DNA of 64,000 nucleotides from assembly GCA_902630355.1 (NCBI GenBank), contig CACOUL010000003.1, positions 14,284 to 78,283 of the forward strand. Direction: 5' to 3'. Source of the stretch: Planctomycetaceae bacterium (lineage in GTDB: Bacteria > Planctomycetota > Planctomycetia > Pirellulales > UBA7805). Under the pieces are notes generated by a model. That model saw only the letters and a list, made by a program, of their open reading frames with translations, did not search any database and was not told the origin of the DNA. This document shows positions 1 through 64,000 of the stretch, one piece after another (position 1 is the stretch's first letter; each line of letters opens with the position of its first letter). The position numbers were made by a program, and so were the translations under genes.

Positions 1-128
1 GGAGCCGTCACTCGAGCGGGTAAGGCGAGGTAACGGTGGCACCATTAAGATATCTCGCGGAAAAAAACATGCCGGATAACTGCTGCCCTCGCGCGGTTAC
101 CAAAGCGGTGAGCTGACGTCGATCTGTT

Positions 129-1037
129 TTACAGCCAAAGATGAAGTCGTCCATTGAGCATATCAGGCAATTTTTTTTCAACCAAATTGAGGATCGTGTT
201 TTCGTGGTATCGTGTGCTGAAATGCGAAGCGATAATCAGTTTGTTTTTGAATCTTTCGCGGCGTTCTACGATATCATCAAGGTGCAAGTGTCCGAACTTA
301 TGTATTTTTTGTCGCCGATGGTGAGGTGAAAGAAAAGTTAATTCGGTGATTAATACCTCGGCTTCAAACATTTCTGGTGAATGGTCCAGCCCTTCCGGGG
401 CACTGTCACCAAGATAGGCCAACAGCGGGCGCCGTTTTTCTTCGGAAACGTCCTGCCCCGCCAACCGTAAACTGCGAATTTCCTCACCGGTAAGCGATTG
501 ATACTGCGATTTCAGTTTTTTTCGTCTTTCCCAGACGATGAAGCCAAGCGAGGGGACCGAGTGCTTTGTTTCAACCACCGTGACCACGTGTTCACGCGAC
601 AATTCAATTTCATCACCAGGAGATGCCGCCACCAAATCGCAGGGCAATCTTCCTCGATCCATTTGAGTGAATTGTTGAAAAATCTGCTTGACGGGACTTA
701 TCAGTGACTCGGGAAGATAGATCGTGGGAGGATCCATCTTCATCATCCGTCGGCGAGCCACATAGACTGGAATCGCAGCGATATGATCCAGGTGCCCATG
801 CGACACGAACCAAGTTGCCGTTCCCATGAAAGACCAGGGTTGGGCACCTAAGTCAAAACCAATTTTGAGTTCTGGAAATCGCCAGTATGTTTGCACCGCG
901 GCGCGTGAATACCCCTCAATCGTAAGATTGTTGTACTCAAGCTTCTTTACGGGGAGATTTTCAATCATCGATTGCGGCGTCTCGGGAGAGAGAAATTCGA
1001 GGTGGCATGGCCACTTCGAGTCAGTGTAGAGTGGCAA
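129..1037 (-). CDS. MBL-fold metallo-hydrolase (RNase Z/ElaC-like)
   Basis: 302-aa ORF. It carries the HxHxDH metal motif as FVSHGHLDH, and further His residues near the C-terminus (HKFGHLH, SHFSTRYH) fit the beta-lactamase fold. The exact subfamily was not determined. Confidence 0.7.
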   Translation of the reverse strand: MPLYTDSKWPCHLEFLSPETPQSMIENLPVKKLEYNNLTIEGYSRAAVQTYWRFPELKIGFDLGAQPWSFMGTATWFVSHGHLDHIAAIPVYVARRRMMKMDPPTIYLPESLISPVKQIFQQFTQMDRGRLPCDLVAASPGDEIELSREHVVTVVETKHSVPSLGFIVWERRKKLKSQYQSLTGEEIRSLRLAGQDVSEEKRRPLLAYLGDSAPEGLDHSPEMFEAEVLITELTFLSPHHRRQKIHKFGHLHLDDIVERRERFKNKLIIASHFSTRYHENTILNLVEKKLPDMLNGRLHLWL

Positions 1038-1176
1038 TGGAACTCGTTAAAGGGGACCGTCGATGACGCGCACTGAAATGAATGCGGACTTGGTCACTCA
1101 TCTTCCTGCCATACCAGGCACGCAAACTCTCAAGAGCCATTGTGTTTCATTCGCTGCGCAAACGGAAGAACATTTT

Positions 1177-2079
1177 TTAAGACTCGTTGGCTGTGCCCGG
1201 CTTTTCGTGGTCGTATGAATCGACCGCGGTCAAGTCGAGATGATCACCGAGCGTTTCTGACGGCAATAGCCACATTTCACCAAATAAGTCCTGCTGCTCA
1301 CACTCAAGATTGTGGTGGCGGATCAACTCCAAAACAGCCAAAAAGATTCCGATCATTTGAGACTTATGCATGTTTTCTTCAAACAAATCGGAAAGTTTTA
1401 AGCGGCCTGCTTCCCGCAAATTGTTGTGAATCTGCTCCATGTACACATGAATCGGCGTATCATCGTACACGATGCTCGAAGGTTTTTGCGCCTCGCGGTC
1501 TTTAAGGATGCGACTAAACGCACTTACCAAGTCCCATAATTCCACTTCACGAATCGGTTCTGCCGCAATATCGCGGGCGCGGGGTGGAAGGTCTTGTGAT
1601 TGCCGCGAGAAATGTTGTTGCCAATCACGACTTTGATCTTCGAGAAGGCTCGCCGCGTCGCGATATTTTTTGTATTCCAACAACTGCCGAACCAGATCCT
1701 TGCGAGGGTCTTCAATCTCTCCTTGCTGTTCATCACTATTCGGTAAGACTAATCGGGATTTGATTTCCACGAGGGTACTCGCCATCTCGAGAAAATCGCC
1801 CACCCGATTCACATCAATTTGCTCGAGTACCTCAAGATGACCGATAAATTGTTCGGCAATGGTGGCGATGGGAATATCGGTAATCTCAACCTCGTGTTTG
1901 CGGACCAGATAAAGCAAAAGATCGAGTGGCCCACGGAAAATATCGAGGTCAACGCTAAAGGCCATGGCGGTGAATTCTCCAAAGTCGTTCGCCGCAGCGG
2001 ACACTGGAATTTCAGTTACCGGGCAACCACCGGTTGGGGGTGGTGCCACAGTAATTGGTGTGCAACCATATTGTTTCAT
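1177..2079 (-). CDS. scpA: segregation and condensation protein A (kleisin ScpA)
   Basis: Contains the ScpA N-terminal signature FSVDLDIFRGPLDLLLYLVRKHEVEITDIPIATIAEQF, and the remainder is collinear with ScpA. The true start may be the internal Met just before AFSVDLD. Confidence 0.85.
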   Translation of the reverse strand: MKQYGCTPITVAPPPTGGCPVTEIPVSAAANDFGEFTAMAFSVDLDIFRGPLDLLLYLVRKHEVEITDIPIATIAEQFIGHLEVLEQIDVNRVGDFLEMASTLVEIKSRLVLPNSDEQQGEIEDPRKDLVRQLLEYKKYRDAASLLEDQSRDWQQHFSRQSQDLPPRARDIAAEPIREVELWDLVSAFSRILKDREAQKPSSIVYDDTPIHVYMEQIHNNLREAGRLKLSDLFEENMHKSQMIGIFLAVLELIRHHNLECEQQDLFGEMWLLPSETLGDHLDLTAVDSYDHEKPGTANES

Positions 2080-2240
2080 TAGGAGACCACAGAATTATTT
2101 TCCGCGTCTCACGAATCAGTATATCCACAAAAGTCTGCGCGAGCATTAGCAAAATATGACGCTTTGAACCGGAAACCGGCTCATTTAGATCCTGCGGTCT
2201 TCCGGATTGCGCTGGCCATAAACGCTCATGTTCCGCTCGA

Positions 2241-3401
2241 TTGCCCATCGTTTTGAGAGGAAAGAGAGTGTCCGAAAAAAGTGACCAACCTTTTTGCGGT
2301 TCTCAGTCGATAGCAGAACGTGAACGGCTGCTGATCGAGCCTTATGCGGTACATAGCACTCATACGAAGGGCCGTAAGTACCCTGAGGCCAAGCAGGAAT
2401 ATAGAGGCCCGTTCCAAAGGGATCGCGACCGCATTATTCATACGGCGGCGTACAGGCGACTCAGTCACAAAACTCAAGTCTTTACCAATGAGGCAGGCGA
2501 TTATCATCGTAACCGTCTCACTCACACGCTCGAGGTATGTTCGATCGCCCGCACGATTGCCCGAGCGCTGCGGATTAACGAGGATTTGGTTGAGGCGATG
2601 GCGCTGATGCATGACCTCGGTCACCCGCCCTTTGGACACTCCGGTGAGGATGTTTTGGCAGAGTGCCTTGAAAACGAAGGTGGATTTTCTCACAACCAGC
2701 ATGCATTGCGGATTGTGGAAGTTTTAGAGACAAGATATCCCGGATTTCCGGGGCTCAATTTAAGCCGTGAAACTTTAGAGGGGCAGCAGTACCGCGCCGC
2801 AAAGCACAACGAAACACACAGTCCGTCCCTCGAAGCCCAAGTGGTAGACGCTGCCGATAGCATCGCTTACGACAGTCATGATGCGGACGACGCGTTGGAA
2901 CTCGGACTTTTAGACGTTGAGCAGCTACAAGAAATTCCTATTTGGCAGCGGGCGATGAAGAAGGTGAATGAAGGTGACGATTTGTCTCCGACGGCGATGA
3001 GAAGGGCGGTTGTCCACGAACTCATCGATAAACAGGTCGAAGACCTACTGCATACGTCTGCTTCCAACATTCAAAAGCATCAACCGGAGTCCGCTGAGGA
3101 AGTAAAGACACTCAGTCCGCTCGTTGGTCACAGTGAAAGCATCGCGGCTCAGAAAAAGGAACTCGAGTCATTTTTATTGCGAAAGGTTTACAGGCATGCG
3201 AGTGTGATGGAAGTGCGCGATAATGCACAACAGGCACTCCGCGAATTGTTTCAGTCGCTGCAAAATAATCCGGATCTTCTACCACCAAGCTTTAAGGGTC
3301 GAGCCGACGAAATGGGGCTCCGTCGCACGATTTGCGATTACTTGGCCGGTATGACAGATCGTTTTACCTGGCGCGAGCATGCACGACTCTGTGGCAACTA
3401 G
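2241..3401 (+). CDS. dgt: dGTP triphosphohydrolase-like HD-domain protein
   Basis: HD-domain motifs RLTHTLEV and MHDLGHPPFGHSGE are present. A C-terminal DYLAGMTDRF motif is typical of the dGTPase family. The ORF begins with TTG, so the start is uncertain. Confidence 0.85.
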   Translation: MPIVLRGKRVSEKSDQPFCGSQSIAERERLLIEPYAVHSTHTKGRKYPEAKQEYRGPFQRDRDRIIHTAAYRRLSHKTQVFTNEAGDYHRNRLTHTLEVCSIARTIARALRINEDLVEAMALMHDLGHPPFGHSGEDVLAECLENEGGFSHNQHALRIVEVLETRYPGFPGLNLSRETLEGQQYRAAKHNETHSPSLEAQVVDAADSIAYDSHDADDALELGLLDVEQLQEIPIWQRAMKKVNEGDDLSPTAMRRAVVHELIDKQVEDLLHTSASNIQKHQPESAEEVKTLSPLVGHSESIAAQKKELESFLLRKVYRHASVMEVRDNAQQALRELFQSLQNNPDLLPPSFKGRADEMGLRRTICDYLAGMTDRFTWREHARLCGN

Positions 3402-3411
3402 AGGAAATCGG

Positions 3412-3447
3412 TCAGGACTGGTCAGTCTATCAGGACTGGTCAGTCTA
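3412..3447. repeat. perfect 18-bp tandem duplication (TCAGGACTGGTCAGTCTA x2)
   Basis: Read directly from the sequence. Unit 1 is 3412-3429 and unit 2 is 3430-3447, with no mismatch. The repeat starts 11 nt after the dgt-like stop codon. Confidence 0.95.
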
Positions 3448-3580
3448 ATGGGGGCTCCTTAGAATGAGGCATGCGTCTCGTCACGGAAACAGTGGCTTTA
3501 GGGGCTGAGCGGTGTTGAAGTCTCTCTGATCATGAGCAGTATCTGCTTATGAGGGTAAATTAGTCTGGCGAAGGATAGTT

Positions 3581-4612
3581 GTGAGTAAGTATCGAAGCGA
3601 AGCGTTAACGATCTTATTCGTACGTTGCATCTTCATACTCGTGGCCGCCGGTCTCGGGGTACAGATGATTCGCACGGAGGGTATACGTGATCAGCCGGTT
3701 TGGATTCTCTGGTTGACTTTCGCGATCGTTATGCTTGCTGCGATCGGGACCATCGCAATCGATGTGCTCTTCAAACACAAGCGACTCGACGTGATCACGG
3801 CCATCTATTTCGGCCTGATCATCGGGCTTTTTCTGACCTACATTCTTCGACTCGCGCTCGCTTCGGTGTTGACCGAACAAACAGCGATCGTGCAAGTTGC
3901 GGGTCTTATCTTCGGAATGTGTATTTGTTACGGCTGCATTAGTGTACTCATGCAAACCAAAGATGATTTTCGCTTTATCATTCCCTACGTTGAGTTCAGC
4001 CGCGAGATTAAAGGTGCCAGGCCCTATGTTTTGGACACGAGCGCAGTGATCGATGGTCGCATTGCCGATCTTGTGAACGCGCATGTGTTCGATAGTCAAC
4101 TCGTGATGCCCCGATTCGTCATTAAGGAATTACAGGCGATTGCCGACAGCTCAGATCGTCTGCGAAGGATGCGGGGCCGACGGGGCCTCGATATTCTCAA
4201 TGGTCTACGGAATAACGACGAAATCGACTTGAAAATTTTCGACCACGAAGATCCGGAGTGGTCCAATCAGCCGGTCGATATCAAGCTGGTGTTCTTGGCA
4301 AAAGAGCTTGATGGAAGAATCGTAACAAACGACTACAACCTGAACAAAGTTGCCAAGTTGCATGATGTGGCGGCAATTAACTTGAACGACATTGCAAATG
4401 CTCTCAAGCCGCAATTTCTTCCTGGAGAGAGCATTGAGGTCAAGGTTATCAAGCCGGGAGAGGAGAGTGGCCAGGGAGTGGCCTATCTGGAAGATGGCAC
4501 GATGATTGTGATTGAGGGCGGTCGGGAACACATCAATCAAATAATCCACATCACAGTGACGAGCGTGTTGCAAACAAGCGCAGGCCGAATGGTTTTTGGA
4601 AAAGTGGATTAG
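3581..4612 (+). CDS. membrane-anchored PIN/TRAM domain protein (YacL-like)
   Basis: The N-terminus has about four hydrophobic helices. A PIN-like core follows (YVLDTSAVIDGRI ... IVTNDYNLNKVA). The C-terminus is TRAM-like (GESIEVKVIKPGEESGQGVAYLEDGTMIVIEGG ... VTSVLQTSAGRMVFGK). The ORF starts with GTG. Confidence 0.75.
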   Translation: MSKYRSEALTILFVRCIFILVAAGLGVQMIRTEGIRDQPVWILWLTFAIVMLAAIGTIAIDVLFKHKRLDVITAIYFGLIIGLFLTYILRLALASVLTEQTAIVQVAGLIFGMCICYGCISVLMQTKDDFRFIIPYVEFSREIKGARPYVLDTSAVIDGRIADLVNAHVFDSQLVMPRFVIKELQAIADSSDRLRRMRGRRGLDILNGLRNNDEIDLKIFDHEDPEWSNQPVDIKLVFLAKELDGRIVTNDYNLNKVAKLHDVAAINLNDIANALKPQFLPGESIEVKVIKPGEESGQGVAYLEDGTMIVIEGGREHINQIIHITVTSVLQTSAGRMVFGKVD

Positions 4613-4655
4613 TTGCGACGGTGCTCTCAAGTTGTATTTGAACCATTGTCTGCTT

Positions 4656-5189
4656 TCATCCTGCCCCCGACTGTCCTGCTGGTGCGACACCTGTGGCACT
4701 CTGGCGCAAATGAATGAGTGATGCATCGCGGGTCTCGGTCTCTAACAGCACAACGGTTGGATCATTGAATGTCCAACCACTCGTTTCGCCCGGATTGATG
4801 AAAAGCCTTCCTTTTGCGTCCCGGGAGATAAGTGGCTTATGCGAATGCGCATAGACCCCTACGTCAAAATCGCCTTCAAGGCCCCGCATCTGTCTTTCCA
4901 TGTGCGCAAGAAGAAACCGCGTTCCGTCTGTCGCGACGTAACTCATGGGCGGTTCTCCGAGGACCCCGACGATTCGCATTCCGGCAAGCAGGCCCGGTTT
5001 GTTTCCCTCATTATCGCCGAAGCAGGCCACCAGGGGACAATTGAGTTGGCGGAGCGGGGGGATGGCAAACGTTGAAACGAGATCCCCGGCGAATATCACA
5101 GCCTCGCACTGCGAATCGTTAAAAACGGTGACAGCGCTGCGTATGTGGTCCAGGTGATCGTGACTATCTGCGAATATACCGATACGCAT
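4656..5189 (-). CDS. YfcE/MJ0936-family metallophosphoesterase
   Basis: Calcineurin-like motifs are present in order: MRIGIFADSHDH, FAGDLV, GDNEGN and YAHSHKP. Confidence 0.8.
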   Translation of the reverse strand: MRIGIFADSHDHLDHIRSAVTVFNDSQCEAVIFAGDLVSTFAIPPLRQLNCPLVACFGDNEGNKPGLLAGMRIVGVLGEPPMSYVATDGTRFLLAHMERQMRGLEGDFDVGVYAHSHKPLISRDAKGRLFINPGETSGWTFNDPTVVLLETETRDASLIHLRQSATGVAPAGQSGAG

Positions 5190-5220
5190 GGGTTATTGAG
5201 GGCAAAAGATTATTGGATGG

Positions 5221-7188
5221 TCACATCTTTTCGACCACATCGATACCGAGAAGCGAGAGCCCCGTTTTTAGGGTTTTGGCGGTAAGGGTACACAAGAGAA
5301 TTCTTTGTTCCCGAACATCCGATGTCTCGGCTTTAAGTACCGGACACTGCTCGAAGAAATGAGAAAAACTTTTTGCCAACTCCTCGAAAAGGTAATGCGT
5401 TAAATGATTGGGTCGATAATCGGCTTCAACCAGCGTCAGTGCTTCTGCAAATCGAAGGATTGCCAGGCCGAGTTGCCGCTCAGCAGAATGTTCCATTCCG
5501 ATTACAGTCTGCGAATTTTGTAACGCGCTTAAATCGATGTCCGCTTTACGAAGGATACTTCGAATGCGCGCATAGGCATACTGGAGATAGGTTGCCGTAT
5601 TGCCGTTGAGTGCGAGCATCTTGTCGTAGCTGAAAACGTAGTCGCTCTCCCGGTTTTGCGAAAGATCGGCATACTTCAGTGCGCCAATTCCGATAACTTC
5701 CGCAATGGACCGATTAGCCGACTCATCCGACTCCGCATTATTTTCTTCGGCAACCAACGCAGCACGTCGTACGGCTTCGTCCAGCAGGCTTTCCAGACCA
5801 ACCGTCGAACCCGAGCGAGTCTTGAACGGACGACCATCTTCCCCCAGCACGGTCCCGAACTTGATGTGACACAGCTTAACCGGGCCCCAATCCATTTTGG
5901 TGATTGCGGAAAAGAGTTGCTCGAAGTGGAGGCTCTGGCGATGGTCGACCACATAGAGGATCACATCGGGATGCCATGTTCCGATGCGGTAGTTGATCGT
6001 TGCCAGATCGGTCGTCGCATACAGAAAGGCCCCATCTTTTTTCTGAACGATCATCGGCACATCGTGGTCGTCTGAAAATATGCAAACCGCACCATCGCTC
6101 TCCTCAGCAATTCCCCGCTCCTTGAGATCGCTTACCAGTGGCGCAAGCTGCTCCTGATAAAAGCTTTCGCCAAGGGTATGATCAAAAGAGATGTCGAGTC
6201 GCTGGTAGATGCGATTCAACTCCGCCAGCGCAAGCGGCATAAACTGATCCCACAACTCCCGGTTCTTTCGATCTGCCGCGTGGAGTTTGGCCGTTTCTTG
6301 CAGGACATCGCGTTCAATGTGAGGATGCTCGGCAGTCAGCGGTCCCATGGTCGGATCGTCTTGTACCGCGCGGACCTGGAGTTCGGCATTCTCCACTTCT
6401 GCCCGCACATCACGAATCTGGTTTTCCAGTCGTTTGAGTTGTTTCCGCTGCGACTTGCTGCGTTCCGCCTCGGCGGTCTCTTTGCAAAATGTCTCACGCT
6501 CCGCTTCTAATTCAGTCTGTCTCTTTTGCAACTCCGGGATTTGCCGAAGGTAACGATGGTGCTGCACAAGTCGGTTGACTTGCTGATAGAGTCGCGAGAG
6601 TTCCGCAACCGGATTCTCCTGATAAGCAGCCTTTTGCAAAAAGTGCTTGTAGCCGTAAATGATCATTCCAAACTGGGTTCCCCAATCGCCAATATGATTA
6701 TCGGTAATCACTTGGTGTCCGAGGAATCTGAGAATTTTTGCCAACGCATCTCCAATAACGGTGGAGCGGATATGTCCGACATGCATTGGTTTCGCAACGT
6801 TGGGGGCAGAATAATCGATCACAAATGTAAGAGGTCGACACGTTTGCTCGACCCCCAGGCGGTCACTCAACAGTGCCTCATGGAGAAGCGACGCCAACCG
6901 GTCGGTGCGCAGCGTCAAGTTAATGAACCCTGGGCCGGCAACTTCACTCTTCTCGCAAAGGTCATCAAGCTCAACGCTCCCGATCAACATCGCGGCAATC
7001 TCTTGAGGCGATTGCTTCAATACTTTGGAGAGTGGCATTGCGCAATTGGCTTGGTAATCACCGAAGCGCGGGTCCTGACTCGGCTTGATCATCTCGAGAA
7101 AGGGGCCGACGTCATCGAGAGGAAGGCGCTCCAATGCGGGACGAAATCGCTGGCGGATTGCATGTAAAATATTCATCGCTTGTGACAT
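5221..7188 (-). CDS. argS: arginine--tRNA ligase
   Basis: Class I HIGH-type motif PMHVGHIRSTVIGDALAKILRFLGHQV and DNHIGDWGTQFG are present, and a DALR-type anticodon-binding region forms the C-terminus. The ORF extends to 7224, but internal ATGs at 7188 (MSQAMNILHAI) or 7176 (MNILHAI) fit the usual N-terminus better. The protein also contains an extra coiled-coil segment (see findings). Confidence 0.9.
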   Translation of the reverse strand: MSQAMNILHAIRQRFRPALERLPLDDVGPFLEMIKPSQDPRFGDYQANCAMPLSKVLKQSPQEIAAMLIGSVELDDLCEKSEVAGPGFINLTLRTDRLASLLHEALLSDRLGVEQTCRPLTFVIDYSAPNVAKPMHVGHIRSTVIGDALAKILRFLGHQVITDNHIGDWGTQFGMIIYGYKHFLQKAAYQENPVAELSRLYQQVNRLVQHHRYLRQIPELQKRQTELEAERETFCKETAEAERSKSQRKQLKRLENQIRDVRAEVENAELQVRAVQDDPTMGPLTAEHPHIERDVLQETAKLHAADRKNRELWDQFMPLALAELNRIYQRLDISFDHTLGESFYQEQLAPLVSDLKERGIAEESDGAVCIFSDDHDVPMIVQKKDGAFLYATTDLATINYRIGTWHPDVILYVVDHRQSLHFEQLFSAITKMDWGPVKLCHIKFGTVLGEDGRPFKTRSGSTVGLESLLDEAVRRAALVAEENNAESDESANRSIAEVIGIGALKYADLSQNRESDYVFSYDKMLALNGNTATYLQYAYARIRSILRKADIDLSALQNSQTVIGMEHSAERQLGLAILRFAEALTLVEADYRPNHLTHYLFEELAKSFSHFFEQCPVLKAETSDVREQRILLCTLTAKTLKTGLSLLGIDVVEKM

Positions 7189-7239
7189 ACCATACTTCGG
7201 CCACCGACGAGCGTAGCCATGCAATGGCGATAACCGGTC

Positions 7240-7674
7240 CTAGGTTTCTTCTTGCAAGCGAACAATGTCATCCGGCAACTCCACATGTGGCGCGCCTGCC
7301 CATAGTTCTTCGAGTGCATAAAATTTTCGCATTTCAGGGTCGAAGAGATGAATCACCACAGTCCCGTAGTCGAGGAGGATCCAGCGACTCTCTCGATAGC
7401 CCTCGATGCCGGATCGGTGATCCTGCAAATCATCCTCCAGCTTGTGATCGATTTCCTCGCTCATGGCATGGAGTTGCCGGCGGCTTGTTCCGGTCGCCAC
7501 AACAAAATAATCGAAAATGGGGGTCAATTCCCGCATATCGAGAACAACCACATCACGGCCGTTGTTTTCCGCTGCCACGCGTGCCGCGGCGAGGGCCAAC
7601 TTCAGACTGCGAGGCGCCTGATCCGTTGGGTCAGAAGTGGTTGGCGGAGGAGAATTCAAAGTATCGAGGCACAC
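7240..7674 (-). CDS. rsfS: ribosome silencing factor RsfS
   Basis: Motifs VVVLDMRELTPIFDYFVVATGTSRRQLHAMSEEI and WILLDYGTVVIHLFDPEMRKFYALEELW match the RsfS/iojap family pattern. Confidence 0.85.
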   Translation of the reverse strand: MCLDTLNSPPPTTSDPTDQAPRSLKLALAAARVAAENNGRDVVVLDMRELTPIFDYFVVATGTSRRQLHAMSEEIDHKLEDDLQDHRSGIEGYRESRWILLDYGTVVIHLFDPEMRKFYALEELWAGAPHVELPDDIVRLQEET

Positions 7675-7820
7675 GTTGCATGGGACTGAAGTGGAAACAC
7701 GACGCTATTCTAACGCTCCCACGCATTTTCTGTTAGCTGGTAGAAGCGCGAGCGCATCGAGACACGCATTTCCTAACGGAAATCCAATGGCTCGCGTATC
7801 CCGGGATCTTTTTCTGAGGT

Positions 7821-10445
7821 CTAAAAAATACCCAGGGCCATCAGGCTATACCGTACCACAAGCCCAGCAGCCACCACGCTGACCATACTCATCAGCTTGA
7901 TGAGGATGTTGAGGCTCGGGCCGCTGGTATCCTTGAACGGATCGCCCACGGTGTCTCCCACGACGGCTGCCTTGTGAGCTTCGGTTCCCTTACCTCCATG
8001 AGCACCTGCCTCGATGTATTTCTTGGCATTGTCCCAGGCACCACCGGCGTTCGACATATAGATTGCCACACAGAAACCACAGGTGAGCGTACCGACTAAC
8101 AAGCCCATCACGCCACCAACACCCAGGAGCAGGCCCACCGCCAACGGTGTGACCAAACCGAGCAGTGATGGAAGAATCATTTCCTTTTGTGCGGCCTTGG
8201 TGCTAATCGCAACCGGCGCCGCATAATCGGGCTTGCTAGTCCGATCCATGATTCCGGGATTTTCACGAAATTGTCGCCGGACCTCTTCGACCATACCTTT
8301 AGCAGCACGCCCTACCGCCTTCATCGTCATTGCACAGAAGACAAAGGTCGCCATCGCCCCCAAGAAAACGCCGATCAGAACCTTGGGATTCATCAATGAA
8401 GCGTCGTAGTAGCGGGTAAAGTCGGGAAGTGTTGCCGTGGATCGAGGAGCAATACTGAGCCGATGATCTTTGTACATCAATGCGCGTTCTTCCGGGTCGT
8501 ATTGAATATCGCCATCCGGGATTTTGGATCCCAGTTCGACTTCAGTCCAAATATCTTCTCGTGCACCATCTAGAATCAACAAACCTTCAGTTTCGTAATC
8601 GTATTCTCTCTCTTTCTCTTCTTCCGTCGGAACATGGGCAACAAACTGAGGAGTTAATTTGTAAAACCCTGGGGCCTCATCATATTTTTCGACAACCGCC
8701 TCTTCCATGTGCTCGAATCCTACGCGAACCTCCTCGACATACGCTGCCAGGAGGGCCAAGGCGGTGAGAGCAGCCGAACCGATGGCAAAACCCTTACCGG
8801 TTGCAGCAGTGGTGTTCCCGAGGCTGTCAAGCGCATCGGTTCTTTCGCGAACGATCGGCTCGAGTTCTGACATTTCCGCGTTACCGCCTGCGTTATCCGC
8901 AATCGGACCATAGGCATCGGTGGCCAAGGTAATTCCCAGGGTGCTGAGCATTCCGACGGCCGCAATCCCGACCCCATAGAGGCCGAGGGCAAAATATTGG
9001 AGGTCTTGTAATTTTGTGAGATCGCCGATGGCACAGGCAAATGCGGCGAGGGTTGCAATGCAGACCACAATGACGGGAACCCATACACTTTTCATTCCCT
9101 CGGCCACTCCACCGATAATCAGCGTCGCCGGCCCGGTGACCGCTTGGTCGGCCAGATCTTGGGTCGGTTTAAACTCGTCGCTCGTGGAGTATTCAGTCCA
9201 CTTGCCGATAATCCATCCGGCAAGAAGTCCTACCACGACGCTAATGGAAACGGTCCAGAATTCTCGACCCAAGAGCCAATAGGTAAGCCCAAAAGCGGCG
9301 AATATGACTAAAAATGTGGAAGTGTTGATGCCGCGTCCGAGTGCTTTTAGCAGTACGGATTGGCTTGCTTTATCTTCGGTTCGTACCAGATAAATACCTA
9401 AGATCGAAAGCAGGATACCAACGGCCGCGATGGCAATCGGTAAAAAGAGTGCTGACATTTGGAAGTAGCCAATATCCGATGGTGAAGGTCGTCCCGCGAA
9501 CCGATCGCTGATGATCGTTCCGCTCGAAAACGCAGCCACACCAAGTGCAGCGGTGGCGAGAATGCTTCCGCAGTAGGACTCGTAGAGATCGGCTCCCATG
9601 CCGGCCACATCGCCCACATTGTCACCCACGTTATCGGCGATCGTCGCCGGATTACGCGCATCATCTTCCGGGATGCCCTGCTCGACCTTACCGACCAGGT
9701 CGGCACCCACATCGGCTGCCTTGGTGAAGATGCCGCCCCCGACGCGGGCAAAGAGTGCCTGGGCACTGGCACCCATACCGAAGCAGAGCATCGTTACCGT
9801 AATCACCTCAAGGCTGATCGGTTCGAAACCAAATTGAGGAACGAGCCAATGCAAAACGAGAAACCAGATGGTGATATCAAGCAACCCCAAGCCGACCACG
9901 GTCAGCCCCATCACCGCCCCACTGCGGAATGCTACTTGCAATCCTTGGTTCAGCGACTTCTGAGCACCCGCCGCCGTACGGCTACTAGCCCAGGTTGCCG
10001 TTTTCATGCCGTACCAACCAGCAAGGCCGGAGAAGAATCCACCCGTGATGAACGCAAAAGGAACCCACTTGCTTTGGACCCCCAGACCATAGGCGGCAAT
10101 CGCCAAGAGGATAAAGATCACCACAAAGAATATCGCGACAACCTTATATTGCTGGGTAAGGTATGCGTTCGCTCCCTCGCGAACGTAGCCTGCAATCTCA
10201 ACCATCCGTTCATTGCCTTCATCCGCTGCCTTCATCTTCTTAAAAAACACATAGGCTTGGACAAGCGCGATGATGGAACAGACAAAAGCGATTCCCCAGA
10301 CAAGTTTAAATTGCGGATCATTTTCATCGAATCCAATCCCAGGGTCCTGCGCCGCGGCAACGGCGGGATTGATAAGTAAAAACGCGAACAGCAATAAGAG
10401 CAGGAGGCGGTTGCCGGTAACATCCAGAAGGCGACTCAAAGACAT
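7821..10445 (-). CDS. hppA: membrane-bound pyrophosphate-energised cation pump (M-PPase)
   Basis: Signature motifs are [55 protein letters not shown] and [23 protein letters not shown], in a protein with many TM helices. GNTTAA (Ala rather than Lys) is the K-dependent-type signature by established family knowledge. At 874 aa it is unusually long (see findings). Confidence 0.92.
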
Positions 10446-10995
10446 TGGGTGGTTCCGTTAGTTGGGGTGTTTGGGTACAGGACGGGAATTAAAGTTTTGC
10501 GAAATGTCGCGATAGGTTCCTCGAATCCGACAACAGTCGGGGCAAAACGGCAACCGAGTTCTGTGGCCCGTCGGGCAGCAGGGCAGACCCCCACAGGGGC
10601 GGTCCGATGACCCGATGGAGCACGAAGACCCTCGATCTAGAACGGCGGAGTCGGAGAGGATCCGCGCTCCAAAAGTGGTCTATTTCTCGGGCGCAAGTCG
10701 CCGCAGGGCCGAAGTCTACAGAATCGGCTGAGTTGATGTCAATAATAGCTTGCAGTAGGTATTCATCATACCCAGCTTGCCCCATCTTTTTGCCTCCAAT
10801 TTACCACTCATTTTAATCATTTTATGCACGGTGCCGTTCTCCGCGGTGTGTCTTTCATCGGCCCGGTGCCAAGCCCGGTGTCCAAATCCAAAGAGGTACC
10901 AGAGGTGCGAATCACCCACGCCGCGCGAATTTCGACGCGTTACGCATTGGCCCGATAAAGAGTGGCCCGTTGATCCCCGTCCGAGTGGGGGAGCG

Positions 10996-11826
10996 CTAAG
11001 CCGCCTTGGCTCGCGTCTGTGCGCGGTTCAAGGCCGATTGCAGACGATCGATTTGTTCCATCAAATCGCTCTGTTCCCGCGCCGCTGCCGAGGGAATGGT
11101 TCCGGCCTGCGCCGCAGACCGCCTTCTTTTCTCCTCGAGAATTTGATTGTACCTGCGCCGAAGCCGCCGCTCTGCCTCTTCCATGGCCTGCATCTTGGAG
11201 CCGAGAGAATCGGGTGTGGTCGATGCGGTGGTAAAAACACGGCTTGTATCGTCCGAAGCGTTCCGGACAAGGTGTTCGGCAGATTCGTGGATTTGTTGGG
11301 TTTCTCGATAGACGGCCTCCAACTCGCCCCGCGCACATTCCAGCGCTCGCTCGCGGGTTTCCAGAGCCTCGCGCCATTGCAACAAATCTTCAGAATCGGG
11401 CGGCGCGTGCTCGGGTGATTGCGGATCGGAAAGGCGATGGGGTGAGTCGCCTTGATGCGGACCCCGTTTGAGTTGCCCCTCGACCCGGTCCAATTGCGAT
11501 TCAATCTGATGAAGATCGGAGTCATTTGCATAAGCTACCGGTTCAGCCGGACCGTTGCGCAGTCGGCCCACCTGATTTCGGAGTTGCTCTACCACCTCAC
11601 GAAACAGCGTCAGCTGCCCAGCAACCCACATTCGCATCCCGCGGAGTTCTTGCTCGCGGGCCGCTTGCTCTGCGGTCAGTTCGGCCTCCCGTCGATCGAG
11701 GTCCGCGCTCCAAGATGAAAAGTAGCTTGCCAACTGTTCTGCGTGCAGGCGAAGACTGTGCAGCGAAGTGGCCTCTGCCGAGGAATGCATTGTGCCGGGG
11801 TGCGGCGCGAAGTGGTTTGGATCCAC
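10996..11826 (-). CDS. hypothetical coiled-coil protein
   Basis: 276-aa ORF rich in heptad-like E/R/Q/L segments (EAELTAEQAAREQELRGM, EALETRERALECARGELEAVYRE). No enzymatic motif was found. The strand was chosen because the opposing ORFs look like low-complexity artefacts. Confidence 0.45.
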   Translation of the reverse strand: MDPNHFAPHPGTMHSSAEATSLHSLRLHAEQLASYFSSWSADLDRREAELTAEQAAREQELRGMRMWVAGQLTLFREVVEQLRNQVGRLRNGPAEPVAYANDSDLHQIESQLDRVEGQLKRGPHQGDSPHRLSDPQSPEHAPPDSEDLLQWREALETRERALECARGELEAVYRETQQIHESAEHLVRNASDDTSRVFTTASTTPDSLGSKMQAMEEAERRLRRRYNQILEEKRRRSAAQAGTIPSAAAREQSDLMEQIDRLQSALNRAQTRAKAA

Positions 11827-11962
11827 AGAAAAATTCCTTGAAAATAGGATTTCAGACGGTCCCGTTTTGTATCGGCAAGCTCGCCGATATCAATTGACAG
11901 GAAAGCGGAAGGTGAGAGTTCGGGCCAAGCCGATGCCAGCGTTGCCAGCGCCCGCACTTACT

Positions 11963-13138
11963 TCAAGTCTCCGCGCCAAAAGACCACGCCGGTTCCGGCA
12001 GCGAGGCAACCGAGGGTTCGACCTCGCCGGAGAGCTTTTTCACAGCAAGCTCTGCTTGTTCGACCTCAGCTGCCGAGTCGTGGAATTGCAGCTTGAGATC
12101 AAAACGACGCGATTCATCCGGAGCCAACGATACGACCCGCTGATGTTCTGCTTCGAACGATCGCGGATTCGGAAAATTGGTGGCCGGTTCGAGCCCCGTC
12201 ACGTAGCCGTCTTGCAGTGCTCCGGTATGCTTCCACTGCGCAAAACAGGGGAGCTGTTCCGTGTTGTAATGGAGGCTGATTCCTTCCGTGGCGGAGGCAT
12301 TCCTCAAGAGCACTTGCGTTTGCTGCTGTTCGTCTGCCAGAAGTTCAAAGAAATGAACACGTTCGTTGAAGTTTGCTTCGGGAGGGCCGTAGAGAGCCCA
12401 CCGATCCGCGTCTTTCGTCGCCTCCAGGTCCCGGGGCGCCACCCGTTTGGCCGCCAGAACCAACTTTCCACCCGAAGTCAGGAGCGGCGGGCCGAAATTA
12501 ATGTGGTAGAGCAATTGCATTTCACCTGCGGTAGCCGAGAGATTGGTCACAACATCTTCGATGGCAATGACGGGGGATTGCGGCTTAAGCCGGACGGTGG
12601 CGACGAGTTGCAGATGGTAAAAAAGAAAGCGTCGCTCATCGACCACTCCACGAACGGTGATCTCGCCGCTCTCCTTATCGACGGCCACCTCGAGATGATG
12701 CGCCGGCGACTGCGCAATCTTTCCGTGGAGCGGAAAAAGCAACCGTCCCTGCTCGTCGTGTTCCGGCGCGCCATTACTGTAGAGTCCGCAGCGCACCAAC
12801 AACTCATCAAACCCTTCCAGCCAACCGAGACCACTCGGTTCGTGGAGCGGGACCCATTGTGGGTGAACCGGCCCGTCGACCGGTGACTGCCAGCCAATTT
12901 CGGTTTCGCCCACCCACGCTTTCCAGATCCCCATGCCCCGTTGGGGAAGAAGAATCAAACGGATAGCGCCGTTGTCAATCGTGAGTTGGTGCAATCCTTC
13001 CCGCCGTCCTCCGCGGAGCGGTCGATAATCGATTTGGCAGGGTGCGGCGGCTTGGCTGATTTCGGCGCCGCAAACGTTCAGTTCGTCGCGCACATTGCCG
13101 TCGTCACTGGAAATGAGTGTCCAGCTATTCTCAGACAT
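11963..13138 (-). CDS. aldose-1-epimerase-like protein (DUF4432-type)
   Basis: The pattern LLFPLHGKIAQSPAHHLEVAV ... LLYHINFGPPLL ... YVTGLEPATNFPNP resembles the mutarotase-fold DUF4432 family. The ORF extends to 13165, and the ATG at 13138 (MSENSW) is a plausible start. Confidence 0.65.
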   Translation of the reverse strand: MSENSWTLISSDDGNVRDELNVCGAEISQAAAPCQIDYRPLRGGRREGLHQLTIDNGAIRLILLPQRGMGIWKAWVGETEIGWQSPVDGPVHPQWVPLHEPSGLGWLEGFDELLVRCGLYSNGAPEHDEQGRLLFPLHGKIAQSPAHHLEVAVDKESGEITVRGVVDERRFLFYHLQLVATVRLKPQSPVIAIEDVVTNLSATAGEMQLLYHINFGPPLLTSGGKLVLAAKRVAPRDLEATKDADRWALYGPPEANFNERVHFFELLADEQQQTQVLLRNASATEGISLHYNTEQLPCFAQWKHTGALQDGYVTGLEPATNFPNPRSFEAEHQRVVSLAPDESRRFDLKLQFHDSAAEVEQAELAVKKLSGEVEPSVASLPEPAWSFGAET

Positions 13139-13333
13139 GATCGTTGGATTCCTTTGAGTCTGCATCCTTTTTCACGAAGGTCTTTGTCGCTCTTGAATCT
13201 AAGATTGATGCCCGCGTATTTCCACTGCCACCGACAGTCAAATCGGGGAAAAAGTTGACATCCGGTAGGTTGCCAACGGTCGGAAGAAGCAATACAACGA
13301 GAGCCTGCATCGAGCGAATGCGGATTTGCAATG

Positions 13334-13349
13334 CGCGTCGCGCGACGCG
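13334..13349. promoter_or_regulatory. perfect 16-bp GC palindrome CGCGTCGCGCGACGCG in a divergent promoter region
   Basis: The palindrome was verified by eye as its own reverse complement. It lies 43 bp upstream of the 13392 start, within the 226-bp divergent intergenic region. A regulatory role is only inferred. Confidence 0.3.
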
Positions 13350-13391
13350 TGGGTCCGATTCGGTGGCGAGTGCGTTTAGGGAGGAAACTCG

Positions 13392-14657
13392 ATGGTCAAT
13401 GCTGCAGATCGCCATGCCATTCCGATCTCCACATCCGAAAGCGTCGCCGACATACTCGATGCAGCGCTCGAGGAGGGCGAGGGCTTGCTTCGCCTTGCCC
13501 CGACCTGGGTACCGCGGAGTTTTCTTCATCCCGGAAAGCGGATCAAGCTGGCACCGGGCGATTGGTACGCATACGGTGCCCATCGCGGGGGTATCGATGA
13601 ACGCTGGTTCGCCAGTACGACCGAAGCGGCGAATGAAAATCGTGAGCCCGATGAGGGGCTAAGCTACGTTGTCTTTGGCAATCAGCGATTTCTGCTCAAG
13701 GATGCGGTGGACGAGCGAAGCGATGCGTTGATTGGTCCTGAAATTTATACCAAGTACAATCGCTGGCCTGTCTATTCCAAATTTTTTGACAACATGGGCC
13801 CCATTCCACATCACATGCACCAATCGGCAGAAGATGCCGCATTGGTGGGGCAGGAGGGTAAGCCTGAGGCCTACTACTTTCCGCCGCAGTACAACAACGT
13901 CGACAACCATTTTGCGTACACGTTCATGGGGCTTGAGCCGGGAACGACTCGCGACCAAGTGCGCGATTGTCTAGAGAATTGGGATCGAGGCGACAATGGG
14001 ATTTTGGATCTCTCGCGGGCGTATCGACTCAAGCGGGGAACCGGCTGGTTGATTCCGCCAGGCGTGCTTCACGCACCGGGTTCGCTTTGTACGTACGAGC
14101 CGCAGTGGGGCAGCGACGTGTTCGGGATGTTTCAATCGCTGGTCGAAGGACGGGAAGTGCCGTGGTCCCTGTTGGTGAAAGATATGCCTGAGGAAAAGCA
14201 TCAGGACCTCGACTTCATCGTCGGACAGTTGGATTGGGAAAAGAACGTCGATACGCACTTTATGCAAAACAATTACATCGAACCGATCGTCGATTCCTCT
14301 CGCAGTGGCGACGGTTTTACGGATCGTTGGATTACCTATGGTCTGATCGATGGGAAGCAGCTTTTTTCCGCCAAAGAGCTGACGGTGCTTCCCGGGGCGA
14401 AGTGTGTTTTGGAAGATCCGGGAGCGAGCGGATGGATCACCGTGCAAGGCCGGGGAAGAATGGGGAAGCTCGCCCTGCAGACCCCGGCAATGATTCACTT
14501 CGGGCAGCAAACCGAAGACGAGGTCTTTATTAGTTACGAGGCAGCGCGCGGGGGCGTCGAAATTGAAAATCTGGGTAGCGAGCCGCTGGTCGGTCTGCGT
14601 TATTTTGGCCCCGATACGTTTTCAGTCCTTCCGCAGGTGGGGGACCACCGGAAGTAA
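13392..14657 (+). CDS. cupin-fold sugar isomerase-like protein (type I phosphomannose-isomerase-like)
   Basis: 421-aa [13 protein letters not shown] and [12 protein letters not shown] resemble the two His-containing metal motifs of PMI-type cupins (compare QVHP and GxxHA). The assignment is tentative. Confidence 0.5.
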
Positions 14658-14710
14658 ATACGTGTCGGATTGAGGTCATCACCCTTCATTCAAACAGCGA
14701 GGATCTTTTG

Positions 14711-15745
14711 ATGAGCCATACTTTGCCTGCTCTGCACAACGCCATGTGGCCCGGACTTGTGGGTAAAGGCGACGACGAGGGCCAAGAGCCTCCGATCAGC
14801 CTGGAGCGGATGCTCGATTTAACCGCAGCGGCAGAAGTCGACGGGCAAAAGTTCGAAGGGATCGATTATTTCCTCTTTCTGCCCCACACGAACCCCGAGG
14901 CGAGCGATGACGAACTTAAATCCATTGCCGATTTGATCGTGAGCAAAGGTTTTTCGATTGGTTCCCTGGTCGCCCCGGTCTGGCCCGGTACGGTCGGCGA
15001 CTCGGCGATGGGCGATGATGCCGCGAAGAATAAGTTTCTCGACGCGGTCAGGATGGCCTGCCGGATTGCAAAGGTGTTCAATGACCACGGTGCCAGACAG
15101 TATGGGGTGATTCGGATTGATTCGGCAGAGTTCGGAGTCGCCAAGTTTCTTGAAGACCCCTCGGCGAACATCAAGCGAATTGCGGCGACCTTCCGAGAGG
15201 CGGCAAAGATTGCGGCCGATCATGGGGAGCGACTCGCGGCCGAGGGAGAGGTTTGTTGGGCAGGCCTCCATTCGTGGAAAGCGGCCCTTGCGCTGCTCGA
15301 AGAGGTGGACATGCCCGAGTCACTCGGTTTCCAGGCCGATCTGGCCCACACCTACACCTTCATGCTCGGATACAACGCCCCGGATGATGCCTTGCTCGGC
15401 CCCGACCACACGGAAGACGAATTCTGGGCGGCGTACGAACAGGTGACCGACAAACTGCGGCCCTGGACAATCGATTTCCACGTGGCACAAAACGATGGCG
15501 GAGTGCATGGGGCCGGTTCCCACGACAAGACGGGCAAACACTGCACGGCAGACGATCCGAACGGAAAACTCGATATCGTCAAATGTGCAAGCTACTGGCT
15601 CAAGGATGCTTCGGAACGTGGGATTAAGCACATCTGCTGGGACGGTTGTATGTTTCCGAATGCGACCCTCGAAGCGCCGCAGACCTGGAACGCAATCCTC
15701 GAGGCGATGATCCGCGTGCGCGATACGTGCGGCTGGGACGAATGA
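14711..15745 (+). CDS. xylose-isomerase-like TIM-barrel protein (sugar phosphate isomerase/epimerase family)
   Basis: The ORF starts at TTG 14708 followed immediately by ATG 14711. Its N-terminus ([11 protein letters not shown]), alternating barrel pattern and acidic/His residues ([29 protein letters not shown]) fit the family. Confidence 0.7.
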
Positions 15746-15769
15746 ACTACGAATGAAGGATAGTAAGAG

Positions 15770-16903
15770 ATGGCAAAGCCACTGAATATCGGCCTCATCG
15801 GCTACGGGTTTATGGGACGTACCCATTCCAATGCGTACAAACGGGTCAATGACTTTTTTGATCTCCAATACCGACCGACCCTCAAGGCAGTCTGCGGAAG
15901 GGATGCGGAAAAGGTTGGCGAATTTGCTTCCCAGTGGCAGTATGAGTCGGTGGAGACGGATTGGAAAGCGCTCATCAATCGTGACGATATCGATGCGATT
16001 GATATTTGCACTCCCAACAACATGCACGCAGAGATTGCGATTGCTGCAGCCAAAGCCGGAAAGATGGTGCTTTGCGAAAAGCCGCTTTCGATGGATGTCG
16101 AGGAGGGCGAGCGGATGGTGGCGGCCGTGGCAGAAGCCGGTGTGGCTAATACAGTGTGGTACAACTACCGTCGCGTTCCGGCGGTGACATTAGCCAAGCA
16201 GTTGGTGGATGAGGGGCGGCTTGGCCGCATCTTTCACTACCGCGCCCAGTTTCTTCAGGACTGGACAATCGACGCTGCCTTACCACAAGGCGGAGCCGCT
16301 TTATGGCGACTCGACGCAGGCGCCGCAGGATCGGGCGTCACGGGTGACCTGCTGGCCCACTGTATCGATACGGCCATTTGGCTCAACGGGTCAATTCAAG
16401 ATGTAACGGCGATGACCGAAACGTTTGTCAAGGAGCGGATGCACAACTTGACCGGGCAAGTGGAAAAGGTGGGAATCGACGACGCGTGTGCTTTTCTCTG
16501 CCACTTTGAAAACGGATCGCTGGGACTTTTCGAATCGACTCGGTATGCGCGGGGGCACAAGGCGCTTTACACGTTTGAGATCAACGGTGAGCATGGTTCG
16601 CTACGCTGGGATCTACACGACCTGCACCGCCTCGAGTACTTCGATCATCGGGAAGAGTCGATCATCCGTGGTTGGCACGATGTCCATGTGACCGATGGCG
16701 ACATGCCTTATATGGATAAGTGGTGGGTTCCCGGTTTGCAGATCGGTTACGAGCATACCTTTGTCCATCAGGTGGCCGATTTTTTAGAGGATCTTGCAGC
16801 CGGGCGTCCGACGAGTCCGACTTTTGCAGAGGCTCTGGAGACGCAGAAAGTATGCCAGGCCGTCTTGGAAAGCGCCGAGAAGACCGCTTGGACTTTCGTC
16901 TAA
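15770..16903 (+). CDS. Gfo/Idh/MocA family NAD(P)-dependent oxidoreductase
   Basis: Rossmann N-terminus [19 protein letters not shown], the consensus motif VLCEKPLSM and the typical C-terminal alpha/beta domain are all present. Confidence 0.9.
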
Positions 16904-16948
16904 GCAAAACGTTGTGTAATAGCGCATCTGCATGGATCACGTTTTTCC

Positions 16949-17611
16949 ATGAACTATTTTGCTCACGGTCGCTTCTTTACCGACACCCCGTACCTGCTCG
17001 CCGGCACTGCTGTGCCCGATTGGTTGAATGTGGTGGACCGAAAAATTCGCGCCCGCTCGCGCAGCGCGGAATTGCTTCTCGACTCCTCGGATGCCATTGC
17101 TGCGGAGGTCGCACGAGGCATTGTCCGGCACCACGCAGACGATGCATGGTTTCATCGGACGAGGGCGTTCGCCGAGTTGACGCTCCAGCTCACCGCCGAG
17201 ATTCGCGACTTTTTGGGTCCGGACGATGGTTTGCGTTGCCATTTTTTGGGGCACATTCTGGTGGAAATTCTTTTGGACTCGAAATTGATTGAGCAAGATG
17301 CAGCCCAACTCGAAGCCTACTACGCAGCGCTGGAGAAAATTGATGGAGACGCAGTGGCCCGCGTCGTGAGCGAAATTTCCGGACGCAATGCCCAGGGAAT
17401 CGCTTGGCTGCTGCCCAGATTCATCGAAGAGCGGTTCTTGTGGGACTACCCTTTGGATGACAAACTACTGGTGCGCCTCAACCAAGTGATGCGACGGGTA
17501 AAGCTGCCAGAGTTGCCCGAAGGATTTGAAGAAATTTTTCCCGCTGCGCGGCACGCGATCGGTCGGCGGGCGGCGGAACTGCTTTCGCCGCCGTGCGACG
17601 GCGATATATGA
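16949..17611 (+). CDS. ACP phosphodiesterase (AcpH/DUF479)-like protein
   Basis: The N-terminus MNYFAHGRF, then PDWL, VRHHADDAWFH and FLGHILVEILLD, are reminiscent of E. coli AcpH (MNFLAHLHLA ... HRRID ... WDHFL). The similarity is weak and judged from memory. Confidence 0.45.
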   Translation: MNYFAHGRFFTDTPYLLAGTAVPDWLNVVDRKIRARSRSAELLLDSSDAIAAEVARGIVRHHADDAWFHRTRAFAELTLQLTAEIRDFLGPDDGLRCHFLGHILVEILLDSKLIEQDAAQLEAYYAALEKIDGDAVARVVSEISGRNAQGIAWLLPRFIEERFLWDYPLDDKLLVRLNQVMRRVKLPELPEGFEEIFPAARHAIGRRAAELLSPPCDGDI

Positions 17612-17641
17612 AATCAAACATTTCTTGAGGAGATTTGATCG

Positions 17642-18490
17642 ATGAAATATGGATTCAATTTATTGCTTTGGACCGGCGAACTCGGCGAAGAGCATGTGCC
17701 AGTCTTGGAATCACTCAAGAAGATGGGATACGACGGGGTCGAACTGCCCATATTCAATCCCGACCTGGACTATGCGGCGTGGGGAGAGAGGCTCGACTCG
17801 CTTGGACTCGAGCGAACCGCGGTGACGGTACGTTCCGAGGAGGACAATCCGATCAGTCCCGACGCGGCAATCCGCGCGAAGGGAGTTGCCGCCACCAAAC
17901 AGGCACTCGATTGTTGTGCGGCAGTTGGCGCGACCCATCTGGTCGGGCCCTATCATTCTGCCTTGGGCCTTTTCAGTGGCTCGGGACCCACGGAGGATGA
18001 ATGGAAGTGGGGTGTTGAGAGCATGCGGCAAGTGGCCGAACATGCCGAGCAAGTCGGTGTGACGCTTGCGGTTGAATGTCTCAATCGCTTTGAAACCTAT
18101 TTACTCAACACGCATGCTGATGCAGCTCGTTTTGCCCGCGAGGTTAATCACCCGAATTGCCGCATCATGTACGATACATTCCATGCCAACATCGAGGAAA
18201 AAAATATCGCACAAGCAATACGCGACTGTGCCGAGATGATGGTTCACGTCCACATTTCCGAAAACGATCGTAGCACCCCCGGATCGGGTAACGTCCGCTG
18301 GGAGGAAAACTTCGCCACGCTCAAAGAGGTGGGATACGACGGGTGGCTGATGGTCGAAGCCTTCGGTTTAGCACTCCCCGAGTTGGCGGCAGCGACCAAG
18401 ATTTGGCGACGCATGTATACGTCGGAGGATCAGTTGGCCAAGGATGCACTCGCTTTCATGAAGCAAAGTGTTGCTGCCCACTGGGGTTGA
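17642..18490 (+). CDS. sugar phosphate isomerase/epimerase (ketose 3-epimerase-like TIM barrel)
   Basis: MKYGFNLLLWT ... GYDGVELPIF ... LAVECLNRFETYLLNT ... MYDTFHANIEE ... HVHISENDR ... GWLMVEAF gives the metal-ligand pattern (E, D, H, E) of tagatose/psicose 3-epimerase-type enzymes. Confidence 0.8.
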   Translation: MKYGFNLLLWTGELGEEHVPVLESLKKMGYDGVELPIFNPDLDYAAWGERLDSLGLERTAVTVRSEEDNPISPDAAIRAKGVAATKQALDCCAAVGATHLVGPYHSALGLFSGSGPTEDEWKWGVESMRQVAEHAEQVGVTLAVECLNRFETYLLNTHADAARFAREVNHPNCRIMYDTFHANIEEKNIAQAIRDCAEMMVHVHISENDRSTPGSGNVRWEENFATLKEVGYDGWLMVEAFGLALPELAAATKIWRRMYTSEDQLAKDALAFMKQSVAAHWG

Positions 18491-18535
18491 GACTCGGCCT
18501 TGTCGCTGTGGCGACGATACGTCTATAGTCGTAAA

Positions 18536-19298
18536 TATGTGCCCAGCAACAGATGAATCGTCCCCCAACCCAGAAGATCCGAAGCAGGATTCGGACGAGG
18601 TCTCTCTCCAACGTCTCAATGAGGCATTCGCTGAGATGCTCGGCAGTGAGCCGGGGGATTTGTCGGCTGAGGGGGTGCTGGACGATGCAGTCGATGGACT
18701 CGATCGGGAAGAGGGAGATAACGCGGGCGATATGCCGGATGGTGATGCTGCCGCGTCTGCTGGATCAGATTCCATCGACCCGCTTCCCAAAAGGATCGTT
18801 GAAGCGATGCTCTTTGTCGGGCACCCGGAAAATGAGTCGCTCAAGCGGGAGCAACTTGCCAGGGCGATCCACGGCCTTGAACCGGAAGAGGTCGATGACC
18901 TGATCGACGAGCTACAGGAAGAATACCTTGCGGCCAAATCGGCTTACGAAATAGTCTATTCCGACGGTGGATACCGAATGGTCATTCGCGAGGAGTTCGA
19001 AAAAGTCCGCGATCGCTTTTATGGTCCGATCCGTGAAGCGAAACTTTCCCAAGCAGCCGTCGAGGTCTTGGCACTTGTGGCGTATAATCAGCCCACGACC
19101 AGCGAGAAAATTTCTCAACTTCGCGGACACCCAAGCGGTTCCATTCTTTCGCAACTCGTCCGCAGACAACTTTTGCGATTTGAAAAACCGGAGAAAAAAC
19201 CTCGCACCCCCGTTTATCACACCACTCCCCGTTTTTTGAAACTCTTCGGGCTTTCCAACCTCGAAGAGCTCCCCAAAAATCAGGAACTGGATGACTAG
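18536..19298 (+). CDS. scpB: segregation and condensation protein B
   Basis: The winged-helix core reads IVEAMLFVGHPE ... YEIVYSDGGYRMVIREEF ... KLSQAAVEVLALVAYNQPTTSEKISQLRGHPSGSILSQLVRRQLL. The ORF opens at GTG 18468 and would overlap the upstream gene, so ATG 18536 is preferred. A long acidic N-terminal extension precedes the core. Confidence 0.85.
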
Positions 19299-19525
19299 TC
19301 GGGATTGTTGGTGAGCGGACGACAGGGGGCGAGAAAAAGGGCAATTATCAGGTTCGCTCCGCAATACCGCGCTGTTCGCACCTTCCTAACTATCCACCAA
19401 TAAATGGGTTGCAATGTGCGGTGTTCTTCTAGGGCAGACGTTCGGAACGCACGCTGCTAGAATTGTCGCTTCGTTTTGAGGCGTTGGAATTTGTCATAGA
19501 ACCCGAGCCTCCGCGGCGATAAACG

Positions 19526-20119
19526 ATGTATCCGAGGTATGGCATGCTTCAATTTTTGATTGTTTGTTCGGGGACCACCGAGTTTGATCGGCAGGGACGG
19601 GTCCTCGGAAATCTAGATGTGCCTCTTCACGCCGACGCGACCCGAGAGTTGGAAGAGATTGTTGATCGATTACGGGGAACCGCAATCGATGCGGTTTATG
19701 CCAGTCCCGGTCAATCTGCGTTGGAGACGGCAGAGCGAGTGTGCGAACCCTTGGAGATGAAATTTAAATCGCTCGAATCACTTCAGAATATCAACCTCGG
19801 GTTGTGGCAGGGTCTGCTCCTCGAGGAGGTCAAGCGCAAACAGCCTAAAGTATTCAGGCAGTGGCAGGAAAATCCGGAAACCATTTGTCCGCCGGAAGGC
19901 GAAATGTTGCAGGCGGCTCGCGACCGCATCGACTTTTTTTTAAACAAGGTGTACAAAAAGCATAAAAGTGGAAGCATAATGGTGGTTGTCGCAGAACCGT
20001 TGGCGAGTATTTTGGTCAGTGTGCTTGAGCAAAGCGAATTGAAAGATATCAGTCAGACACGGAGCGATGGCGACACACGGGTGCAGCGTATCTCGCCCGT
20101 CCTCACAAATGTTTCCTGA
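19526..20119 (+). CDS. histidine-phosphatase (PGAM) superfamily protein with degenerate catalytic motifs
   Basis: The protein is collinear with cofactor-dependent PGAM-like proteins (SPGQSALETAERV, NLGLWQGLLLEEV, PPEGEMLQAARDRI). However, the RHG motif reads CSG (FLIVCSGTTEFD) and the distal SHG reads AEP (VVVAEPLAS). An alternative start lies at 19544. Confidence 0.55.
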   Translation: MYPRYGMLQFLIVCSGTTEFDRQGRVLGNLDVPLHADATRELEEIVDRLRGTAIDAVYASPGQSALETAERVCEPLEMKFKSLESLQNINLGLWQGLLLEEVKRKQPKVFRQWQENPETICPPEGEMLQAARDRIDFFLNKVYKKHKSGSIMVVVAEPLASILVSVLEQSELKDISQTRSDGDTRVQRISPVLTNVS

Positions 20120-20167
20120 CGGCTAACCCAACGAATTGGAGAACCCTTTGGCTTGAGCGGACCGACT

Positions 20168-21049
20168 ATGGCGACCTCCCCCTCGGTAGAAAATCATATG
20201 ACGAAGCAGGAAGACACTTTGACTGCCAATAACCATGGTCCGAGTCGACCGAAAAGAGGCGTCCCGGAGGGCCTGTGGAAAAAGTGCCCCGACTGCGGTG
20301 AGACCATTTACGGGAAAGAGGCAGATCAACAGCTGGGGACCTGTCCACAGTGCGATCACCATTTTTATGTGAATGCCACCGAGCGCATCAAACAGGTACT
20401 CGATGGGGGTACATTTGAGGAGTGGTTCTCTGGCATGACGTCAGCCGACCCGCTCGAATTCGCCGACAAAAAGGCATATCGCGATCGCATCGTTGCCGAG
20501 CAAAAGCGAACCGGACTCACCGAGGCTGCCGTGGTCGGCACCGGTATGGTCCGGGCACGTCGAGTGGCCTTTGGGGTCACCGACTCGGCGTTCATTATGG
20601 GAAGCATGGGCGCGGTGGTGGGCGAAAAGTTAACGCGGCTCATCGAACGTGCGACCGACCAGAATCTTCCCTTGATCATCATCAGTGGCAGCGGAGGTGG
20701 GGCACGGATGCATGAGGGGATTTTGTCTCTGATGCAAATGGCCAAGGTTTCCGCAGCGCTTGCCCGCTATAACGAGGCGGGAGGACTCTTCATTTCGGTC
20801 CTGACCAATCCGACGATGGGTGGAGTGGCAGCAAGTTTTGCCTCGCTCGGTGATCTTGTGTTTGCCGAGCCGAAGGCACTGATTGGATTTGCCGGACCTC
20901 GCACGATCAAAGCAACGATCCGAATCGAATTGCCAGAAGGTTTTCAGACAAGCGAATTTTTGCTGAAGCACGGTTACATCGATCGCATTGTACGAAGGGT
21001 CGATCTCAAAAGCGAGATTGCGCGGGCGATTGACTATTGTGGCAAATAA
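20168..21049 (+). CDS. accD: acetyl-CoA carboxylase carboxyltransferase subunit beta
   Basis: The zinc ribbon [26 protein letters not shown] is present, followed by the carboxyltransferase core [17 protein letters not shown] and [15 protein letters not shown]. The ORF opens at TTG 20153, and the first ATG is at 20168. Confidence 0.92.
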
Positions 21050-21091
21050 AAGCCGTGTCTCCGCTCGAGGGATTCAGAACCTGAGGTCCGT

Positions 21092-21967
21092 GTGCATTGG
21101 ATCGAATCGATGAAATGGTGGAAAGGTTTGCGATCGTGGTGGGGGGGCGACCGGGTCAACATCGAGGACCGATTCGAGCTGATTCGGGAGGCCGCTGCGG
21201 GCACGATGTCTCGATTTTATATGGCGCGTGATCGCCGTAGCGATCAAGTCGTCGGTCTGAAATTACTCGATCAAGAAAAAACTAAAAAGTTCGAGTCGCG
21301 ATTTTCTAGGCTGAACAAGCCGAGTGAAGGGGAGATTGCTTCCAGTTTTTCGCATCCTGGGATTGTGGAAACGTTTGAATACGGACAAACGACGACGGGC
21401 CAATCGTACCTGTTGATGGAATATCTTGAAGGGCAGGGTATGAATACCCTTATTCAGGCCCGGGATCCGGAATTCGATCGTTATCGGCAACTTTTACTCC
21501 GGCAGATCGCCACCGCCTTGGCGGCCGTTCACGAGGGGGGCTTTATCCATCGCGATATTTGTCCGCGGAATTTTATCGTCGGTAAAGATCGGACCACAAT
21601 CAAGCTGATTGATTTCGGCTTGAGCATTCCCAATCGACCGGAGTTTTGCCGACCTGGAAACCGTACCGGAACACCGCTCTACATGTCGCCTGAAATTGTT
21701 CGCCGCAAACCGACCGACGTCCGGGTCGATATCTTTTCCTTCGGGGTCACCGCCTACGAAGTGCTCGCCGCGGCGCTGCCGTGGCCCGGTTCGGTGGTCA
21801 CCGGAAGAGCCGCGATGGATCACGATAAACCTCCGGTGCCGATCGAAGAGTACTGCCCGCAGCTCGATAGGGAACTCTCAGAAATCATCCATCGCTGCCT
21901 GGCGGCAGATCCTGCTGCACGGCCCGGGAGCATGGAGCAGATTGTAGCTGCTCTCCCCACTGCGTAG
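21092..21967 (+). CDS. stand-alone Ser/Thr protein kinase-like protein (atypical motifs)
   Basis: Kinase landmarks are VVGLKLL (beta3 Lys), LLMEYLEG, HRDICPRNFIV, IDFGLS, GTPLYMSPE and DIFSFGVTAYE. There is no canonical GxGxxG loop, and the catalytic-loop Lys is replaced by Cys. The ORF starts with GTG. Confidence 0.8.
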   Translation: MHWIESMKWWKGLRSWWGGDRVNIEDRFELIREAAAGTMSRFYMARDRRSDQVVGLKLLDQEKTKKFESRFSRLNKPSEGEIASSFSHPGIVETFEYGQTTTGQSYLLMEYLEGQGMNTLIQARDPEFDRYRQLLLRQIATALAAVHEGGFIHRDICPRNFIVGKDRTTIKLIDFGLSIPNRPEFCRPGNRTGTPLYMSPEIVRRKPTDVRVDIFSFGVTAYEVLAAALPWPGSVVTGRAAMDHDKPPVPIEEYCPQLDRELSEIIHRCLAADPAARPGSMEQIVAALPTA

Positions 21968-22185
21968 GGAAGGAGCAGGGGATCGGCTCGGGAGTTCGAC
22001 CCTTGGCAGCCTGGCGGCGGTTGCGGTAAGATGAGAGGCCCGGTTGGATTTCGGGGGTCCTTGGTGCGGCGGTTCTCACGCGGCCGGGCCCGGGTGCGAG
22101 TCGATCGGACTGGGATGGATTCTTGCGGTTTTTCAAGCATTGTTTTCCAACCACCGAGCCTCATTTTCTCAAGAGAATAGATCCG

Positions 22186-22428
22186 ATGACCATTGATAAA
22201 AGCCTCAAAATTCGCCGCGGTATGATGCGGACCCGCAATGTGCTCACGCGTGCCGAGCGAATCAAAAAGCTCGGGGAGACCGATCGTTGGCAAGAGGGCG
22301 ATTCTCCGCTCGGATTAGCGAAAGTCCGCGTCGAGACGGTGGTCCTCAAGAAGAAGAAGAAAAAGGAAGAGGCGACCGAAGGGGCTGAAGAAGGGGCTGC
22401 CGAAGACACTCCTGCCAAGGAAGAGTAG
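22186..22428 (+). CDS. small basic protein (PVC-type, Lys-rich tail)
   Basis: 80 aa from ATG 22186: MTIDKSLKIRRGMMRTRNVLTRAERIKKLGETDRWQEG ... VVLKKKKKKEE. It resembles the small basic protein family conserved in Planctomycetes, Verrucomicrobia and Chlamydiae, as recalled from memory. Confidence 0.55.
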   Translation: MTIDKSLKIRRGMMRTRNVLTRAERIKKLGETDRWQEGDSPLGLAKVRVETVVLKKKKKKEEATEGAEEGAAEDTPAKEE

Positions 22429-22435
22429 ACCTACC

Positions 22436-22465
22436 ACAGAGTCATCTTTTACAGAGTCATCTTTT
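22436..22465. repeat. perfect 15-bp tandem duplication (ACAGAGTCATCTTTT x2)
   Basis: Read directly from the sequence (22436-22450 and 22451-22465). It lies 8 nt after the stop of the small basic protein gene, in a convergent intergenic region. Confidence 0.95.
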
Positions 22466-22591
22466 GCGGGGTCGCCTGCAGGTAGGCCGCTCGGGCAGGC
22501 CAGCTTCCATCTCTGCCTCCCGACAATTTTTCCAGTCTGAGTATCCCGCTGCGAACCTTCGCTGCGATTCCCTGTATTGCCGTTACCCGCG

Positions 22592-23752
22592 TTATCGCTT
22601 TGGTTGGCAATAGGAGAGCGCGAGCAGCGCATATCCAGTTACGAGATTCGCATCCGCTTCAAGCCACCGCGATTGACTGTTGATCCAGGATCCGTCCGCC
22701 TGCTGTTCGCTCGCCAGCTTTCGCGTCAGTTCGCTTCGCCAGTCGTGGCGATTTCCGGCAGCGTCGAGAAACGTATCTTCCCCGAGTGCATCGAGGGCTT
22801 TGGCAAAGGTGTGATAATAATAATAGAGGCCTTGCTGACCGAGGCCCGGGTTTTGATCGAGGCGATAATTTTTTCGAATCCACTCGGTGGCCGCCTTCAC
22901 GCGGGGATCTTCATCGGTGAGCCCCGCATAAATCAGGCTTTTAAGTCCCATATAGGTCATCGATCCATAGCTTCTCAGGCCGCGCTCTTCCTCACTCTCG
23001 CCTTCGGGCCACTTTGCCTGACTGCTCCCTCCGGCAGCACCCGTGTAGTAGAAACCTCCATCGGGGTTTTTGACCGACCACTTGGTGTCATTGAACTCCG
23101 TTTCCAGATTCTGACATCGCGATACGAAGATCAACGCCTTGCGAAGTGCCTCGTCATCAGGGCCTGCCCCGGCAGCGACGAGCGCGTCGATCATGATTCC
23201 CGTGTTGGAGAGATCGGGACGCTTATGTTTTCCGTATCCCGCCCCGCCGTAAAACGGACTCTCGACGCTACGGTCCTCCGTTTCGTCATACTGCAAACCT
23301 TTGAGGAAGCGATCTGCATTTTTGACGATCGTTTTGTAGCTTCCAGGTTGCTTCTTTTCCGCTTCTGCAAAGCACATCACGGCTAAACTCGTTTCATAGT
23401 TACGATACATGCTCCCCGGTGCGTAGATGCCACCATCGGGTTGAACGAATTTCTGGAGATAATCGAGACTCCGCGCCACTACAGGATCCTCGGGCGTGTA
23501 GCCGCTGCGGAGGACGGCAGTCGTGACCAGGGCTGTCACTCCAGGTCCCGCGCCCTCGCTATACGAACCATCGCTCGCCTGACCCTGCGTTTGTAAAAAG
23601 CGAATACCCCGCTGCACGATTTTTTCGTGGAGTCGCGCCACGTCCGATTTTTCGTCGTCCGCTGCGACTGGCACAAGTGTCAATTGGCTTGCGAAGATTG
23701 CCAGGGCAGTGAGGACAATGGCGCCAGCGTACTTTCTTAGATGATGCCTCAT
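22592..23752 (-). CDS. exported prenyltransferase/squalene-oxidase-repeat protein
   Basis: The signal-like N-terminus MRHHLRKYAGAIVLTALAIFASQLTLVPVAA begins at the internal ATG 23752 (the ORF extends to 23863). Repeated aromatic/Gly motifs (DGSYSEGAGPG, DGGIYAPGS, GGAGYG, DGGFYYTGAAGG, DGSWINSQSRW) are typical of alpha/alpha-toroid terpenoid-cyclase-like repeats. Confidence 0.6.
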   Translation of the reverse strand: MRHHLRKYAGAIVLTALAIFASQLTLVPVAADDEKSDVARLHEKIVQRGIRFLQTQGQASDGSYSEGAGPGVTALVTTAVLRSGYTPEDPVVARSLDYLQKFVQPDGGIYAPGSMYRNYETSLAVMCFAEAEKKQPGSYKTIVKNADRFLKGLQYDETEDRSVESPFYGGAGYGKHKRPDLSNTGIMIDALVAAGAGPDDEALRKALIFVSRCQNLETEFNDTKWSVKNPDGGFYYTGAAGGSSQAKWPEGESEEERGLRSYGSMTYMGLKSLIYAGLTDEDPRVKAATEWIRKNYRLDQNPGLGQQGLYYYYHTFAKALDALGEDTFLDAAGNRHDWRSELTRKLASEQQADGSWINSQSRWLEADANLVTGYALLALSYCQPKR

Positions 23753-23911
23753 GCTGCAAAACCCCTTTTCTGCGAGGAACGCCTCGATTCGGTCCCCTTC
23801 ATTGTATCGGCTGCGCTCCAGAATATCCAAGCAATCATTCCGGCCCGCTGCGGGGAGTTCCACCTGTGGCGTAGACCGGCCTGCGGTATTGGTGCAGTGG
23901 TACCGTCAATT

Positions 23912-24199
23912 TTAGGCAACGATCGCTAGGATATCGCTCTCGCTCATAATCAGCAGCGATTCTCCATCGACCGCCACCTCGGTTCCCGAGTACTGAGAGT
24001 AGAGTACGCGATCACCCTCGGTTACCTCGTGTTGCGAGCGAGAACCATCTTGATTCAAACGCCCGTCCCCCACCGAAAGCACCTTTCCTTGGCGAGGTTT
24101 TTCCTGCGCTGCATCCGGAAGCACAATCCCACCGGCGGTCATTTCTTCCGCCTCCAGCGGTCGCAAAACGACCTTGTCTCCCAAAGGTATCAATTTCAT
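23912..24199 (-). CDS. groES: co-chaperonin GroES
   Basis: MKLIPLGDKVVLRPLEAEEMTAGGIVLPDAAQEKPRQGKVLSVGDG ... GDRVLYSQYSGTEV is a full-length Cpn10 signature. No groEL follows it. Confidence 0.93.
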   Translation of the reverse strand: MKLIPLGDKVVLRPLEAEEMTAGGIVLPDAAQEKPRQGKVLSVGDGRLNQDGSRSQHEVTEGDRVLYSQYSGTEVAVDGESLLIMSESDILAIVA

Positions 24200-24398
24200 C
24201 TGTCATTTACTCCTTGCAGTCTCAGTCTACCGATCGCTCAAACGAATGCGTGACGCATATCAGGAAATAATATTCACCGCCATCAATAACAGGAAGAGAA
24301 TCCAGGCCGATAATGCTATCGCACTTACGGCAAGAATCCAACGGGCACTCTTTCTGGCAACCATAGAAAAACGGCTCTCCGTCAAATTGATCGGCGCT

Positions 24399-24935
24399 TC
24401 ACTCACTGCTTGGCGGGATGCTGAAATTTTCGACTAGTTCCCGGTCGAAGTCGAAGACGTCCTCAAAATCTTCCAGTCGATCTTGATCGGTCTTTTTCAT
24501 TTGACCGATCTCAATCAGTTTGAAAACGATGTTGCCAAAATCGCCCGTTTTGTGGACACCCCAACTATTGAGTACGCACTTTGCCATGTAGCCGTATTGG
24601 TCCAGCGCAAGGCTACGGATTGCAATGCAGAGTTGTTGTCCCGTCACGTGCTTTTCCGCTTCGCTTGGCAGCGAGGGCGATGCGGCACCCGCCTCCTCAA
24701 GAAAGCTGGCCGCTTCTTCGAGGTCTTCAGGTTCACTGTGCTGTTCCTCACCAAGCTGCTCATCGGCAAGCAGAAGCGGCTCTATCTCCTCGGCCGTACC
24801 AGAGGCCCCCTGCTCGCCTATCCCCATTGCGGTGTGTGCGTGATTGAGCGCCTCAAAAACAAACGTGTAGGCATCGACGCGATAGCGTCCATCTTCGCGG
24901 GCGAGTTTTGAAATCGGATGATTCGGGTCGAGCAT
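24399..24935 (-). CDS. conserved PVC-lineage protein (Minf_1886-like)
   Basis: 178-aa ORF. The N-terminus (HPISKLAREDGRYRVDAYTFVFEALNHA) and C-terminus (GYMAKCVLNSWGVHKTGDFGNIVFKLIEIGQMKKTDQD) match my recollection of the Verrucomicrobia/Planctomycetes-restricted Minf_1886 family. Its function is unknown. Confidence 0.5.
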   Translation of the reverse strand: MLDPNHPISKLAREDGRYRVDAYTFVFEALNHAHTAMGIGEQGASGTAEEIEPLLLADEQLGEEQHSEPEDLEEAASFLEEAGAASPSLPSEAEKHVTGQQLCIAIRSLALDQYGYMAKCVLNSWGVHKTGDFGNIVFKLIEIGQMKKTDQDRLEDFEDVFDFDRELVENFSIPPSSE

Positions 24936-25121
24936 GGCAAAAGGAAAGGAAAAGAATACTACTATGCGGCGGGTCGGCCTGCGGTCCGGGAAACGTGAGT
25001 CTCAACAGGAACCGCTGCTCTCATTCTAACGCATGCTGCCCGCGCGGGATACGAACCGGACGCCATTTCGGCCAGATCCGATCCACGCATCGCGCGTGTA
25101 ATGTTCACAAAATGGGGGGGG

Positions 25122-25925
25122 TTAAAGGACAGAGAGGACCTCCTCGGATCCGATCATGACCCGCCGCATATCTTCGGTCTGGATCAGCAACTGCCCGGCC
25201 AGAATTTCATGGCTCAGTACCTTTCCCCGGCCCGTCGAAGTGACAATATCAGCCCCGATCGGTGGGAGTTCGCTCTTGAGTTCGCGGTACGTTTCGTATT
25301 CGTATCGCAGGCAGCATTTCAGCCGCCCACAGCGTCCCGAAATTTTACTCGGATCGAGGGTCGCCTTCTGGAGTTTTGCCATCTTCATCGAAACAGGGGG
25401 CATCTCAGGGAGATGCGTATTGCAGCAGACCGGTTTGCCGCAATCGCCATAGTCGGCCAGCAATTTTGCCTCGTCCCGAACTCCGATCTGTCGCATCTCG
25501 ATCCGCGCACTGAATTCGGCAGCCAGAATCTTTACCAGTTCGCGAAAATCAACCCGATCCTCCGCAAGGTAATAGACTAAAATCCGCTCCCCCCCAAAAA
25601 CCTTTTCCACATCGATCAATTGCATTTCGATCCCGAGTTTGGCAATCTGCGATTGACAGAAATCCCAGCACTGCCGCTCAGTTTGATGCAATTGATCCAA
25701 CTGCTCGCGGTCTTTATCGGTGTACTCGCGCAGAATGCGTCCACCATTCTCGTCCTGCAACTCCTCGGTAGAGTCTTCTCTTGCCTCGCAGAGTACCTCG
25801 GCCATCTCGACGCCCCGCCGGGTTTTGGCAAGGACGCGTTGACCGCGGCGGAAGGTGGCCGAGCGGGAAGCCGTAAAACGGCCTAGCAGTCGCAGCGAGC
25901 CGTAGCGAAGAATGAAATCGGGCAT
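25122..25925 (-). CDS. PSP1 domain protein (RicT/YaaT-like)
   Basis: The PSP1 C-terminal pattern is present, with the Cys cluster YGDCGKPVCCNTHL and GRCGRLKCCLRYEYETY. Confidence 0.85.
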   Translation of the reverse strand: MPDFILRYGSLRLLGRFTASRSATFRRGQRVLAKTRRGVEMAEVLCEAREDSTEELQDENGGRILREYTDKDREQLDQLHQTERQCWDFCQSQIAKLGIEMQLIDVEKVFGGERILVYYLAEDRVDFRELVKILAAEFSARIEMRQIGVRDEAKLLADYGDCGKPVCCNTHLPEMPPVSMKMAKLQKATLDPSKISGRCGRLKCCLRYEYETYRELKSELPPIGADIVTSTGRGKVLSHEILAGQLLIQTEDMRRVMIGSEEVLSVL

Positions 25926-26277
25926 GAGCGAAGCAGAGCGAATGCATGGCGAAACGAGGGCAAAGGAGCGAGCCTGTGCACCGAGACCCGCCCACCCTAG
26001 CCGAAACGCAGTAAGAGAAAAAGCGGTAGGTACCTTGGCCCTCTCTCGGCCGACCTTTCCATCCGGGAAACCCGAGAGGCGACTCGCCAGGGGGTTTCAG
26101 TACCCCCTCCCTAGAGCTATAATTGTAGTCATGAGTCTGATTTTTTCAGCATGCCCTGCTTAATGGGGGTTAACCACTATTGGCAACCCAAAACTGGCAG
26201 GCAAAAATTTCTCCAACTCCTTATTGAAATCGTTTTCGAAGTCTCAATGGTCATTCGCCCAACAGGGAGACTTGTCG

Positions 26278-26823
26278 ATGATTATTCAAATTTTGGATTC
26301 TCATGACCGGATCGCCTACATGTCAGGACTGCACCCGGCTGATACCAATATTGGACTCATAGTATCAGATGTGATTGGCCAGTCAGTATGGTCGTCCGTT
26401 CACCGGGGTGCCGAGCCGTACCGCGCAGCTTTTGTGCGCTGCCGTGCAGGAGAGGGGCCGCAGGTTTTCGATGTCTCGATCGACTTTGTCGGAAACTTGC
26501 ATCGCTGGGTCGGGGATGTCGACCGTTTTGGGCAGGATCAACTAGTGATCACCGCGGAAAGCGTCCCAGAGAATCTTGAGGATCTTTCGGCGCGGGAGTC
26601 GGAGGTACTCACACTTCTCTCCAAGCGGCTCTCATCGACCAAAATTGCTGAGAAGATGGGCATTACCGTCTCGACGGTGGAAAAACATCGCAGCAAGATT
26701 CGCTCCACCCTGCGATTGAAGGATGAGTGTGCTCTGGCACAACTCGCCTCTACCCTGGAAGGCAGAGCGCAACTCTTTTTTTCCAGCAGCACAAACGGTC
26801 ACGCCTTTTTAGATGGTCATTAG
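26278..26823 (+). CDS. LuxR-family transcriptional regulator with small N-terminal sensor-like domain
   Basis: The C-terminal HTH reads LSARESEVLTLLSKRLSSTKIAEKMGITVSTVEKHRSKIRSTLRL. The N-terminal region of about 110 aa is PAS-like in size. The ORF opens at TTG 26224, and the first ATG is at 26278. Confidence 0.8.
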   Translation: MIIQILDSHDRIAYMSGLHPADTNIGLIVSDVIGQSVWSSVHRGAEPYRAAFVRCRAGEGPQVFDVSIDFVGNLHRWVGDVDRFGQDQLVITAESVPENLEDLSARESEVLTLLSKRLSSTKIAEKMGITVSTVEKHRSKIRSTLRLKDECALAQLASTLEGRAQLFFSSSTNGHAFLDGH

Positions 26824-26855
26824 GTAGCGATGCCCATTCGCTCCGCGTCAGTATC

Positions 26856-26998
26856 GTTTCAAATCCCAGTTTCAAATCCCAGTTTCAAATCCCAGTTTCA
26901 AATCCCAGTTTCAAATCCCAGTTTCAAATCCCAGTTTCAAATCCCAGTTTCAAATCCCAGTTTCAAATCCCAGGTTCAAATCCCAGGTTCATAACCTC
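26856..26998. repeat. 13-bp tandem repeat array, (GTTTCAAATCCCA)n
   Basis: Counted directly from the sequence. Nine perfect head-to-tail units span 26856-26972, one unit has a single mismatch (GGTTCAAATCCCA, 26973-26985), and a degenerate unit follows (GGTTCATAACCTC). The array lies between the two LuxR genes and ends about 30 bp before the 27027 start. Confidence 0.97.
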
Positions 26999-27026
26999 GT
27001 CAAATTAACGCCACGGAATAAAATCA

Positions 27027-27539
27027 ATGATCGCAATGGTGGTGGATGGTTCCTATCAATGTTTGGGTATGTCGGATATCCCTGTCGCTCACAAAAAAGC
27101 TGGCAAAAGCCGCGTGGAATACTCCAACTCAAATACGCTCGAGCATGTTTCCGAGGGTTTAGAAGAATGGAAGGCAGCGATCGACCAGTGCCTCTCGACA
27201 CAAGAAGACACCAAGTGCGAATTTTGCAATGAGTTTGCCGGGGTGAGTACCCGCTGGCGTGCAGAGTTGTGCTATTTAGAGCCGGATCGTGTGTTGGTCA
27301 CGTTCCGCCGCCTGCCCTCGGCAATCCACCTTCTTACAGAGCGGGAACGCGATGTGCTCGATGCGGTGGCCACAGGAAAAACCAACGCTCAGGTTGCAGA
27401 AGCGCTCGGCATTAGCCTCTCTACGGTCGAAAAGCATCGACACCATATTCGGCAGACTCTCAATCTCTCCAGTGAGCAGGAGTTGCACCTGACGGCCTGG
27501 TTAGTGGCAAATCCCGACATATTACACGCGCTCCCTTGA
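27027..27539 (+). CDS. LuxR-family transcriptional regulator (paralog of 26278..26823)
   Basis: The HTH LTERERDVLDAVATGKTNAQVAEALGISLSTVEKHRHHIRQTLNL closely parallels the upstream regulator (STVEKHR motif shared). The N-terminal domain is small. Confidence 0.8.
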   Translation: MIAMVVDGSYQCLGMSDIPVAHKKAGKSRVEYSNSNTLEHVSEGLEEWKAAIDQCLSTQEDTKCEFCNEFAGVSTRWRAELCYLEPDRVLVTFRRLPSAIHLLTERERDVLDAVATGKTNAQVAEALGISLSTVEKHRHHIRQTLNLSSEQELHLTAWLVANPDILHALP

Positions 27540-27660
27540 TGCCTTTTGGGTAGACCGGTTCCATGTTAGGGTTACGCAGTATGGATTGGCCGGTTTTGCT
27601 CTCAGCATCGGTCTTTAACAACTTGGGGGTCGGCAACGCTATCAATCTTGGGAGATTGCG

Positions 27661-27987
27661 ATGAGTGATGTGATTGAGTTTTCGGATGCGGGCTTTGCGA
27701 CAGATGTTTTGGGTTCGGACTCACCGGTACTAGTTGACTTCTGGGCCCCCTGGTGCGGCCCCTGCCGGATGATTGCTCCGATGGTGGAAGAATTGGCAGT
27801 CGAGAATGCCGGTTCGGTCAAGGTCGGAAAGATCAATATCGATGATAATCCGCAGACGGCACAGCAGTTTAATGTTTCGAGCATTCCGACCATGATGGTC
27901 TTCAAAGCCGGGGAAGTGGTCGCCAGTTTGGTCGGCGTCCAACCGAAACACAAACTGCAGGAGTTGCTCGACGAGGCAAAAGGCTGA
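27661..27987 (+). CDS. trxA: thioredoxin
   Basis: 108 aa with the active site WAPWCGPCRMIAP. The protein is collinear with TrxA over its full length. Confidence 0.93.
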   Translation: MSDVIEFSDAGFATDVLGSDSPVLVDFWAPWCGPCRMIAPMVEELAVENAGSVKVGKINIDDNPQTAQQFNVSSIPTMMVFKAGEVVASLVGVQPKHKLQELLDEAKG

Positions 27988-28051
27988 TACTCAATTTCCC
28001 GACAGCGACTATAACGGGAGAGGGTTATTCTCAAAACAGTCGGGTAGCACC

Positions 28052-28942
28052 ATGCAGATTGCGATCTCCGGAGCCACGGGCCTGGTCGGCTCTTCGCTTG
28101 CCGATGCTCTTGCCGGGGCGGAAGACGAAGTGATACGCCTTGTGCGTCGAAATCCATCGTGTCGCGATGTGCTGTGGGACCCGACCGTCGACTCCTTCGA
28201 TGCGTCGACTCTCGCCGGTTGTGAGGCAGTGGTCCACCTTGCGGGAGAGAACATCGCCCGCGGTCGCTGGACTGCGGCCAAAAAGCAGCGAATCCGCGAA
28301 AGTCGGGTACACTCGACTCGCCTCCTTGCCGAAGGGCTGGCGGCGTGTGAGCAAAAACCGCGGGTACTCATTTGCGCCTCGGCGATCGGGTTCTACGGCA
28401 ACTCGGGAGAAAGGCTCGTGGATGAACAGAGCCCGGCAGGGGATGATTTCTTGGCCAGCGTGTGCCAGGACTGGGAGGTTGCCTCGCAACCTGCCCGCGA
28501 CGCAGGAATCCGCGTGGTGAATGTCCGCATCGGTGTCGTTCTGAGCGATCGGGGCGGTGCCTTGGCGAAGATGCTCACGCCGTTTCGGCTCGGTCTCGGC
28601 GGACGTGTGGGCTCCGGTCAACAGTACATGAGTTGGATTGCCCTACCCGATCTGGTCGGGGTATTGCGCCACGCTATCGGGGCCGAGTCGCTCTCTGGCC
28701 CGGTCAATGCCGTGGCCCCTCATCCGGTGACCAATGCAGAATTCACCAAGACACTCGGCAAGGTTTTGGGTCGGCCGACCCTTTTTCCCATGCCTACGGT
28801 GGTAGCCCGCACCATGTTTGGTGAGATGGCCGATGCACTGCTGCTCTCGAGTACCCGCGTATCGTCAAAAGAACTCGAGCAGTCCGGTTACACCTTTATG
28901 TATGCTGATCTCGATTCGGCGCTCCGTGGAGTGATTCAATGA
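28052..28942 (+). CDS. TIGR01777/YfcH-type NAD-dependent epimerase-like protein
   Basis: The Rossmann N-terminus is MQIAISGATGLVGSSL. The C-terminal DUF1731-like segment is PMPTVVARTMFGEMADALLLSSTRVSSKEL. Confidence 0.8.
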   Translation: MQIAISGATGLVGSSLADALAGAEDEVIRLVRRNPSCRDVLWDPTVDSFDASTLAGCEAVVHLAGENIARGRWTAAKKQRIRESRVHSTRLLAEGLAACEQKPRVLICASAIGFYGNSGERLVDEQSPAGDDFLASVCQDWEVASQPARDAGIRVVNVRIGVVLSDRGGALAKMLTPFRLGLGGRVGSGQQYMSWIALPDLVGVLRHAIGAESLSGPVNAVAPHPVTNAEFTKTLGKVLGRPTLFPMPTVVARTMFGEMADALLLSSTRVSSKELEQSGYTFMYADLDSALRGVIQ

Positions 28943-29970
28943 TCGAGTCATCCGGCAATGTGCCTTACGACAGCCTCCTGGTCGTATCGTTTGGCGGCCC
29001 CGAAGGTCCCGACGACGTACTCCCCTTTCTGGAAAATGTACTGCGGGGCCGCAACGTGCCGCGGGAGCGAATGCTCGAAGTTGCCGAGCACTATCAAGCG
29101 TTCGGCGGCAAAAGCCCCATCAATGATCAGAATCGTGCCCTGATCTCGGCGCTGACCGAGGAACTTACGGTGCATGGTCCCGATTTGCCAGTCTATTGGG
29201 GTAATCGTAACTGGCATCCGCTGCTCGCCGATACGATCGGCCGGATGCGGGATGACGGCCGGAAAAGAAGTCTGGCCTTCTTCACCTCGGCCTACAGTTC
29301 TTACTCGGGTTGTCGTCAGTATCGCGAAAACATTTTGGACGCCCGCAGTACGGTGGGCGTCGATTCTCCGGAAATTCACAAGTTGCGTGCCTTCTATAAC
29401 CATCCTGGCTTTATCGAGCCGATGGTCGAGCGGGTCAGCGCCGCACTTGCCGAGGTTCCCGCATCGGCAGGCGACCGATGCAAGGTATTTTATACGGCTC
29501 ATAGTATTCCCGCATCGATGTCCGAGGGTTGCGATTATGTGCTGCAACTCCGCGAGGCATGCCGATTGGTGAGCGAGGAGTTGGGGTTAAGCGATTATGA
29601 GTTGGTCTACCAGAGCCGGAGTGGCCCCCCTACGCAGCCCTGGATGGAACCCGATATTTGTGATGCAATTCAAGTTGCCTGCACCTCGGGCGAAGTGAAG
29701 TACGTTGTGATTGTGCCGATCGGGTTCGTCTCCGACCACATGGAGGTTCTCTTCGATCTCGACACCGAGGCTCGAGAGTTGTGTGAGAAACTGGATGTCG
29801 GGCTGGTGCGGGCCGGTACCGTGGGGACACACCCCCGTTTTATTTCGATGATTCGCGAACTCGTTCTCGAGCGTACCAGCGGCGCAGAGCGGCTGACACT
29901 CGGCACCCTCGGCCCGCGCGCCGATTTTTGCCCGGAAGACTGTTGCCCTGCACCCATCCGCCGCCGTTAG
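28939..29970 (+). CDS. hemH: ferrochelatase
   Basis: Motifs are LLVVSFGGPEGPDDVLPFLENV, FTSAYSSYSGCRQY, FTAHSIP and IGFVSDHMEVLFDLD. Its start overlaps the upstream stop as ATGA (28939-28942). Confidence 0.9.
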   Translation: MIESSGNVPYDSLLVVSFGGPEGPDDVLPFLENVLRGRNVPRERMLEVAEHYQAFGGKSPINDQNRALISALTEELTVHGPDLPVYWGNRNWHPLLADTIGRMRDDGRKRSLAFFTSAYSSYSGCRQYRENILDARSTVGVDSPEIHKLRAFYNHPGFIEPMVERVSAALAEVPASAGDRCKVFYTAHSIPASMSEGCDYVLQLREACRLVSEELGLSDYELVYQSRSGPPTQPWMEPDICDAIQVACTSGEVKYVVIVPIGFVSDHMEVLFDLDTEARELCEKLDVGLVRAGTVGTHPRFISMIRELVLERTSGAERLTLGTLGPRADFCPEDCCPAPIRRR

Positions 29971-30052
29971 AGCATCGGTTGCAATTGATCTGGTAACCGG
30001 TACGAAAAACCGCCTACACTGCAGAAACGCAACACCTTTTAGGCGGAGACCG

Positions 30053-30811
30053 ATGATGGATCAGCAGGTGTGGGATCGCGCTGCACCGCAGTACGACGAG
30101 GAAATATTCGATACGTTCGCCAACGATCGACACAAAGTCCTCCAAAAAGCACTCGATCGCCTGATCGCTCCGAGTCATACGGTTTGCGATTTCGGCTGTG
30201 GGGTTGGCCGCACGGTGCCCTTTCTTGCCCGCAGGGCGCAACGGGTCATCGCAACCGATTTTTCCCTCACCTCGCTCGAGGTCGCAGCGGAAAATCTCCC
30301 TCAACTTAGAAACGTACAATGGTTGCATCGGGACCTCGCGGAGAAAAATCGCGCCTTTTGCCGTGCCGACGTCGGTCTGCTGATGCAAGTGCTGATTATG
30401 CCGGACGCTCGAATCCGTCAGGGGATTCTCGAGACGGTCTATCGTAATTTGCGCAAGGGGGCCTCGCTGCTGGCCGTGGTTCCCTCTCTCGAAGTGACGC
30501 TCCTGACCTACCAAAGGATCGGTCAATGGTATCTCCGGGACGGTAGCAGTGCACGGGAGGCGATCTCGCACATGCAAGATTCGGCCCGGGAAGAGATCGT
30601 CTCGCTGGTTGAGGGAATCGTGAATATTTCCGATACACCGACCAAGCACTACTTGAGAGAAGAAGCCTTGATACTTTTTCGGGAATCCGGTTTTCGGGTC
30701 TTGGAACTTGAAAAAATTGAGTATGCCTGGGACGCCGATTTTGAAGATGCCCCGCGATGGATGCAGGATCCCTATCCGTGGGATTGGTTGATTGTCGCCC
30801 GCAAACCATAA
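30053..30811 (+). CDS. class I SAM-dependent methyltransferase
   Basis: Motif I (VCDFGCGVGR) is followed by the acidic motif II (VIATDFS). The substrate is unknown. Confidence 0.75.
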   Translation: MMDQQVWDRAAPQYDEEIFDTFANDRHKVLQKALDRLIAPSHTVCDFGCGVGRTVPFLARRAQRVIATDFSLTSLEVAAENLPQLRNVQWLHRDLAEKNRAFCRADVGLLMQVLIMPDARIRQGILETVYRNLRKGASLLAVVPSLEVTLLTYQRIGQWYLRDGSSAREAISHMQDSAREEIVSLVEGIVNISDTPTKHYLREEALILFRESGFRVLELEKIEYAWDADFEDAPRWMQDPYPWDWLIVARKP

Positions 30812-30875
30812 TGTGCCTCAGGTTTCCATACGCTGCGTGCGGCCTCGAAAAACTCTCCTCATGTGATCTCGTGTG

Positions 30876-31526
30876 ATGCAACTGATTTCGGTAAATGCGG
30901 GCCGCCCCCGCTACATGCAATTTCAGGGGAAATCCTTTCGCACTGCGATTTATAAGACACCCGTCTCCGGCACCGTACCGGTGCGGTCTTTGCAAATTGA
31001 AGGCGATGGCCAGGCCGACCTTCAATCGCACGGAGGCACCGATAAGGCAGTCTACCTCTATCCGCTGGAGCACTATGACTTTTGGCGCACCGAACTAGGC
31101 CTGTCACTCGAGCAGATGGGAAGTTTCGGAGAAAACTTCACTTCCGAGGGAATGCTCGAGAGTGAAGTTTGTATCGGCGATACTTTTGAGGTGGGCACGG
31201 CGGTCGTCCAGGTGAGCCAACCGCGCACCCCATGCTACAAACTGGCGGCACGTCTTAATCGGCCCGATCTTCCGGCTCGATTTCTCAAGAGCCTCAAATC
31301 AGGTTTTTATCTCCGCGTACTCACAGAGGGGCAGGTGCAGGCAGGCGACTGCTTTGTCCTGCGTGATCGAGATTCTGAACCGGTCACGGTGCAGGACTTG
31401 GTCAGGATTTATCACTTCCAGCGGGATGACGAAGCGGCGATTCGCCGTGTACTAAAAAATGGTGCGATTGCCCGGGAGTGGCGGTGCGAACTTCAGCGCA
31501 GACTCGACGAACGAGGGTTCAAGTAG
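30876..31526 (+). CDS. MOSC domain-containing protein (YiiM-like)
   Basis: MQLISVNAGRP ... LQIEGDGQADLQSHGGTDKAVYLY ... GENFTSEG ... QVSQPRTPCYKL gives the MOSC beta-barrel pattern with its conserved Cys. A GTG at 30873 immediately precedes the ATG. Confidence 0.8.
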   Translation: MQLISVNAGRPRYMQFQGKSFRTAIYKTPVSGTVPVRSLQIEGDGQADLQSHGGTDKAVYLYPLEHYDFWRTELGLSLEQMGSFGENFTSEGMLESEVCIGDTFEVGTAVVQVSQPRTPCYKLAARLNRPDLPARFLKSLKSGFYLRVLTEGQVQAGDCFVLRDRDSEPVTVQDLVRIYHFQRDDEAAIRRVLKNGAIAREWRCELQRRLDERGFK

Positions 31527-31547
31527 CCGAGAAATACGTGCACCACG

Positions 31548-32603
31548 TCAGAGCTTAAAGTTTTTGATCCAGTCGTCGTCTTTCTCATCCGCTTCCTCAT
31601 CTGCGGATCCCTCTTTCCCCCGCTCCCACTTTTTGGAAGACCATTTTTTGCCGGACCACCCTTTCATTTTCTTCATCGACTTCATCACTTCAGCAAACTT
31701 GTCGCTATCGGCCTGCCAGGTGATAAGGAGGTGGTTTCCATCGCGTTCGATGGTGGCCGCTTCGAGCATCTGCTTGGCCTGCGGATTTTTTCCGAATTGC
31801 ATGCCCATCATCGCGTGCATTCCGGAAACCGCGCCCTTCATTTTGGATGCCAACTCTTCGTTGTTCGCTTCCAGGTCGTATTTCAACTGCATCAGATTAT
31901 CGTTGACATTAAAAAACATAGTGGCTGTGCGGCAGCGGGCGAGTACCGGACAGCGGGTTTTCTCCTGGTAGCCGTCTGGTACATCGATCGCGCGGCAGGC
32001 GAGGATCGCCTCTCGATTGAACGTATCGAGCAGCGCGGAAGAATCGCTCACTGCCGTCGACTCCCCGTCGAGGACGTCGAGTGTTTTTTGTATTTTTGAC
32101 GCATCGCTGGCAATGAGCATCAAATTATCGGAAGCCAAGCACCCTGAAACGGCATGTTCCCCCCGATATGGAGACGCATCGGTCCAAGTGCTGATGAAGT
32201 AATTACGATACTTTTCTGTCTTTGCATCGGGATGCTCTTTTTTGAATTGCGATGCGATTTTTTCGGCATTGATGTTACGCACGTGCAGCGCAAGAACCCC
32301 GTTGTGCCGCGCATATTCGCTGTCATACATCGAAAGTCCCATCAGGTCCTCGGCCGGGTTCCAACCGTAGGTTTCCACCATCTCTTCGACTTTGTCCTGA
32401 TACCACGCCTTGTTTTCCATTTCGCTTTGCCACTTTTGCATTAACTCCCAGCTGCGGGCTTTTTCCATATCGAAGTGGAGCAGCCACTTTGTATCGTCCG
32501 GAATTGCTGCCGGATCGAGGGGCGCGGCCACTATGGCAGAGGGGGCAAAACAGAGTAATAAAATAAGCGCAAGCGGAGCCGTGCGGCAGCTGGGAGATCG
32601 CAT
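31548..32603 (-). CDS. secreted hypothetical protein
   Basis: The internal ATG at 32603 gives a classical signal peptide (MRSPSCRTAPLALILLLCFAPSAIVAAP). The longer ORF to 33065 would overlap the sulfatase gene start. No family was recognised, and the tail is rich in Lys, Trp and acidic residues. Confidence 0.5.
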   Translation of the reverse strand: MRSPSCRTAPLALILLLCFAPSAIVAAPLDPAAIPDDTKWLLHFDMEKARSWELMQKWQSEMENKAWYQDKVEEMVETYGWNPAEDLMGLSMYDSEYARHNGVLALHVRNINAEKIASQFKKEHPDAKTEKYRNYFISTWTDASPYRGEHAVSGCLASDNLMLIASDASKIQKTLDVLDGESTAVSDSSALLDTFNREAILACRAIDVPDGYQEKTRCPVLARCRTATMFFNVNDNLMQLKYDLEANNEELASKMKGAVSGMHAMMGMQFGKNPQAKQMLEAATIERDGNHLLITWQADSDKFAEVMKSMKKMKGWSGKKWSSKKWERGKEGSADEEADEKDDDWIKNFKL

Positions 32604-32774
32604 GGGGGTGCCTTCCGTTAGGTTGCCTCTTAAGAGTTCCCTTTCACTATAGCAAAATTCTGATAAATGGGCACTTTTTGCGATACCCTGCTCGGTGCCT
32701 GCCATGCGGTTGGGCGAATTGCAAAGGAAGGCTATCCTAAAGTGATGGTCTGTTGATTCCTCGGGAGCCGCTTC

Positions 32775-34457
32775 ATGTCCAAAATATGTCTTGCTTTGGG
32801 ATGTTGGACCGCCCTGGTTGCGGTACCGCTCATCGCAGCCGAAAAAGTCGATCGCCCCAATATTGTGTTGATCATGTCGGACGATATGGGGTATTCGGAC
32901 ATCGGCTGCTATGGGGGCGAAATTCGCACACCCCATCTCGATCGTCTGGCTGCCGACGGTTTGCGATTCACGCAGTTTTACAACACGGCCCGGTGCTGTC
33001 CGACGCGGGCCTGCTTGCTTACCGGCCTCTATCCACATCAGGCAGGTGTGGGCTACATGATGCAAGATCGGGGTTTCGACGGCTATCGAGGTGATTTAAA
33101 TCGCAATTGTGTCACGATTGCCGAGGTCTTACGCGAAGCCGGATACAACACCTACGTCGCCGGAAAGTGGCACGTAACGAAAATTACCCGGCCGAAAGAC
33201 GACGGAGATAAATACAACTGGCCACCTCAAAGAGGATTTGATCGATTTTACGGTACGATTCACGGCGCGGGTTCCTTCTGGGACCCCTCAACCCTGTGCC
33301 GCGACAACAAAATGATTTCTCCGTTTGCGGACCCCGAATACAGCCCCGAAGAGCCCTATTACTACACGCAGGCTATTTCCGATCAGGCGGCGCGTTTTAT
33401 CCGAGAGAATCCGCGCGGTACACCCTTTTTTCTCTACGTGCCTTATACGGCCGCACACTGGCCGCTCCATGCACGGGAACGCGACATTGCCCGATACGAT
33501 GGAAAGTATGATGCGGGCTACGATGCAATCCGCCTCGCTCGACTGGAAAAGATGAAACGTCTGGGGGTCGTGTCTCGCGAGGCAGAACTATCCGGTGCCG
33601 CAGGCAATTGGGATGCCGTGGAACACAAGGAGTGGGAAGCGGCGAATATGGAAGTGTATGCGGCGATGATCGACGCGATGGATCAGGGAATTGGCGAGAT
33701 CGTCAAGGCCTTGAAGGAAACAGGGCAATATGAAAACACCCTGCTCTGTTACTTCCAGGATAACGGGGGCTGCGCCGAGGCGGCGGGCCGCAGCCTTCAA
33801 CCGAACCCGCGTGGAGAGGAACCGACGTTGCCGCCACTCGCCGACGATGCATTGCACTATTTTGGCTCGGTGCCGAAGCAGACCCGCGACGGTTGGCCGG
33901 TGCGTGCCGGTCGCGTGATGCCGGGACCGGCAGATACCTATATCGGCTATGGAAAAAACTGGGCCAATGTCTCCAACACTCCATTTCGGGAATATAAACA
34001 CTGGACCCACGAAGGGGGCATTTCGACACCCTTGATTGTTCACTGGCCACGAGGGATTAAGGGAAAAAATGAAATTCGCAATCAAGTCTCTCACCTCATC
34101 GATTTGATGCCCACCTGTGTTGAGGTGGCAGGCGCCGAATATCCAAAATCATTCGGCGGCGATTCGATCCGGCCGATGGAGGGGACAAGCCTGGTGCCTA
34201 CCTTTGTGGACAGACCACTCGAGCGAGGACCTCTGTTCTGGGAGCATGAAGGGAATCGCGCCGTCAGGGACGGCAAGTGGAAACTCGTTGCCAAGCGGCC
34301 CGCACGTGGACTGACCCCGAACTGGGAACTTTACGATATCGAAGAAGACCGAAGCGAGTTGCATAATCTCGCCGCGGAGAACAGGCAAAGGGTCGCTGAG
34401 ATGGCTCGGCTATGGGCCGATTACGCGAAGCGAACGGGCGTCTATCCAAGTCCTTGA
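32775..34457 (+). CDS. arylsulfatase (formylglycine-dependent sulfatase family)
   Basis: A signal peptide is followed by PNIVLIMSDDMGYSDIGCYGG. The FGly motif CCPTRACLLTG (CxPxR) and the later GKWH motif are present. Confidence 0.9.
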   Translation: MSKICLALGCWTALVAVPLIAAEKVDRPNIVLIMSDDMGYSDIGCYGGEIRTPHLDRLAADGLRFTQFYNTARCCPTRACLLTGLYPHQAGVGYMMQDRGFDGYRGDLNRNCVTIAEVLREAGYNTYVAGKWHVTKITRPKDDGDKYNWPPQRGFDRFYGTIHGAGSFWDPSTLCRDNKMISPFADPEYSPEEPYYYTQAISDQAARFIRENPRGTPFFLYVPYTAAHWPLHARERDIARYDGKYDAGYDAIRLARLEKMKRLGVVSREAELSGAAGNWDAVEHKEWEAANMEVYAAMIDAMDQGIGEIVKALKETGQYENTLLCYFQDNGGCAEAAGRSLQPNPRGEEPTLPPLADDALHYFGSVPKQTRDGWPVRAGRVMPGPADTYIGYGKNWANVSNTPFREYKHWTHEGGISTPLIVHWPRGIKGKNEIRNQVSHLIDLMPTCVEVAGAEYPKSFGGDSIRPMEGTSLVPTFVDRPLERGPLFWEHEGNRAVRDGKWKLVAKRPARGLTPNWELYDIEEDRSELHNLAAENRQRVAEMARLWADYAKRTGVYPSP

Positions 34458-34492
34458 TGAGTGTCAGTCTGCCGCACGGCACCCAATTTTTC

Positions 34493-35620
34493 TCATCGCC
34501 GTGAGACGCGGCCTCCGGGTAGACGGGTGATCAACTTGCGGACCTCAAGGACGCTGAGCGTCGAAAGGACGCGTGATGTCGGCAGACCTGTTTTTTCAAC
34601 GATCTGATCGACGAGCGTGGGATCCGAGCCGATCGATTGAAGCACGTTGGTCTCCATGGTATTGAGTTGGAGTTCGCTCGGGTGACGAATCACCCGCCCG
34701 TCCTCCTGTCGGTTGCTCTCAGCCAGTGGTCCTAATGCATCGAGAATATCGTCGACCGATTCGACTAAAATCGCCCCGTCGCGAATCAGTGTATGGCAGC
34801 CCTTGGAACCGCGACTGTCGATCGGGCCGGGAACGGCGAAGACATCGCGGTTTTGCTCCATTGCAAATCGCGCAGTGATCAAGGCGCCGCTTCGCTCCCC
34901 GGCCTCGACGACCACCGTTCCGAGAGTCAGCCCCGAAATAAGCCGATTCCTGCGGGGGAAGGAATTCCGAGTAGCGACGAAGCGAGGAGGCATCTCCGAA
35001 AGCAGGCACCCTTGCTCGCTGATTTCCCCGGCCAGGTCCGCATGTTCGGGAGGATAGAGTTTCAAGAGTCCCCCACCAAGAACTGCGAGCGTGCGACCGC
35101 CGGCTGCCAGGGCAGCCCGGTGGGCTGCCGCATCGATGCCGCGGGCCAGACCGGCAACGACGGTGATCCCTGCACGCGCCAGTCCGCCGGCAAGTCGCTC
35201 GGCCTGGGCGAGTCCGTACCGGGTGGTGTTGCGCGATCCGACGACCGCGATTGCGATCGAATCGGCCGATTTCAATTCACCCTGCAAAAACAGCACTCCC
35301 GGCGGATCGGGGATTTCGAGAAGCGACCGCGGGTAATCTTCCGCCGTCTGCGCAAGAACTTGAATTTGCTCTTGCTGGCAGACTGCCCATTCCGCTGCAG
35401 GGTCCGTGGTCCGGTCCGCAGTAGCGATCGCACGGGCCAGTTGCGGCCCCACCCCCTCGACCCGCCGAAGTTCGTCCGCCGCGGCGTTCAGTACAGCCTG
35501 AGGAGAATGGAATTGCGCAATCAGCGCCGCGAGTATCCGGGGACCGACTCCTGACACGAGGGTTAAACGGAGCCAAGCCTCAATAACCGTATCGGATAAC
35601 TGCGTCGATTTTTTCTGCAC
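34493..35620 (-). CDS. dprA: DNA-processing protein DprA
   Basis: The core IAVVGSRNTTRYGLAQAERLAGGLARAGITVVAGLARGIDAAAHRAAL is present, together with a C-terminal winged-helix region. Confidence 0.88.
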   Translation of the reverse strand: MQKKSTQLSDTVIEAWLRLTLVSGVGPRILAALIAQFHSPQAVLNAAADELRRVEGVGPQLARAIATADRTTDPAAEWAVCQQEQIQVLAQTAEDYPRSLLEIPDPPGVLFLQGELKSADSIAIAVVGSRNTTRYGLAQAERLAGGLARAGITVVAGLARGIDAAAHRAALAAGGRTLAVLGGGLLKLYPPEHADLAGEISEQGCLLSEMPPRFVATRNSFPRRNRLISGLTLGTVVVEAGERSGALITARFAMEQNRDVFAVPGPIDSRGSKGCHTLIRDGAILVESVDDILDALGPLAESNRQEDGRVIRHPSELQLNTMETNVLQSIGSDPTLVDQIVEKTGLPTSRVLSTLSVLEVRKLITRLPGGRVSRR

Positions 35621-35640
35621 GTTTTCCTTCCGAACGGTTG

Positions 35641-36732
35641 CTAATCGTCGAGTGCTGCGAGCGCTTCAGCCGGATCGACTCCTTCGACCAGTTCTACCTC
35701 GCCGATGCGACTGGGAAGAATGAATCGCACATTGCCTCCTTCCGCCTTCTTATCCCGGCGAAACGCCTCAAGCAGTTTTGTCCGATCGAGCGGGGGAACG
35801 GAGGTGGGCAGGTCGAGTCTGGCCAGCAGTTCTGCCTGACGTTCAGTGACCACACGATCAATACGGCCCAACCGTTCTGCGAGTCGAGAGGCACAGAGCA
35901 TGCCGATCGCCACCGCCTCGCCATGGAGTAATTCACGGTATCCGGTCACCGCCTCAAACGCGTGAGCAAAGGTATGTCCGTAATTCAATATGGCCCGCTG
36001 CCCCGACTCTTCCCTTTCATCCTCGGCAACGATCTTGGCTTTCAGTTGACAGCTTCTCTCGATAATGTCGATCAGGATGGCGGGATTTCTCTGCTGGATA
36101 TCGTCGGTCGTGCGTTCCAGATATTCAAAAAATTCTTCGTCCATAATGACTCCATATTTCACCACCTCCGCCAGCCCCGCACGGTATTCACGTGCGGGGA
36201 GCGTATCGAGGGTCGCAGTATCGATCAGCACCCCTGACGGTTGCCAAAATGCGCCGACCATATTTTTGGCTCCCGGTAAATTAATGCCCACCTTCCCTCC
36301 GACGGAACTATCGACTTGCGACAGTAGGGTTGTCGGTATTTGTAGAAAACGCAGACCGCGGGCGTAGGTGGCTGCAACAAATCCGGCCAGGTCCCCGATC
36401 ACCCCTCCGCCGACCGCGAGGATCAGGCTCTGTCGGCTGGTTTCCACGCTCAGGCACCTTTGCCAGAGATTCTCAGCCATTTCAATCGATTTGGTCGACT
36501 CACCGCTCGGCAGGACCACCAGATCGGTTTGCAAACCCGCAGTTTGCAGGCTTTCGGCAACCGTCATGGCATGCGGTTGTTCCACATTTTCGTCGGTGAC
36601 AACAACGGCGTGCTGCGCCGGGCAGCAGGAATCGACGAGCGCACCGACCCTTTCGAGCATTGCGGTACCGATGGCAATGCGATAGCCGCGCGGACCAAGA
36701 TCGACGTGTACGGAGTGAGGAGAATCAATCAA
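35641..36732 (-). CDS. aroB: 3-dehydroquinate synthase
   Basis: Motifs are GGGVIGDLAGFVAATYARG, VDSSVGGKVGIN, and NYGHTFAHAFE with HGEAVAIG. Confidence 0.9.
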   Translation of the reverse strand: MIDSPHSVHVDLGPRGYRIAIGTAMLERVGALVDSCCPAQHAVVVTDENVEQPHAMTVAESLQTAGLQTDLVVLPSGESTKSIEMAENLWQRCLSVETSRQSLILAVGGGVIGDLAGFVAATYARGLRFLQIPTTLLSQVDSSVGGKVGINLPGAKNMVGAFWQPSGVLIDTATLDTLPAREYRAGLAEVVKYGVIMDEEFFEYLERTTDDIQQRNPAILIDIIERSCQLKAKIVAEDEREESGQRAILNYGHTFAHAFEAVTGYRELLHGEAVAIGMLCASRLAERLGRIDRVVTERQAELLARLDLPTSVPPLDRTKLLEAFRRDKKAEGGNVRFILPSRIGEVELVEGVDPAEALAALDD

Positions 36733-36776
36733 ACGACAGGTTTCCTTCGACCGGGGCGTCCCGGGGAGGACGCCTT

Positions 36777-37025
36777 TTAGGGATGACTCGCTTGGAGTCG
36801 CTGTAAATCATCTTCCGTTACTGTGATCACGCGGCAGAAACCGGTGTGGGTTCGCTGATATTCAAGTTCGCTAGCGTCTTCCGCAGTCGCGTGAAGTTCA
36901 GCGGCGATCCGTTCTTGCGCTGCAGCATCTACTTCCTCGGCGAGCGATCCCCACACGGTGACTTGCTCCATGACGAGGGCTTCTCGGTAAGGATCAAATG
37001 AATTGGCCATGGTCCGACTCGTCAC
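36777..37025 (-). CDS. small hypothetical protein
   Basis: 82-aa ORF co-directional with and upstream of aroB and dprA. The sequence is acidic and non-repetitive, and no motif was recognised. Confidence 0.35.
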   Translation of the reverse strand: MTSRTMANSFDPYREALVMEQVTVWGSLAEEVDAAAQERIAAELHATAEDASELEYQRTHTGFCRVITVTEDDLQRLQASHP

Positions 37026-37192
37026 CTGGAAGGGTTAAAATTTCCAAAGAGCGGAGATGCGTACATTTCCAAACCAGCTCCTCGAAAAAATCAGTATAAT
37101 CCGCTGCCTTAAAAACACCTAGTGGGTGGTTGCGGAACCCCGATCTCCTTTGAAACATTGGTACTTTGCTTATCGAACTGAGGGTCAACCGA

Positions 37193-37702
37193 ATGCATCG
37201 CGGAAAACTTGTTGTTGTTTCAGTCTTTGTTTTGGCAGTGATTCTTGCCACGTCTGGGCTCATCTATCGCTACCTCCAGACCAGCGATGTGGTTGCTTTT
37301 TGGGGGGCAAGACCGTCTCAACGGATTTCCAGTCCGGACCGAGTGGAATTATGGGAACTCGAACCGGGAGGCGGCGAGCCAGCGAAGACCGCCGGGGGGA
37401 GTGAGATTATCGTTCAAGGAAGGCGGTACGTACCGAAGCAGGTGCGCGATGTGACGAAGGCGAGAGGTTTTATCAATGCCAGCAGCGCACTGATGCTCAG
37501 CCACAATTACCGTTGGGATCCGTCCGACTGTGAACCGGTTTGGACTCATGCCTTGCTTTACCATCGGGACGGAGCGACGACGGTTGTGGCTGTTAGCCTT
37601 GAGTGTGGTTGGGTCTATTCTGCGGAGACTGAGCGGGTGGCCGATATCGGGACCATCACCGAGGGGCTTGTCAGACTGTTCCGCGAACAGTTAGGTTCTT
37701 AG
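37193..37702 (+). CDS. hypothetical membrane-anchored protein
   Basis: The ATG at 37193 gives MHRGKLVVVSVFVLAVILATSGLIY, a single N-terminal TM helix, followed by a soluble domain. The ORF opens at TTG 37166. No family was recognised. Confidence 0.4.
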   Translation: MHRGKLVVVSVFVLAVILATSGLIYRYLQTSDVVAFWGARPSQRISSPDRVELWELEPGGGEPAKTAGGSEIIVQGRRYVPKQVRDVTKARGFINASSALMLSHNYRWDPSDCEPVWTHALLYHRDGATTVVAVSLECGWVYSAETERVADIGTITEGLVRLFREQLGS

Positions 37703-37776
37703 TCCGTTAGCAGGGGCATTTTTGTGCTCGTTCAAATTCAGTCGTTCACATTCATGAGAGAAGGAAGCGTTCATCT

Positions 37777-38283
37777 ATGAGTACGTCGGCAAAAGTTGGA
37801 ATTGTGATGGGGAGTGACAGCGATTGGCCAAAAATCAATGCGGTGAAGGCGGCCCTTGATGAATTCGGCGTCGCCTGCGAGGTCCACGTGATGAGTGCCC
37901 ACCGTACGCCGGGGATCGTTACCGAATATGCTTCCACTGCTCGCGAACGCGGGCTGGGGGTGATCATTGCAGCCGCGGGAGGTGCGGCGCACCTGGCCGG
38001 TGTGGTGGCCGCACATACGACACTTCCGGTGATCGGCCTGCCGGTTCCCACGCCCGACCTGGGCGGACTCGATTCACTGCTTTCGACCGTGCAGATGCCG
38101 GGTGACGTACCGGTTGCCAGTATGGCTGTCGGGATGGGCGGACCACGGAATGCAGGTTTGTTTGCGGTACAAATTCTTGCCACAGCCGATGCGGACCTGA
38201 GAGAAAAGTTGGCTGCGTTTAAGGAAAAGCTCGTAGACAAGATCAAAGCGAAAGACGCAGCGTTCCAAGAAAAACTCACTTAG
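37777..38283 (+). CDS. purE: 5-(carboxyamino)imidazole ribonucleotide mutase
   Basis: KVGIVMGSDSDWPKI ... VHVMSAHRTP ... IIAAAGGAAHLAG ... PVIGLPV is the class I PurE signature. Confidence 0.92.
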   Translation: MSTSAKVGIVMGSDSDWPKINAVKAALDEFGVACEVHVMSAHRTPGIVTEYASTARERGLGVIIAAAGGAAHLAGVVAAHTTLPVIGLPVPTPDLGGLDSLLSTVQMPGDVPVASMAVGMGGPRNAGLFAVQILATADADLREKLAAFKEKLVDKIKAKDAAFQEKLT

Positions 38284-38310
38284 TGCCTTGAACGAGCCAA
38301 GGAGTTTCGC

Positions 38311-39369
38311 GTGGTAGAGACACTCCGCTGGGTGGGTGATCCAGATGGGGGTCGCTTGTGGCTGATCGATCAAACGCGGTTGCCCACCGAGATGGTGGAG
38401 ATCGAAATCGGTACCGTGGAGGAGGCCTGGGAAGCGATCAAGTCATTGCGGATTCGAGGTGCCCCGGCAATCGGCATCGCCGCCGCGTATGGCTCGGTCC
38501 TGGGAATGCAGCCTTTCGGCAACGCGGATCGCGATGATTGGCTCGCGCACTTTCGTAAGACAACCGACTACCTTGCAGGTAGCCGTCCCACTGCGGTCAA
38601 CTTATTTTGGGCATTGGACCGGCAGCGCGCCCGAGTCGATGCACTTGTTGTGGACGATGCCGACCCCCAGGAATTGCAGCAGGCCCTGCTCGAAGAGGCA
38701 GAAAAGATTCATGCCGAAGACCGGCAGATGTGCCGCGCGATCGGTCGCTGGGGCGCCGACCTTCTGAAGCATCAAACGGGCGTGCTGACGCATTGTAATG
38801 CGGGGGGGCTGGCCACTGCCGACTACGGCACCGCCCTGGCCGTTATTTTCGCGGCCGCAGAGGAAGGCAAATGCTTGTCTGTGTATGCTGACGAAACGCG
38901 ACCGTTGCTTCAAGGTGCGCGTTTGACCGCCTGGGAGTTGCAGCAGCGCGACATCGACGTAACGGTTATTTGTGACTCGATGGCAGCACAGGTGATGCGC
39001 GAGGGAAAAATTCAGGCGGTCGTCACCGGTGCAGATCGAATCGCATCCAACGGCGATGTGGCGAACAAAATAGGGACTTATCAGGTGGCCCTTGTGGCGG
39101 CAGCCCACAAGATTCCATTTTATGTGGCGGCCCCCAGCAGCACGTTCGATCTCTCGCTTGCCGATGGGTCGGAGATTCCGATCGAGCAACGCGATGCGCG
39201 AGAGATCACACACGGTTTCGGGCGACAAACAACGCCGGACGGGATGAAGGTCTACAATCCCGCGTTCGACGTAACCCCAGCTCATTTAGTGACTGCCATT
39301 ATTTGCGAGCATGGAGTGATCGATCCGGTCGATACGGCCCAAGTTGAGAAAATGCTTACGGCGCATTAG
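38311..39369 (+). CDS. mtnA: S-methyl-5-thioribose-1-phosphate isomerase
   Basis: LWLIDQTRLP ... IKSLRIRGAPAIGIAAAYG ... SRPTAVNLFWAL ... THCNAGGLAT ... GADRIASNGDVANKIGTY matches the pattern. The ORF starts with GTG. It belongs to the eIF-2B alpha/beta/delta-like family. Confidence 0.88.
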   Translation: MVETLRWVGDPDGGRLWLIDQTRLPTEMVEIEIGTVEEAWEAIKSLRIRGAPAIGIAAAYGSVLGMQPFGNADRDDWLAHFRKTTDYLAGSRPTAVNLFWALDRQRARVDALVVDDADPQELQQALLEEAEKIHAEDRQMCRAIGRWGADLLKHQTGVLTHCNAGGLATADYGTALAVIFAAAEEGKCLSVYADETRPLLQGARLTAWELQQRDIDVTVICDSMAAQVMREGKIQAVVTGADRIASNGDVANKIGTYQVALVAAAHKIPFYVAAPSSTFDLSLADGSEIPIEQRDAREITHGFGRQTTPDGMKVYNPAFDVTPAHLVTAIICEHGVIDPVDTAQVEKMLTAH

Positions 39370-39379
39370 CGAGGTATCC

Positions 39380-39952
39380 TTGAAGGAAGGAAAAAAAGCT
39401 CTGCGGCGTTCGATGCGAGTTCTTCGAGACAAAATCGAAGACGAAGTACTCGAATACAAATCGCAGCAGATCTGCGAAAGCGTTTTGCGCATTCCCCAGG
39501 TAGTGGCTGCAAAGGTGATTTTTATTTACGTCTCATTCCGCAGCGAAGTGCAAACCCATGCACTCATCGATCGTTTGTTGACGCTCGATAAGCGAGTGTG
39601 TGTGCCGCACATCGACCGCAGTGACCGAATGCAGGCGGCCCTACTGGAAAATTGGCAGGCGATGAAGCCCAGCGCGTTCGGATTTCTTGAGCCCCAGGCA
39701 TGTGAATCGGAGCAAGGCGAGATCGGGGTATCGATCGTTCCCGGACTGGCCTTCACCCAGCAGGGTGTGCGATTGGGATACGGAAAGGGACACTACGATC
39801 GTTTCTTTTCATCGCGCCTTGGAGGGACGAAGATCGGCCTTGCGCTCGATGCCCAAATCGTCGAAGAGATACCGACAGAGCCTTTCGATTGCCCGATGGA
39901 CTTGGTGCAGACAGAGAGCAACTTGTTCGGCAGCGCCACTCAGATGTCGTAG
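39380..39952 (+). CDS. 5-formyltetrahydrofolate cyclo-ligase
   Basis: KKALRRSMRVLRDKI is at the N-terminus, and the C-terminal motif is PGLAFTQQGVRLGYGKGHYDRF. The ORF opens at ATG 39344 inside mtnA, and a TTG at 39380 just after the mtnA stop is an alternative, so the start is uncertain. The 3-prime end overlaps the glnA 3-prime end by 13 nt. Confidence 0.75.
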   Translation: MKEGKKALRRSMRVLRDKIEDEVLEYKSQQICESVLRIPQVVAAKVIFIYVSFRSEVQTHALIDRLLTLDKRVCVPHIDRSDRMQAALLENWQAMKPSAFGFLEPQACESEQGEIGVSIVPGLAFTQQGVRLGYGKGHYDRFFSSRLGGTKIGLALDAQIVEEIPTEPFDCPMDLVQTESNLFGSATQMS

Positions 39953-41376
39953 TACATACAAAACTCGAACGGGTGGGGGCGTACCCGGAGGGCGTCCACT
40001 TCGTTTTCCATTTTGTAGCGAATCCAGGTTTCAATGACATCTTCGGTAAAGACGTTGCCTCGCAGTAGAAATTCGTGATCCTGCCGTAGGGCATCCAGCG
40101 CGTCACCGAGTGATTCCGGCGTGGTCCGCAGAGACGTTTCTCGATCCGTCCCGAGTTCGTAGATATCCTCATCAAGTGGTTTGCCGGGATCAATTTTATT
40201 CTCGATCCCGTCCAACATGGCCATGAGGATGGCGGAAAATGCCAAGTATGGATTGCAACTCGGATCGGGACAGCGGAATTCAACCCGCTTTGATACGGGA
40301 CTGCTGCTGTACATAGGAATCCGGCATGCCGCACTCCGATTGCGCTGTGAATAGGCGAGGTTTACCGGCGCCTCGTAGCCGGGAACTAATCGTTTGTAGC
40401 TGTTGGTCGTCGGATTTGTGAACGCCAGCACACTTCCCGCATGGTGCAGCAATCCACCCATCGCCCAGAGGGCCAAATCGCTCAGTCCGGCATAGCCATT
40501 GCCGGCGAACAGCGGCTCTCCTTTTTTCCAGAGTGAAACGTGCGTGTGCATCCCTGAACCGTTGTCGCCAAAAATAGGTTTGGGCATGAAAGTAACCGAC
40601 TTGCCATGTTTTGTTGCAGTGTTTTTGACCGCATACTTGTAGATCATCATTTTGTCGGCCATCGCGACGAGTTCGTCGTATTGCAGATCGATCTCGGCTT
40701 GCCCTGCGGTACCGACCTCATGGTGCTGACATTCGACATCCAGACCCATCTGAATCATGGTCTGCATCATCTCATTGCGAATATCCATCATCTGGTCAGC
40801 AGGAGGTACGGGAAAATAACCCTCCTTGTGCCGCAGTTTGTATCCCAGGTTCGGCCCCTCTCCTGCGCTCCGCGTATCCTTTCCACGGTTCCATTCGCCC
40901 TCAACACTATCGACGAAGTAGTGACTGGCGTGCGCCGTCTGATCGAAGTGCACATCGTCAAAGATGAAGAATTCGGCTTCCGGACCGATGTAACACGTAT
41001 CTGCAATGCCGCTGTTTTTCAGATAGTGGATCGATTTCTTTGCCACATTACGCGGATCTCGACTGTAATCTTCGCGCGTAATAGGGTCCTGGATATTGCA
41101 AATAATTGCCAGGGTTGGAATGCTCGTAAACGGGTCAATGAAGGCGGTTTCGGGTTCCGGGACCACCAGCATGTCGCTCTCGTTGATCGCTTGCCAACCG
41201 CGGATGCTGGAACCGTCGAATCCCAGTCCGGAATCAAAAACAGATTCCTGAAGCTTATTGACTGGAATCGTGAAGTGTTGCCAGAGTCCTGGAAAATCCA
41301 TGAATCTCAGGTCGACCGCTTTGACATCTTTTTCTCGGCAGAGTGCCATGACTTCGCTTGGTGTCTTTGTCATCAC
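39940..41376 (-). CDS. glnA: glutamine synthetase, type I
   Basis: The N-terminal beta-grasp is VKAVDLRFMDFPGLWQHFTIP. Also present are FDGSSIRGWQAINESDMLVVP, the ATP site KPIFGDNGSGMHTHVSLW and NPTTNSYKRLVPGYEAP. Confidence 0.93.
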   Translation of the reverse strand: MMTKTPSEVMALCREKDVKAVDLRFMDFPGLWQHFTIPVNKLQESVFDSGLGFDGSSIRGWQAINESDMLVVPEPETAFIDPFTSIPTLAIICNIQDPITREDYSRDPRNVAKKSIHYLKNSGIADTCYIGPEAEFFIFDDVHFDQTAHASHYFVDSVEGEWNRGKDTRSAGEGPNLGYKLRHKEGYFPVPPADQMMDIRNEMMQTMIQMGLDVECQHHEVGTAGQAEIDLQYDELVAMADKMMIYKYAVKNTATKHGKSVTFMPKPIFGDNGSGMHTHVSLWKKGEPLFAGNGYAGLSDLALWAMGGLLHHAGSVLAFTNPTTNSYKRLVPGYEAPVNLAYSQRNRSAACRIPMYSSSPVSKRVEFRCPDPSCNPYLAFSAILMAMLDGIENKIDPGKPLDEDIYELGTDRETSLRTTPESLGDALDALRQDHEFLLRGNVFTEDVIETWIRYKMENEVDALRVRPHPFEFCMYYDI

Positions 41377-41571
41377 AAAATCCCATCAAGAAACCGCAGG
41401 GGGTGTGTATCGAACGATAGAGTCGAGGGGTCTCTCGGGGTGAGCAACATCACCGCAGATTACCCGTGTCACTACCAAGAGATCATCGTAGCGCATCGGT
41501 GTGCAAATGCAACCGGACGGAACGTTCCGGAAGATAAACTCCATCCATCGCTCGCAGGGCGACGTGAGATC

Positions 41572-43257
41572 TTAGCGAATGGCCACTTTTTCGCGGGCAG
41601 CATCGATCCCCGCACGGAGGATCGGATCTTTCTCGGGAAGAGGCGTGGCTCCAATCACCAACACAGGCTTCTCGGTTTGGTGTACGACCACATCAGGTTT
41701 GACCCCGATATTGCTGATAGGCTGACCGGTGGGGGAATAAAATTTGGCGGTCGTCAAGCGGAGGCCAGCACCGCAGCGGGCCAAGGGAAAAATTCCTTGG
41801 ACCGATCCTTTGCCGTAGCTTTGCCGTCCCACGAGCGTAGCACGCTGATGGTCGTGTACTGCGGCGGCGAAAATTTCACTCGCACTCGCGCTATTTTCAT
41901 CGACCAACACAACCAGCGGGAGTTCCCACGTACTCGAGCGACGTGCCGGGTAGTCATAGTCCTCCTGCGGACTACGTCCCCGAGTCGAAACAATCGTCCC
42001 TTGAGGAACAAATTTGTCTGCGACATCGACGGAGGCACTCAATAACCCGCCTGGATTTCCTCGCACGTCGATGACCAGGCTTTTCATACCTTGGTGGTAC
42101 AGCTTCCACAGCGCCTCATCGATTTCTCGACTGGTGCTTCGCTGAAAGCTTACTAATCGCAGGTAGCCGATTTTTTCATTTTCATCAATCAAGCAAACGC
42201 TGTCGACACTTGGTACTTCGACGTGGCGACGAACGAGCGATACGTTGCGGGCTGTCTGTTCTGGCGACGCGATCGACAGCTCAAGCCGACTGTTTTTCGG
42301 TCCTTGCAGAAGGCTGGCGGCCTGATCGGTTGAAAGATTGGTGGTTGGTGTTCCGTTGACGGAGAGAATGCGATCTCCCGCCTTGATATTGGCGACGGCT
42401 GCGGGACTCTTGGGAATAACCGACACGATAAGGAGTGCGTGATCGTCCGCTTTGAGCTCGATGCCGATTCCAACGAAATTTCCATCGATTTGGGAATAGA
42501 CATCTTGCAATTGATTTCCGGTCAAGTAGCAAGAATAGTTATCGAGGCCCCCGGAAGCACCAGCGACAAATTCGAGTATGACGGCCGTCTGAGAAACTCC
42601 GAGTTCCGCAGAGACAAGGGCAGCGGTCGCTGCGGCTGCGGAGACGGCGTCTTTCCGTGTCTTAATAACGCGTTCGCGATGGAGGCTCTGTAGTTTTTCT
42701 TCAATGCTTGCGATTTCGTGTTCGGTGATCGGTATTGTCGCTTCGCCAGTGGCTTGAACGCGGCCGATTGCTTGTTCCCGGAGCGCGACCTGCAGGCAAC
42801 GACTGCCTCGACTGACCAATAATTGCCAGTTCATATCGTGGACAAAATAGGAATCGACTTTGATGAGGACCTCTTCGTACAGTTCGACCGCCTGCTGCAT
42901 CGAAAGCGAATCGATCATTGCCTGGTAGCTTCGATCGTCGTATCGACGGCCCAGGTCATAATGAATTCGAGCCAGGTCCTGCTGACCTAGGAGTTTCTCT
43001 TCGTTGGGAAATCGCCTGATTGCCTTTTCATAGTGTGAAAGAGCTTCGCCCCATTTTTCTTGCTCTTCCAAATAGGCTCCCTGCTGCAGCAGGGTTGCCA
43101 GACTATGCTCGGAGTCGACAAATCGAATCTCTGACTCAACCGCCCGCGCGCTCGGGATCGCGTGGAAAGTAACCTGCAATCCCATGAGAAGGATTGCAAA
43201 GGAGAGAAAGCGGAAGGCGCGACGCAACGCAGCACTTTGAGAAGCAGAAATCGGCAT
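41572..43257 (-). CDS. S41-family C-terminal processing peptidase with N-terminal TPR-like region and PDZ domain
   Basis: A signal/TM N-terminus is followed by a PDZ-like segment (SPAAVANIKAGDRILSVNG). The peptidase core contains IDVRGNPGGLLSASVDVADKF, the Ser motif ENSASASEIFAAAV, and GKGSVQ. Confidence 0.85.
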   Translation of the reverse strand: MPISASQSAALRRAFRFLSFAILLMGLQVTFHAIPSARAVESEIRFVDSEHSLATLLQQGAYLEEQEKWGEALSHYEKAIRRFPNEEKLLGQQDLARIHYDLGRRYDDRSYQAMIDSLSMQQAVELYEEVLIKVDSYFVHDMNWQLLVSRGSRCLQVALREQAIGRVQATGEATIPITEHEIASIEEKLQSLHRERVIKTRKDAVSAAAATAALVSAELGVSQTAVILEFVAGASGGLDNYSCYLTGNQLQDVYSQIDGNFVGIGIELKADDHALLIVSVIPKSPAAVANIKAGDRILSVNGTPTTNLSTDQAASLLQGPKNSRLELSIASPEQTARNVSLVRRHVEVPSVDSVCLIDENEKIGYLRLVSFQRSTSREIDEALWKLYHQGMKSLVIDVRGNPGGLLSASVDVADKFVPQGTIVSTRGRSPQEDYDYPARRSSTWELPLVVLVDENSASASEIFAAAVHDHQRATLVGRQSYGKGSVQGIFPLARCGAGLRLTTAKFYSPTGQPISNIGVKPDVVVHQTEKPVLVIGATPLPEKDPILRAGIDAAREKVAIR

Positions 43258-43711
43258 ACCGTCAGACCCGCAGCAGTGAAAAACTATCGGTGGGAACGTT
43301 CGTACTCACGTGACCGTTTAATCAGGCGGGTCTACCTCCGGTCACCGAAACTCTACGTCACATTTCGACTTGCGTCAAAAAGTAAACCACAAATCTTTTT
43401 CTTCCCTGACCCGTGTAATCCCGATAGTCGTTACCGGGTGTACGATTTAGGAGCGTTTAGAACCTCTCAGCGTGAAAAGAAGAGTCAGGTAATATGTGTC
43501 ACTCGTAGTCGCTGTGTCCGGCATATCGATAATGCTGTTACCAGCCCCAAGTGGCCGGGGCATTCTTGCGCCGGGAAGAGAAAAATCAAGTGTTGCGATC
43601 GGCTAAAAATCGTGCCGGTTCGCAGCGGCCGCGGCGGGCCTCTATAATCGTTAAAAGTCGTACAAACTGGAGAATAGGCAAGTTCCGAACCGATACATGC
43701 CATAGTCTGTC

Positions 43712-43730
43712 TTGATCACTAAGTTGATCA
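43712..43730. promoter_or_regulatory. pair of TTGATCA heptamers (each containing the palindrome TGATCA) spaced 12 bp, upstream of cysH
   Basis: Read directly from the sequence as TTGATCActaagTTGATCA. It lies 50-68 bp upstream of the cysH ORF start. An operator role is only inferred. Confidence 0.25.
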
Positions 43731-43779
43731 TCATGGTGATTTCAGGTGTCTTAGGGGGTGCTGAAAATCGCCGTAACTG

Positions 43780-44571
43780 GTGAATGATTCAATGGATACA
43801 AACACTGATAGCCAGTCGGAGTCGTCGGAAGCATCGGCAGAGCGACTACTCTACACCGAAGACTTGGCCGCCGAATTGGCCGAGCACAGTCGACGGCTCG
43901 AGACGGCCGCGCCGGAAGAAATTATCGCCTGGTCAGTTGAGCGTTTTTTTCCTCGACTCACGATGGCCACCGCTTTCGGGCCCGAGGGCTGCGTTATTCT
44001 AGCATTGCTTGCAAAGATTGAACCGCGCACCCACGTTTTTAATCTCGATACGGGCTACCAATTCACCGAGACGCTCGAGCTTCGCGATCGGATTGCGGCG
44101 AAGTACGGGATCGAGGTTGAGCTCAAAAAGCCCGAACTTACAGTCGAGCAGTACGAGGCACAGCACGGTGGTCCCCTCCATCAAATCAATCCCGACCAGT
44201 GTTGTCACGATCGTAAGATCAAAATTCTTCATGATGCGGTAGTAGGGATGCATGCGTGGATGAGCGGCATCCGTCGCGATCAAAGTGCCGATCGAGCAAA
44301 GGCACCAATTGTCGGTTGGGATAAGCGGTTTGGGTTAGTGAAAATCAGCCCGCTCGCAAATCAAACGAAGTCGGACATTTGGAAGCGTATCCTCGAAGAG
44401 GGGATCCCTTACAATCCGCTCCACGATCAAGGGTACGTAAGTATCGGGTGTTGGCCGTGCACGCGAAAAACGAGTATTGGCGAGGATGAGCGGGCCGGCC
44501 GCTGGAGCGGTCAAGCGAAAACGGAGTGCGGGTTGCATTCGCTTGAATTCGAACAGGGTGGCGGTATTTAA
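43780..44571 (+). CDS. cysH: assimilatory (phospho)adenylyl-sulfate reductase, Fe-S type
   Basis: The PAPS-reductase fold is present with the C-terminal KTECGLH motif. The cysteine pairs CC (PDQCCHDRK) and CxxC (GCWPCT) mark the [4Fe-4S] APS-reductase subgroup by established knowledge. The ORF starts with GTG at 43780, and the first ATG is at 43792. Confidence 0.88.
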   Translation: MNDSMDTNTDSQSESSEASAERLLYTEDLAAELAEHSRRLETAAPEEIIAWSVERFFPRLTMATAFGPEGCVILALLAKIEPRTHVFNLDTGYQFTETLELRDRIAAKYGIEVELKKPELTVEQYEAQHGGPLHQINPDQCCHDRKIKILHDAVVGMHAWMSGIRRDQSADRAKAPIVGWDKRFGLVKISPLANQTKSDIWKRILEEGIPYNPLHDQGYVSIGCWPCTRKTSIGEDERAGRWSGQAKTECGLHSLEFEQGGGI

Positions 44572-44645
44572 GGGCACCCGCTCGTAAAGAGAGGGTCCGG
44601 ATTGATTGCGCCGAGGTGAAGTAGGAAAAGTGAAGGGAGCGGGAG

Positions 44646-45074
44646 ATGAACGTTTCGGCCAAAACGGAATATGCGTGCATTGCGATCCTCGAATTGGCGG
44701 CGCGCTATCATTCAACAGACCCGGCTCGCGTGCGCGATCTGGCAGAGGCCCACAACATTCCATCGCGTTTTCTGGTCCAAATTCTGCTGCAGATGAAAGC
44801 TTCCGGATTGGTTGTGAGTACCCGGGGCAAAACGGGCGGATATCATCTGATCCGCCCTCCCCACAAGATCACGTTGGCAGAAATCATGAACGCCGTGAAA
44901 AGCCCGTGTAATGGCACTCAAAAGGCGTGTAGGAAAAAGAGTCCTGCTGCCCGAACATTGCGACAGGTGTGGGACGAGGCACGCCAGGCCGAGCAGGAGG
45001 TCTTAGAATCGGTGACGGTCGCGGAGTTGCTTGATCACTCGCACCCGTCCAGTGGACCGATGTACTACATCTGA
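44646..45074 (+). CDS. Rrf2-family transcriptional regulator
   Basis: MNVSAKTEYACIAILELAARY ... IPSRFLVQILLQMKASGLVVSTRGKTGGYHL is a winged-helix Rrf2 signature. Confidence 0.85.
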   Translation: MNVSAKTEYACIAILELAARYHSTDPARVRDLAEAHNIPSRFLVQILLQMKASGLVVSTRGKTGGYHLIRPPHKITLAEIMNAVKSPCNGTQKACRKKSPAARTLRQVWDEARQAEQEVLESVTVAELLDHSHPSSGPMYYI

Positions 45075-45127
45075 TCCTCTTCGTGCTCTGGCGAACTCGC
45101 CTCTGTCGCGATTTCTCTTTGCGCGGC

Positions 45128-47221
45128 TCAAATGATGAGGCGTACACCACCAAGTTCGGCCAAACCGTACATCGTTTGGTCTCCCGGTGATCCGATGAAC
45201 ATAAAATTCTTAGGAATATTCCACTGCTTGGAAAGTTTTTCGATCAACTTGGGACCAAAGTCGCCTTCGATTATCACAAAGCTTATCTCGATGCTCGGAT
45301 AGGTTGCATTCAAAAAATCGAGGTTTTCTTTTAAATCGCTCGGAACCTGCTCTTCCTGATCAACGACCGTCACGATTTTGATCCGGTTTGTATGCTCATT
45401 ATTTTTGACATAGAGCATCGCCGTGTTGAGATTGGCAATGTTGTCTCCACGCGTGAAGAATACCACCTGCTGCGAGTTGATCTTTTCGATCATTTCCCGA
45501 ATCCATTGAGTGACCTTATAGAGAGGTTGGAGGAAACTACTGATCATATTCCGCAGGATAAACAGGCAGAATTTGAGCAGCGCAATCCGTCCGAGCATCA
45601 TCGAGACGATCAACACCGCTGGAAGAAAGTACCACAAGAAGGTCGCCACATTGGAGAGTCCGTCAGCGCCACCGATTTCGTAGAATTCTTTATGCGAATT
45701 ATCAATATTGAACCGTCCGGATTCGACGCGAATCGAAATATATGCGTCCGCCCCTTTTTCGAGGGTCGAAAAATTTAAAATTCCATTCGTGACTTCCGCC
45801 TCCACCCCAGTTTCGGAAGTAGCCTGATTCACTTGTTTCGCCAAATCGGAAAATTTTCCACCCTGCTCGACATACAGCGAGTGACTTCCTTCGTGCCCCG
45901 TAATTTTAATACGAGCATTATGAGTGAAGACGTTATTCTTGCCGGAGTGATATAGCTCCGCCGGGTGTTCCATGTAGACATTGCCTACCAGTCCCGCAAG
46001 AACTCCCAACAGGGCAACGATAACGTAAGACCATGGCGCAGTCGTCGGTCGCCGCAGTTTTTGGCGGAGTACCTTCAGTAGGATGTTACCCAAGCAGAAA
46101 AGCGCCATCACCGTCAGGAATGAAATTGTGTAGACCCCGGCCAGGGCTTCAAGTTCCCCTTGGGTGATCAATAAAATTGAGACAGAAAGCAGAAAGAACG
46201 CGATGATGATGCGGTGTGTTGTACCTCGTCGCGTCTCTTTGAGTAGAAATTGTGGAAGACAACGATCGAGCGCCATTCGGTGTACGAGTCCATTGACGCC
46301 GACGTAACTTGTAAGGACCGCTCCACTGAGCACGAGGACGGCATCGACGGAAATGATCCAACGCAGCCAATTCCCACGTCCGGCAATAAAGCCGATATTT
46401 GCCAGCAGCGCATTTTTATTGGCTCCGTTGAGTTCATCGAGCGGAATCAACGAGAGGGCAAGAATTGCCATCACCGGGTTAAAGATGGTGACGGCAATCC
46501 ACATGTTGCGTAGTGTTTTTGGAAAAACGCCCTCTGCCTGCTCCTCTACAAAATTTGCTGAACTTTCAAATCCTGAGATACCGAGGAGGGCGGCGGCGAA
46601 TCCGAAGAAGATTGCGACGAAAGGGTTGAAACCGGAGGGGGTCGCAAGGTTGGTCTCAAGGGTCGAAATGCCCTCGAAAAATACGAAAATCACACCTACC
46701 AAAACCAGCAGGGTCAAGCTTGCCAGATGAAAAATGAAAATATAGATCGCCACGGTAGCGGACTCGCTGATACCGATAATTGTCAGCACCATAAAAGTGG
46801 CAAGCAATCCAATCGTTAAGCCAATGATCGTCGGGTCGCTCCATTCCATCGGAAAGAGCCCCTGCAGATAATGGATCGCTTCGTTCGCCGAGAGTACGGC
46901 CGTGGCCATGTATGAAAGGATCGTCAGACAGGCGGCGAGGGAAGCCCTGAATTTACTGGTGGTGTTAAGCAACGCGTTGTAGGCGCCACCGTTGAGTGGC
47001 AAGGCACCGACCACCTCCGCATAGATGGGACGAAAGAGATAGAGCAATCCTCCAACGATCAGCAGGGCAAGCGGAGCCCAGCGTCCGGCTACGAGAATCG
47101 CCAGTGCGGAAACATACAGGCAGGAAGAGGTGATGTCGTTGCCGCAAATGGCGGTGGAGGCAAGTTGACCGAGGCCCCCCCGCTTGTGTTCAATCCCGTA
47201 TTGACTGTCACTATCACTCAT
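45128..47221 (-). CDS. APC-superfamily permease with inserted soluble module and C-terminal cytoplasmic-type domain
   Basis: The core of about 12 TM helices contains GNDITSSCLYVSA, GALPLNGGAY and GFESSANFVEE. An insert of about 100 aa follows, then one more TM helix, then an alpha/beta-like tail of about 150 aa (VVFFTRGDNIANL ... IKIVTVVD). The ORF extends to 47263, and ATG 47221 is an alternative start. Confidence 0.75.
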   Translation of the reverse strand: MSDSDSQYGIEHKRGGLGQLASTAICGNDITSSCLYVSALAILVAGRWAPLALLIVGGLLYLFRPIYAEVVGALPLNGGAYNALLNTTSKFRASLAACLTILSYMATAVLSANEAIHYLQGLFPMEWSDPTIIGLTIGLLATFMVLTIIGISESATVAIYIFIFHLASLTLLVLVGVIFVFFEGISTLETNLATPSGFNPFVAIFFGFAAALLGISGFESSANFVEEQAEGVFPKTLRNMWIAVTIFNPVMAILALSLIPLDELNGANKNALLANIGFIAGRGNWLRWIISVDAVLVLSGAVLTSYVGVNGLVHRMALDRCLPQFLLKETRRGTTHRIIIAFFLLSVSILLITQGELEALAGVYTISFLTVMALFCLGNILLKVLRQKLRRPTTAPWSYVIVALLGVLAGLVGNVYMEHPAELYHSGKNNVFTHNARIKITGHEGSHSLYVEQGGKFSDLAKQVNQATSETGVEAEVTNGILNFSTLEKGADAYISIRVESGRFNIDNSHKEFYEIGGADGLSNVATFLWYFLPAVLIVSMMLGRIALLKFCLFILRNMISSFLQPLYKVTQWIREMIEKINSQQVVFFTRGDNIANLNTAMLYVKNNEHTNRIKIVTVVDQEEQVPSDLKENLDFLNATYPSIEISFVIIEGDFGPKLIEKLSKQWNIPKNFMFIGSPGDQTMYGLAELGGVRLII

Positions 47222-47392
47222 AATTCGTGGAGGAAGGCAGCGAGAATTGGAAACGGAAGACAAACTCCGAGAGAAATGATAGCAGGCAGAACGAGGATGT
47301 GTCCATTGCGCCGGATGCGCGCAAGGGAGGAAGCAAATTCATGCCCAAAAGCCTCGGCATTCTTCGTCACGAATCCCCGAACGACGGTCCCG

Positions 47393-48301
47393 CTACGAGG
47401 AGTTGCCAACGACCCCGTCGCCGATCGTTCCAAGCGGGGCGATTTCCTCGGCGGGAGTGTCATTATCGATCGCGACGACGTGACCATCCAAGAAGACAAA
47501 CGGGGTACTCGCCGGATGGACTCCACCAAACCAACTATCTTTGTGAGCCCCCCCAACATTTTTCTCGTTGGGCAAGCCATTTTGAATCGTCGCAAAAATG
47601 GCATCGGGATTATCGCCGGCAAAAAAAGCAGTGTCCCCCGCAGCCCACGCATGCTGCCACGCTTCAACGACCCCGGTCTGACCGAATTCTAAAATGTGTC
47701 GCTGCCCAAACATGATGGTCTGGCTTTGACCATCTTTCACCTGTGACGGACGAACGCGCGAGTTGGTGTGAATGGCACCCGCTTTGGTAACGTCGAGCCC
47801 ACTCTCGTAGTTGTAGAGAATTTCCGATCCTGGGCACGCTGCATAATCGCCGCCTGCGGCGACTCCTTCGACTTGTGGTGAGGCATCGTCATTATCAAAA
47901 TTTCGATCGGCCTCGAACTGTCCTCGGGATGGACAAATAAATGTAGGAACAGGGGTGCGCATGGCGATCGCGTTTTCTTCATCGTCGACGCGAAATTCGT
48001 CATCAAAGGCGTTGAACAGCGATTCCTGGCCCAGGTACGGTAAAAGACGAAACGCCCATGAGACCGAATATTGTCTCGTGTCGTTGCGGCCCATCGGATA
48101 CCTCCGCCGGGCTTCGGAGAACTGCAATCCGGCCATACCGATTTGCTTCAGATTGTTCTGGCATTGCGTGTATCGTGCCGCCTCACGCACAGACGAAAGT
48201 GTCGGAATCAGGAGGGCGACGAGGATTCCCACGATGGCAATCACGACCAGCAATTCAACGAGCGTGAACCCGTTAATTTTTTTGGCTGTAGATGAAATCA
48301 T
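47393..48301 (-). CDS. DUF1559 protein with prepilin-type N-terminal cleavage/methylation motif
   Basis: The internal ATG at 48301 gives MISSTAKKINGFTLVELLVVIAIVGILVALLIP, a type IV pilin-like leader. The C-terminal FVFLDGHV motif is typical of planctomycetal DUF1559. Confidence 0.85.
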   Translation of the reverse strand: MISSTAKKINGFTLVELLVVIAIVGILVALLIPTLSSVREAARYTQCQNNLKQIGMAGLQFSEARRRYPMGRNDTRQYSVSWAFRLLPYLGQESLFNAFDDEFRVDDEENAIAMRTPVPTFICPSRGQFEADRNFDNDDASPQVEGVAAGGDYAACPGSEILYNYESGLDVTKAGAIHTNSRVRPSQVKDGQSQTIMFGQRHILEFGQTGVVEAWQHAWAAGDTAFFAGDNPDAIFATIQNGLPNEKNVGGAHKDSWFGGVHPASTPFVFLDGHVVAIDNDTPAEEIAPLGTIGDGVVGNSS

Positions 48302-48495
48302 CAAACAATCCGGAAAGGGACTCTGAACGATAGAAGAATGTCGGTTGGAGTTGCAACGAGGCGGGGCTGCTGGCGACCGGGCGGGTCGCAAAGCAACAGA
48401 GTTGCAACGTTTAATTAAACTTAACACAAAAAAACAACAGAGGTTCCCCGCTGTTGGGGGGATTCTCGTGAGTTCGTACGATTGAGAGAAGCCCT

Positions 48496-49212
48496 TTATT
48501 TTCCAGACACATTGTCGGGATCGGTTGAGCGCAGTTGTTCGGCGAAAAGTTTGCGAATTTTTTTTACCTTCGGTTCAATCACGGCTCGACAGTAGCGCAT
48601 CCCTTTATTGCCGCGATAAAAGTCCTGGTGTTTCTCTTCCGCCACGTAAAACGTGGTGAGTGGTACCACTTCGGTGACGATCGGTGTGCGAAATATCTTT
48701 GCGGCATTCAGTTTTTGAATCGCTTCTTCGGCAATACGTTTTTGTTCCTCATCATGATAGAGAATGATAGAACGGTACTGAGGACCCACATCGTCACCTT
48801 GACGGTTCAAAGTTGTCGGATCGTGACTTTGCCAGAATGCTTCCAATAACTGCGGGTAAGAAACTTTATCCGGATCGTACGTGACCTGCACTACTTCAGC
48901 ATGCCCAGTGAGGCCGCTACAAATATCTCGGTAGCTCGGATTGGGGAGGAATCCTCCAGCGTATCCGGAAACCACATCCTCGACCCCATCGAACATTTCG
49001 AGGACGGCCTCGGTACACCAAAAGCACCCGCCACCAAAAGTAGCGAGCTTAAGTTTTTTTGAATCCAAATTGTTTTCGTTCACGGAGGATGCTCCCTTGG
49101 GTGACGCGGGAGACTCGGGTGGTTTCCCCTCAGAATGTGGGAATCCAGTACACACCAGGGTTCCGGTCAGAACGGCGATAGACAATGAATGAAAAATACG
49201 GTTGCAGCGCAT
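48496..49212 (-). CDS. msrA: peptide-methionine (S)-S-oxide reductase with N-terminal export signal
   Basis: The active site is ATFGGGCFWCTEAV and the MsrA core is full length. It is preceded by a hydrophobic leader (IFHSLSIAVLTGTLVCTG) and a Pro/Ser linker. Confidence 0.9.
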   Translation of the reverse strand: MRCNRIFHSLSIAVLTGTLVCTGFPHSEGKPPESPASPKGASSVNENNLDSKKLKLATFGGGCFWCTEAVLEMFDGVEDVVSGYAGGFLPNPSYRDICSGLTGHAEVVQVTYDPDKVSYPQLLEAFWQSHDPTTLNRQGDDVGPQYRSIILYHDEEQKRIAEEAIQKLNAAKIFRTPIVTEVVPLTTFYVAEEKHQDFYRGNKGMRYCRAVIEPKVKKIRKLFAEQLRSTDPDNVSGK

Positions 49213-49227
49213 AAGTGGCTCTGAAAA

Positions 49228-49884
49228 TTAATCTAGCTTGTTTAAAAAGTCGTTAAGGGACCGGTCAGTGGAATCGCCCTTTTCGATTCCGTTCTCCTGT
49301 TCCTTTTCTTTGAAGAGGACATTTTCCCCCGGCGAATCGTGCGATTGTTTGCCGGAGAGTGATGACTCGTGATCAACATTTTTCGGCTCATCGCACTCTC
49401 CCTCAGGCTCAGCGGAACCTTCGCGGGATCCGAGTGCATTGAGCATCGAGTCATCGATACCGAGAAAACTTCCTTCGATGGTCTCTTTATAGTGTATATG
49501 CGATTTCGACTCGGATTCGGAGTCTTCGGGAACATCGTTCAGGACCCCGTGCTCCCCCGTATACGGGTCTTGTGGAAGTTCGCGTCCAGCGGTGGAGTAC
49601 ACCACTTTGAGCGTCACCGGTCCGACGGTGAGGAAATCGCCCGACGCTATTTTAGTAACGCTATCAATCTTCTCTGCATTGATAAACGTGCCGTTTGAAG
49701 AATTCAGGTCTTCGACAAACAGGGCCCCTTTCCTCTCGAAGAGTTTGCAGTGCTCGCGACTGACGACCGTTGTGCGTACCTTGAGCGAGGCTTGACCGCT
49801 GCGACCAACCACCGTCGGTAATTTGAGAGGAATTTCCGCTTCTGCGGCTCCCTCGACGACAACGAGTTTGGCTTCAATAGTCAT
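49228..49884 (-). CDS. FHA domain-containing protein
   Basis: The FHA core is VVGRSGQASLKVRTTVVSREHCKLFERKGALFVEDLNSSNGTFIN. The C-terminal half is acidic and low in complexity. Confidence 0.8.
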   Translation of the reverse strand: MTIEAKLVVVEGAAEAEIPLKLPTVVGRSGQASLKVRTTVVSREHCKLFERKGALFVEDLNSSNGTFINAEKIDSVTKIASGDFLTVGPVTLKVVYSTAGRELPQDPYTGEHGVLNDVPEDSESESKSHIHYKETIEGSFLGIDDSMLNALGSREGSAEPEGECDEPKNVDHESSLSGKQSHDSPGENVLFKEKEQENGIEKGDSTDRSLNDFLNKLD

Positions 49885-50133
49885 AAGTTTGTAGCGAAAT
49901 TAATGTCGGCAGCACCCTAGTTTCCCGAGTTGAGAGACCTCTTCTCGCATTCTAAGAGAAGCCCGCTACGGTTACAATCAGATGGCGCATGGGGTGCGAG
50001 AGTTCGACGTCAGGGGGGCATCGGTAGGCGGTCTTTATTTCTGTGCTTTTTTTCGAGACACCGTGTTTTTGTATGAAGGACAGGGGTTCACCGACCAACG
50101 CAGCGTACGGTTGAATGTGAGAGAGGCGAAGGA

Positions 50134-51906
50134 ATGAATATTATCGGACTCAATGCCTACCATGGTGATGCTGCAGCGGCGCTGGTGATGGATGGGCAGT
50201 TGGTGGCCGCCGTGGAAGAGGAGCGATTCAATCGGGTCAAACACTGGGCGGGGTTTCCTGCCGAGTCCATTCGCTGGTGCCTGGAAAAAGGCGGAATCGG
50301 TCCGGAGGATGTGCATCATGTCGGAATCTCATTCGATCCAAAAGCAAATGTCTGGCCGCGGCTCGCATTTCTTGCTCGCTATCGACCGTCGCTGGCGGCC
50401 GTCATCGATCGACTCAAGCGGCAAGGAAAAACACTGGGCCTTGTCGATCAGTTTGCCGAAGCAGTGGGTGTCGATAAATCAAAGATCAGCGCTCGATTTC
50501 ATCGTATTGAACATCATGATGCGCACGTTGCGGCAGGTTTTCTGATTTCTCCCTTCGAGCAGTCGGCGGTACTTTCGATCGACGGCATGGGTGATTTCAC
50601 GAGCGTTCTCACCGCAGAGGCAAAAGGCTCCGCCTGGAAGGCAATCGATCGCGTTTACTATCCGCACTCTCTGGGGTTTCTCTACAGCGCGATTACGATG
50701 TATCTCGGATTTCCTCACTACGGTGACGAATACAAGGTAATGGGCTTGGCGCCCTACGGGGAGCCGGAGTTTATCGAGTTGTTCCGCAAACTCGTATTTC
50801 CGAAAGGAAATACCTTTGAATTGAATCTGGATTATTTCACACATCACCGGCGCGGTATCCGCATGCAATGGAATGACGGTGCGCCCCGAGTTGAGCCGTT
50901 TCACAGCGATCGTCTTGAACGAGAACTCGGTCGTATGCGTAAGCCGCAGGAAGAAATGACTTCGCGACACGACAATATTGCCAAGTCGCTTCAAGTGGTC
51001 ACCGAGGAAATTATTCTGCACCTGCTTCGCTCGCTTCAGCGTTCGACCGGTTCGAAGAATCTTTGCCTGACCGGGGGCGTGGCGATGAATTCGGTGGCCA
51101 ATGGAAAGGTTACATCGGAAACCGATTTCGAGAATGTTTACATCCCGGCGGGCGCTGCCGACAACGGGACATCCTTCGGCGCTGCGTTTTATGTCTGGAA
51201 TCAAATCCTTGGTCGCGAACGGAATTTTGTTCAGGACCATGCCTACTGGGGCTGTGAGGCAACCGACTCGGAGGTCGCCGATGCCACGAGCGCATTGGGC
51301 ATTCCGAGCGAAATTCTATCGCAAGCACAACTCATTCGGACTGTCGTCGACCTTTTGCTCGATGGCAAGGTCGTAGGCTGGTTTCAGGGACCGATGGAAT
51401 TTGGTGCCCGCGCACTCGGCAATCGGAGTCTCCTTGCCGATCCCCGTCGCACCGACATGCGAGATATCATCAATTTGCGGATCAAGTTCCGTGAGAAATT
51501 CAGACCCTTTGCTCCAAGTATTTTAGAGGAGCATGTGGGGGAATGGTTTACCATCGATGAGCCGACCCCTTATATGGAAAAGGTTTTTCCCATTCGAGCC
51601 GAAAAGCGGGAACAGATACCCGCTGTGACGCACGTTGATGGAAGCGGGCGACTGCAGACCGTATCGCGCAGAACGAATGCTTTGTATCACGCGCTGATCA
51701 GCGAGTTTTTCGCGCGGACCGGGGTCCCCATTCTGCTCAACACGTCGCTCAACGAAAACGAGCCGATCGTAAGGACACCGCTAGAAGCGATTCGTTGCTT
51801 TCTGCGGACCGATATGGATGCGATAGCGATTGGTGGCCACCTGATCGATCGACATGCGGCTAATTTTCCCGAGCAATTTCGACAGCGGGTGAGTGAGACG
51901 GTTTAA
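50134..51906 (+). CDS. carbamoyltransferase (NodU/CmcH family)
   Basis: MNIIGLNAYHGDAAAALVMDGQLVAAVEEERFNRVKH, GGVAMNSVANG, and the C-terminal YrdC/Kae1-like pattern LLNTSLNENEPIV are present. Confidence 0.88.
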   Translation: MNIIGLNAYHGDAAAALVMDGQLVAAVEEERFNRVKHWAGFPAESIRWCLEKGGIGPEDVHHVGISFDPKANVWPRLAFLARYRPSLAAVIDRLKRQGKTLGLVDQFAEAVGVDKSKISARFHRIEHHDAHVAAGFLISPFEQSAVLSIDGMGDFTSVLTAEAKGSAWKAIDRVYYPHSLGFLYSAITMYLGFPHYGDEYKVMGLAPYGEPEFIELFRKLVFPKGNTFELNLDYFTHHRRGIRMQWNDGAPRVEPFHSDRLERELGRMRKPQEEMTSRHDNIAKSLQVVTEEIILHLLRSLQRSTGSKNLCLTGGVAMNSVANGKVTSETDFENVYIPAGAADNGTSFGAAFYVWNQILGRERNFVQDHAYWGCEATDSEVADATSALGIPSEILSQAQLIRTVVDLLLDGKVVGWFQGPMEFGARALGNRSLLADPRRTDMRDIINLRIKFREKFRPFAPSILEEHVGEWFTIDEPTPYMEKVFPIRAEKREQIPAVTHVDGSGRLQTVSRRTNALYHALISEFFARTGVPILLNTSLNENEPIVRTPLEAIRCFLRTDMDAIAIGGHLIDRHAANFPEQFRQRVSETV

Positions 51907-51988
51907 AGTGTAAGGCAGAACGTCTTAAAAGCGACTCGGCGGTAATTTAAAGAGAGCAAAGGGAGCGCCCCTCGGGGGTGATGAACAC

Positions 51989-53536
51989 ATGCGGCAGAGA
52001 TGTAATTTGCGAATTGTCACGGTATTGTTTCTCGCGCTGTGTTGTGGCAGTGGTACCTCGGATGCCGACGACGGTTTTGTGCCGATCTTTGACGGCAAAA
52101 CACTCAACGGGTGGTCAGCCCCCGATATGCGTTATTGGTCCGTACGCGACGGTGCGATCACAGCGGAGTCGAGCGAAGCGCTGCCCTGCAAGCGAAATCA
52201 ATTTCTCGTTTGGCAGCTCGGCGATCTCGACGATTTTGAGCTGCGACTTAAATTTCGCATCATGGGAGGCCCATCGGCAAATTCGGGAATCCAATTCCGC
52301 AGTCAAATTGCCGAAGATGGACATGCGCTCGGCTATCAAGCAGATATTGACCGGGCCGGCACCTACTTGGGCCTTCTCTACGACGAGCACGGTCGAGGTG
52401 TGCTGGCAAAGCGGGGCGAAAAGACGGTGATTGATCCCGATGGGAAGAGACAAACCAGTGCACTCGATGTCGAGCAAGCACCGGTCGATTTAGCAGGCTG
52501 GAATCAGTATCAAATCATTGCCTGCGGTTCTCGGTTGACCCTGAAGATCAATGGCGTGACGACGGTTGAGGTGATTGACGACGAAAAAACGCAGCAGGAT
52601 TTAAGTGGCAAACTTGCCTTACAAATCCACTCCGGGCCTGCGATGACCGTGCAATTCAAAGACATCGAACTCAAGCGGCTGCCGCTTTGTGGAGATCGAA
52701 AAAAGGTGGTATTCATTGCTGGTGGTCCTTCGCACGCCAGTGGCGCTCACGAGTTCAATGCAGGAGTCAAGCTTTTGGCTGATCGCTTACGAAAGAATGA
52801 CTCGGTCAGCGTGGCAAGTTATCACGACAGTGGATGGCCGAAGGATCCAACCGCCCTTCAAAATGCGAACGCATTGATCGTCTACGCCGACGGCCTCGGA
52901 TCGCATCCCTTGGTGGGGCACTACGAAGAGATTGATCGTAAAATACGCCAAGGGATGGGCCTAATGTGCATGCATTACGCAGTCCATGTGGAACCGGGTG
53001 TCGCGGGAGATTTTTTCAAGCGGTGGATCGGTGGCCATTATGAGTCGGGTTACTCAACGAACCCCCACTGGGATGCACGCCTCGAACCCAACAATACGCA
53101 CCCCGTAACGCAATCACACCGGCAGGCAACAATCAACGACGAGTGGTACTTCTCGATCCGCTTTCCACCGGATGCGGAGATCGTCCCTTTGCTCGAGGCA
53201 GTTCCTTCGGACGCGGCCCGCGCAAAAAACGGGTACCCGCCAGTGCCGTACCCTCACATTCGGGAGGCGAAAGGCCAGAAGGAAATTCTGATGTGGGGTC
53301 TCGAGCGAGCCGACGGGGGCCGGGGTGTTGGCTTTACGGGAGGACATTGGCACCACAATTGGGCACATGATCTCCAACGCGATGCGGTACTGGCCGGGAT
53401 TCTCTGGGCTGCCCGAATAGAGCTTCCTGAGGGAGGAGTCGCGTCGGCGGCGGTCACCGAGGAAGAGCTCAACAGCAACCTCGACAAAAAACCGACGATG
53501 GTTCGGGTGCGGCTGCCAAAGACTTCCGCAAATTAG
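51989..53536 (+). CDS. exported DUF1080 (3-keto-disaccharide hydrolase-like) domain fused to a ThuA-like domain
   Basis: A signal peptide is followed by FVPIFDGKTLNGWS ... WSVRDGAITAES ... NSGIQFRS ... LALQIHSG ... VQFKDIELK, which is DUF1080. The C-terminal half (KKVVFIAGGPSHASGAHEF ... ALIVYADG ... MCMHYAV) resembles ThuA-type domains, but less certainly. Confidence 0.65.
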   Translation: MRQRCNLRIVTVLFLALCCGSGTSDADDGFVPIFDGKTLNGWSAPDMRYWSVRDGAITAESSEALPCKRNQFLVWQLGDLDDFELRLKFRIMGGPSANSGIQFRSQIAEDGHALGYQADIDRAGTYLGLLYDEHGRGVLAKRGEKTVIDPDGKRQTSALDVEQAPVDLAGWNQYQIIACGSRLTLKINGVTTVEVIDDEKTQQDLSGKLALQIHSGPAMTVQFKDIELKRLPLCGDRKKVVFIAGGPSHASGAHEFNAGVKLLADRLRKNDSVSVASYHDSGWPKDPTALQNANALIVYADGLGSHPLVGHYEEIDRKIRQGMGLMCMHYAVHVEPGVAGDFFKRWIGGHYESGYSTNPHWDARLEPNNTHPVTQSHRQATINDEWYFSIRFPPDAEIVPLLEAVPSDAARAKNGYPPVPYPHIREAKGQKEILMWGLERADGGRGVGFTGGHWHHNWAHDLQRDAVLAGILWAARIELPEGGVASAAVTEEELNSNLDKKPTMVRVRLPKTSAN

Positions 53537-53544
53537 AGTCTCAC

Positions 53545-54333
53545 GTGGTTCAGATGACGGCGACCGATGCGATGGCTATCGAACCCTTGCTCGAATTTCG
53601 CCAGGTCTCGTATGAGGCGGGCGGCCGGAGAATTATAGATCATCTGAATTGGACTCTCGAAGCAGGACAGCATTGGGCGCTGCTGGGTCCGAACGGGAGT
53701 GGAAAGACCACGCTCCTTCGACTGGCGACAGGCTACCTTTGGCCGAATGCCGGCGGTGCGATCTGGCGATGCGGCGAGCGATGCCTCGATTTACGTAAGT
53801 TACGAACGAGTATCGGTTGGGTTGCATCGCATCTGCTCGCCGCAGTTCCTCCAAGCGAGGTCGTGACCGATACGGTGTTGAGTGGCCGTTTTGCCGAGTG
53901 GGGCCTTCGTCCTTTCTCCCGACCGCTGCTGAGTGCCCACGACCGAGAGCGGGCCGATGAAGAGTTGAGGCGTCTGGGTGCCGAGAGCCTGGCCTCCCGC
54001 CCTTTTGGTGTACTCTCCCAGGGAGAGCAACAAAAAGTTATGATCGCTCGCGCGCGGATGGCCGACCCGCTCTTGATTCTTTTGGATGAGCCCTGTGCGG
54101 GACTCGACCCGGGCGGTCGCGAACGATTTTTAGCCGATCTCGAAGTGTGGCTTTCCGAGTCGATGGCACCCCGTGTGGTTTTCATCACGCACCACGTCGA
54201 GGAGATTTTACCCGCGATGACACATACCATGGTGCTTTCGCAAGGGCGTGTGGCCCGCTGTGGACGCAGCGAGGAGGTCATCGATGCGGCTCTGCTTGAG
54301 GGCACATTTCAGGCCCCCCCCCTGCCGCATTGA
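53545..54333 (+). CDS. ABC transporter ATP-binding protein (orphan, ModF-like)
   Basis: Walker A is [13 protein letters not shown], the signature is LSQGEQQKVMIARA and Walker B is LILLDEPCAGLD. There is no adjacent permease gene. The ORF starts with GTG, and an ATG lies at 53554. Confidence 0.85.
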   Translation: MVQMTATDAMAIEPLLEFRQVSYEAGGRRIIDHLNWTLEAGQHWALLGPNGSGKTTLLRLATGYLWPNAGGAIWRCGERCLDLRKLRTSIGWVASHLLAAVPPSEVVTDTVLSGRFAEWGLRPFSRPLLSAHDRERADEELRRLGAESLASRPFGVLSQGEQQKVMIARARMADPLLILLDEPCAGLDPGGRERFLADLEVWLSESMAPRVVFITHHVEEILPAMTHTMVLSQGRVARCGRSEEVIDAALLEGTFQAPPLPH

Positions 54334-54400
54334 GTTGAGCGGTGGCCGCCGGTGGCCGATCTGGGGACCTGACAGCGAACCTTAGCACCAAGTCGCTCTA

Positions 54401-55903
54401 CTATCGGGGGCGTGCCGGCGAAGGACTCCCCGGAGGTCTTTGGAGCAGAGCCGCAGGCCGGCGACTCGCCTCCAGTTCCTCGCGCGCCGTCTGATAGGCA
54501 ACATGCAACCTGCGGACGACTTCAGGATGCTGCTCGGCAAGATTTGTCGTCTCCCCGACATCGGCCACGGTGTCATAAAGTTGGACCGGGTGCGTCGAGA
54601 GCTGTTCTCTACGGGAGGGTCGATCTTCACGCTTTGTGCCCTCTTGCCATGGGTAGTACTTCCATTTGCCGCTGCGGACCGCTCCGGGACCGTGAAGAAG
54701 ACAATAGGATTCGTGCGGACTCTTGGCGCCCGGCTTCCCCTCCATCAGCGGCCAAATGTTCTTGCCGTCGATCGGTTTCTCGGGCAACGAGCTGCCGGTG
54801 AGGAACGCGAGGGTGGGGAGCAGATCCACACTCGCGGCCACCTGCCGACAGACCCGATCCGCCGGAATTTTTCCGGGCCACCACATCACGGTCGGCTCGC
54901 GGATGCCACCATCGTAAACGCTTCCCTTCCGCGACCGTAGCGGCAACGAGGATCCAACGGCCGCACCGTTATCGCTCGTAAAAATCACCAGTGTCTGCTG
55001 CGCGATTCCGCCCCGCTTCACCGCTTCGAGGATCTGGCCCACCGACCAGTCGACCTCTTCGATGGCATCCCAGATCAATCGATCGGTTCTATTTTCAAAC
55101 TCTTTAGAAACCGCCAGCGGCAGGTGCACCATGGTATGCGGCAAATAAAGAAAGAAGGGCCGCTTTTCCTGCGACTCGATAAACCGGATAGCTTCTTCGG
55201 TGTAGCGTTTCGTCAAAGTCGTCTGGTCAGCCGGATATTCTATAACTTCCTCACCGCGCATCAGCGGCACCCAGTTTACATGTTTGTGGCCCCGCTTGAG
55301 TTGCTCGAGGGAAATCCCTTCGCGAAGGACGATATCGCGCGAAAGTTTGTTGGCCGGATCAATCCACATATCGTTGCTGTAAGGAATTCCATAGTAGGAA
55401 TCAAAACCTTGCATGGTCGGCAGGCACGGAGGCAGATGCCCCAAATGCCACTTGCCAACGCAAGCCGTTCGGTAACCGACATCGCGAAGCATCTCAGCAA
55501 GGGTCACTTCGTCAGGATGCAGACCCCGCTCACTATGCGGAAAAAGTACTGCGTCCATGCTGAGACGCTGATAGTGGGTCCCGGTCAAAAGTGCGGTCCG
55601 CGACCCGGAACAGACGGCACAGCCGACGTAAAAATCGGTGAAGATCATCCCTTCCTTCGCCATTTGATCGAGGTGGGGCGTGCGAGGCCCGCTGGCACCG
55701 TTGAAGCCGACGTCGCCATACCCCATATCATCGATGAAGATCAAAATGACATTCGGCGGCAGTTCTGCCGATCGCTCAGTTTTTTCTGCCGCTGCCACGT
55801 ATGGCAGACTGGCATCCGGAAGAAATAAAATCAGTAGTGCTGCTAGCACCACCGGGAAGCGACTTCTGCAAGCGACGTCATTCAGCGGATGGCAAATTCG
55901 CAT
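54401..55903 (-). CDS. sulfatase (formylglycine-dependent, arylsulfatase A-like)
   Basis: The leader begins at the internal ATG 55903. It is followed by PNVILIFIDDMGYGDVGFNGA, the FGly motif CSGSRTALLTG and GKWHLGH. Confidence 0.9.
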   Translation of the reverse strand: MRICHPLNDVACRSRFPVVLAALLILFLPDASLPYVAAAEKTERSAELPPNVILIFIDDMGYGDVGFNGASGPRTPHLDQMAKEGMIFTDFYVGCAVCSGSRTALLTGTHYQRLSMDAVLFPHSERGLHPDEVTLAEMLRDVGYRTACVGKWHLGHLPPCLPTMQGFDSYYGIPYSNDMWIDPANKLSRDIVLREGISLEQLKRGHKHVNWVPLMRGEEVIEYPADQTTLTKRYTEEAIRFIESQEKRPFFLYLPHTMVHLPLAVSKEFENRTDRLIWDAIEEVDWSVGQILEAVKRGGIAQQTLVIFTSDNGAAVGSSLPLRSRKGSVYDGGIREPTVMWWPGKIPADRVCRQVAASVDLLPTLAFLTGSSLPEKPIDGKNIWPLMEGKPGAKSPHESYCLLHGPGAVRSGKWKYYPWQEGTKREDRPSRREQLSTHPVQLYDTVADVGETTNLAEQHPEVVRRLHVAYQTAREELEASRRPAALLQRPPGSPSPARPR

Positions 55904-56038
55904 CTGAGATATCCCCGTTCGATCATCCTCATCACTCCACACACTCTACGTCATTCTCTCGCGCCTTGAAGGTGTGGAAAAGGCCGGACAAGGGAGATTT
56001 GCTCTTGCTGCCCGTCGCGCGATTTTCTACAAGCCAGC

Positions 56039-56383
56039 ATGGTATTACTCGGAATATGTCAATCGAACGGCCGATGGGTCATTCTGCTGTTGTTGCTCGG
56101 TCTACAACTCGTCGCTTCTGCCCCGAGCGGTGCCGAACCTCCACCTGCGAACGATAAGCGATCGCGAGAGCTTCGCGCAATGTTGACCGTGGGGCTCATG
56201 CCCGCTTCTCCCGCGCAGGAAGCCTTTCTCGACAAAGTCGTGTTTCTCGTCGCCCGACAAACCCTCTCGATGGAGATGGTTCAAGGAACCTTCATCTGGG
56301 CACGTCGGCAGGCTGACTGGCCCTATCCGTATTTCGAGCAGGCGCTTCGACGACGGGCAAAGCGATTGAAGATCGAAATATAA
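56039..56383 (+). CDS. hypothetical exported protein
   Basis: 114-aa ORF with a signal-like segment (WVILLLLLGLQLVASAPSGA). No family was recognised. Confidence 0.35.
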   Translation: MVLLGICQSNGRWVILLLLLGLQLVASAPSGAEPPPANDKRSRELRAMLTVGLMPASPAQEAFLDKVVFLVARQTLSMEMVQGTFIWARRQADWPYPYFEQALRRRAKRLKIEI

Positions 56384-56424
56384 CGATCCCGACGTCGGGC
56401 AATGCCCACTTCTGCTAATGAGTG

Positions 56425-57033
56425 CTAACGAGACAAAAATTCGACAACCATATTTTCGTCCACTGGCAGGCTGATATCCCCTCGCGTTGGCTTTTGCTGG
56501 ATCGTAATCCGCAGCGTTTCCACATCGACGGTCATCCAGTCACACGGTTCGCCTTCCGACTCTTTCTCCATATGGTGATACAACTGCAAAATATTTTTGC
56601 GATTGCGTACCTGAATCACATCGCCTGGACGAACGTGAAAAGAAGGTTTATTGGTACGTCTTCCATTAACGAGAAAGTGGCCGTGGACAATCCCCTGACG
56701 GGCCTGTGGTCGCGTGCGGGTCAAGCATGCTTTCCGGACCACATTGTCTAAGCGACATTCGAGAAATTCCAGCAACAGTTCGCCGGTTCTTCCAGGTTTA
56801 CGCGAGAGGGCGGCAAAATATCGACGGAGTTGCCGCTCACCAATGCCATAGAAGTGTTTGATCTTCTGCTTTTCGATCAAACCCTGCCCGTAGGTAGAAA
56901 GCTTACGGGGCCTGGTGTGCATCCCCGGCGGTTCGGGGCGACGGTCGAATGCACGTGCCGCCCCACCATTTTCATAAATCTGGGCACCAAGCCGCCGATT
57001 GATTTTACCTTTTGCGCTAGTATAGCGTGCCAT
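56425..57033 (-). CDS. rpsD: 30S ribosomal protein S4
   Basis: The N-terminus is MARYTSAKGKINRRLG, followed by LSTYGQGLIEKQKIKHFYGIGERQLRRYF and an S4 RNA-binding domain. A GGAG Shine-Dalgarno-like element lies 8-11 nt upstream. Confidence 0.95.
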   Translation of the reverse strand: MARYTSAKGKINRRLGAQIYENGGAARAFDRRPEPPGMHTRPRKLSTYGQGLIEKQKIKHFYGIGERQLRRYFAALSRKPGRTGELLLEFLECRLDNVVRKACLTRTRPQARQGIVHGHFLVNGRRTNKPSFHVRPGDVIQVRNRKNILQLYHHMEKESEGEPCDWMTVDVETLRITIQQKPTRGDISLPVDENMVVEFLSR

Positions 57034-57059
57034 TACGATGTCTCCTATAAAAACAAGTC

Positions 57060-57082
57060 ACAGACCAGGTGTTCTGGTCTGT
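57060..57082 (-). promoter_or_regulatory. 9-bp stem / 5-nt loop hairpin in the rpsD 5-prime leader
   Basis: ACAGACCAG-GTGTT-CTGGTCTGT is a perfect inverted repeat read directly from the sequence. It lies 27-49 nt upstream of the rpsD start codon. Its function is only inferred. Confidence 0.3.
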
Positions 57083-57311
57083 TGGGCAACGACCGCATCG
57101 TCTGCCGGTCATCAATTGCCCACGGAGGTCCAATACGAACCCTCCATGATGCGTGAATTTGATTCGTTTTCAAGTGGGCTGCGGAACAGCGGCCCGGTGG
57201 CCCGGAAGGTGCGGAGGGTGAATTTTTATCCATCGCGAAAAAATATCGTTTTTTCGCTGTGTTTTTACCGTGGAGTGTCCCAGTTTGCATCGCAGTTAAA
57301 GATCCAGTCCG

Positions 57312-58439
57312 TTGACGATTTCAGCCCCCCCGCATGACGATTTTCTCTCCGCCCGGTGGCGGCGTACTTTCAGGCGCCGCTTACGAGTGTGGTATGCGCA
57401 TCAAGCCCGCGATTTACCGTGGAGACGGACCCGCGACCCGTACCATGTTTGGGTCAGTGAAGTCATGCTCCAGCAGACACAAGTTCAAACCGTCATCCCG
57501 TATTTCGAGCGATTTTGTGCTGCGTTTCCCACACTCTCCGCGTTGGCCGCTGCCGACGAGCAGCAGGTGTTACAGCTTTGGGAAGGTTTGGGCTACTACC
57601 GCCGCGGCCGACAACTGCATGCCGCTGCCAGAGTATTGGTGGAAACCAACGGAGGTGCGATTCCACGGTCTCGGTCAGCGTTAGAAAAATTGCCGGGGAT
57701 AGGTCACTACACCGCCGCGGCCATCTTGTCGCTCGCTTTCGATGCGCGTGAAGCAATTCTCGAAGCGAATACCATCCGGCTTTTTGCTCGGCTTGCTGCC
57801 CTTCCACTCGAGACCACGACGGCTCAAGCGCAAAAGCAACTTTGGGCGATTTCTGAGGGCGTGCTTCCACGTAAAGAGGTAGGCCTGTTCAATCAGGCCC
57901 TCATGGAACTCGGCAGTCTTATCTGCACACCTCAGTCGCCTCAGTGTTCAGCCTGCCCGGTTGCCGATCTCTGTCTGGCAAATCGAAAAAGCCTGCAGCA
58001 TAAAATCCCAGTATTGAAGCGACGCCCGCCGGTTGAAAAAATTAGAGAGGCTGCCGTGGTCATTTGTCGCCGCAAGCAAATCTTATTGCGCCAGTGTGGA
58101 CCAAAAGAACGATGGTCCGGTTTGTGGGATTTTCCTAGAATGCAGGTACAGCCATCCCGGAAATGGTCCACAGAAGAGCAGATTGGTGATGCCGTTCGCG
58201 ACTTGACCGGCTATTCGGTGTGTCTCGGCGCACGTTTTAAAAGAATGACGCATGCCGTGACGCGGTATCAGATTACATTGGATTGTTATGAGGCAAAACT
58301 TGCCTCGACGCGCCGTAAAAGTGGAAACCGAGAATCCCTCCGTTGGGTATCATTAGAAGAGATCAATGAGATGCCGCTGAGTGTGACAGGACGACGCATC
58401 GCTCAGCAGATGATCGAAGATTCCAGGGCGGATGCCTGA
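57312..58439 (+). CDS. mutY: A/G-specific adenine DNA glycosylase
   Basis: WYAHQARDLPWRRTRDPYHVWVSEVMLQQTQV, the HhH-GPD motif LPGIGHYTAAAILSLAF, and the Fe-S cluster loop CTPQSPQCSACPVADLC are present. A C-terminal NUDIX-like domain follows. The ORF starts with TTG, so the start is uncertain. Confidence 0.88.
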   Translation: MTISAPPHDDFLSARWRRTFRRRLRVWYAHQARDLPWRRTRDPYHVWVSEVMLQQTQVQTVIPYFERFCAAFPTLSALAAADEQQVLQLWEGLGYYRRGRQLHAAARVLVETNGGAIPRSRSALEKLPGIGHYTAAAILSLAFDAREAILEANTIRLFARLAALPLETTTAQAQKQLWAISEGVLPRKEVGLFNQALMELGSLICTPQSPQCSACPVADLCLANRKSLQHKIPVLKRRPPVEKIREAAVVICRRKQILLRQCGPKERWSGLWDFPRMQVQPSRKWSTEEQIGDAVRDLTGYSVCLGARFKRMTHAVTRYQITLDCYEAKLASTRRKSGNRESLRWVSLEEINEMPLSVTGRRIAQQMIEDSRADA

Positions 58440-58532
58440 TGGAATCTTTTGGTCTTGCTCCTTCGTGGGTGGCCGTTATCATCGAATCCTCCTCAAGATA
58501 ATACGAAGCGATTTTTGTGAGCCTGGCCGCAA

Positions 58533-59207
58533 ATGCTGTTACTGAAAGACATTCAAAAATCTTTTATCGAACCGGATGGCAAGACGCTGCCGATACTCGG
58601 CATCGAGGAGTTTTGTGTTGCCCGCGGTGAGCAGATGGTGCTCGTCGGAAGAAGTGGCAGCGGCAAAACAACACTTCTGCATGTGATTGCTGGAATCAGT
58701 CGTCCCGATCAGGGAGTGGTCGAGATTGCCGGGAGAGATATCACCCAATTGTCAGAGGCTGGGCGGGATCGATTCCGGGCTGAAAAGATCGGTTATGTGT
58801 TTCAGACGTTTAATCTTCTCCCGGCCTTCAGCGCTTTGGAGAATGTGCTTCTGGGAATGACTTTCACTCGCAAAGCGGCGAACGTGGCGAGGGCCCGTGA
58901 ATTACTCGATCGTGTCGGTCTGGGGCAGCGACTGACGCATCGTCCGGCGGCACTCTCGGTCGGCGAACAGCAGCGAGTCGCCGTAGCGCGGGCTCTGGCA
59001 AATAAACCGCAAATCCTCCTCGCAGATGAACCGACAGCCAACATTGACACAGGAAATCAACAACAGATTGTCGACTTGATCCGCGAAACATGTCGCGAGG
59101 AGGAAGTGGCCCTCGTGATGGTAACCCATACTCCAGAAGTGTGTTCTCAGTTCGATCGCGTGGATGAACTGGCGGAGATCAATCGCGTTGCTAAGAGGGC
59201 AAAGTAA
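58533..59207 (+). CDS. ABC transporter ATP-binding protein (MacB/LolD/FtsE-type)
   Basis: Walker A is [18 protein letters not shown], the Q-loop region is [12 protein letters not shown], the signature is [14 protein letters not shown] and Walker B is [12 protein letters not shown]. Confidence 0.88.
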
Positions 59208-59251
59208 GGTGTTACAGTGCGTACAGAGAAGAGACCTGTGAGTATCGACCC

Positions 59252-60826
59252 ATGAGTTTGTGGACCATAGCTTGGCGGAGTATTCGACAAAGGAGTTTGT
59301 CTTCTTTGTTGACCGGCCTGTCGATCGCGCTGGGAACCGCGTTGGTGGTGATTGTACTTGTAGTCTACGGGGTCGTGGCCGAATCATTCCGCGATGCGGC
59401 CCAAGGCTATCATTTGATCCTGGGCGCCAAGGGCGGAAAGTTGCAGCTCACACTCAATACGGTCTTCCATTTGAGTCAACCGATCGAAAATATCCCTTAC
59501 TCGTTTTACAAGGAATTTACCGAGTACAAGGATGCGGATGGCAGGCCGACACGAGGGAAGTATGCTTCAGCCGTTGAAGTCGCAGTCCCCTATTGCCTAG
59601 GGGACAGTTACCAGGAGTTTCGCGTTGTCGGCACGACCCCCGATCTGTTCAATAAACTCAGTTACGGAACGTTTCCCGACGGAACGCCCAAATTTTATGA
59701 GTTCTCCGCGGGGAAGAATTTTACCGCAGACGATTTTCGCGGTGCCGTGATTGGTGCGGTGGCCGCCAAGAAAACAGGTTTGCAGGTGGGAGATCATTTT
59801 CCCATCACGCACGGCTTGGCTGAGGATGAAGATGCACATGTTCACGAGGAGGATGCATTTCACGTGGTCGGAATTTTGCGACCAACCGGGACTCCCAACG
59901 ACCGGGCTGTTTTCGTCAACATGGAAGGTTTTTATCTCATTGCCGATCATGCCAAGCCGGTAGAGGCGGAAGATGATGAAGCGGAAGGTCCGCAGGCGAC
60001 ACAGATCGTTCAATTACGAGAGGCGAAGGACTCGTTGCAGCAACTACTCGAGCGGGACACGCTCAGCGCAGAGGCTTCAACCGAGATCGAGAGAATCGAT
60101 GGGTTACTTCGTACGATTCTTGGAAAGTTGAGCCCCAGTAAGGCAGAAGTCAAAAAATCACAATCCGCAGGAAAGAGTCCGGACGATGTTGCGGGTTCCG
60201 CTGATGGTGGAACAACCGGCGGTATTGCTCCGCTTCCCGAAAATCAGCGCGAAGTGACTTCGGTTTTGCTTTTGCTCAAGAACGATGTATTTTCTCAGAT
60301 ACTGCACAATAAAATCAACGAGGGTAGCGTCGCCCAGGCAGTTTATCCGAGCCGCGAGGTAGCCAAACTCTTTGAAGGTATCGTGGGGCACGTGCAGACT
60401 ATTTTATTAATCCTCGCCATTCTTGTGGTCGTTGTTGCCGGTGTGGGGGTGATGGTGAGTATGTACAATTCAATGAGCGATCGTAGTCGTGAAATAGGCA
60501 TTATGCGTGCCTTGGGGGCGGCGAGGGTGACCGTGATGAGTATCGTACTGTTCGAGGCGATTCTCTTGGCGGTACTCGGTGGGGTCGCCGGCGTGTGTCT
60601 TGGGCACGGAACGATCGGCGCCTTTGCACCGGTCATCACGGCGAATACGGGAGTGATGATCAATTTTTGGGAATGGGCGCCAGCCATCTATCTTGGAGGT
60701 TGGTCTGTTTCGCCGGAACTGGTGCTGATTCCGTCCCTACTTTTACTAGCCGTTGTCGTCGGTTTCCTCCCGGCTGTTGTGGCTTATCGGACCGATGTTT
60801 CCCGCGCGCTGAGTCACTCTCCCTGA
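59252..60826 (+). CDS. FtsX-family (MacB/LolC-type) ABC transporter permease with enlarged extracytoplasmic domain
   Basis: TM1 (LLTGLSIALGTALVVIVLVVYGVV) is followed by an extracytoplasmic region of about 330 aa. The FtsX-type C-terminal three-TM bundle follows, with the motif SDRSREIGIMRALGA. Confidence 0.85.
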   Translation: MSLWTIAWRSIRQRSLSSLLTGLSIALGTALVVIVLVVYGVVAESFRDAAQGYHLILGAKGGKLQLTLNTVFHLSQPIENIPYSFYKEFTEYKDADGRPTRGKYASAVEVAVPYCLGDSYQEFRVVGTTPDLFNKLSYGTFPDGTPKFYEFSAGKNFTADDFRGAVIGAVAAKKTGLQVGDHFPITHGLAEDEDAHVHEEDAFHVVGILRPTGTPNDRAVFVNMEGFYLIADHAKPVEAEDDEAEGPQATQIVQLREAKDSLQQLLERDTLSAEASTEIERIDGLLRTILGKLSPSKAEVKKSQSAGKSPDDVAGSADGGTTGGIAPLPENQREVTSVLLLLKNDVFSQILHNKINEGSVAQAVYPSREVAKLFEGIVGHVQTILLILAILVVVVAGVGVMVSMYNSMSDRSREIGIMRALGAARVTVMSIVLFEAILLAVLGGVAGVCLGHGTIGAFAPVITANTGVMINFWEWAPAIYLGGWSVSPELVLIPSLLLLAVVVGFLPAVVAYRTDVSRALSHSP

Positions 60827-60852
60827 GAAGGGATTTTGGAGTGTATTGATTG

Positions 60853-62274
60853 ATGTCGGTTGCTCAAGAAATGGGCCAGTTTGTGAAACGCACCATTTTC
60901 TTTTTCCTGGCTTTCCAGATCATCTCCGCGGTGGCCCTCGCCTGTTCGATTTGTACCAGTCTCTCGCCGACGCTGTGTGACGAAATGGCCGCAGCGGAGT
61001 TGGCCATTATCGCACGGTACGTGCAGACTCCCGAGGTCGGCCCAGGTGTCGATGACCCCGACGCCTATAAATCGACGTTTCAAATTGATGAGGTTCTCAA
61101 AGGGACGATTGATCTTCAGGAAGAGGGCGTTGCCAGGGTTCTTTTTTTCCCGGGTAAGACCGCTATGGCAGGTGATCATTATTTAATGCACGGCAATCGG
61201 ATTGAGAGTGATGAGGGAGGCGAGTTGGTGATTCGATGGTTGACGCCCATCGCGGTCACCGACGAAGCAATGCACTATCTCCGTCGTATGTGGAAAATCC
61301 CCGAAAACGACGTCAGCCGACTTCAGTTTGCCACACCCTATCTTAATAGTCCGGATCCGATGTTGCGCCGCGATGCTTTCGATGAATTTGGCAAAGCACC
61401 TTATGAATTACTGGAGGAGTTAGGACCGGAACTCGATAAAAACGACCTCATAAAAAAAATCGAAAGTCCGGAAACCTCTTCAAATATCAAAAAACTTTAC
61501 TTCACACTACTTACCATTTGTGGCACAAAGAGTGAATTACCGTTTATCGTGTCGCAGATCGAAAAAGAGAAAAGTTCAGCGAGCGAATCGCTTCCTGCAC
61601 TCATTGCGTGCTACGTGAGCCTCGCGGGCGAGGCTGGTCTGCCCTTCATCGAGCAAACTTATTTATCAGAGGAGGGCTCGGATTACGAGCGGCGAGCCGG
61701 TGCGGCAATCACCGCTTTGCGCTTTCACGGTCAGGAAGCCTCGGTGATCGAGCGAGAGAAGATTGTAGAGGTATTTCATCATATGCTCAAAAGGCCAACA
61801 CTCGGTGCGCGGATATTGAGTGATTTGGCACGATGGGAAGATTGGTCGGTGGTCGACCGGGTAGCAAAAATGTTTGTCGAGGCTGAAGGGGATGCGTTAT
61901 GGGTACGGGAGCCGGCCGCACGGTATCTGCTCGCATGTCCAAACAATGAAGCGGCGCAACAGATCGGGAAGCTAGAGGAAATCGATGAACTTGCGATTCG
62001 CAATGCGCGTCGCTTCGCGCTACCGCCTACAATATCTCCGGCAGCTCCTGTCGCCTCTCCCCAGGCCGGGCCGCAGGGTGAAGGATCCGTTTTGCGAGAC
62101 TCGCAGAGAGCCGTTTCTCCCGGCGGGCCGGAGGAGGAGCCAAATAGAGAAGAAAGTGCAGACGCTTCGACGTCGCGTGCTGCCTGGCAGTACCTCGTGT
62201 GGCTCGCCGTAGCCTTGATATTCGTGGTATTATTGGGATGGGCATTGCTGAAGGGGCGAAAGCAATCAATTTAA
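60853..62274 (+). CDS. exported protein of unassigned family, paralog A (lipobox-like Cys + CxxC, HEAT-like repeats, C-terminal TM anchor)
   Basis: The signal peptide ends in AVALACSIC. The body is collinear with the downstream ORF (shared blocks YK[ST]TF, LR[RG]DAFDEF, LYFT[LM]L, DLARW[EK]DW, and WVR followed a few residues later by ACP). The C-terminus has a hydrophobic helix (YLVWLAVALIFVVLLGWALL). A TTG at 60850 immediately precedes the ATG. Confidence 0.6.
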   Translation: MSVAQEMGQFVKRTIFFFLAFQIISAVALACSICTSLSPTLCDEMAAAELAIIARYVQTPEVGPGVDDPDAYKSTFQIDEVLKGTIDLQEEGVARVLFFPGKTAMAGDHYLMHGNRIESDEGGELVIRWLTPIAVTDEAMHYLRRMWKIPENDVSRLQFATPYLNSPDPMLRRDAFDEFGKAPYELLEELGPELDKNDLIKKIESPETSSNIKKLYFTLLTICGTKSELPFIVSQIEKEKSSASESLPALIACYVSLAGEAGLPFIEQTYLSEEGSDYERRAGAAITALRFHGQEASVIEREKIVEVFHHMLKRPTLGARILSDLARWEDWSVVDRVAKMFVEAEGDALWVREPAARYLLACPNNEAAQQIGKLEEIDELAIRNARRFALPPTISPAAPVASPQAGPQGEGSVLRDSQRAVSPGGPEEEPNREESADASTSRAAWQYLVWLAVALIFVVLLGWALLKGRKQSI

Positions 62275-63516
62275 ATGAATCGTGGAGTGGGAAGGGTGCC
62301 GGTGCATTTCATATCAACCATCTTCGTTGCATTAACGCTGTTGATCGCTTGCGACTGTAGGGTACTGGCGTGTCCTTTCTGTCGCCCTGTTAAAACGACC
62401 TTTACCGAGGATATCAATGCGGCCGATGTCGCGGTGCTCGGCGAATTAATATCTCGTCCGCAGCGACCGGATACCAATGAAGGAGAGATTCCGGCGGCCG
62501 ATATTATCGATTCCTATAAAACGACTTTCAAAATTCAAAAGGTGTATCGCGGTGACGCACGGGTTAATCCTGGCGACGAGATTGTTGCAATTTATACGGG
62601 CGATGCCCCGATCGGTACGAATTGTTTACTTCGAGGAATTGGTGAAGATGAATTGCAGTGGGCACCGCCTATCCCGCTCAGTGCCCGCGCTCAAAAATAT
62701 GTTGAAGAAGTACTCGAATTACCGGAGAGTGGTGCAGGAAGACTCAATTTCTTTGAGGACTATCTTGAAGATGAGGATGCCACACTGCGGGGGGATGCAT
62801 TCGACGAATTTGCCCGTGCGGATTATCAGGCGCTCAAGGATATCAGTACACAGATAGATCGACCCCGGTTGCTCCGCTGGATCCAAAACCCGGAAGTCAC
62901 TCCGTCGAATCGTCGACTCTACTTCACCATGCTCAGTGTCTGTGGTACGGAGGCGGACGGGAAATTGCTCCGCGAGATGATCGTTTCAGGCGACCCGACT
63001 CAGCTAAAGGGCCTCGATTCGCTGATTTCCTGCTATTTGACCCTCCGGGGTGCCGATGGCATCCCGTTGATCGAGGATCAATTTCTTCGGGGCGGCGTTT
63101 TTTGGGACCCCGAATATGTTCATACGTATGCAGCAATTATGGCGATCCGCTTCCAAGGACAAGAGGGAGACATCATTCCGAAAGAGCGGCTGATTGAGGC
63201 CCTGCGGATTGTTTTGGATCGTCCCGAGTTGGCGGATTTGGTGATTCCCGATCTCGCCCGCTGGAAGGATTGGGACTCGATGGCCCGACTGATTCAGATG
63301 TTCAAGAATGCAGGTAAAAAATCGAGTTGGGTCCGCGTGCCGATCGTGAATTTTCTTCGGGCGTGTCCGCTTCCTGAGGCCAAGAAAGAGTTGGAACAAC
63401 TCGCAAAGATTGATCCCGATGCGGTACGCCGTGCGACAACATTTTTTCCCTTTGCACCGGGAAATCGAGGAAAGAAAACTGAAAAGGGAAGTGATTCTAC
63501 GGGCGAGAAAAAATAG
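62275..63516 (+). CDS. exported protein of unassigned family, paralog B (lipobox-like Cys + CxxC, HEAT-like repeats)
   Basis: Its ATG directly abuts the paralog A stop codon (TAA 62272-62274, ATG 62275-62277). The signal peptide ends in RVLACPFC. The protein is collinear with paralog A along its whole length but has no C-terminal TM helix. Confidence 0.6.
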   Translation: MNRGVGRVPVHFISTIFVALTLLIACDCRVLACPFCRPVKTTFTEDINAADVAVLGELISRPQRPDTNEGEIPAADIIDSYKTTFKIQKVYRGDARVNPGDEIVAIYTGDAPIGTNCLLRGIGEDELQWAPPIPLSARAQKYVEEVLELPESGAGRLNFFEDYLEDEDATLRGDAFDEFARADYQALKDISTQIDRPRLLRWIQNPEVTPSNRRLYFTMLSVCGTEADGKLLREMIVSGDPTQLKGLDSLISCYLTLRGADGIPLIEDQFLRGGVFWDPEYVHTYAAIMAIRFQGQEGDIIPKERLIEALRIVLDRPELADLVIPDLARWKDWDSMARLIQMFKNAGKKSSWVRVPIVNFLRACPLPEAKKELEQLAKIDPDAVRRATTFFPFAPGNRGKKTEKGSDSTGEKK

Positions 63517-63588
63517 TCAGCGCTGCCTCCCGCCGAAGCAGTCGTTTTTTCCCCATCGAGGACCGGCTTAAGGTAAAGAAGCTAAACG

Positions 63589-64000
63589 ATGAGTGCGGAT
63601 GTTCAATTCAGTGAAACATTGGATCGCGATCTATCAGGTGGAGACTATCGCGCCGTGTCCGGGGCTGCGGTTACGAGTGTTGCTCTAGGATTTCTCTCTA
63701 TCTGCGTACTGCTCACCATCTACTTGGCCGTCATTCCACTGGTGGGCATTCTGGTCGGTTTATATGCCATTTTGCAGATCAAGGCTCGACCCAAAGAACT
63801 CACGGGCCGTAGCATTGCAGTGGTGGGGATTGTTTTATCTCTCGCGTTTCTGATCGCGGGCGGAAGCTTGGCGGCTTACGTGTACGCGACCGAGGTTCCG
63901 CCAGGTTACACGCGTATTTTTTATTCTCAGTTGCAACCGGAGGAAGGCAAAGTGGATCAGAAAGTTCCTCCTCTGGCAGAATCGCTCGACGGGGAAAAGG
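63589..64000 (+). CDS. small integral membrane protein (DUF4190-like), 3-prime truncated by the window end
   Basis: The reading frame from ATG 63589 is open to the end of the window. It has two or more Gly/Ala/Ile-rich TM helices flanking a basic loop (AILQIKARPKELTGRSIAVVGIVLSLAFLIAGG), as in DUF4190-type proteins. Confidence 0.5.
   Translation, partial: MSADVQFSETLDRDLSGGDYRAVSGAAVTSVALGFLSICVLLTIYLAVIPLVGILVGLYAILQIKARPKELTGRSIAVVGIVLSLAFLIAGGSLAAYVYATEVPPGYTRIFYSQLQPEEGKVDQKVPPLAESLDGEK

Follow-up and report, generated by a model that had tools for sequence, protein, structure and literature searches.

A planctomycete operon combining a Zrg/PA4063-PA4066-type ABC transporter with exported CPFC-HEAT proteins

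The window, i.e. the whole 64,000-nucleotide stretch of planctomycete DNA that was analysed, ends in an ABC transporter followed by two similar exported proteins and a membrane protein, and the question was whether these genes form an undescribed envelope system, as the original prediction proposed, or a variant of a known one. ORF calling confirmed five co-directional genes on the forward strand, separated by gaps of 44, 26, 0 and 72 nt. The first encodes an ABC ATPase (58533..59207; 224 aa) of the MacB/LolD-type nucleotide-binding family, ZrgC/PA4064-like and containing PF00005, and the second an FtsX/MacB-type permease (59252..60826; 524 aa; PF02687 and PF12704). These are followed by paralog A (60853..62274; 473 aa counted from the ATG, with a TTG at 60850), paralog B (62275..63516; 413 aa) and gene 5 (63589..64000), which is cut by the window end and encodes a DUF4190-like membrane hairpin and then the start of a DUF3299-type domain. 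In L004, a relative collinear with the window (93.5% nucleotide identity), the order is ATPase, permease, A, B, DUF4190-DUF3299 gene and DUF3299 lipoprotein gene, and then a convergent sulfatase gene. A promoter-like element, TCTTGC-N18-TATCAT, could be read on the forward strand at 58453..58482, 50 nt upstream of the ATPase start. The element was not called by the consensus promoter scanner; the conserved arrangement CTTG(C/T)...TATCAT/TACATT also precedes the ATPase gene in L001, L004, L005, L006, L009, L010, L027, L029 and L052. No Zur/Fur-type palindrome was recognised in this region, and searches of the window and of 83 loci revealed neither a Zur/Fur box nor a riboswitch or metal regulator. 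Within the gene cluster, neither a strong terminator nor an internal promoter was found. The T-run near 63545, a conceivable terminator, was not convincing: the forward-strand spacer before gene 5 (63517..63588) folds as RNA with -17.3 kcal/mol (z = 0.22 against shuffles), and its hairpin is not conserved in relatives, whereas an AGGTAAA ribosome-binding-site-like element before the ATG is.

Relatives are encoded in at least 586 species-level genomes with conserved neighbours, an arrangement far beyond chance. Synteny was counted in 81 non-duplicate loci, of which 58 had enough sequence for scoring the ABC pair. The DUF4190-DUF3299 gene lies directly downstream of the paralog in 67/69 loci, 52/69 have a separate DUF3299 gene, and the paralog is preceded by the ABC pair in 45/58, so that both a conserved multi-gene envelope module and the predicted co-occurrence of paralog and ABC pair were borne out; in the other 13/58 loci the paralog and the DUF4190-DUF3299 gene occur without an adjacent ABC pair. 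The pair of paralogs is real but lineage-specific, since two copies were observed in only 21/81 loci, tandem copies occur in the window's clade alone and the divergent A-type copy was seen only in that clade and in L027. The housekeeping genes smpB, lipA and lipB are recurrent neighbours. Judged from the sequences, the window genes are the first five of a six-gene operon conserved across Planctomycetota.

The ATPase matched ABC_tran (PF00005) in Pfam with 119.8 bits. Its best NCBIfam models were LolD (202.8 against a cutoff of 307.75), YbbA, DevA, FtsE and MacB, all of which remained under their equivalog cutoffs. The permease matched FtsX (PF02687, 49.2 bits) and MacB_PCD (PF12704, 39.4 bits), but reached only 35.4 bits against the LolC/E cutoff of 362.45. 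Hydropathy analysis gave four TM segments (25-43, 384-402, 431-449 and 491-509), the first two of which enclose a periplasmic domain of about 340 aa (residues 44-383). The predicted enlargement of this domain was confirmed, as a 416-aa proteobacterial relative lacks any equivalent of about 100 residues (roughly 232-330). This insert is acidic, of low complexity and not His-rich in the window; at the same position, 17/58 relatives (about 30%) carry a His/Asp/Glu-rich insert in which as many as 25 of 60 residues are His, resembling in composition the His-rich loop of the Phaeobacter DUF2796 protein. D118, H187 and H198 are invariant across 60 aligned permeases, including two proteobacterial ones. 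The MacB, LolE and LolF chains of the PDB match the permease in the C-terminal FtsX region only, whereas its best matches outside Planctomycetota (31-36% identity) align through TM1 and the periplasmic core. The permease of a Zrg-like cluster of Phaeobacter is 36% identical over this part (pairwise E 4e-31), and the ATPase of that cluster is 42% identical to the one in the window. The closest permeases by periplasmic domain belong to Zrg/PA4063-PA4066-type clusters in three other phyla: Phaeobacter (FUR-family repressor, DUF2796, ATPase, permease, DUF3299), Chondrinema of the Bacteroidota (GTP-binding protein, MerC, ATPase, FolE, FUR-family repressor, permease, DUF3299), Catenovulum (DUF3299, ATPase, permease) and Alisedimentitalea (HlyD-like protein, ATPase, permease, DUF3299). 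By these alignments, the ABC pair is of the Zrg/PA4063-PA4066 kind and not Lol-like.

Gene 5 had been taken for a DUF4190-like membrane protein, which is correct for its hairpin (hydrophobic segments at aa 38-56 and 76-94; DUF4190 30.4 bits, under the Pfam cutoff of 35) but not for its C-terminal half, a DUF3299 domain. In full-length orthologs of 226 aa (6432-7112 in L004), the C-terminal residues 101-226 matched the DUF3299 gene product in hhalign (99.7%, E 1.3e-25), and a CCFG motif is found in at least 90% of 73 gene 5 orthologs. A second DUF3299 protein, a lipoprotein in the window's clade, is the product of gene 6, which lies just outside the window. The DUF3299 gene of L001 scored 32.1 bits against the Pfam cutoff of 22, and the best PDB match of the DUF3299 gene product was 4hsp, which is PA4066 (PMC8561739). 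As Zrg-type MacB-like transporters have a DUF3299 protein, ZrgE/PA4066, as their accessory (PMC9817125, PMC11481552), a known accessory type is present twice, contrary to the original prediction that known accessories are missing.

Paralogs A and B are both full-length, as had been predicted, and are 33% identical over 386 aa (E 3e-71). No Pfam family was matched by A, and B matched only HEAT_2, sub-threshold. Paralog A consists of a signal peptide, C-S-I-C (aa 31-34, nt 60943-60954), a TIMP/NTR-like N-domain, a HEAT/ARM solenoid, a low-complexity linker and a C-terminal TM anchor (aa 448-466, nt 62194-62250). Paralog B has a signal peptide, then the invariant C-P-F-C (aa 33-36, nt 62371-62382), a TIMP/NTR-like OB-fold N-domain (about aa 37-150) and a HEAT/ARM solenoid (aa 137-389), without the C-terminal anchor. 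In B numbering, C33, C36 and C364 are invariant in the family and C223 and C253 nearly so. The periplasmic CxxC and CC motifs may be mere disulfides or redox centres, the context of CPFC being weakly glutaredoxin-like. Both signal peptides literally end in L-A-C, the proposed lipobox; A passes a PROSITE-type lipobox at C31, but B passes at the earlier Cys26 (LLIAC) and not at Cys33, and the orthologs of A in close relatives fail. Among 110 distinct family N-termini, the lipobox fits 33 and the (-3,-1) signal-peptidase I rule 106, position -2 often being R, E, Q, H or D. The paralogs are thus probably not lipoproteins, the N-termini of the family fitting signal-peptidase I cleavage at AxA|CPFC.

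AF2 models of paralog B had a pLDDT of 89.8 for the full-length protein and 90.8 for the N-domain. Foldseek matched the whole protein to ARM/HEAT repeats, and the top 11 matches of the N-domain were all NTR/TIMP (probability about 1.0, TM 0.45-0.52). Pfam TIMP was sub-threshold in 7/36 family members and TIMP-1 was among the matches of the family profile search; individually these TIMP/NTR matches are weak (Foldseek E about 5e-3, HMM E about 1), and the NTR disulfide partner cysteines are absent from the paralog family. The models indicate that the N-domain folds like TIMP/NTR modules and the rest as a HEAT/ARM solenoid, and the paralogs represent an undescribed exported family in which a TIMP-like domain starting at Cys-Pro-Phe-Cys is joined to a HEAT solenoid.

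We give an even chance to the explanation that the operon encodes a planctomycete MacB-like machine of the Zrg/PA4063-PA4066 type which handles a divalent metal in the periplasm, the CPFC-HEAT proteins replacing the His-rich partner. The ATPase dimer and the 4-TM FtsX-type permease would be the mechanotransmitting core, whose periplasmic domain presents the D118/H187/H198 set and a variable loop, acidic here and extremely His-rich in many relatives. Four periplasmic partners would surround this core, namely two DUF3299 OB-fold CCFG proteins, that of gene 5 held in the inner membrane by the DUF4190-like hairpin and that of gene 6 as a lipoprotein, and the two paralogs. Signal-peptidase I cleavage would leave a mature paralog N-terminus of Cys-Pro-Phe-Cys leading into the TIMP/NTR-like barrel and the solenoid; A would be tethered by its C-terminal TM helix and B soluble. 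The cargo may be a zinc-type divalent transition metal, either free or chelated, and hints of a metal are given by the His/Asp/Glu-rich permease inserts of the 17 relatives, by the lack of a DUF2796 homolog in all loci and by the conserved cysteines in every periplasmic partner. The CPFC-HEAT proteins would fill the role of the proteobacterial His-rich ZrgA/PA4063 protein, their N-terminal cysteine hook capturing or presenting metal that is passed to or from the permease site and the DUF3299 proteins in a transfer driven by ATP hydrolysis.

MacB-type transporters are generally exporters, and such a pump could clear the periplasm or inner membrane of a small molecule, metallophore or peptide, with the HEAT and DUF3299 proteins as adaptors replacing a MacA-type membrane-fusion protein. 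PA4064/PA4065 has been proposed as a pyochelin-cobalt exporter (PMC11481552), an HlyD-like adaptor adjoins ATPase, permease and DUF3299 in one proteobacterial relative, and the operon is located among housekeeping genes. We nevertheless consider efflux unlikely, because neither the window nor the 83 loci contain an adaptor, TolC-like or biosynthetic gene, and the conserved His/Asp site and His-rich loops point to the metal itself; with a metal chelate as cargo, efflux and the metal-handling machine would overlap. CPFC matches the motif shared by glutaredoxins and several Dsb proteins, CPxC with an aromatic residue. A thiol-disulfide module, in which CPFC at a helix start and the DUF3299 CC motifs are redox-active and the ABC pair serves to export a reductant or to sustain an oxidoreductase relay in the periplasm, would agree with the conserved cysteines in all periplasmic parts. 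The family profile aligns CPFC and the next helix and strand weakly to yeast Grx2 (E about 1) and Pfam Glutaredoxin is sub-threshold in 3/36 members, but all these similarities are insignificant. Such a module is improbable, as the N-domain model matches NTR/TIMP barrels instead of thioredoxin folds, the strand preceding CxxC in a thioredoxin fold would here be the signal peptide, and the Zrg-type relationship and His-rich loops would be left unexplained.

FtsEX-type control of periplasmic hydrolase activators is established, and an FtsX-type ABC pair might likewise switch, by mechanotransmission as FtsEX does with EnvC, TIMP-like paralogs that block a periplasmic metalloprotease or zinc hydrolase via the N-terminal cysteine. 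The TIMP/NTR-like fold and the predicted mature N-terminal Cys are in line with this, since TIMPs act at the catalytic zinc through their N-terminal Cys, but many NTR domains inhibit no protease (PMC2871463). It is very improbable here: conserved protease or hydrolase genes are missing from the neighbourhood, the disulfides shaping the TIMP wedge are not conserved, and the ABC subfamily is the DUF3299/Zrg one. A Lol-like pump for lipoprotein sorting or envelope biogenesis, whose lipoprotein cargo or partners would be the two paralogs, had been the original prediction, and LolD as the ATPase's best NCBIfam model, the lipobox passed by A at C31 and by B at C26, and the gene 6 lipoprotein of the window's clade would fit it. 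This idea is not supported and is extremely improbable, given scores far below the LolD and LolC/E cutoffs, a lipobox conserved neither in the family nor in the A orthologs, a permease periplasmic domain that groups with DUF3299-linked permeases, and the lack of a LolA-like gene.

Among known systems, DUF1980/YcgQ-type proteins presumably consist of two TM helices and then an extracytoplasmic domain that bears a CC motif, as gene 5 does; they differ in that their partner is another permease family, and the relationship was seen as weak Pfam matches only (DUF1980_C on DUF3299 genes, 17 bits against a cutoff of 25.9). With MacAB-TolC, LolCDE and FtsEX, type VII ABC mechanotransducers, the ABC pair shares the FtsX C-terminal domain, the MacB periplasmic core domain, the 4-TM topology and the LolD/MacB-type ATPase and, presumably, mechanotransmission; however, all equivalog models are far below cutoff and there is no MacA/TolC, LolA or EnvC partner. 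The paralogs resemble TIMP N-terminal domains and NTR modules in their OB-type barrel with flanking helices (Foldseek TM about 0.5); the domain follows directly on the signal peptide and begins with a Cys-containing segment, the one that contacts a zinc ion in TIMPs. They differ in being bacterial and periplasmic, in having C-P-F-C instead of C-x-C, in their fusion to a HEAT/ARM solenoid and in Pfam TIMP scores below threshold.

The closest counterparts are ZrgABCDE of Vibrio and PA4063-PA4066 of Pseudomonas aeruginosa. ZrgE is the DUF3299 protein of the Zur-regulated zrgABCDE operon (PMC9817125), and the Zrg system, with its MacB-like ZrgB, supports growth under zinc limitation (PMC9820375); PA4064/PA4065 is a split, Zur-regulated MacB-type transporter affecting cobalt content (PMC11481552). 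PA4066 showed no evident zinc binding, and the proteobacterial system is disputed between zinc import and pyochelin-cobalt export (PMC11481552, PMC9820375). Common to both sides are the split ATPase and 4-TM permease with a large periplasmic domain, a permease core 31-36% identical with D118, H187 and H198, the obligatory DUF3299 (ZrgE/PA4066) partner, and His/Asp/Glu-rich periplasmic loops somewhere in the system (PMC9817125, PMC9820375, PMC11481552). The planctomycete system, however, is without ZrgD, an adjacent FUR-family regulator or a recognisable Zur box, and without DUF2796 (ZrgA/PA4063), no homolog of which was found in any locus. It has two DUF3299 proteins, one fused to a DUF4190-like membrane hairpin, with CCFG instead of the proteobacterial GACIH, a permease insert of about 100 aa, and one or two added CPFC-HEAT proteins. 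Given the DUF3299 accessories, the unsupported Lol reading and the lineage-specific pair, the system is therefore not wholly undescribed but the planctomycete form of a kind that has been described and is poorly understood: the Zrg-type ABC machine is known, and new is a CPFC TIMP-like/HEAT family in place of the usual histidine-rich metal-binding partner.

An ORF scan, together with the sequence at the window end, agreed with the original prediction that five co-directional genes lie here with gaps of 44, 26, 0 and 72 nt. All are on the forward strand: the ABC ATPase gene (58533-59207; Pfam ABC_tran), the FtsX-type permease gene (59252-60826; Pfam FtsX and MacB_PCD), the genes of paralog A (60853-62274; no Pfam family) and paralog B (62275-63516; a sub-threshold HEAT_2 match only), and gene 5 (from 63589, past the window end; sub-threshold DUF4190). 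The Pirellulales MAG contig L004, collinear with window positions 57161-63998 at 93.5% nucleotide identity, supplied the remainder of gene 5, the full product of which has 226 aa. In L004 gene 5 is overlapped by 4 nt by a sixth gene, encoding a 199-aa product with the lipobox FVAAC and a DUF3299 domain, and a convergent sulfatase gene follows. The same six genes are present in a 76%-identical relative, where the Pfam DUF3299 match passes its threshold (32.1 bits, cutoff 22). The operon is one of six genes, more than the window contains.

The ATPase gene is preceded, at a distance of 50 nt, by a promoter-like element (TCTTGC-N18-TATCAT) that is kept in relatives, and a sigma-70 scan revealed no internal promoters on the forward strand. 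A terminator had been suspected at the T-run near 63545, after paralog B; the hairpin there folded no better than shuffled sequence. Rfam matched neither a riboswitch nor any other RNA family in the window. When 55 upstream regions were compared by eye, just promoter-like -35/-10 elements and no recognisable palindromic Zur/Fur box were seen, and no FUR-family gene was found nearby in the window or the loci. Upstream of the operon, a second ABC ATPase gene (53545-54333, forward strand, 262 aa) has no permease gene alongside and adjoins a convergent sulfatase gene (54401-55942); in the related loci L001 and L002 the arrangement recurs, preceded by a ThuA/3-keto-disaccharide hydrolase gene. The sulfatase gene and rpsD are separated by a 114-aa ORF with a signal-peptide-like N-terminus (56039-56383, forward strand), in the place of which L001 and L002 have a gene of 116-119 aa that lacks a Pfam match.

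The permease matched both PF02687 (49.2 bits, cutoff 25.5) and PF12704 (39.4 bits, cutoff 27). Hydropathy peaks at residues 25-43, 384-402, 431-449 and 491-509 gave four TM helices with a large TM1-TM2 loop, so that both features of a MacB/FtsX-type (type VII) permease, the FtsX and MacB-like periplasmic core domains and the 4-TM topology, are present. The nearest NCBIfam models were LolD, YbbA, DevA, FtsE and MacB for the ATPase and ADOP, MacB and LolC/E for the permease, all far below their curated cutoffs; LolD (TIGR02211) scored 202.8 against a cutoff of 307.75 and LolC/E (TIGR02212) 35.4 against 362.45. The solved structures of MacB, YtrF, LolF and LolE matched the permease solely through the C-terminal FtsX region. 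The best permease relatives, found in plasmid records, were 31-36% identical through TM1 and the periplasmic core, and pairwise alignment with the Phaeobacter permease gave 36% identity (E 4e-31) over residues 10-227. Three residues of the window permease, D118, H187 and H198, were invariant in 60 aligned permeases, two of them proteobacterial.

Several of these relatives are encoded next to DUF3299 genes. The Phaeobacter cluster comprises a FUR-family repressor, DUF2796, ATPase, permease and DUF3299; that of Catenovulum comprises DUF3299, ATPase and permease, and that of Alisedimentitalea an HlyD-like protein, ATPase, permease and DUF3299. In the Chondrinema (Bacteroidota) cluster, a GTP-binding protein, MerC, ATPase, FolE, a FUR-family repressor, permease and DUF3299 are encoded, the FolE, GTP-binding protein and FUR-family genes being interleaved with the rest (plasmid locus L088). 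Two Deinococcota clusters consist of alkaline phosphatase, a small unassigned protein, ATPase and permease. The Zrg-like clusters of L088 and of the Catenovulum plasmid locus L084, which are without DUF2796, adjoin a MerC-domain gene, and a gene for a 409-aa 'cytochrome C' is also adjacent in L084. An HlyD-like adaptor gene was seen near one proteobacterial relative only; no HlyD/MacA adaptor, as a MacAB-TolC tripartite pump would have beside it, was found in the window, in the gene tables of L001-L003 or among the recurrent neighbours, and the loci held no gene for a LolA-type carrier. The ABC core very probably belongs to the DUF3299-linked subfamily of the Zrg and PA4063-PA4066 systems.

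In Vibrio, ZrgE is the DUF3299 protein of the Zur-regulated zrgABCDE operon (PMC9817125), and ZrgB, with four TM helices and a periplasmic domain like that of MacB, is part of a system that supports growth under zinc limitation (PMC9820375). In Pseudomonas, PA4064/PA4065 form a split MacB-type transporter under Zur control, and PA4066 (PDB 4hsp, PMC8561739) is reported to accompany it without exception (PMC11481552). The best PDB match of the planctomycete DUF3299 protein was likewise 4hsp, a weak one (E 0.059). Besides gene 6, the C-terminal half of gene 5 proved to be DUF3299-type, matching the gene 6 product in hhalign with 99.7% probability (E 1.3e-25); the window contains just the start of this domain. 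With DUF3299 encoded by both genes, the statement that known accessories are absent does not hold. Both products carry a CCFG motif that is conserved in at least 90% of orthologs. Kinship of the paralog family with DUF3299 proteins was ruled out by hhalign, which found the two unrelated. The literature searched contained no paper on DUF4190 function and was uninformative on DUF1980/YcgQ. A lineage-specific island of Vibrio vulnificus L4 has consecutive genes for an ABC permease and ATPase and for two DUF3299 proteins (PMC12777771), a layout with two DUF3299 genes that it has in common with the planctomycete operon.

Paralogs A and B align over 386 residues with 33% identity (E 3e-71), and nothing beyond the sub-threshold HEAT_2 match was obtained for either in Pfam and NCBIfam. 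No source names the proteins of this family. Its relatives gave more than 2,373 matches in a 90%-identity database and about 2,780 clusters at 50% identity (E up to 1e-3), and at least 586 species-level genomes encode one. All 80 loci kept were labelled Planctomycetota save two labelled just 'bacterium'. Among 81 non-duplicate loci, the DUF4190-DUF3299 gene directly follows a paralog in 67 of the 69 with room for it, the ATPase and permease lie upstream of the paralog in 45 of 58, and 52 of 69 have a separate DUF3299 gene. The module is real and conserved, and the original prediction that the paralogs constitute a family without assignment, linked to the ABC pair, was upheld. Two paralog copies were found in 21 of the 81, in tandem only in the window's clade; outside it the second copy comes after the DUF3299 gene. 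Clustering of neighbours in these loci revealed smpB, lipA and lipB as the sole recurrent flanking genes, which places the operon in a core-genome neighbourhood, and no metal genes recurred. No relative of the paralogs was found in the viral contigs scanned, and paralog B had no exact match on record in public assemblies. In several loci (L013, L018, L033, L034, L035, L055, L057, L058, L064, L065, L075 and L080) a paralog occurs without an adjacent ABC pair; the DUF4190-DUF3299 gene is also present in most of them, and in L034 and L064 the next gene encodes a multi-TM protein of some 520-560 aa.

Every family member starts with a signal peptide, and the motif behind it is C-P-F-C in 227 of 266, at a median position of 26; paralog A has C-S-I-C instead. 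In 110 distinct N-termini, residue -1 is Ala in 104, residue -3 is A, V or L, and residue -2 frequently is one of R, E, Q, H, D and W. The (-3,-1) rule of signal peptidase I fits 106 of these N-termini and a PROSITE-type lipobox just 33, while a classical lipobox pattern occurred in 15 of 120. Orthologs of paralog A in close relatives fail the lipobox, and paralog B passes it solely at the clade-specific Cys26. Ordinary lipoboxes were found in 24 of 54 DUF3299 gene products of the same loci, including the whole window clade. We infer from the AxA|C statistics, and from the lipobox failures in the paralogs as against the lipoboxes of the DUF3299 proteins, that the paralogs are cleaved before the first Cys, with a predicted mature N-terminus of H2N-Cys-Pro-Phe-Cys. 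Seven residues upstream of CPFC, paralog B has a canonical lipobox, LLIAC (aa 22-26, window 62338-62352), seen only in the window, L004 and the family protein P0001 and followed by Asp at +2; paralog B of this sub-clade might carry a lipid anchor instead of being soluble. In about one-third of the members listed, paralog A included, a long linker of low complexity leads to a TM anchor at the C-terminus; paralog B has no anchor and is soluble by prediction. In long members such as P0036, P0044 and P0053 and in paralog A (window 62194-62274), the anchor behind the linker recurrently consists of W, (G)VP, a hydrophobic helix, ILRG or LRRP and basic residues, and it could be a sorting signal beyond a plain anchor.

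An AlphaFold2 model of paralog B, built from a 53-sequence alignment (pLDDT 89.8), has a beta-rich domain at residues 52-135 and an alpha-solenoid at 137-389 (helices with pLDDT above 90), preceded by a flexible CPFC tail. Like HEAT/ARM repeat proteins, the solenoid is made of paired helices, and Foldseek matched the full-length model only to generic ARM/HEAT structures (designed ARM repeats, importins and the PP2A A subunit); PF13646 (cutoff 27.7 bits) scored 31.7 bits in the L003 homolog but only 23.7 bits in B. The fold of the N-domain became visible only when it was modelled separately (pLDDT 90.8). Its top 11 PDB matches were then all NTR/TIMP modules, including PCOLCE NTR, agrin NtA and TIMP-1 (probability about 1.0, TM 0.45-0.52, E 5e-3 to 2e-2), followed by ribosomal S12 OB folds (TM 0.26-0.30). 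The N-domain profile search also brought up TIMP-1 (E 1.1), aligned approximately in register with the N-terminus, and 7 of 36 members gave Pfam TIMP (PF00965) matches below threshold (best E 0.008; window B 12.2 bits, cutoff 23.1). PDB sequence searches with B, the family profile and the N-domain profile gave nothing significant. Like the TIMP/NTR module, the N-domain is an OB barrel with flanking helices; unlike it, it falls below the family HMM threshold and lacks the conserved disulfide cysteines, its only conserved Cys residues being the two N-terminal ones. The indications from sequence are weak but agree with the model in suggesting a TIMP/NTR-like fold; we do not call it a member of the TIMP/NTR family because the NTR disulfide partners are not conserved. 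A thioredoxin/glutaredoxin fold was rejected: CPxC is present, yet the fold search led to NTR barrels, and glutaredoxin matches stood at E of about 1. In TIMPs the N-terminal Cys acts at the catalytic zinc of the protease, and one added residue abolishes inhibition (PMC2871463). No paper on bacterial TIMP-like proteins was found in the literature searched.

In the window permease the insert of about 100 residues is acidic and of low complexity. Inserts found at this position in 17 of 58 relatives are extremely rich in His, Asp and Glu, with up to 25 His per 60 residues, as in L003 (8442-9950), L012, L017, L029, L042, L044, L045, L046, L049, L052, L060, L061, L063, L067 and L073. In composition these resemble the His-rich loop of the ZrgA-like DUF2796 protein of Phaeobacter, and the His-rich element of the proteobacterial accessory appears to have been built into the permease in many planctomycetes. 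Such inserts are often accompanied by a second, divergent paralog located after the DUF3299 gene. No His-rich stretches were found in 266 members of the paralog family.

The function of the operon, inferred here throughout, is about evenly poised between metal handling and something else. Conserved His/Asp are present in the permease, and conserved cysteines in every periplasmic part. The machine would handle a zinc-type divalent metal, or a chelate of it, in the periplasm; the CPFC-HEAT proteins would replace ZrgA/PA4063 as the capture or presentation partner, and ATP-driven mechanotransmission would pass the cargo from partner to partner and either across the envelope or out of it. It is a tentative proposal, a good deal less secure than the subfamily assignment, that MacB-type ABC transporters have in the CPFC-HEAT proteins a new class of metal-handling partner in the periplasm, the Cys N-terminus of the TIMP/NTR-like domain hooking the metal and the solenoid docking on the permease and DUF3299.

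A system that expels a compound, with the paralogs serving as adaptors, is rather unlikely, and would overlap with metal handling if the cargo were a metal chelate. We consider a thiol-disulfide relay improbable: CPxC is similar to the glutaredoxin/Dsb motif and weak Grx2 alignments were obtained, but the N-domain fold is not thioredoxin-like. An ABC-controlled, TIMP-like inhibitor of a zinc hydrolase would suit the fold of the N-domain, but no conserved target gene accompanies the operon, and this reading is slightly more doubtful still. Least credible is the originally predicted Lol-like pump with the paralogs as lipoproteins, contradicted by the sub-cutoff Lol family scores, by the lipobox statistics of the paralogs, those of the A orthologs included, and by the subfamily relationship. 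Nor is the operon an undescribed kind of system, as had been proposed, but a planctomycete variant of the Zrg/PA4063-PA4066 type. What is new are the CPFC/TIMP-like/HEAT family, the membrane-anchored DUF3299 duplicate and the permease insert; no paper on the planctomycete module itself was found in the literature searched.

We know of no role for the DUF3299 partner. Transporters of the Zrg/PA4063-PA4066 type are widespread, zinc-regulated and matter for Vibrio and Pseudomonas virulence, and their mechanism is debated between zinc import (PMC9820375) and metallophore-cobalt export, the latter proposed as pyochelin-cobalt export for PA4064/PA4065 (PMC11481552). The same core is now found in a distant phylum, in at least 586 species-level genomes. 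An orphan family thereby gains a genomic context and a testable role, and a bacterial TIMP/NTR-like domain is pointed to, no description of which was found in the literature searched. If the CPFC-HEAT proteins were metal partners, Planctomycetota would have their own route for zinc-type metal trafficking, and a handle on the unresolved Zrg/PA4063-PA4066 mechanism would be gained.

Like the Zrg/PA4063-PA4066 systems, the planctomycete operon encodes a MacB-like transporter split into ATPase and permease, the latter specifically similar in its periplasmic domain, and a DUF3299 partner (ZrgE/PA4066). Unlike them, it is without the His-rich periplasmic DUF2796 protein (ZrgA/PA4063), no homolog of which was found by tblastn with the Phaeobacter DUF2796 query in the window or 83 loci. 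The planctomycete changes are a His-rich element in the permease of many lineages, a duplicated and membrane-anchored DUF3299, and an unannotated family in the position of the metal-binding partner. The comparison narrows the essentials to the ATPase, the permease with its Asp/His/His site and DUF3299, as against the exchangeable parts.
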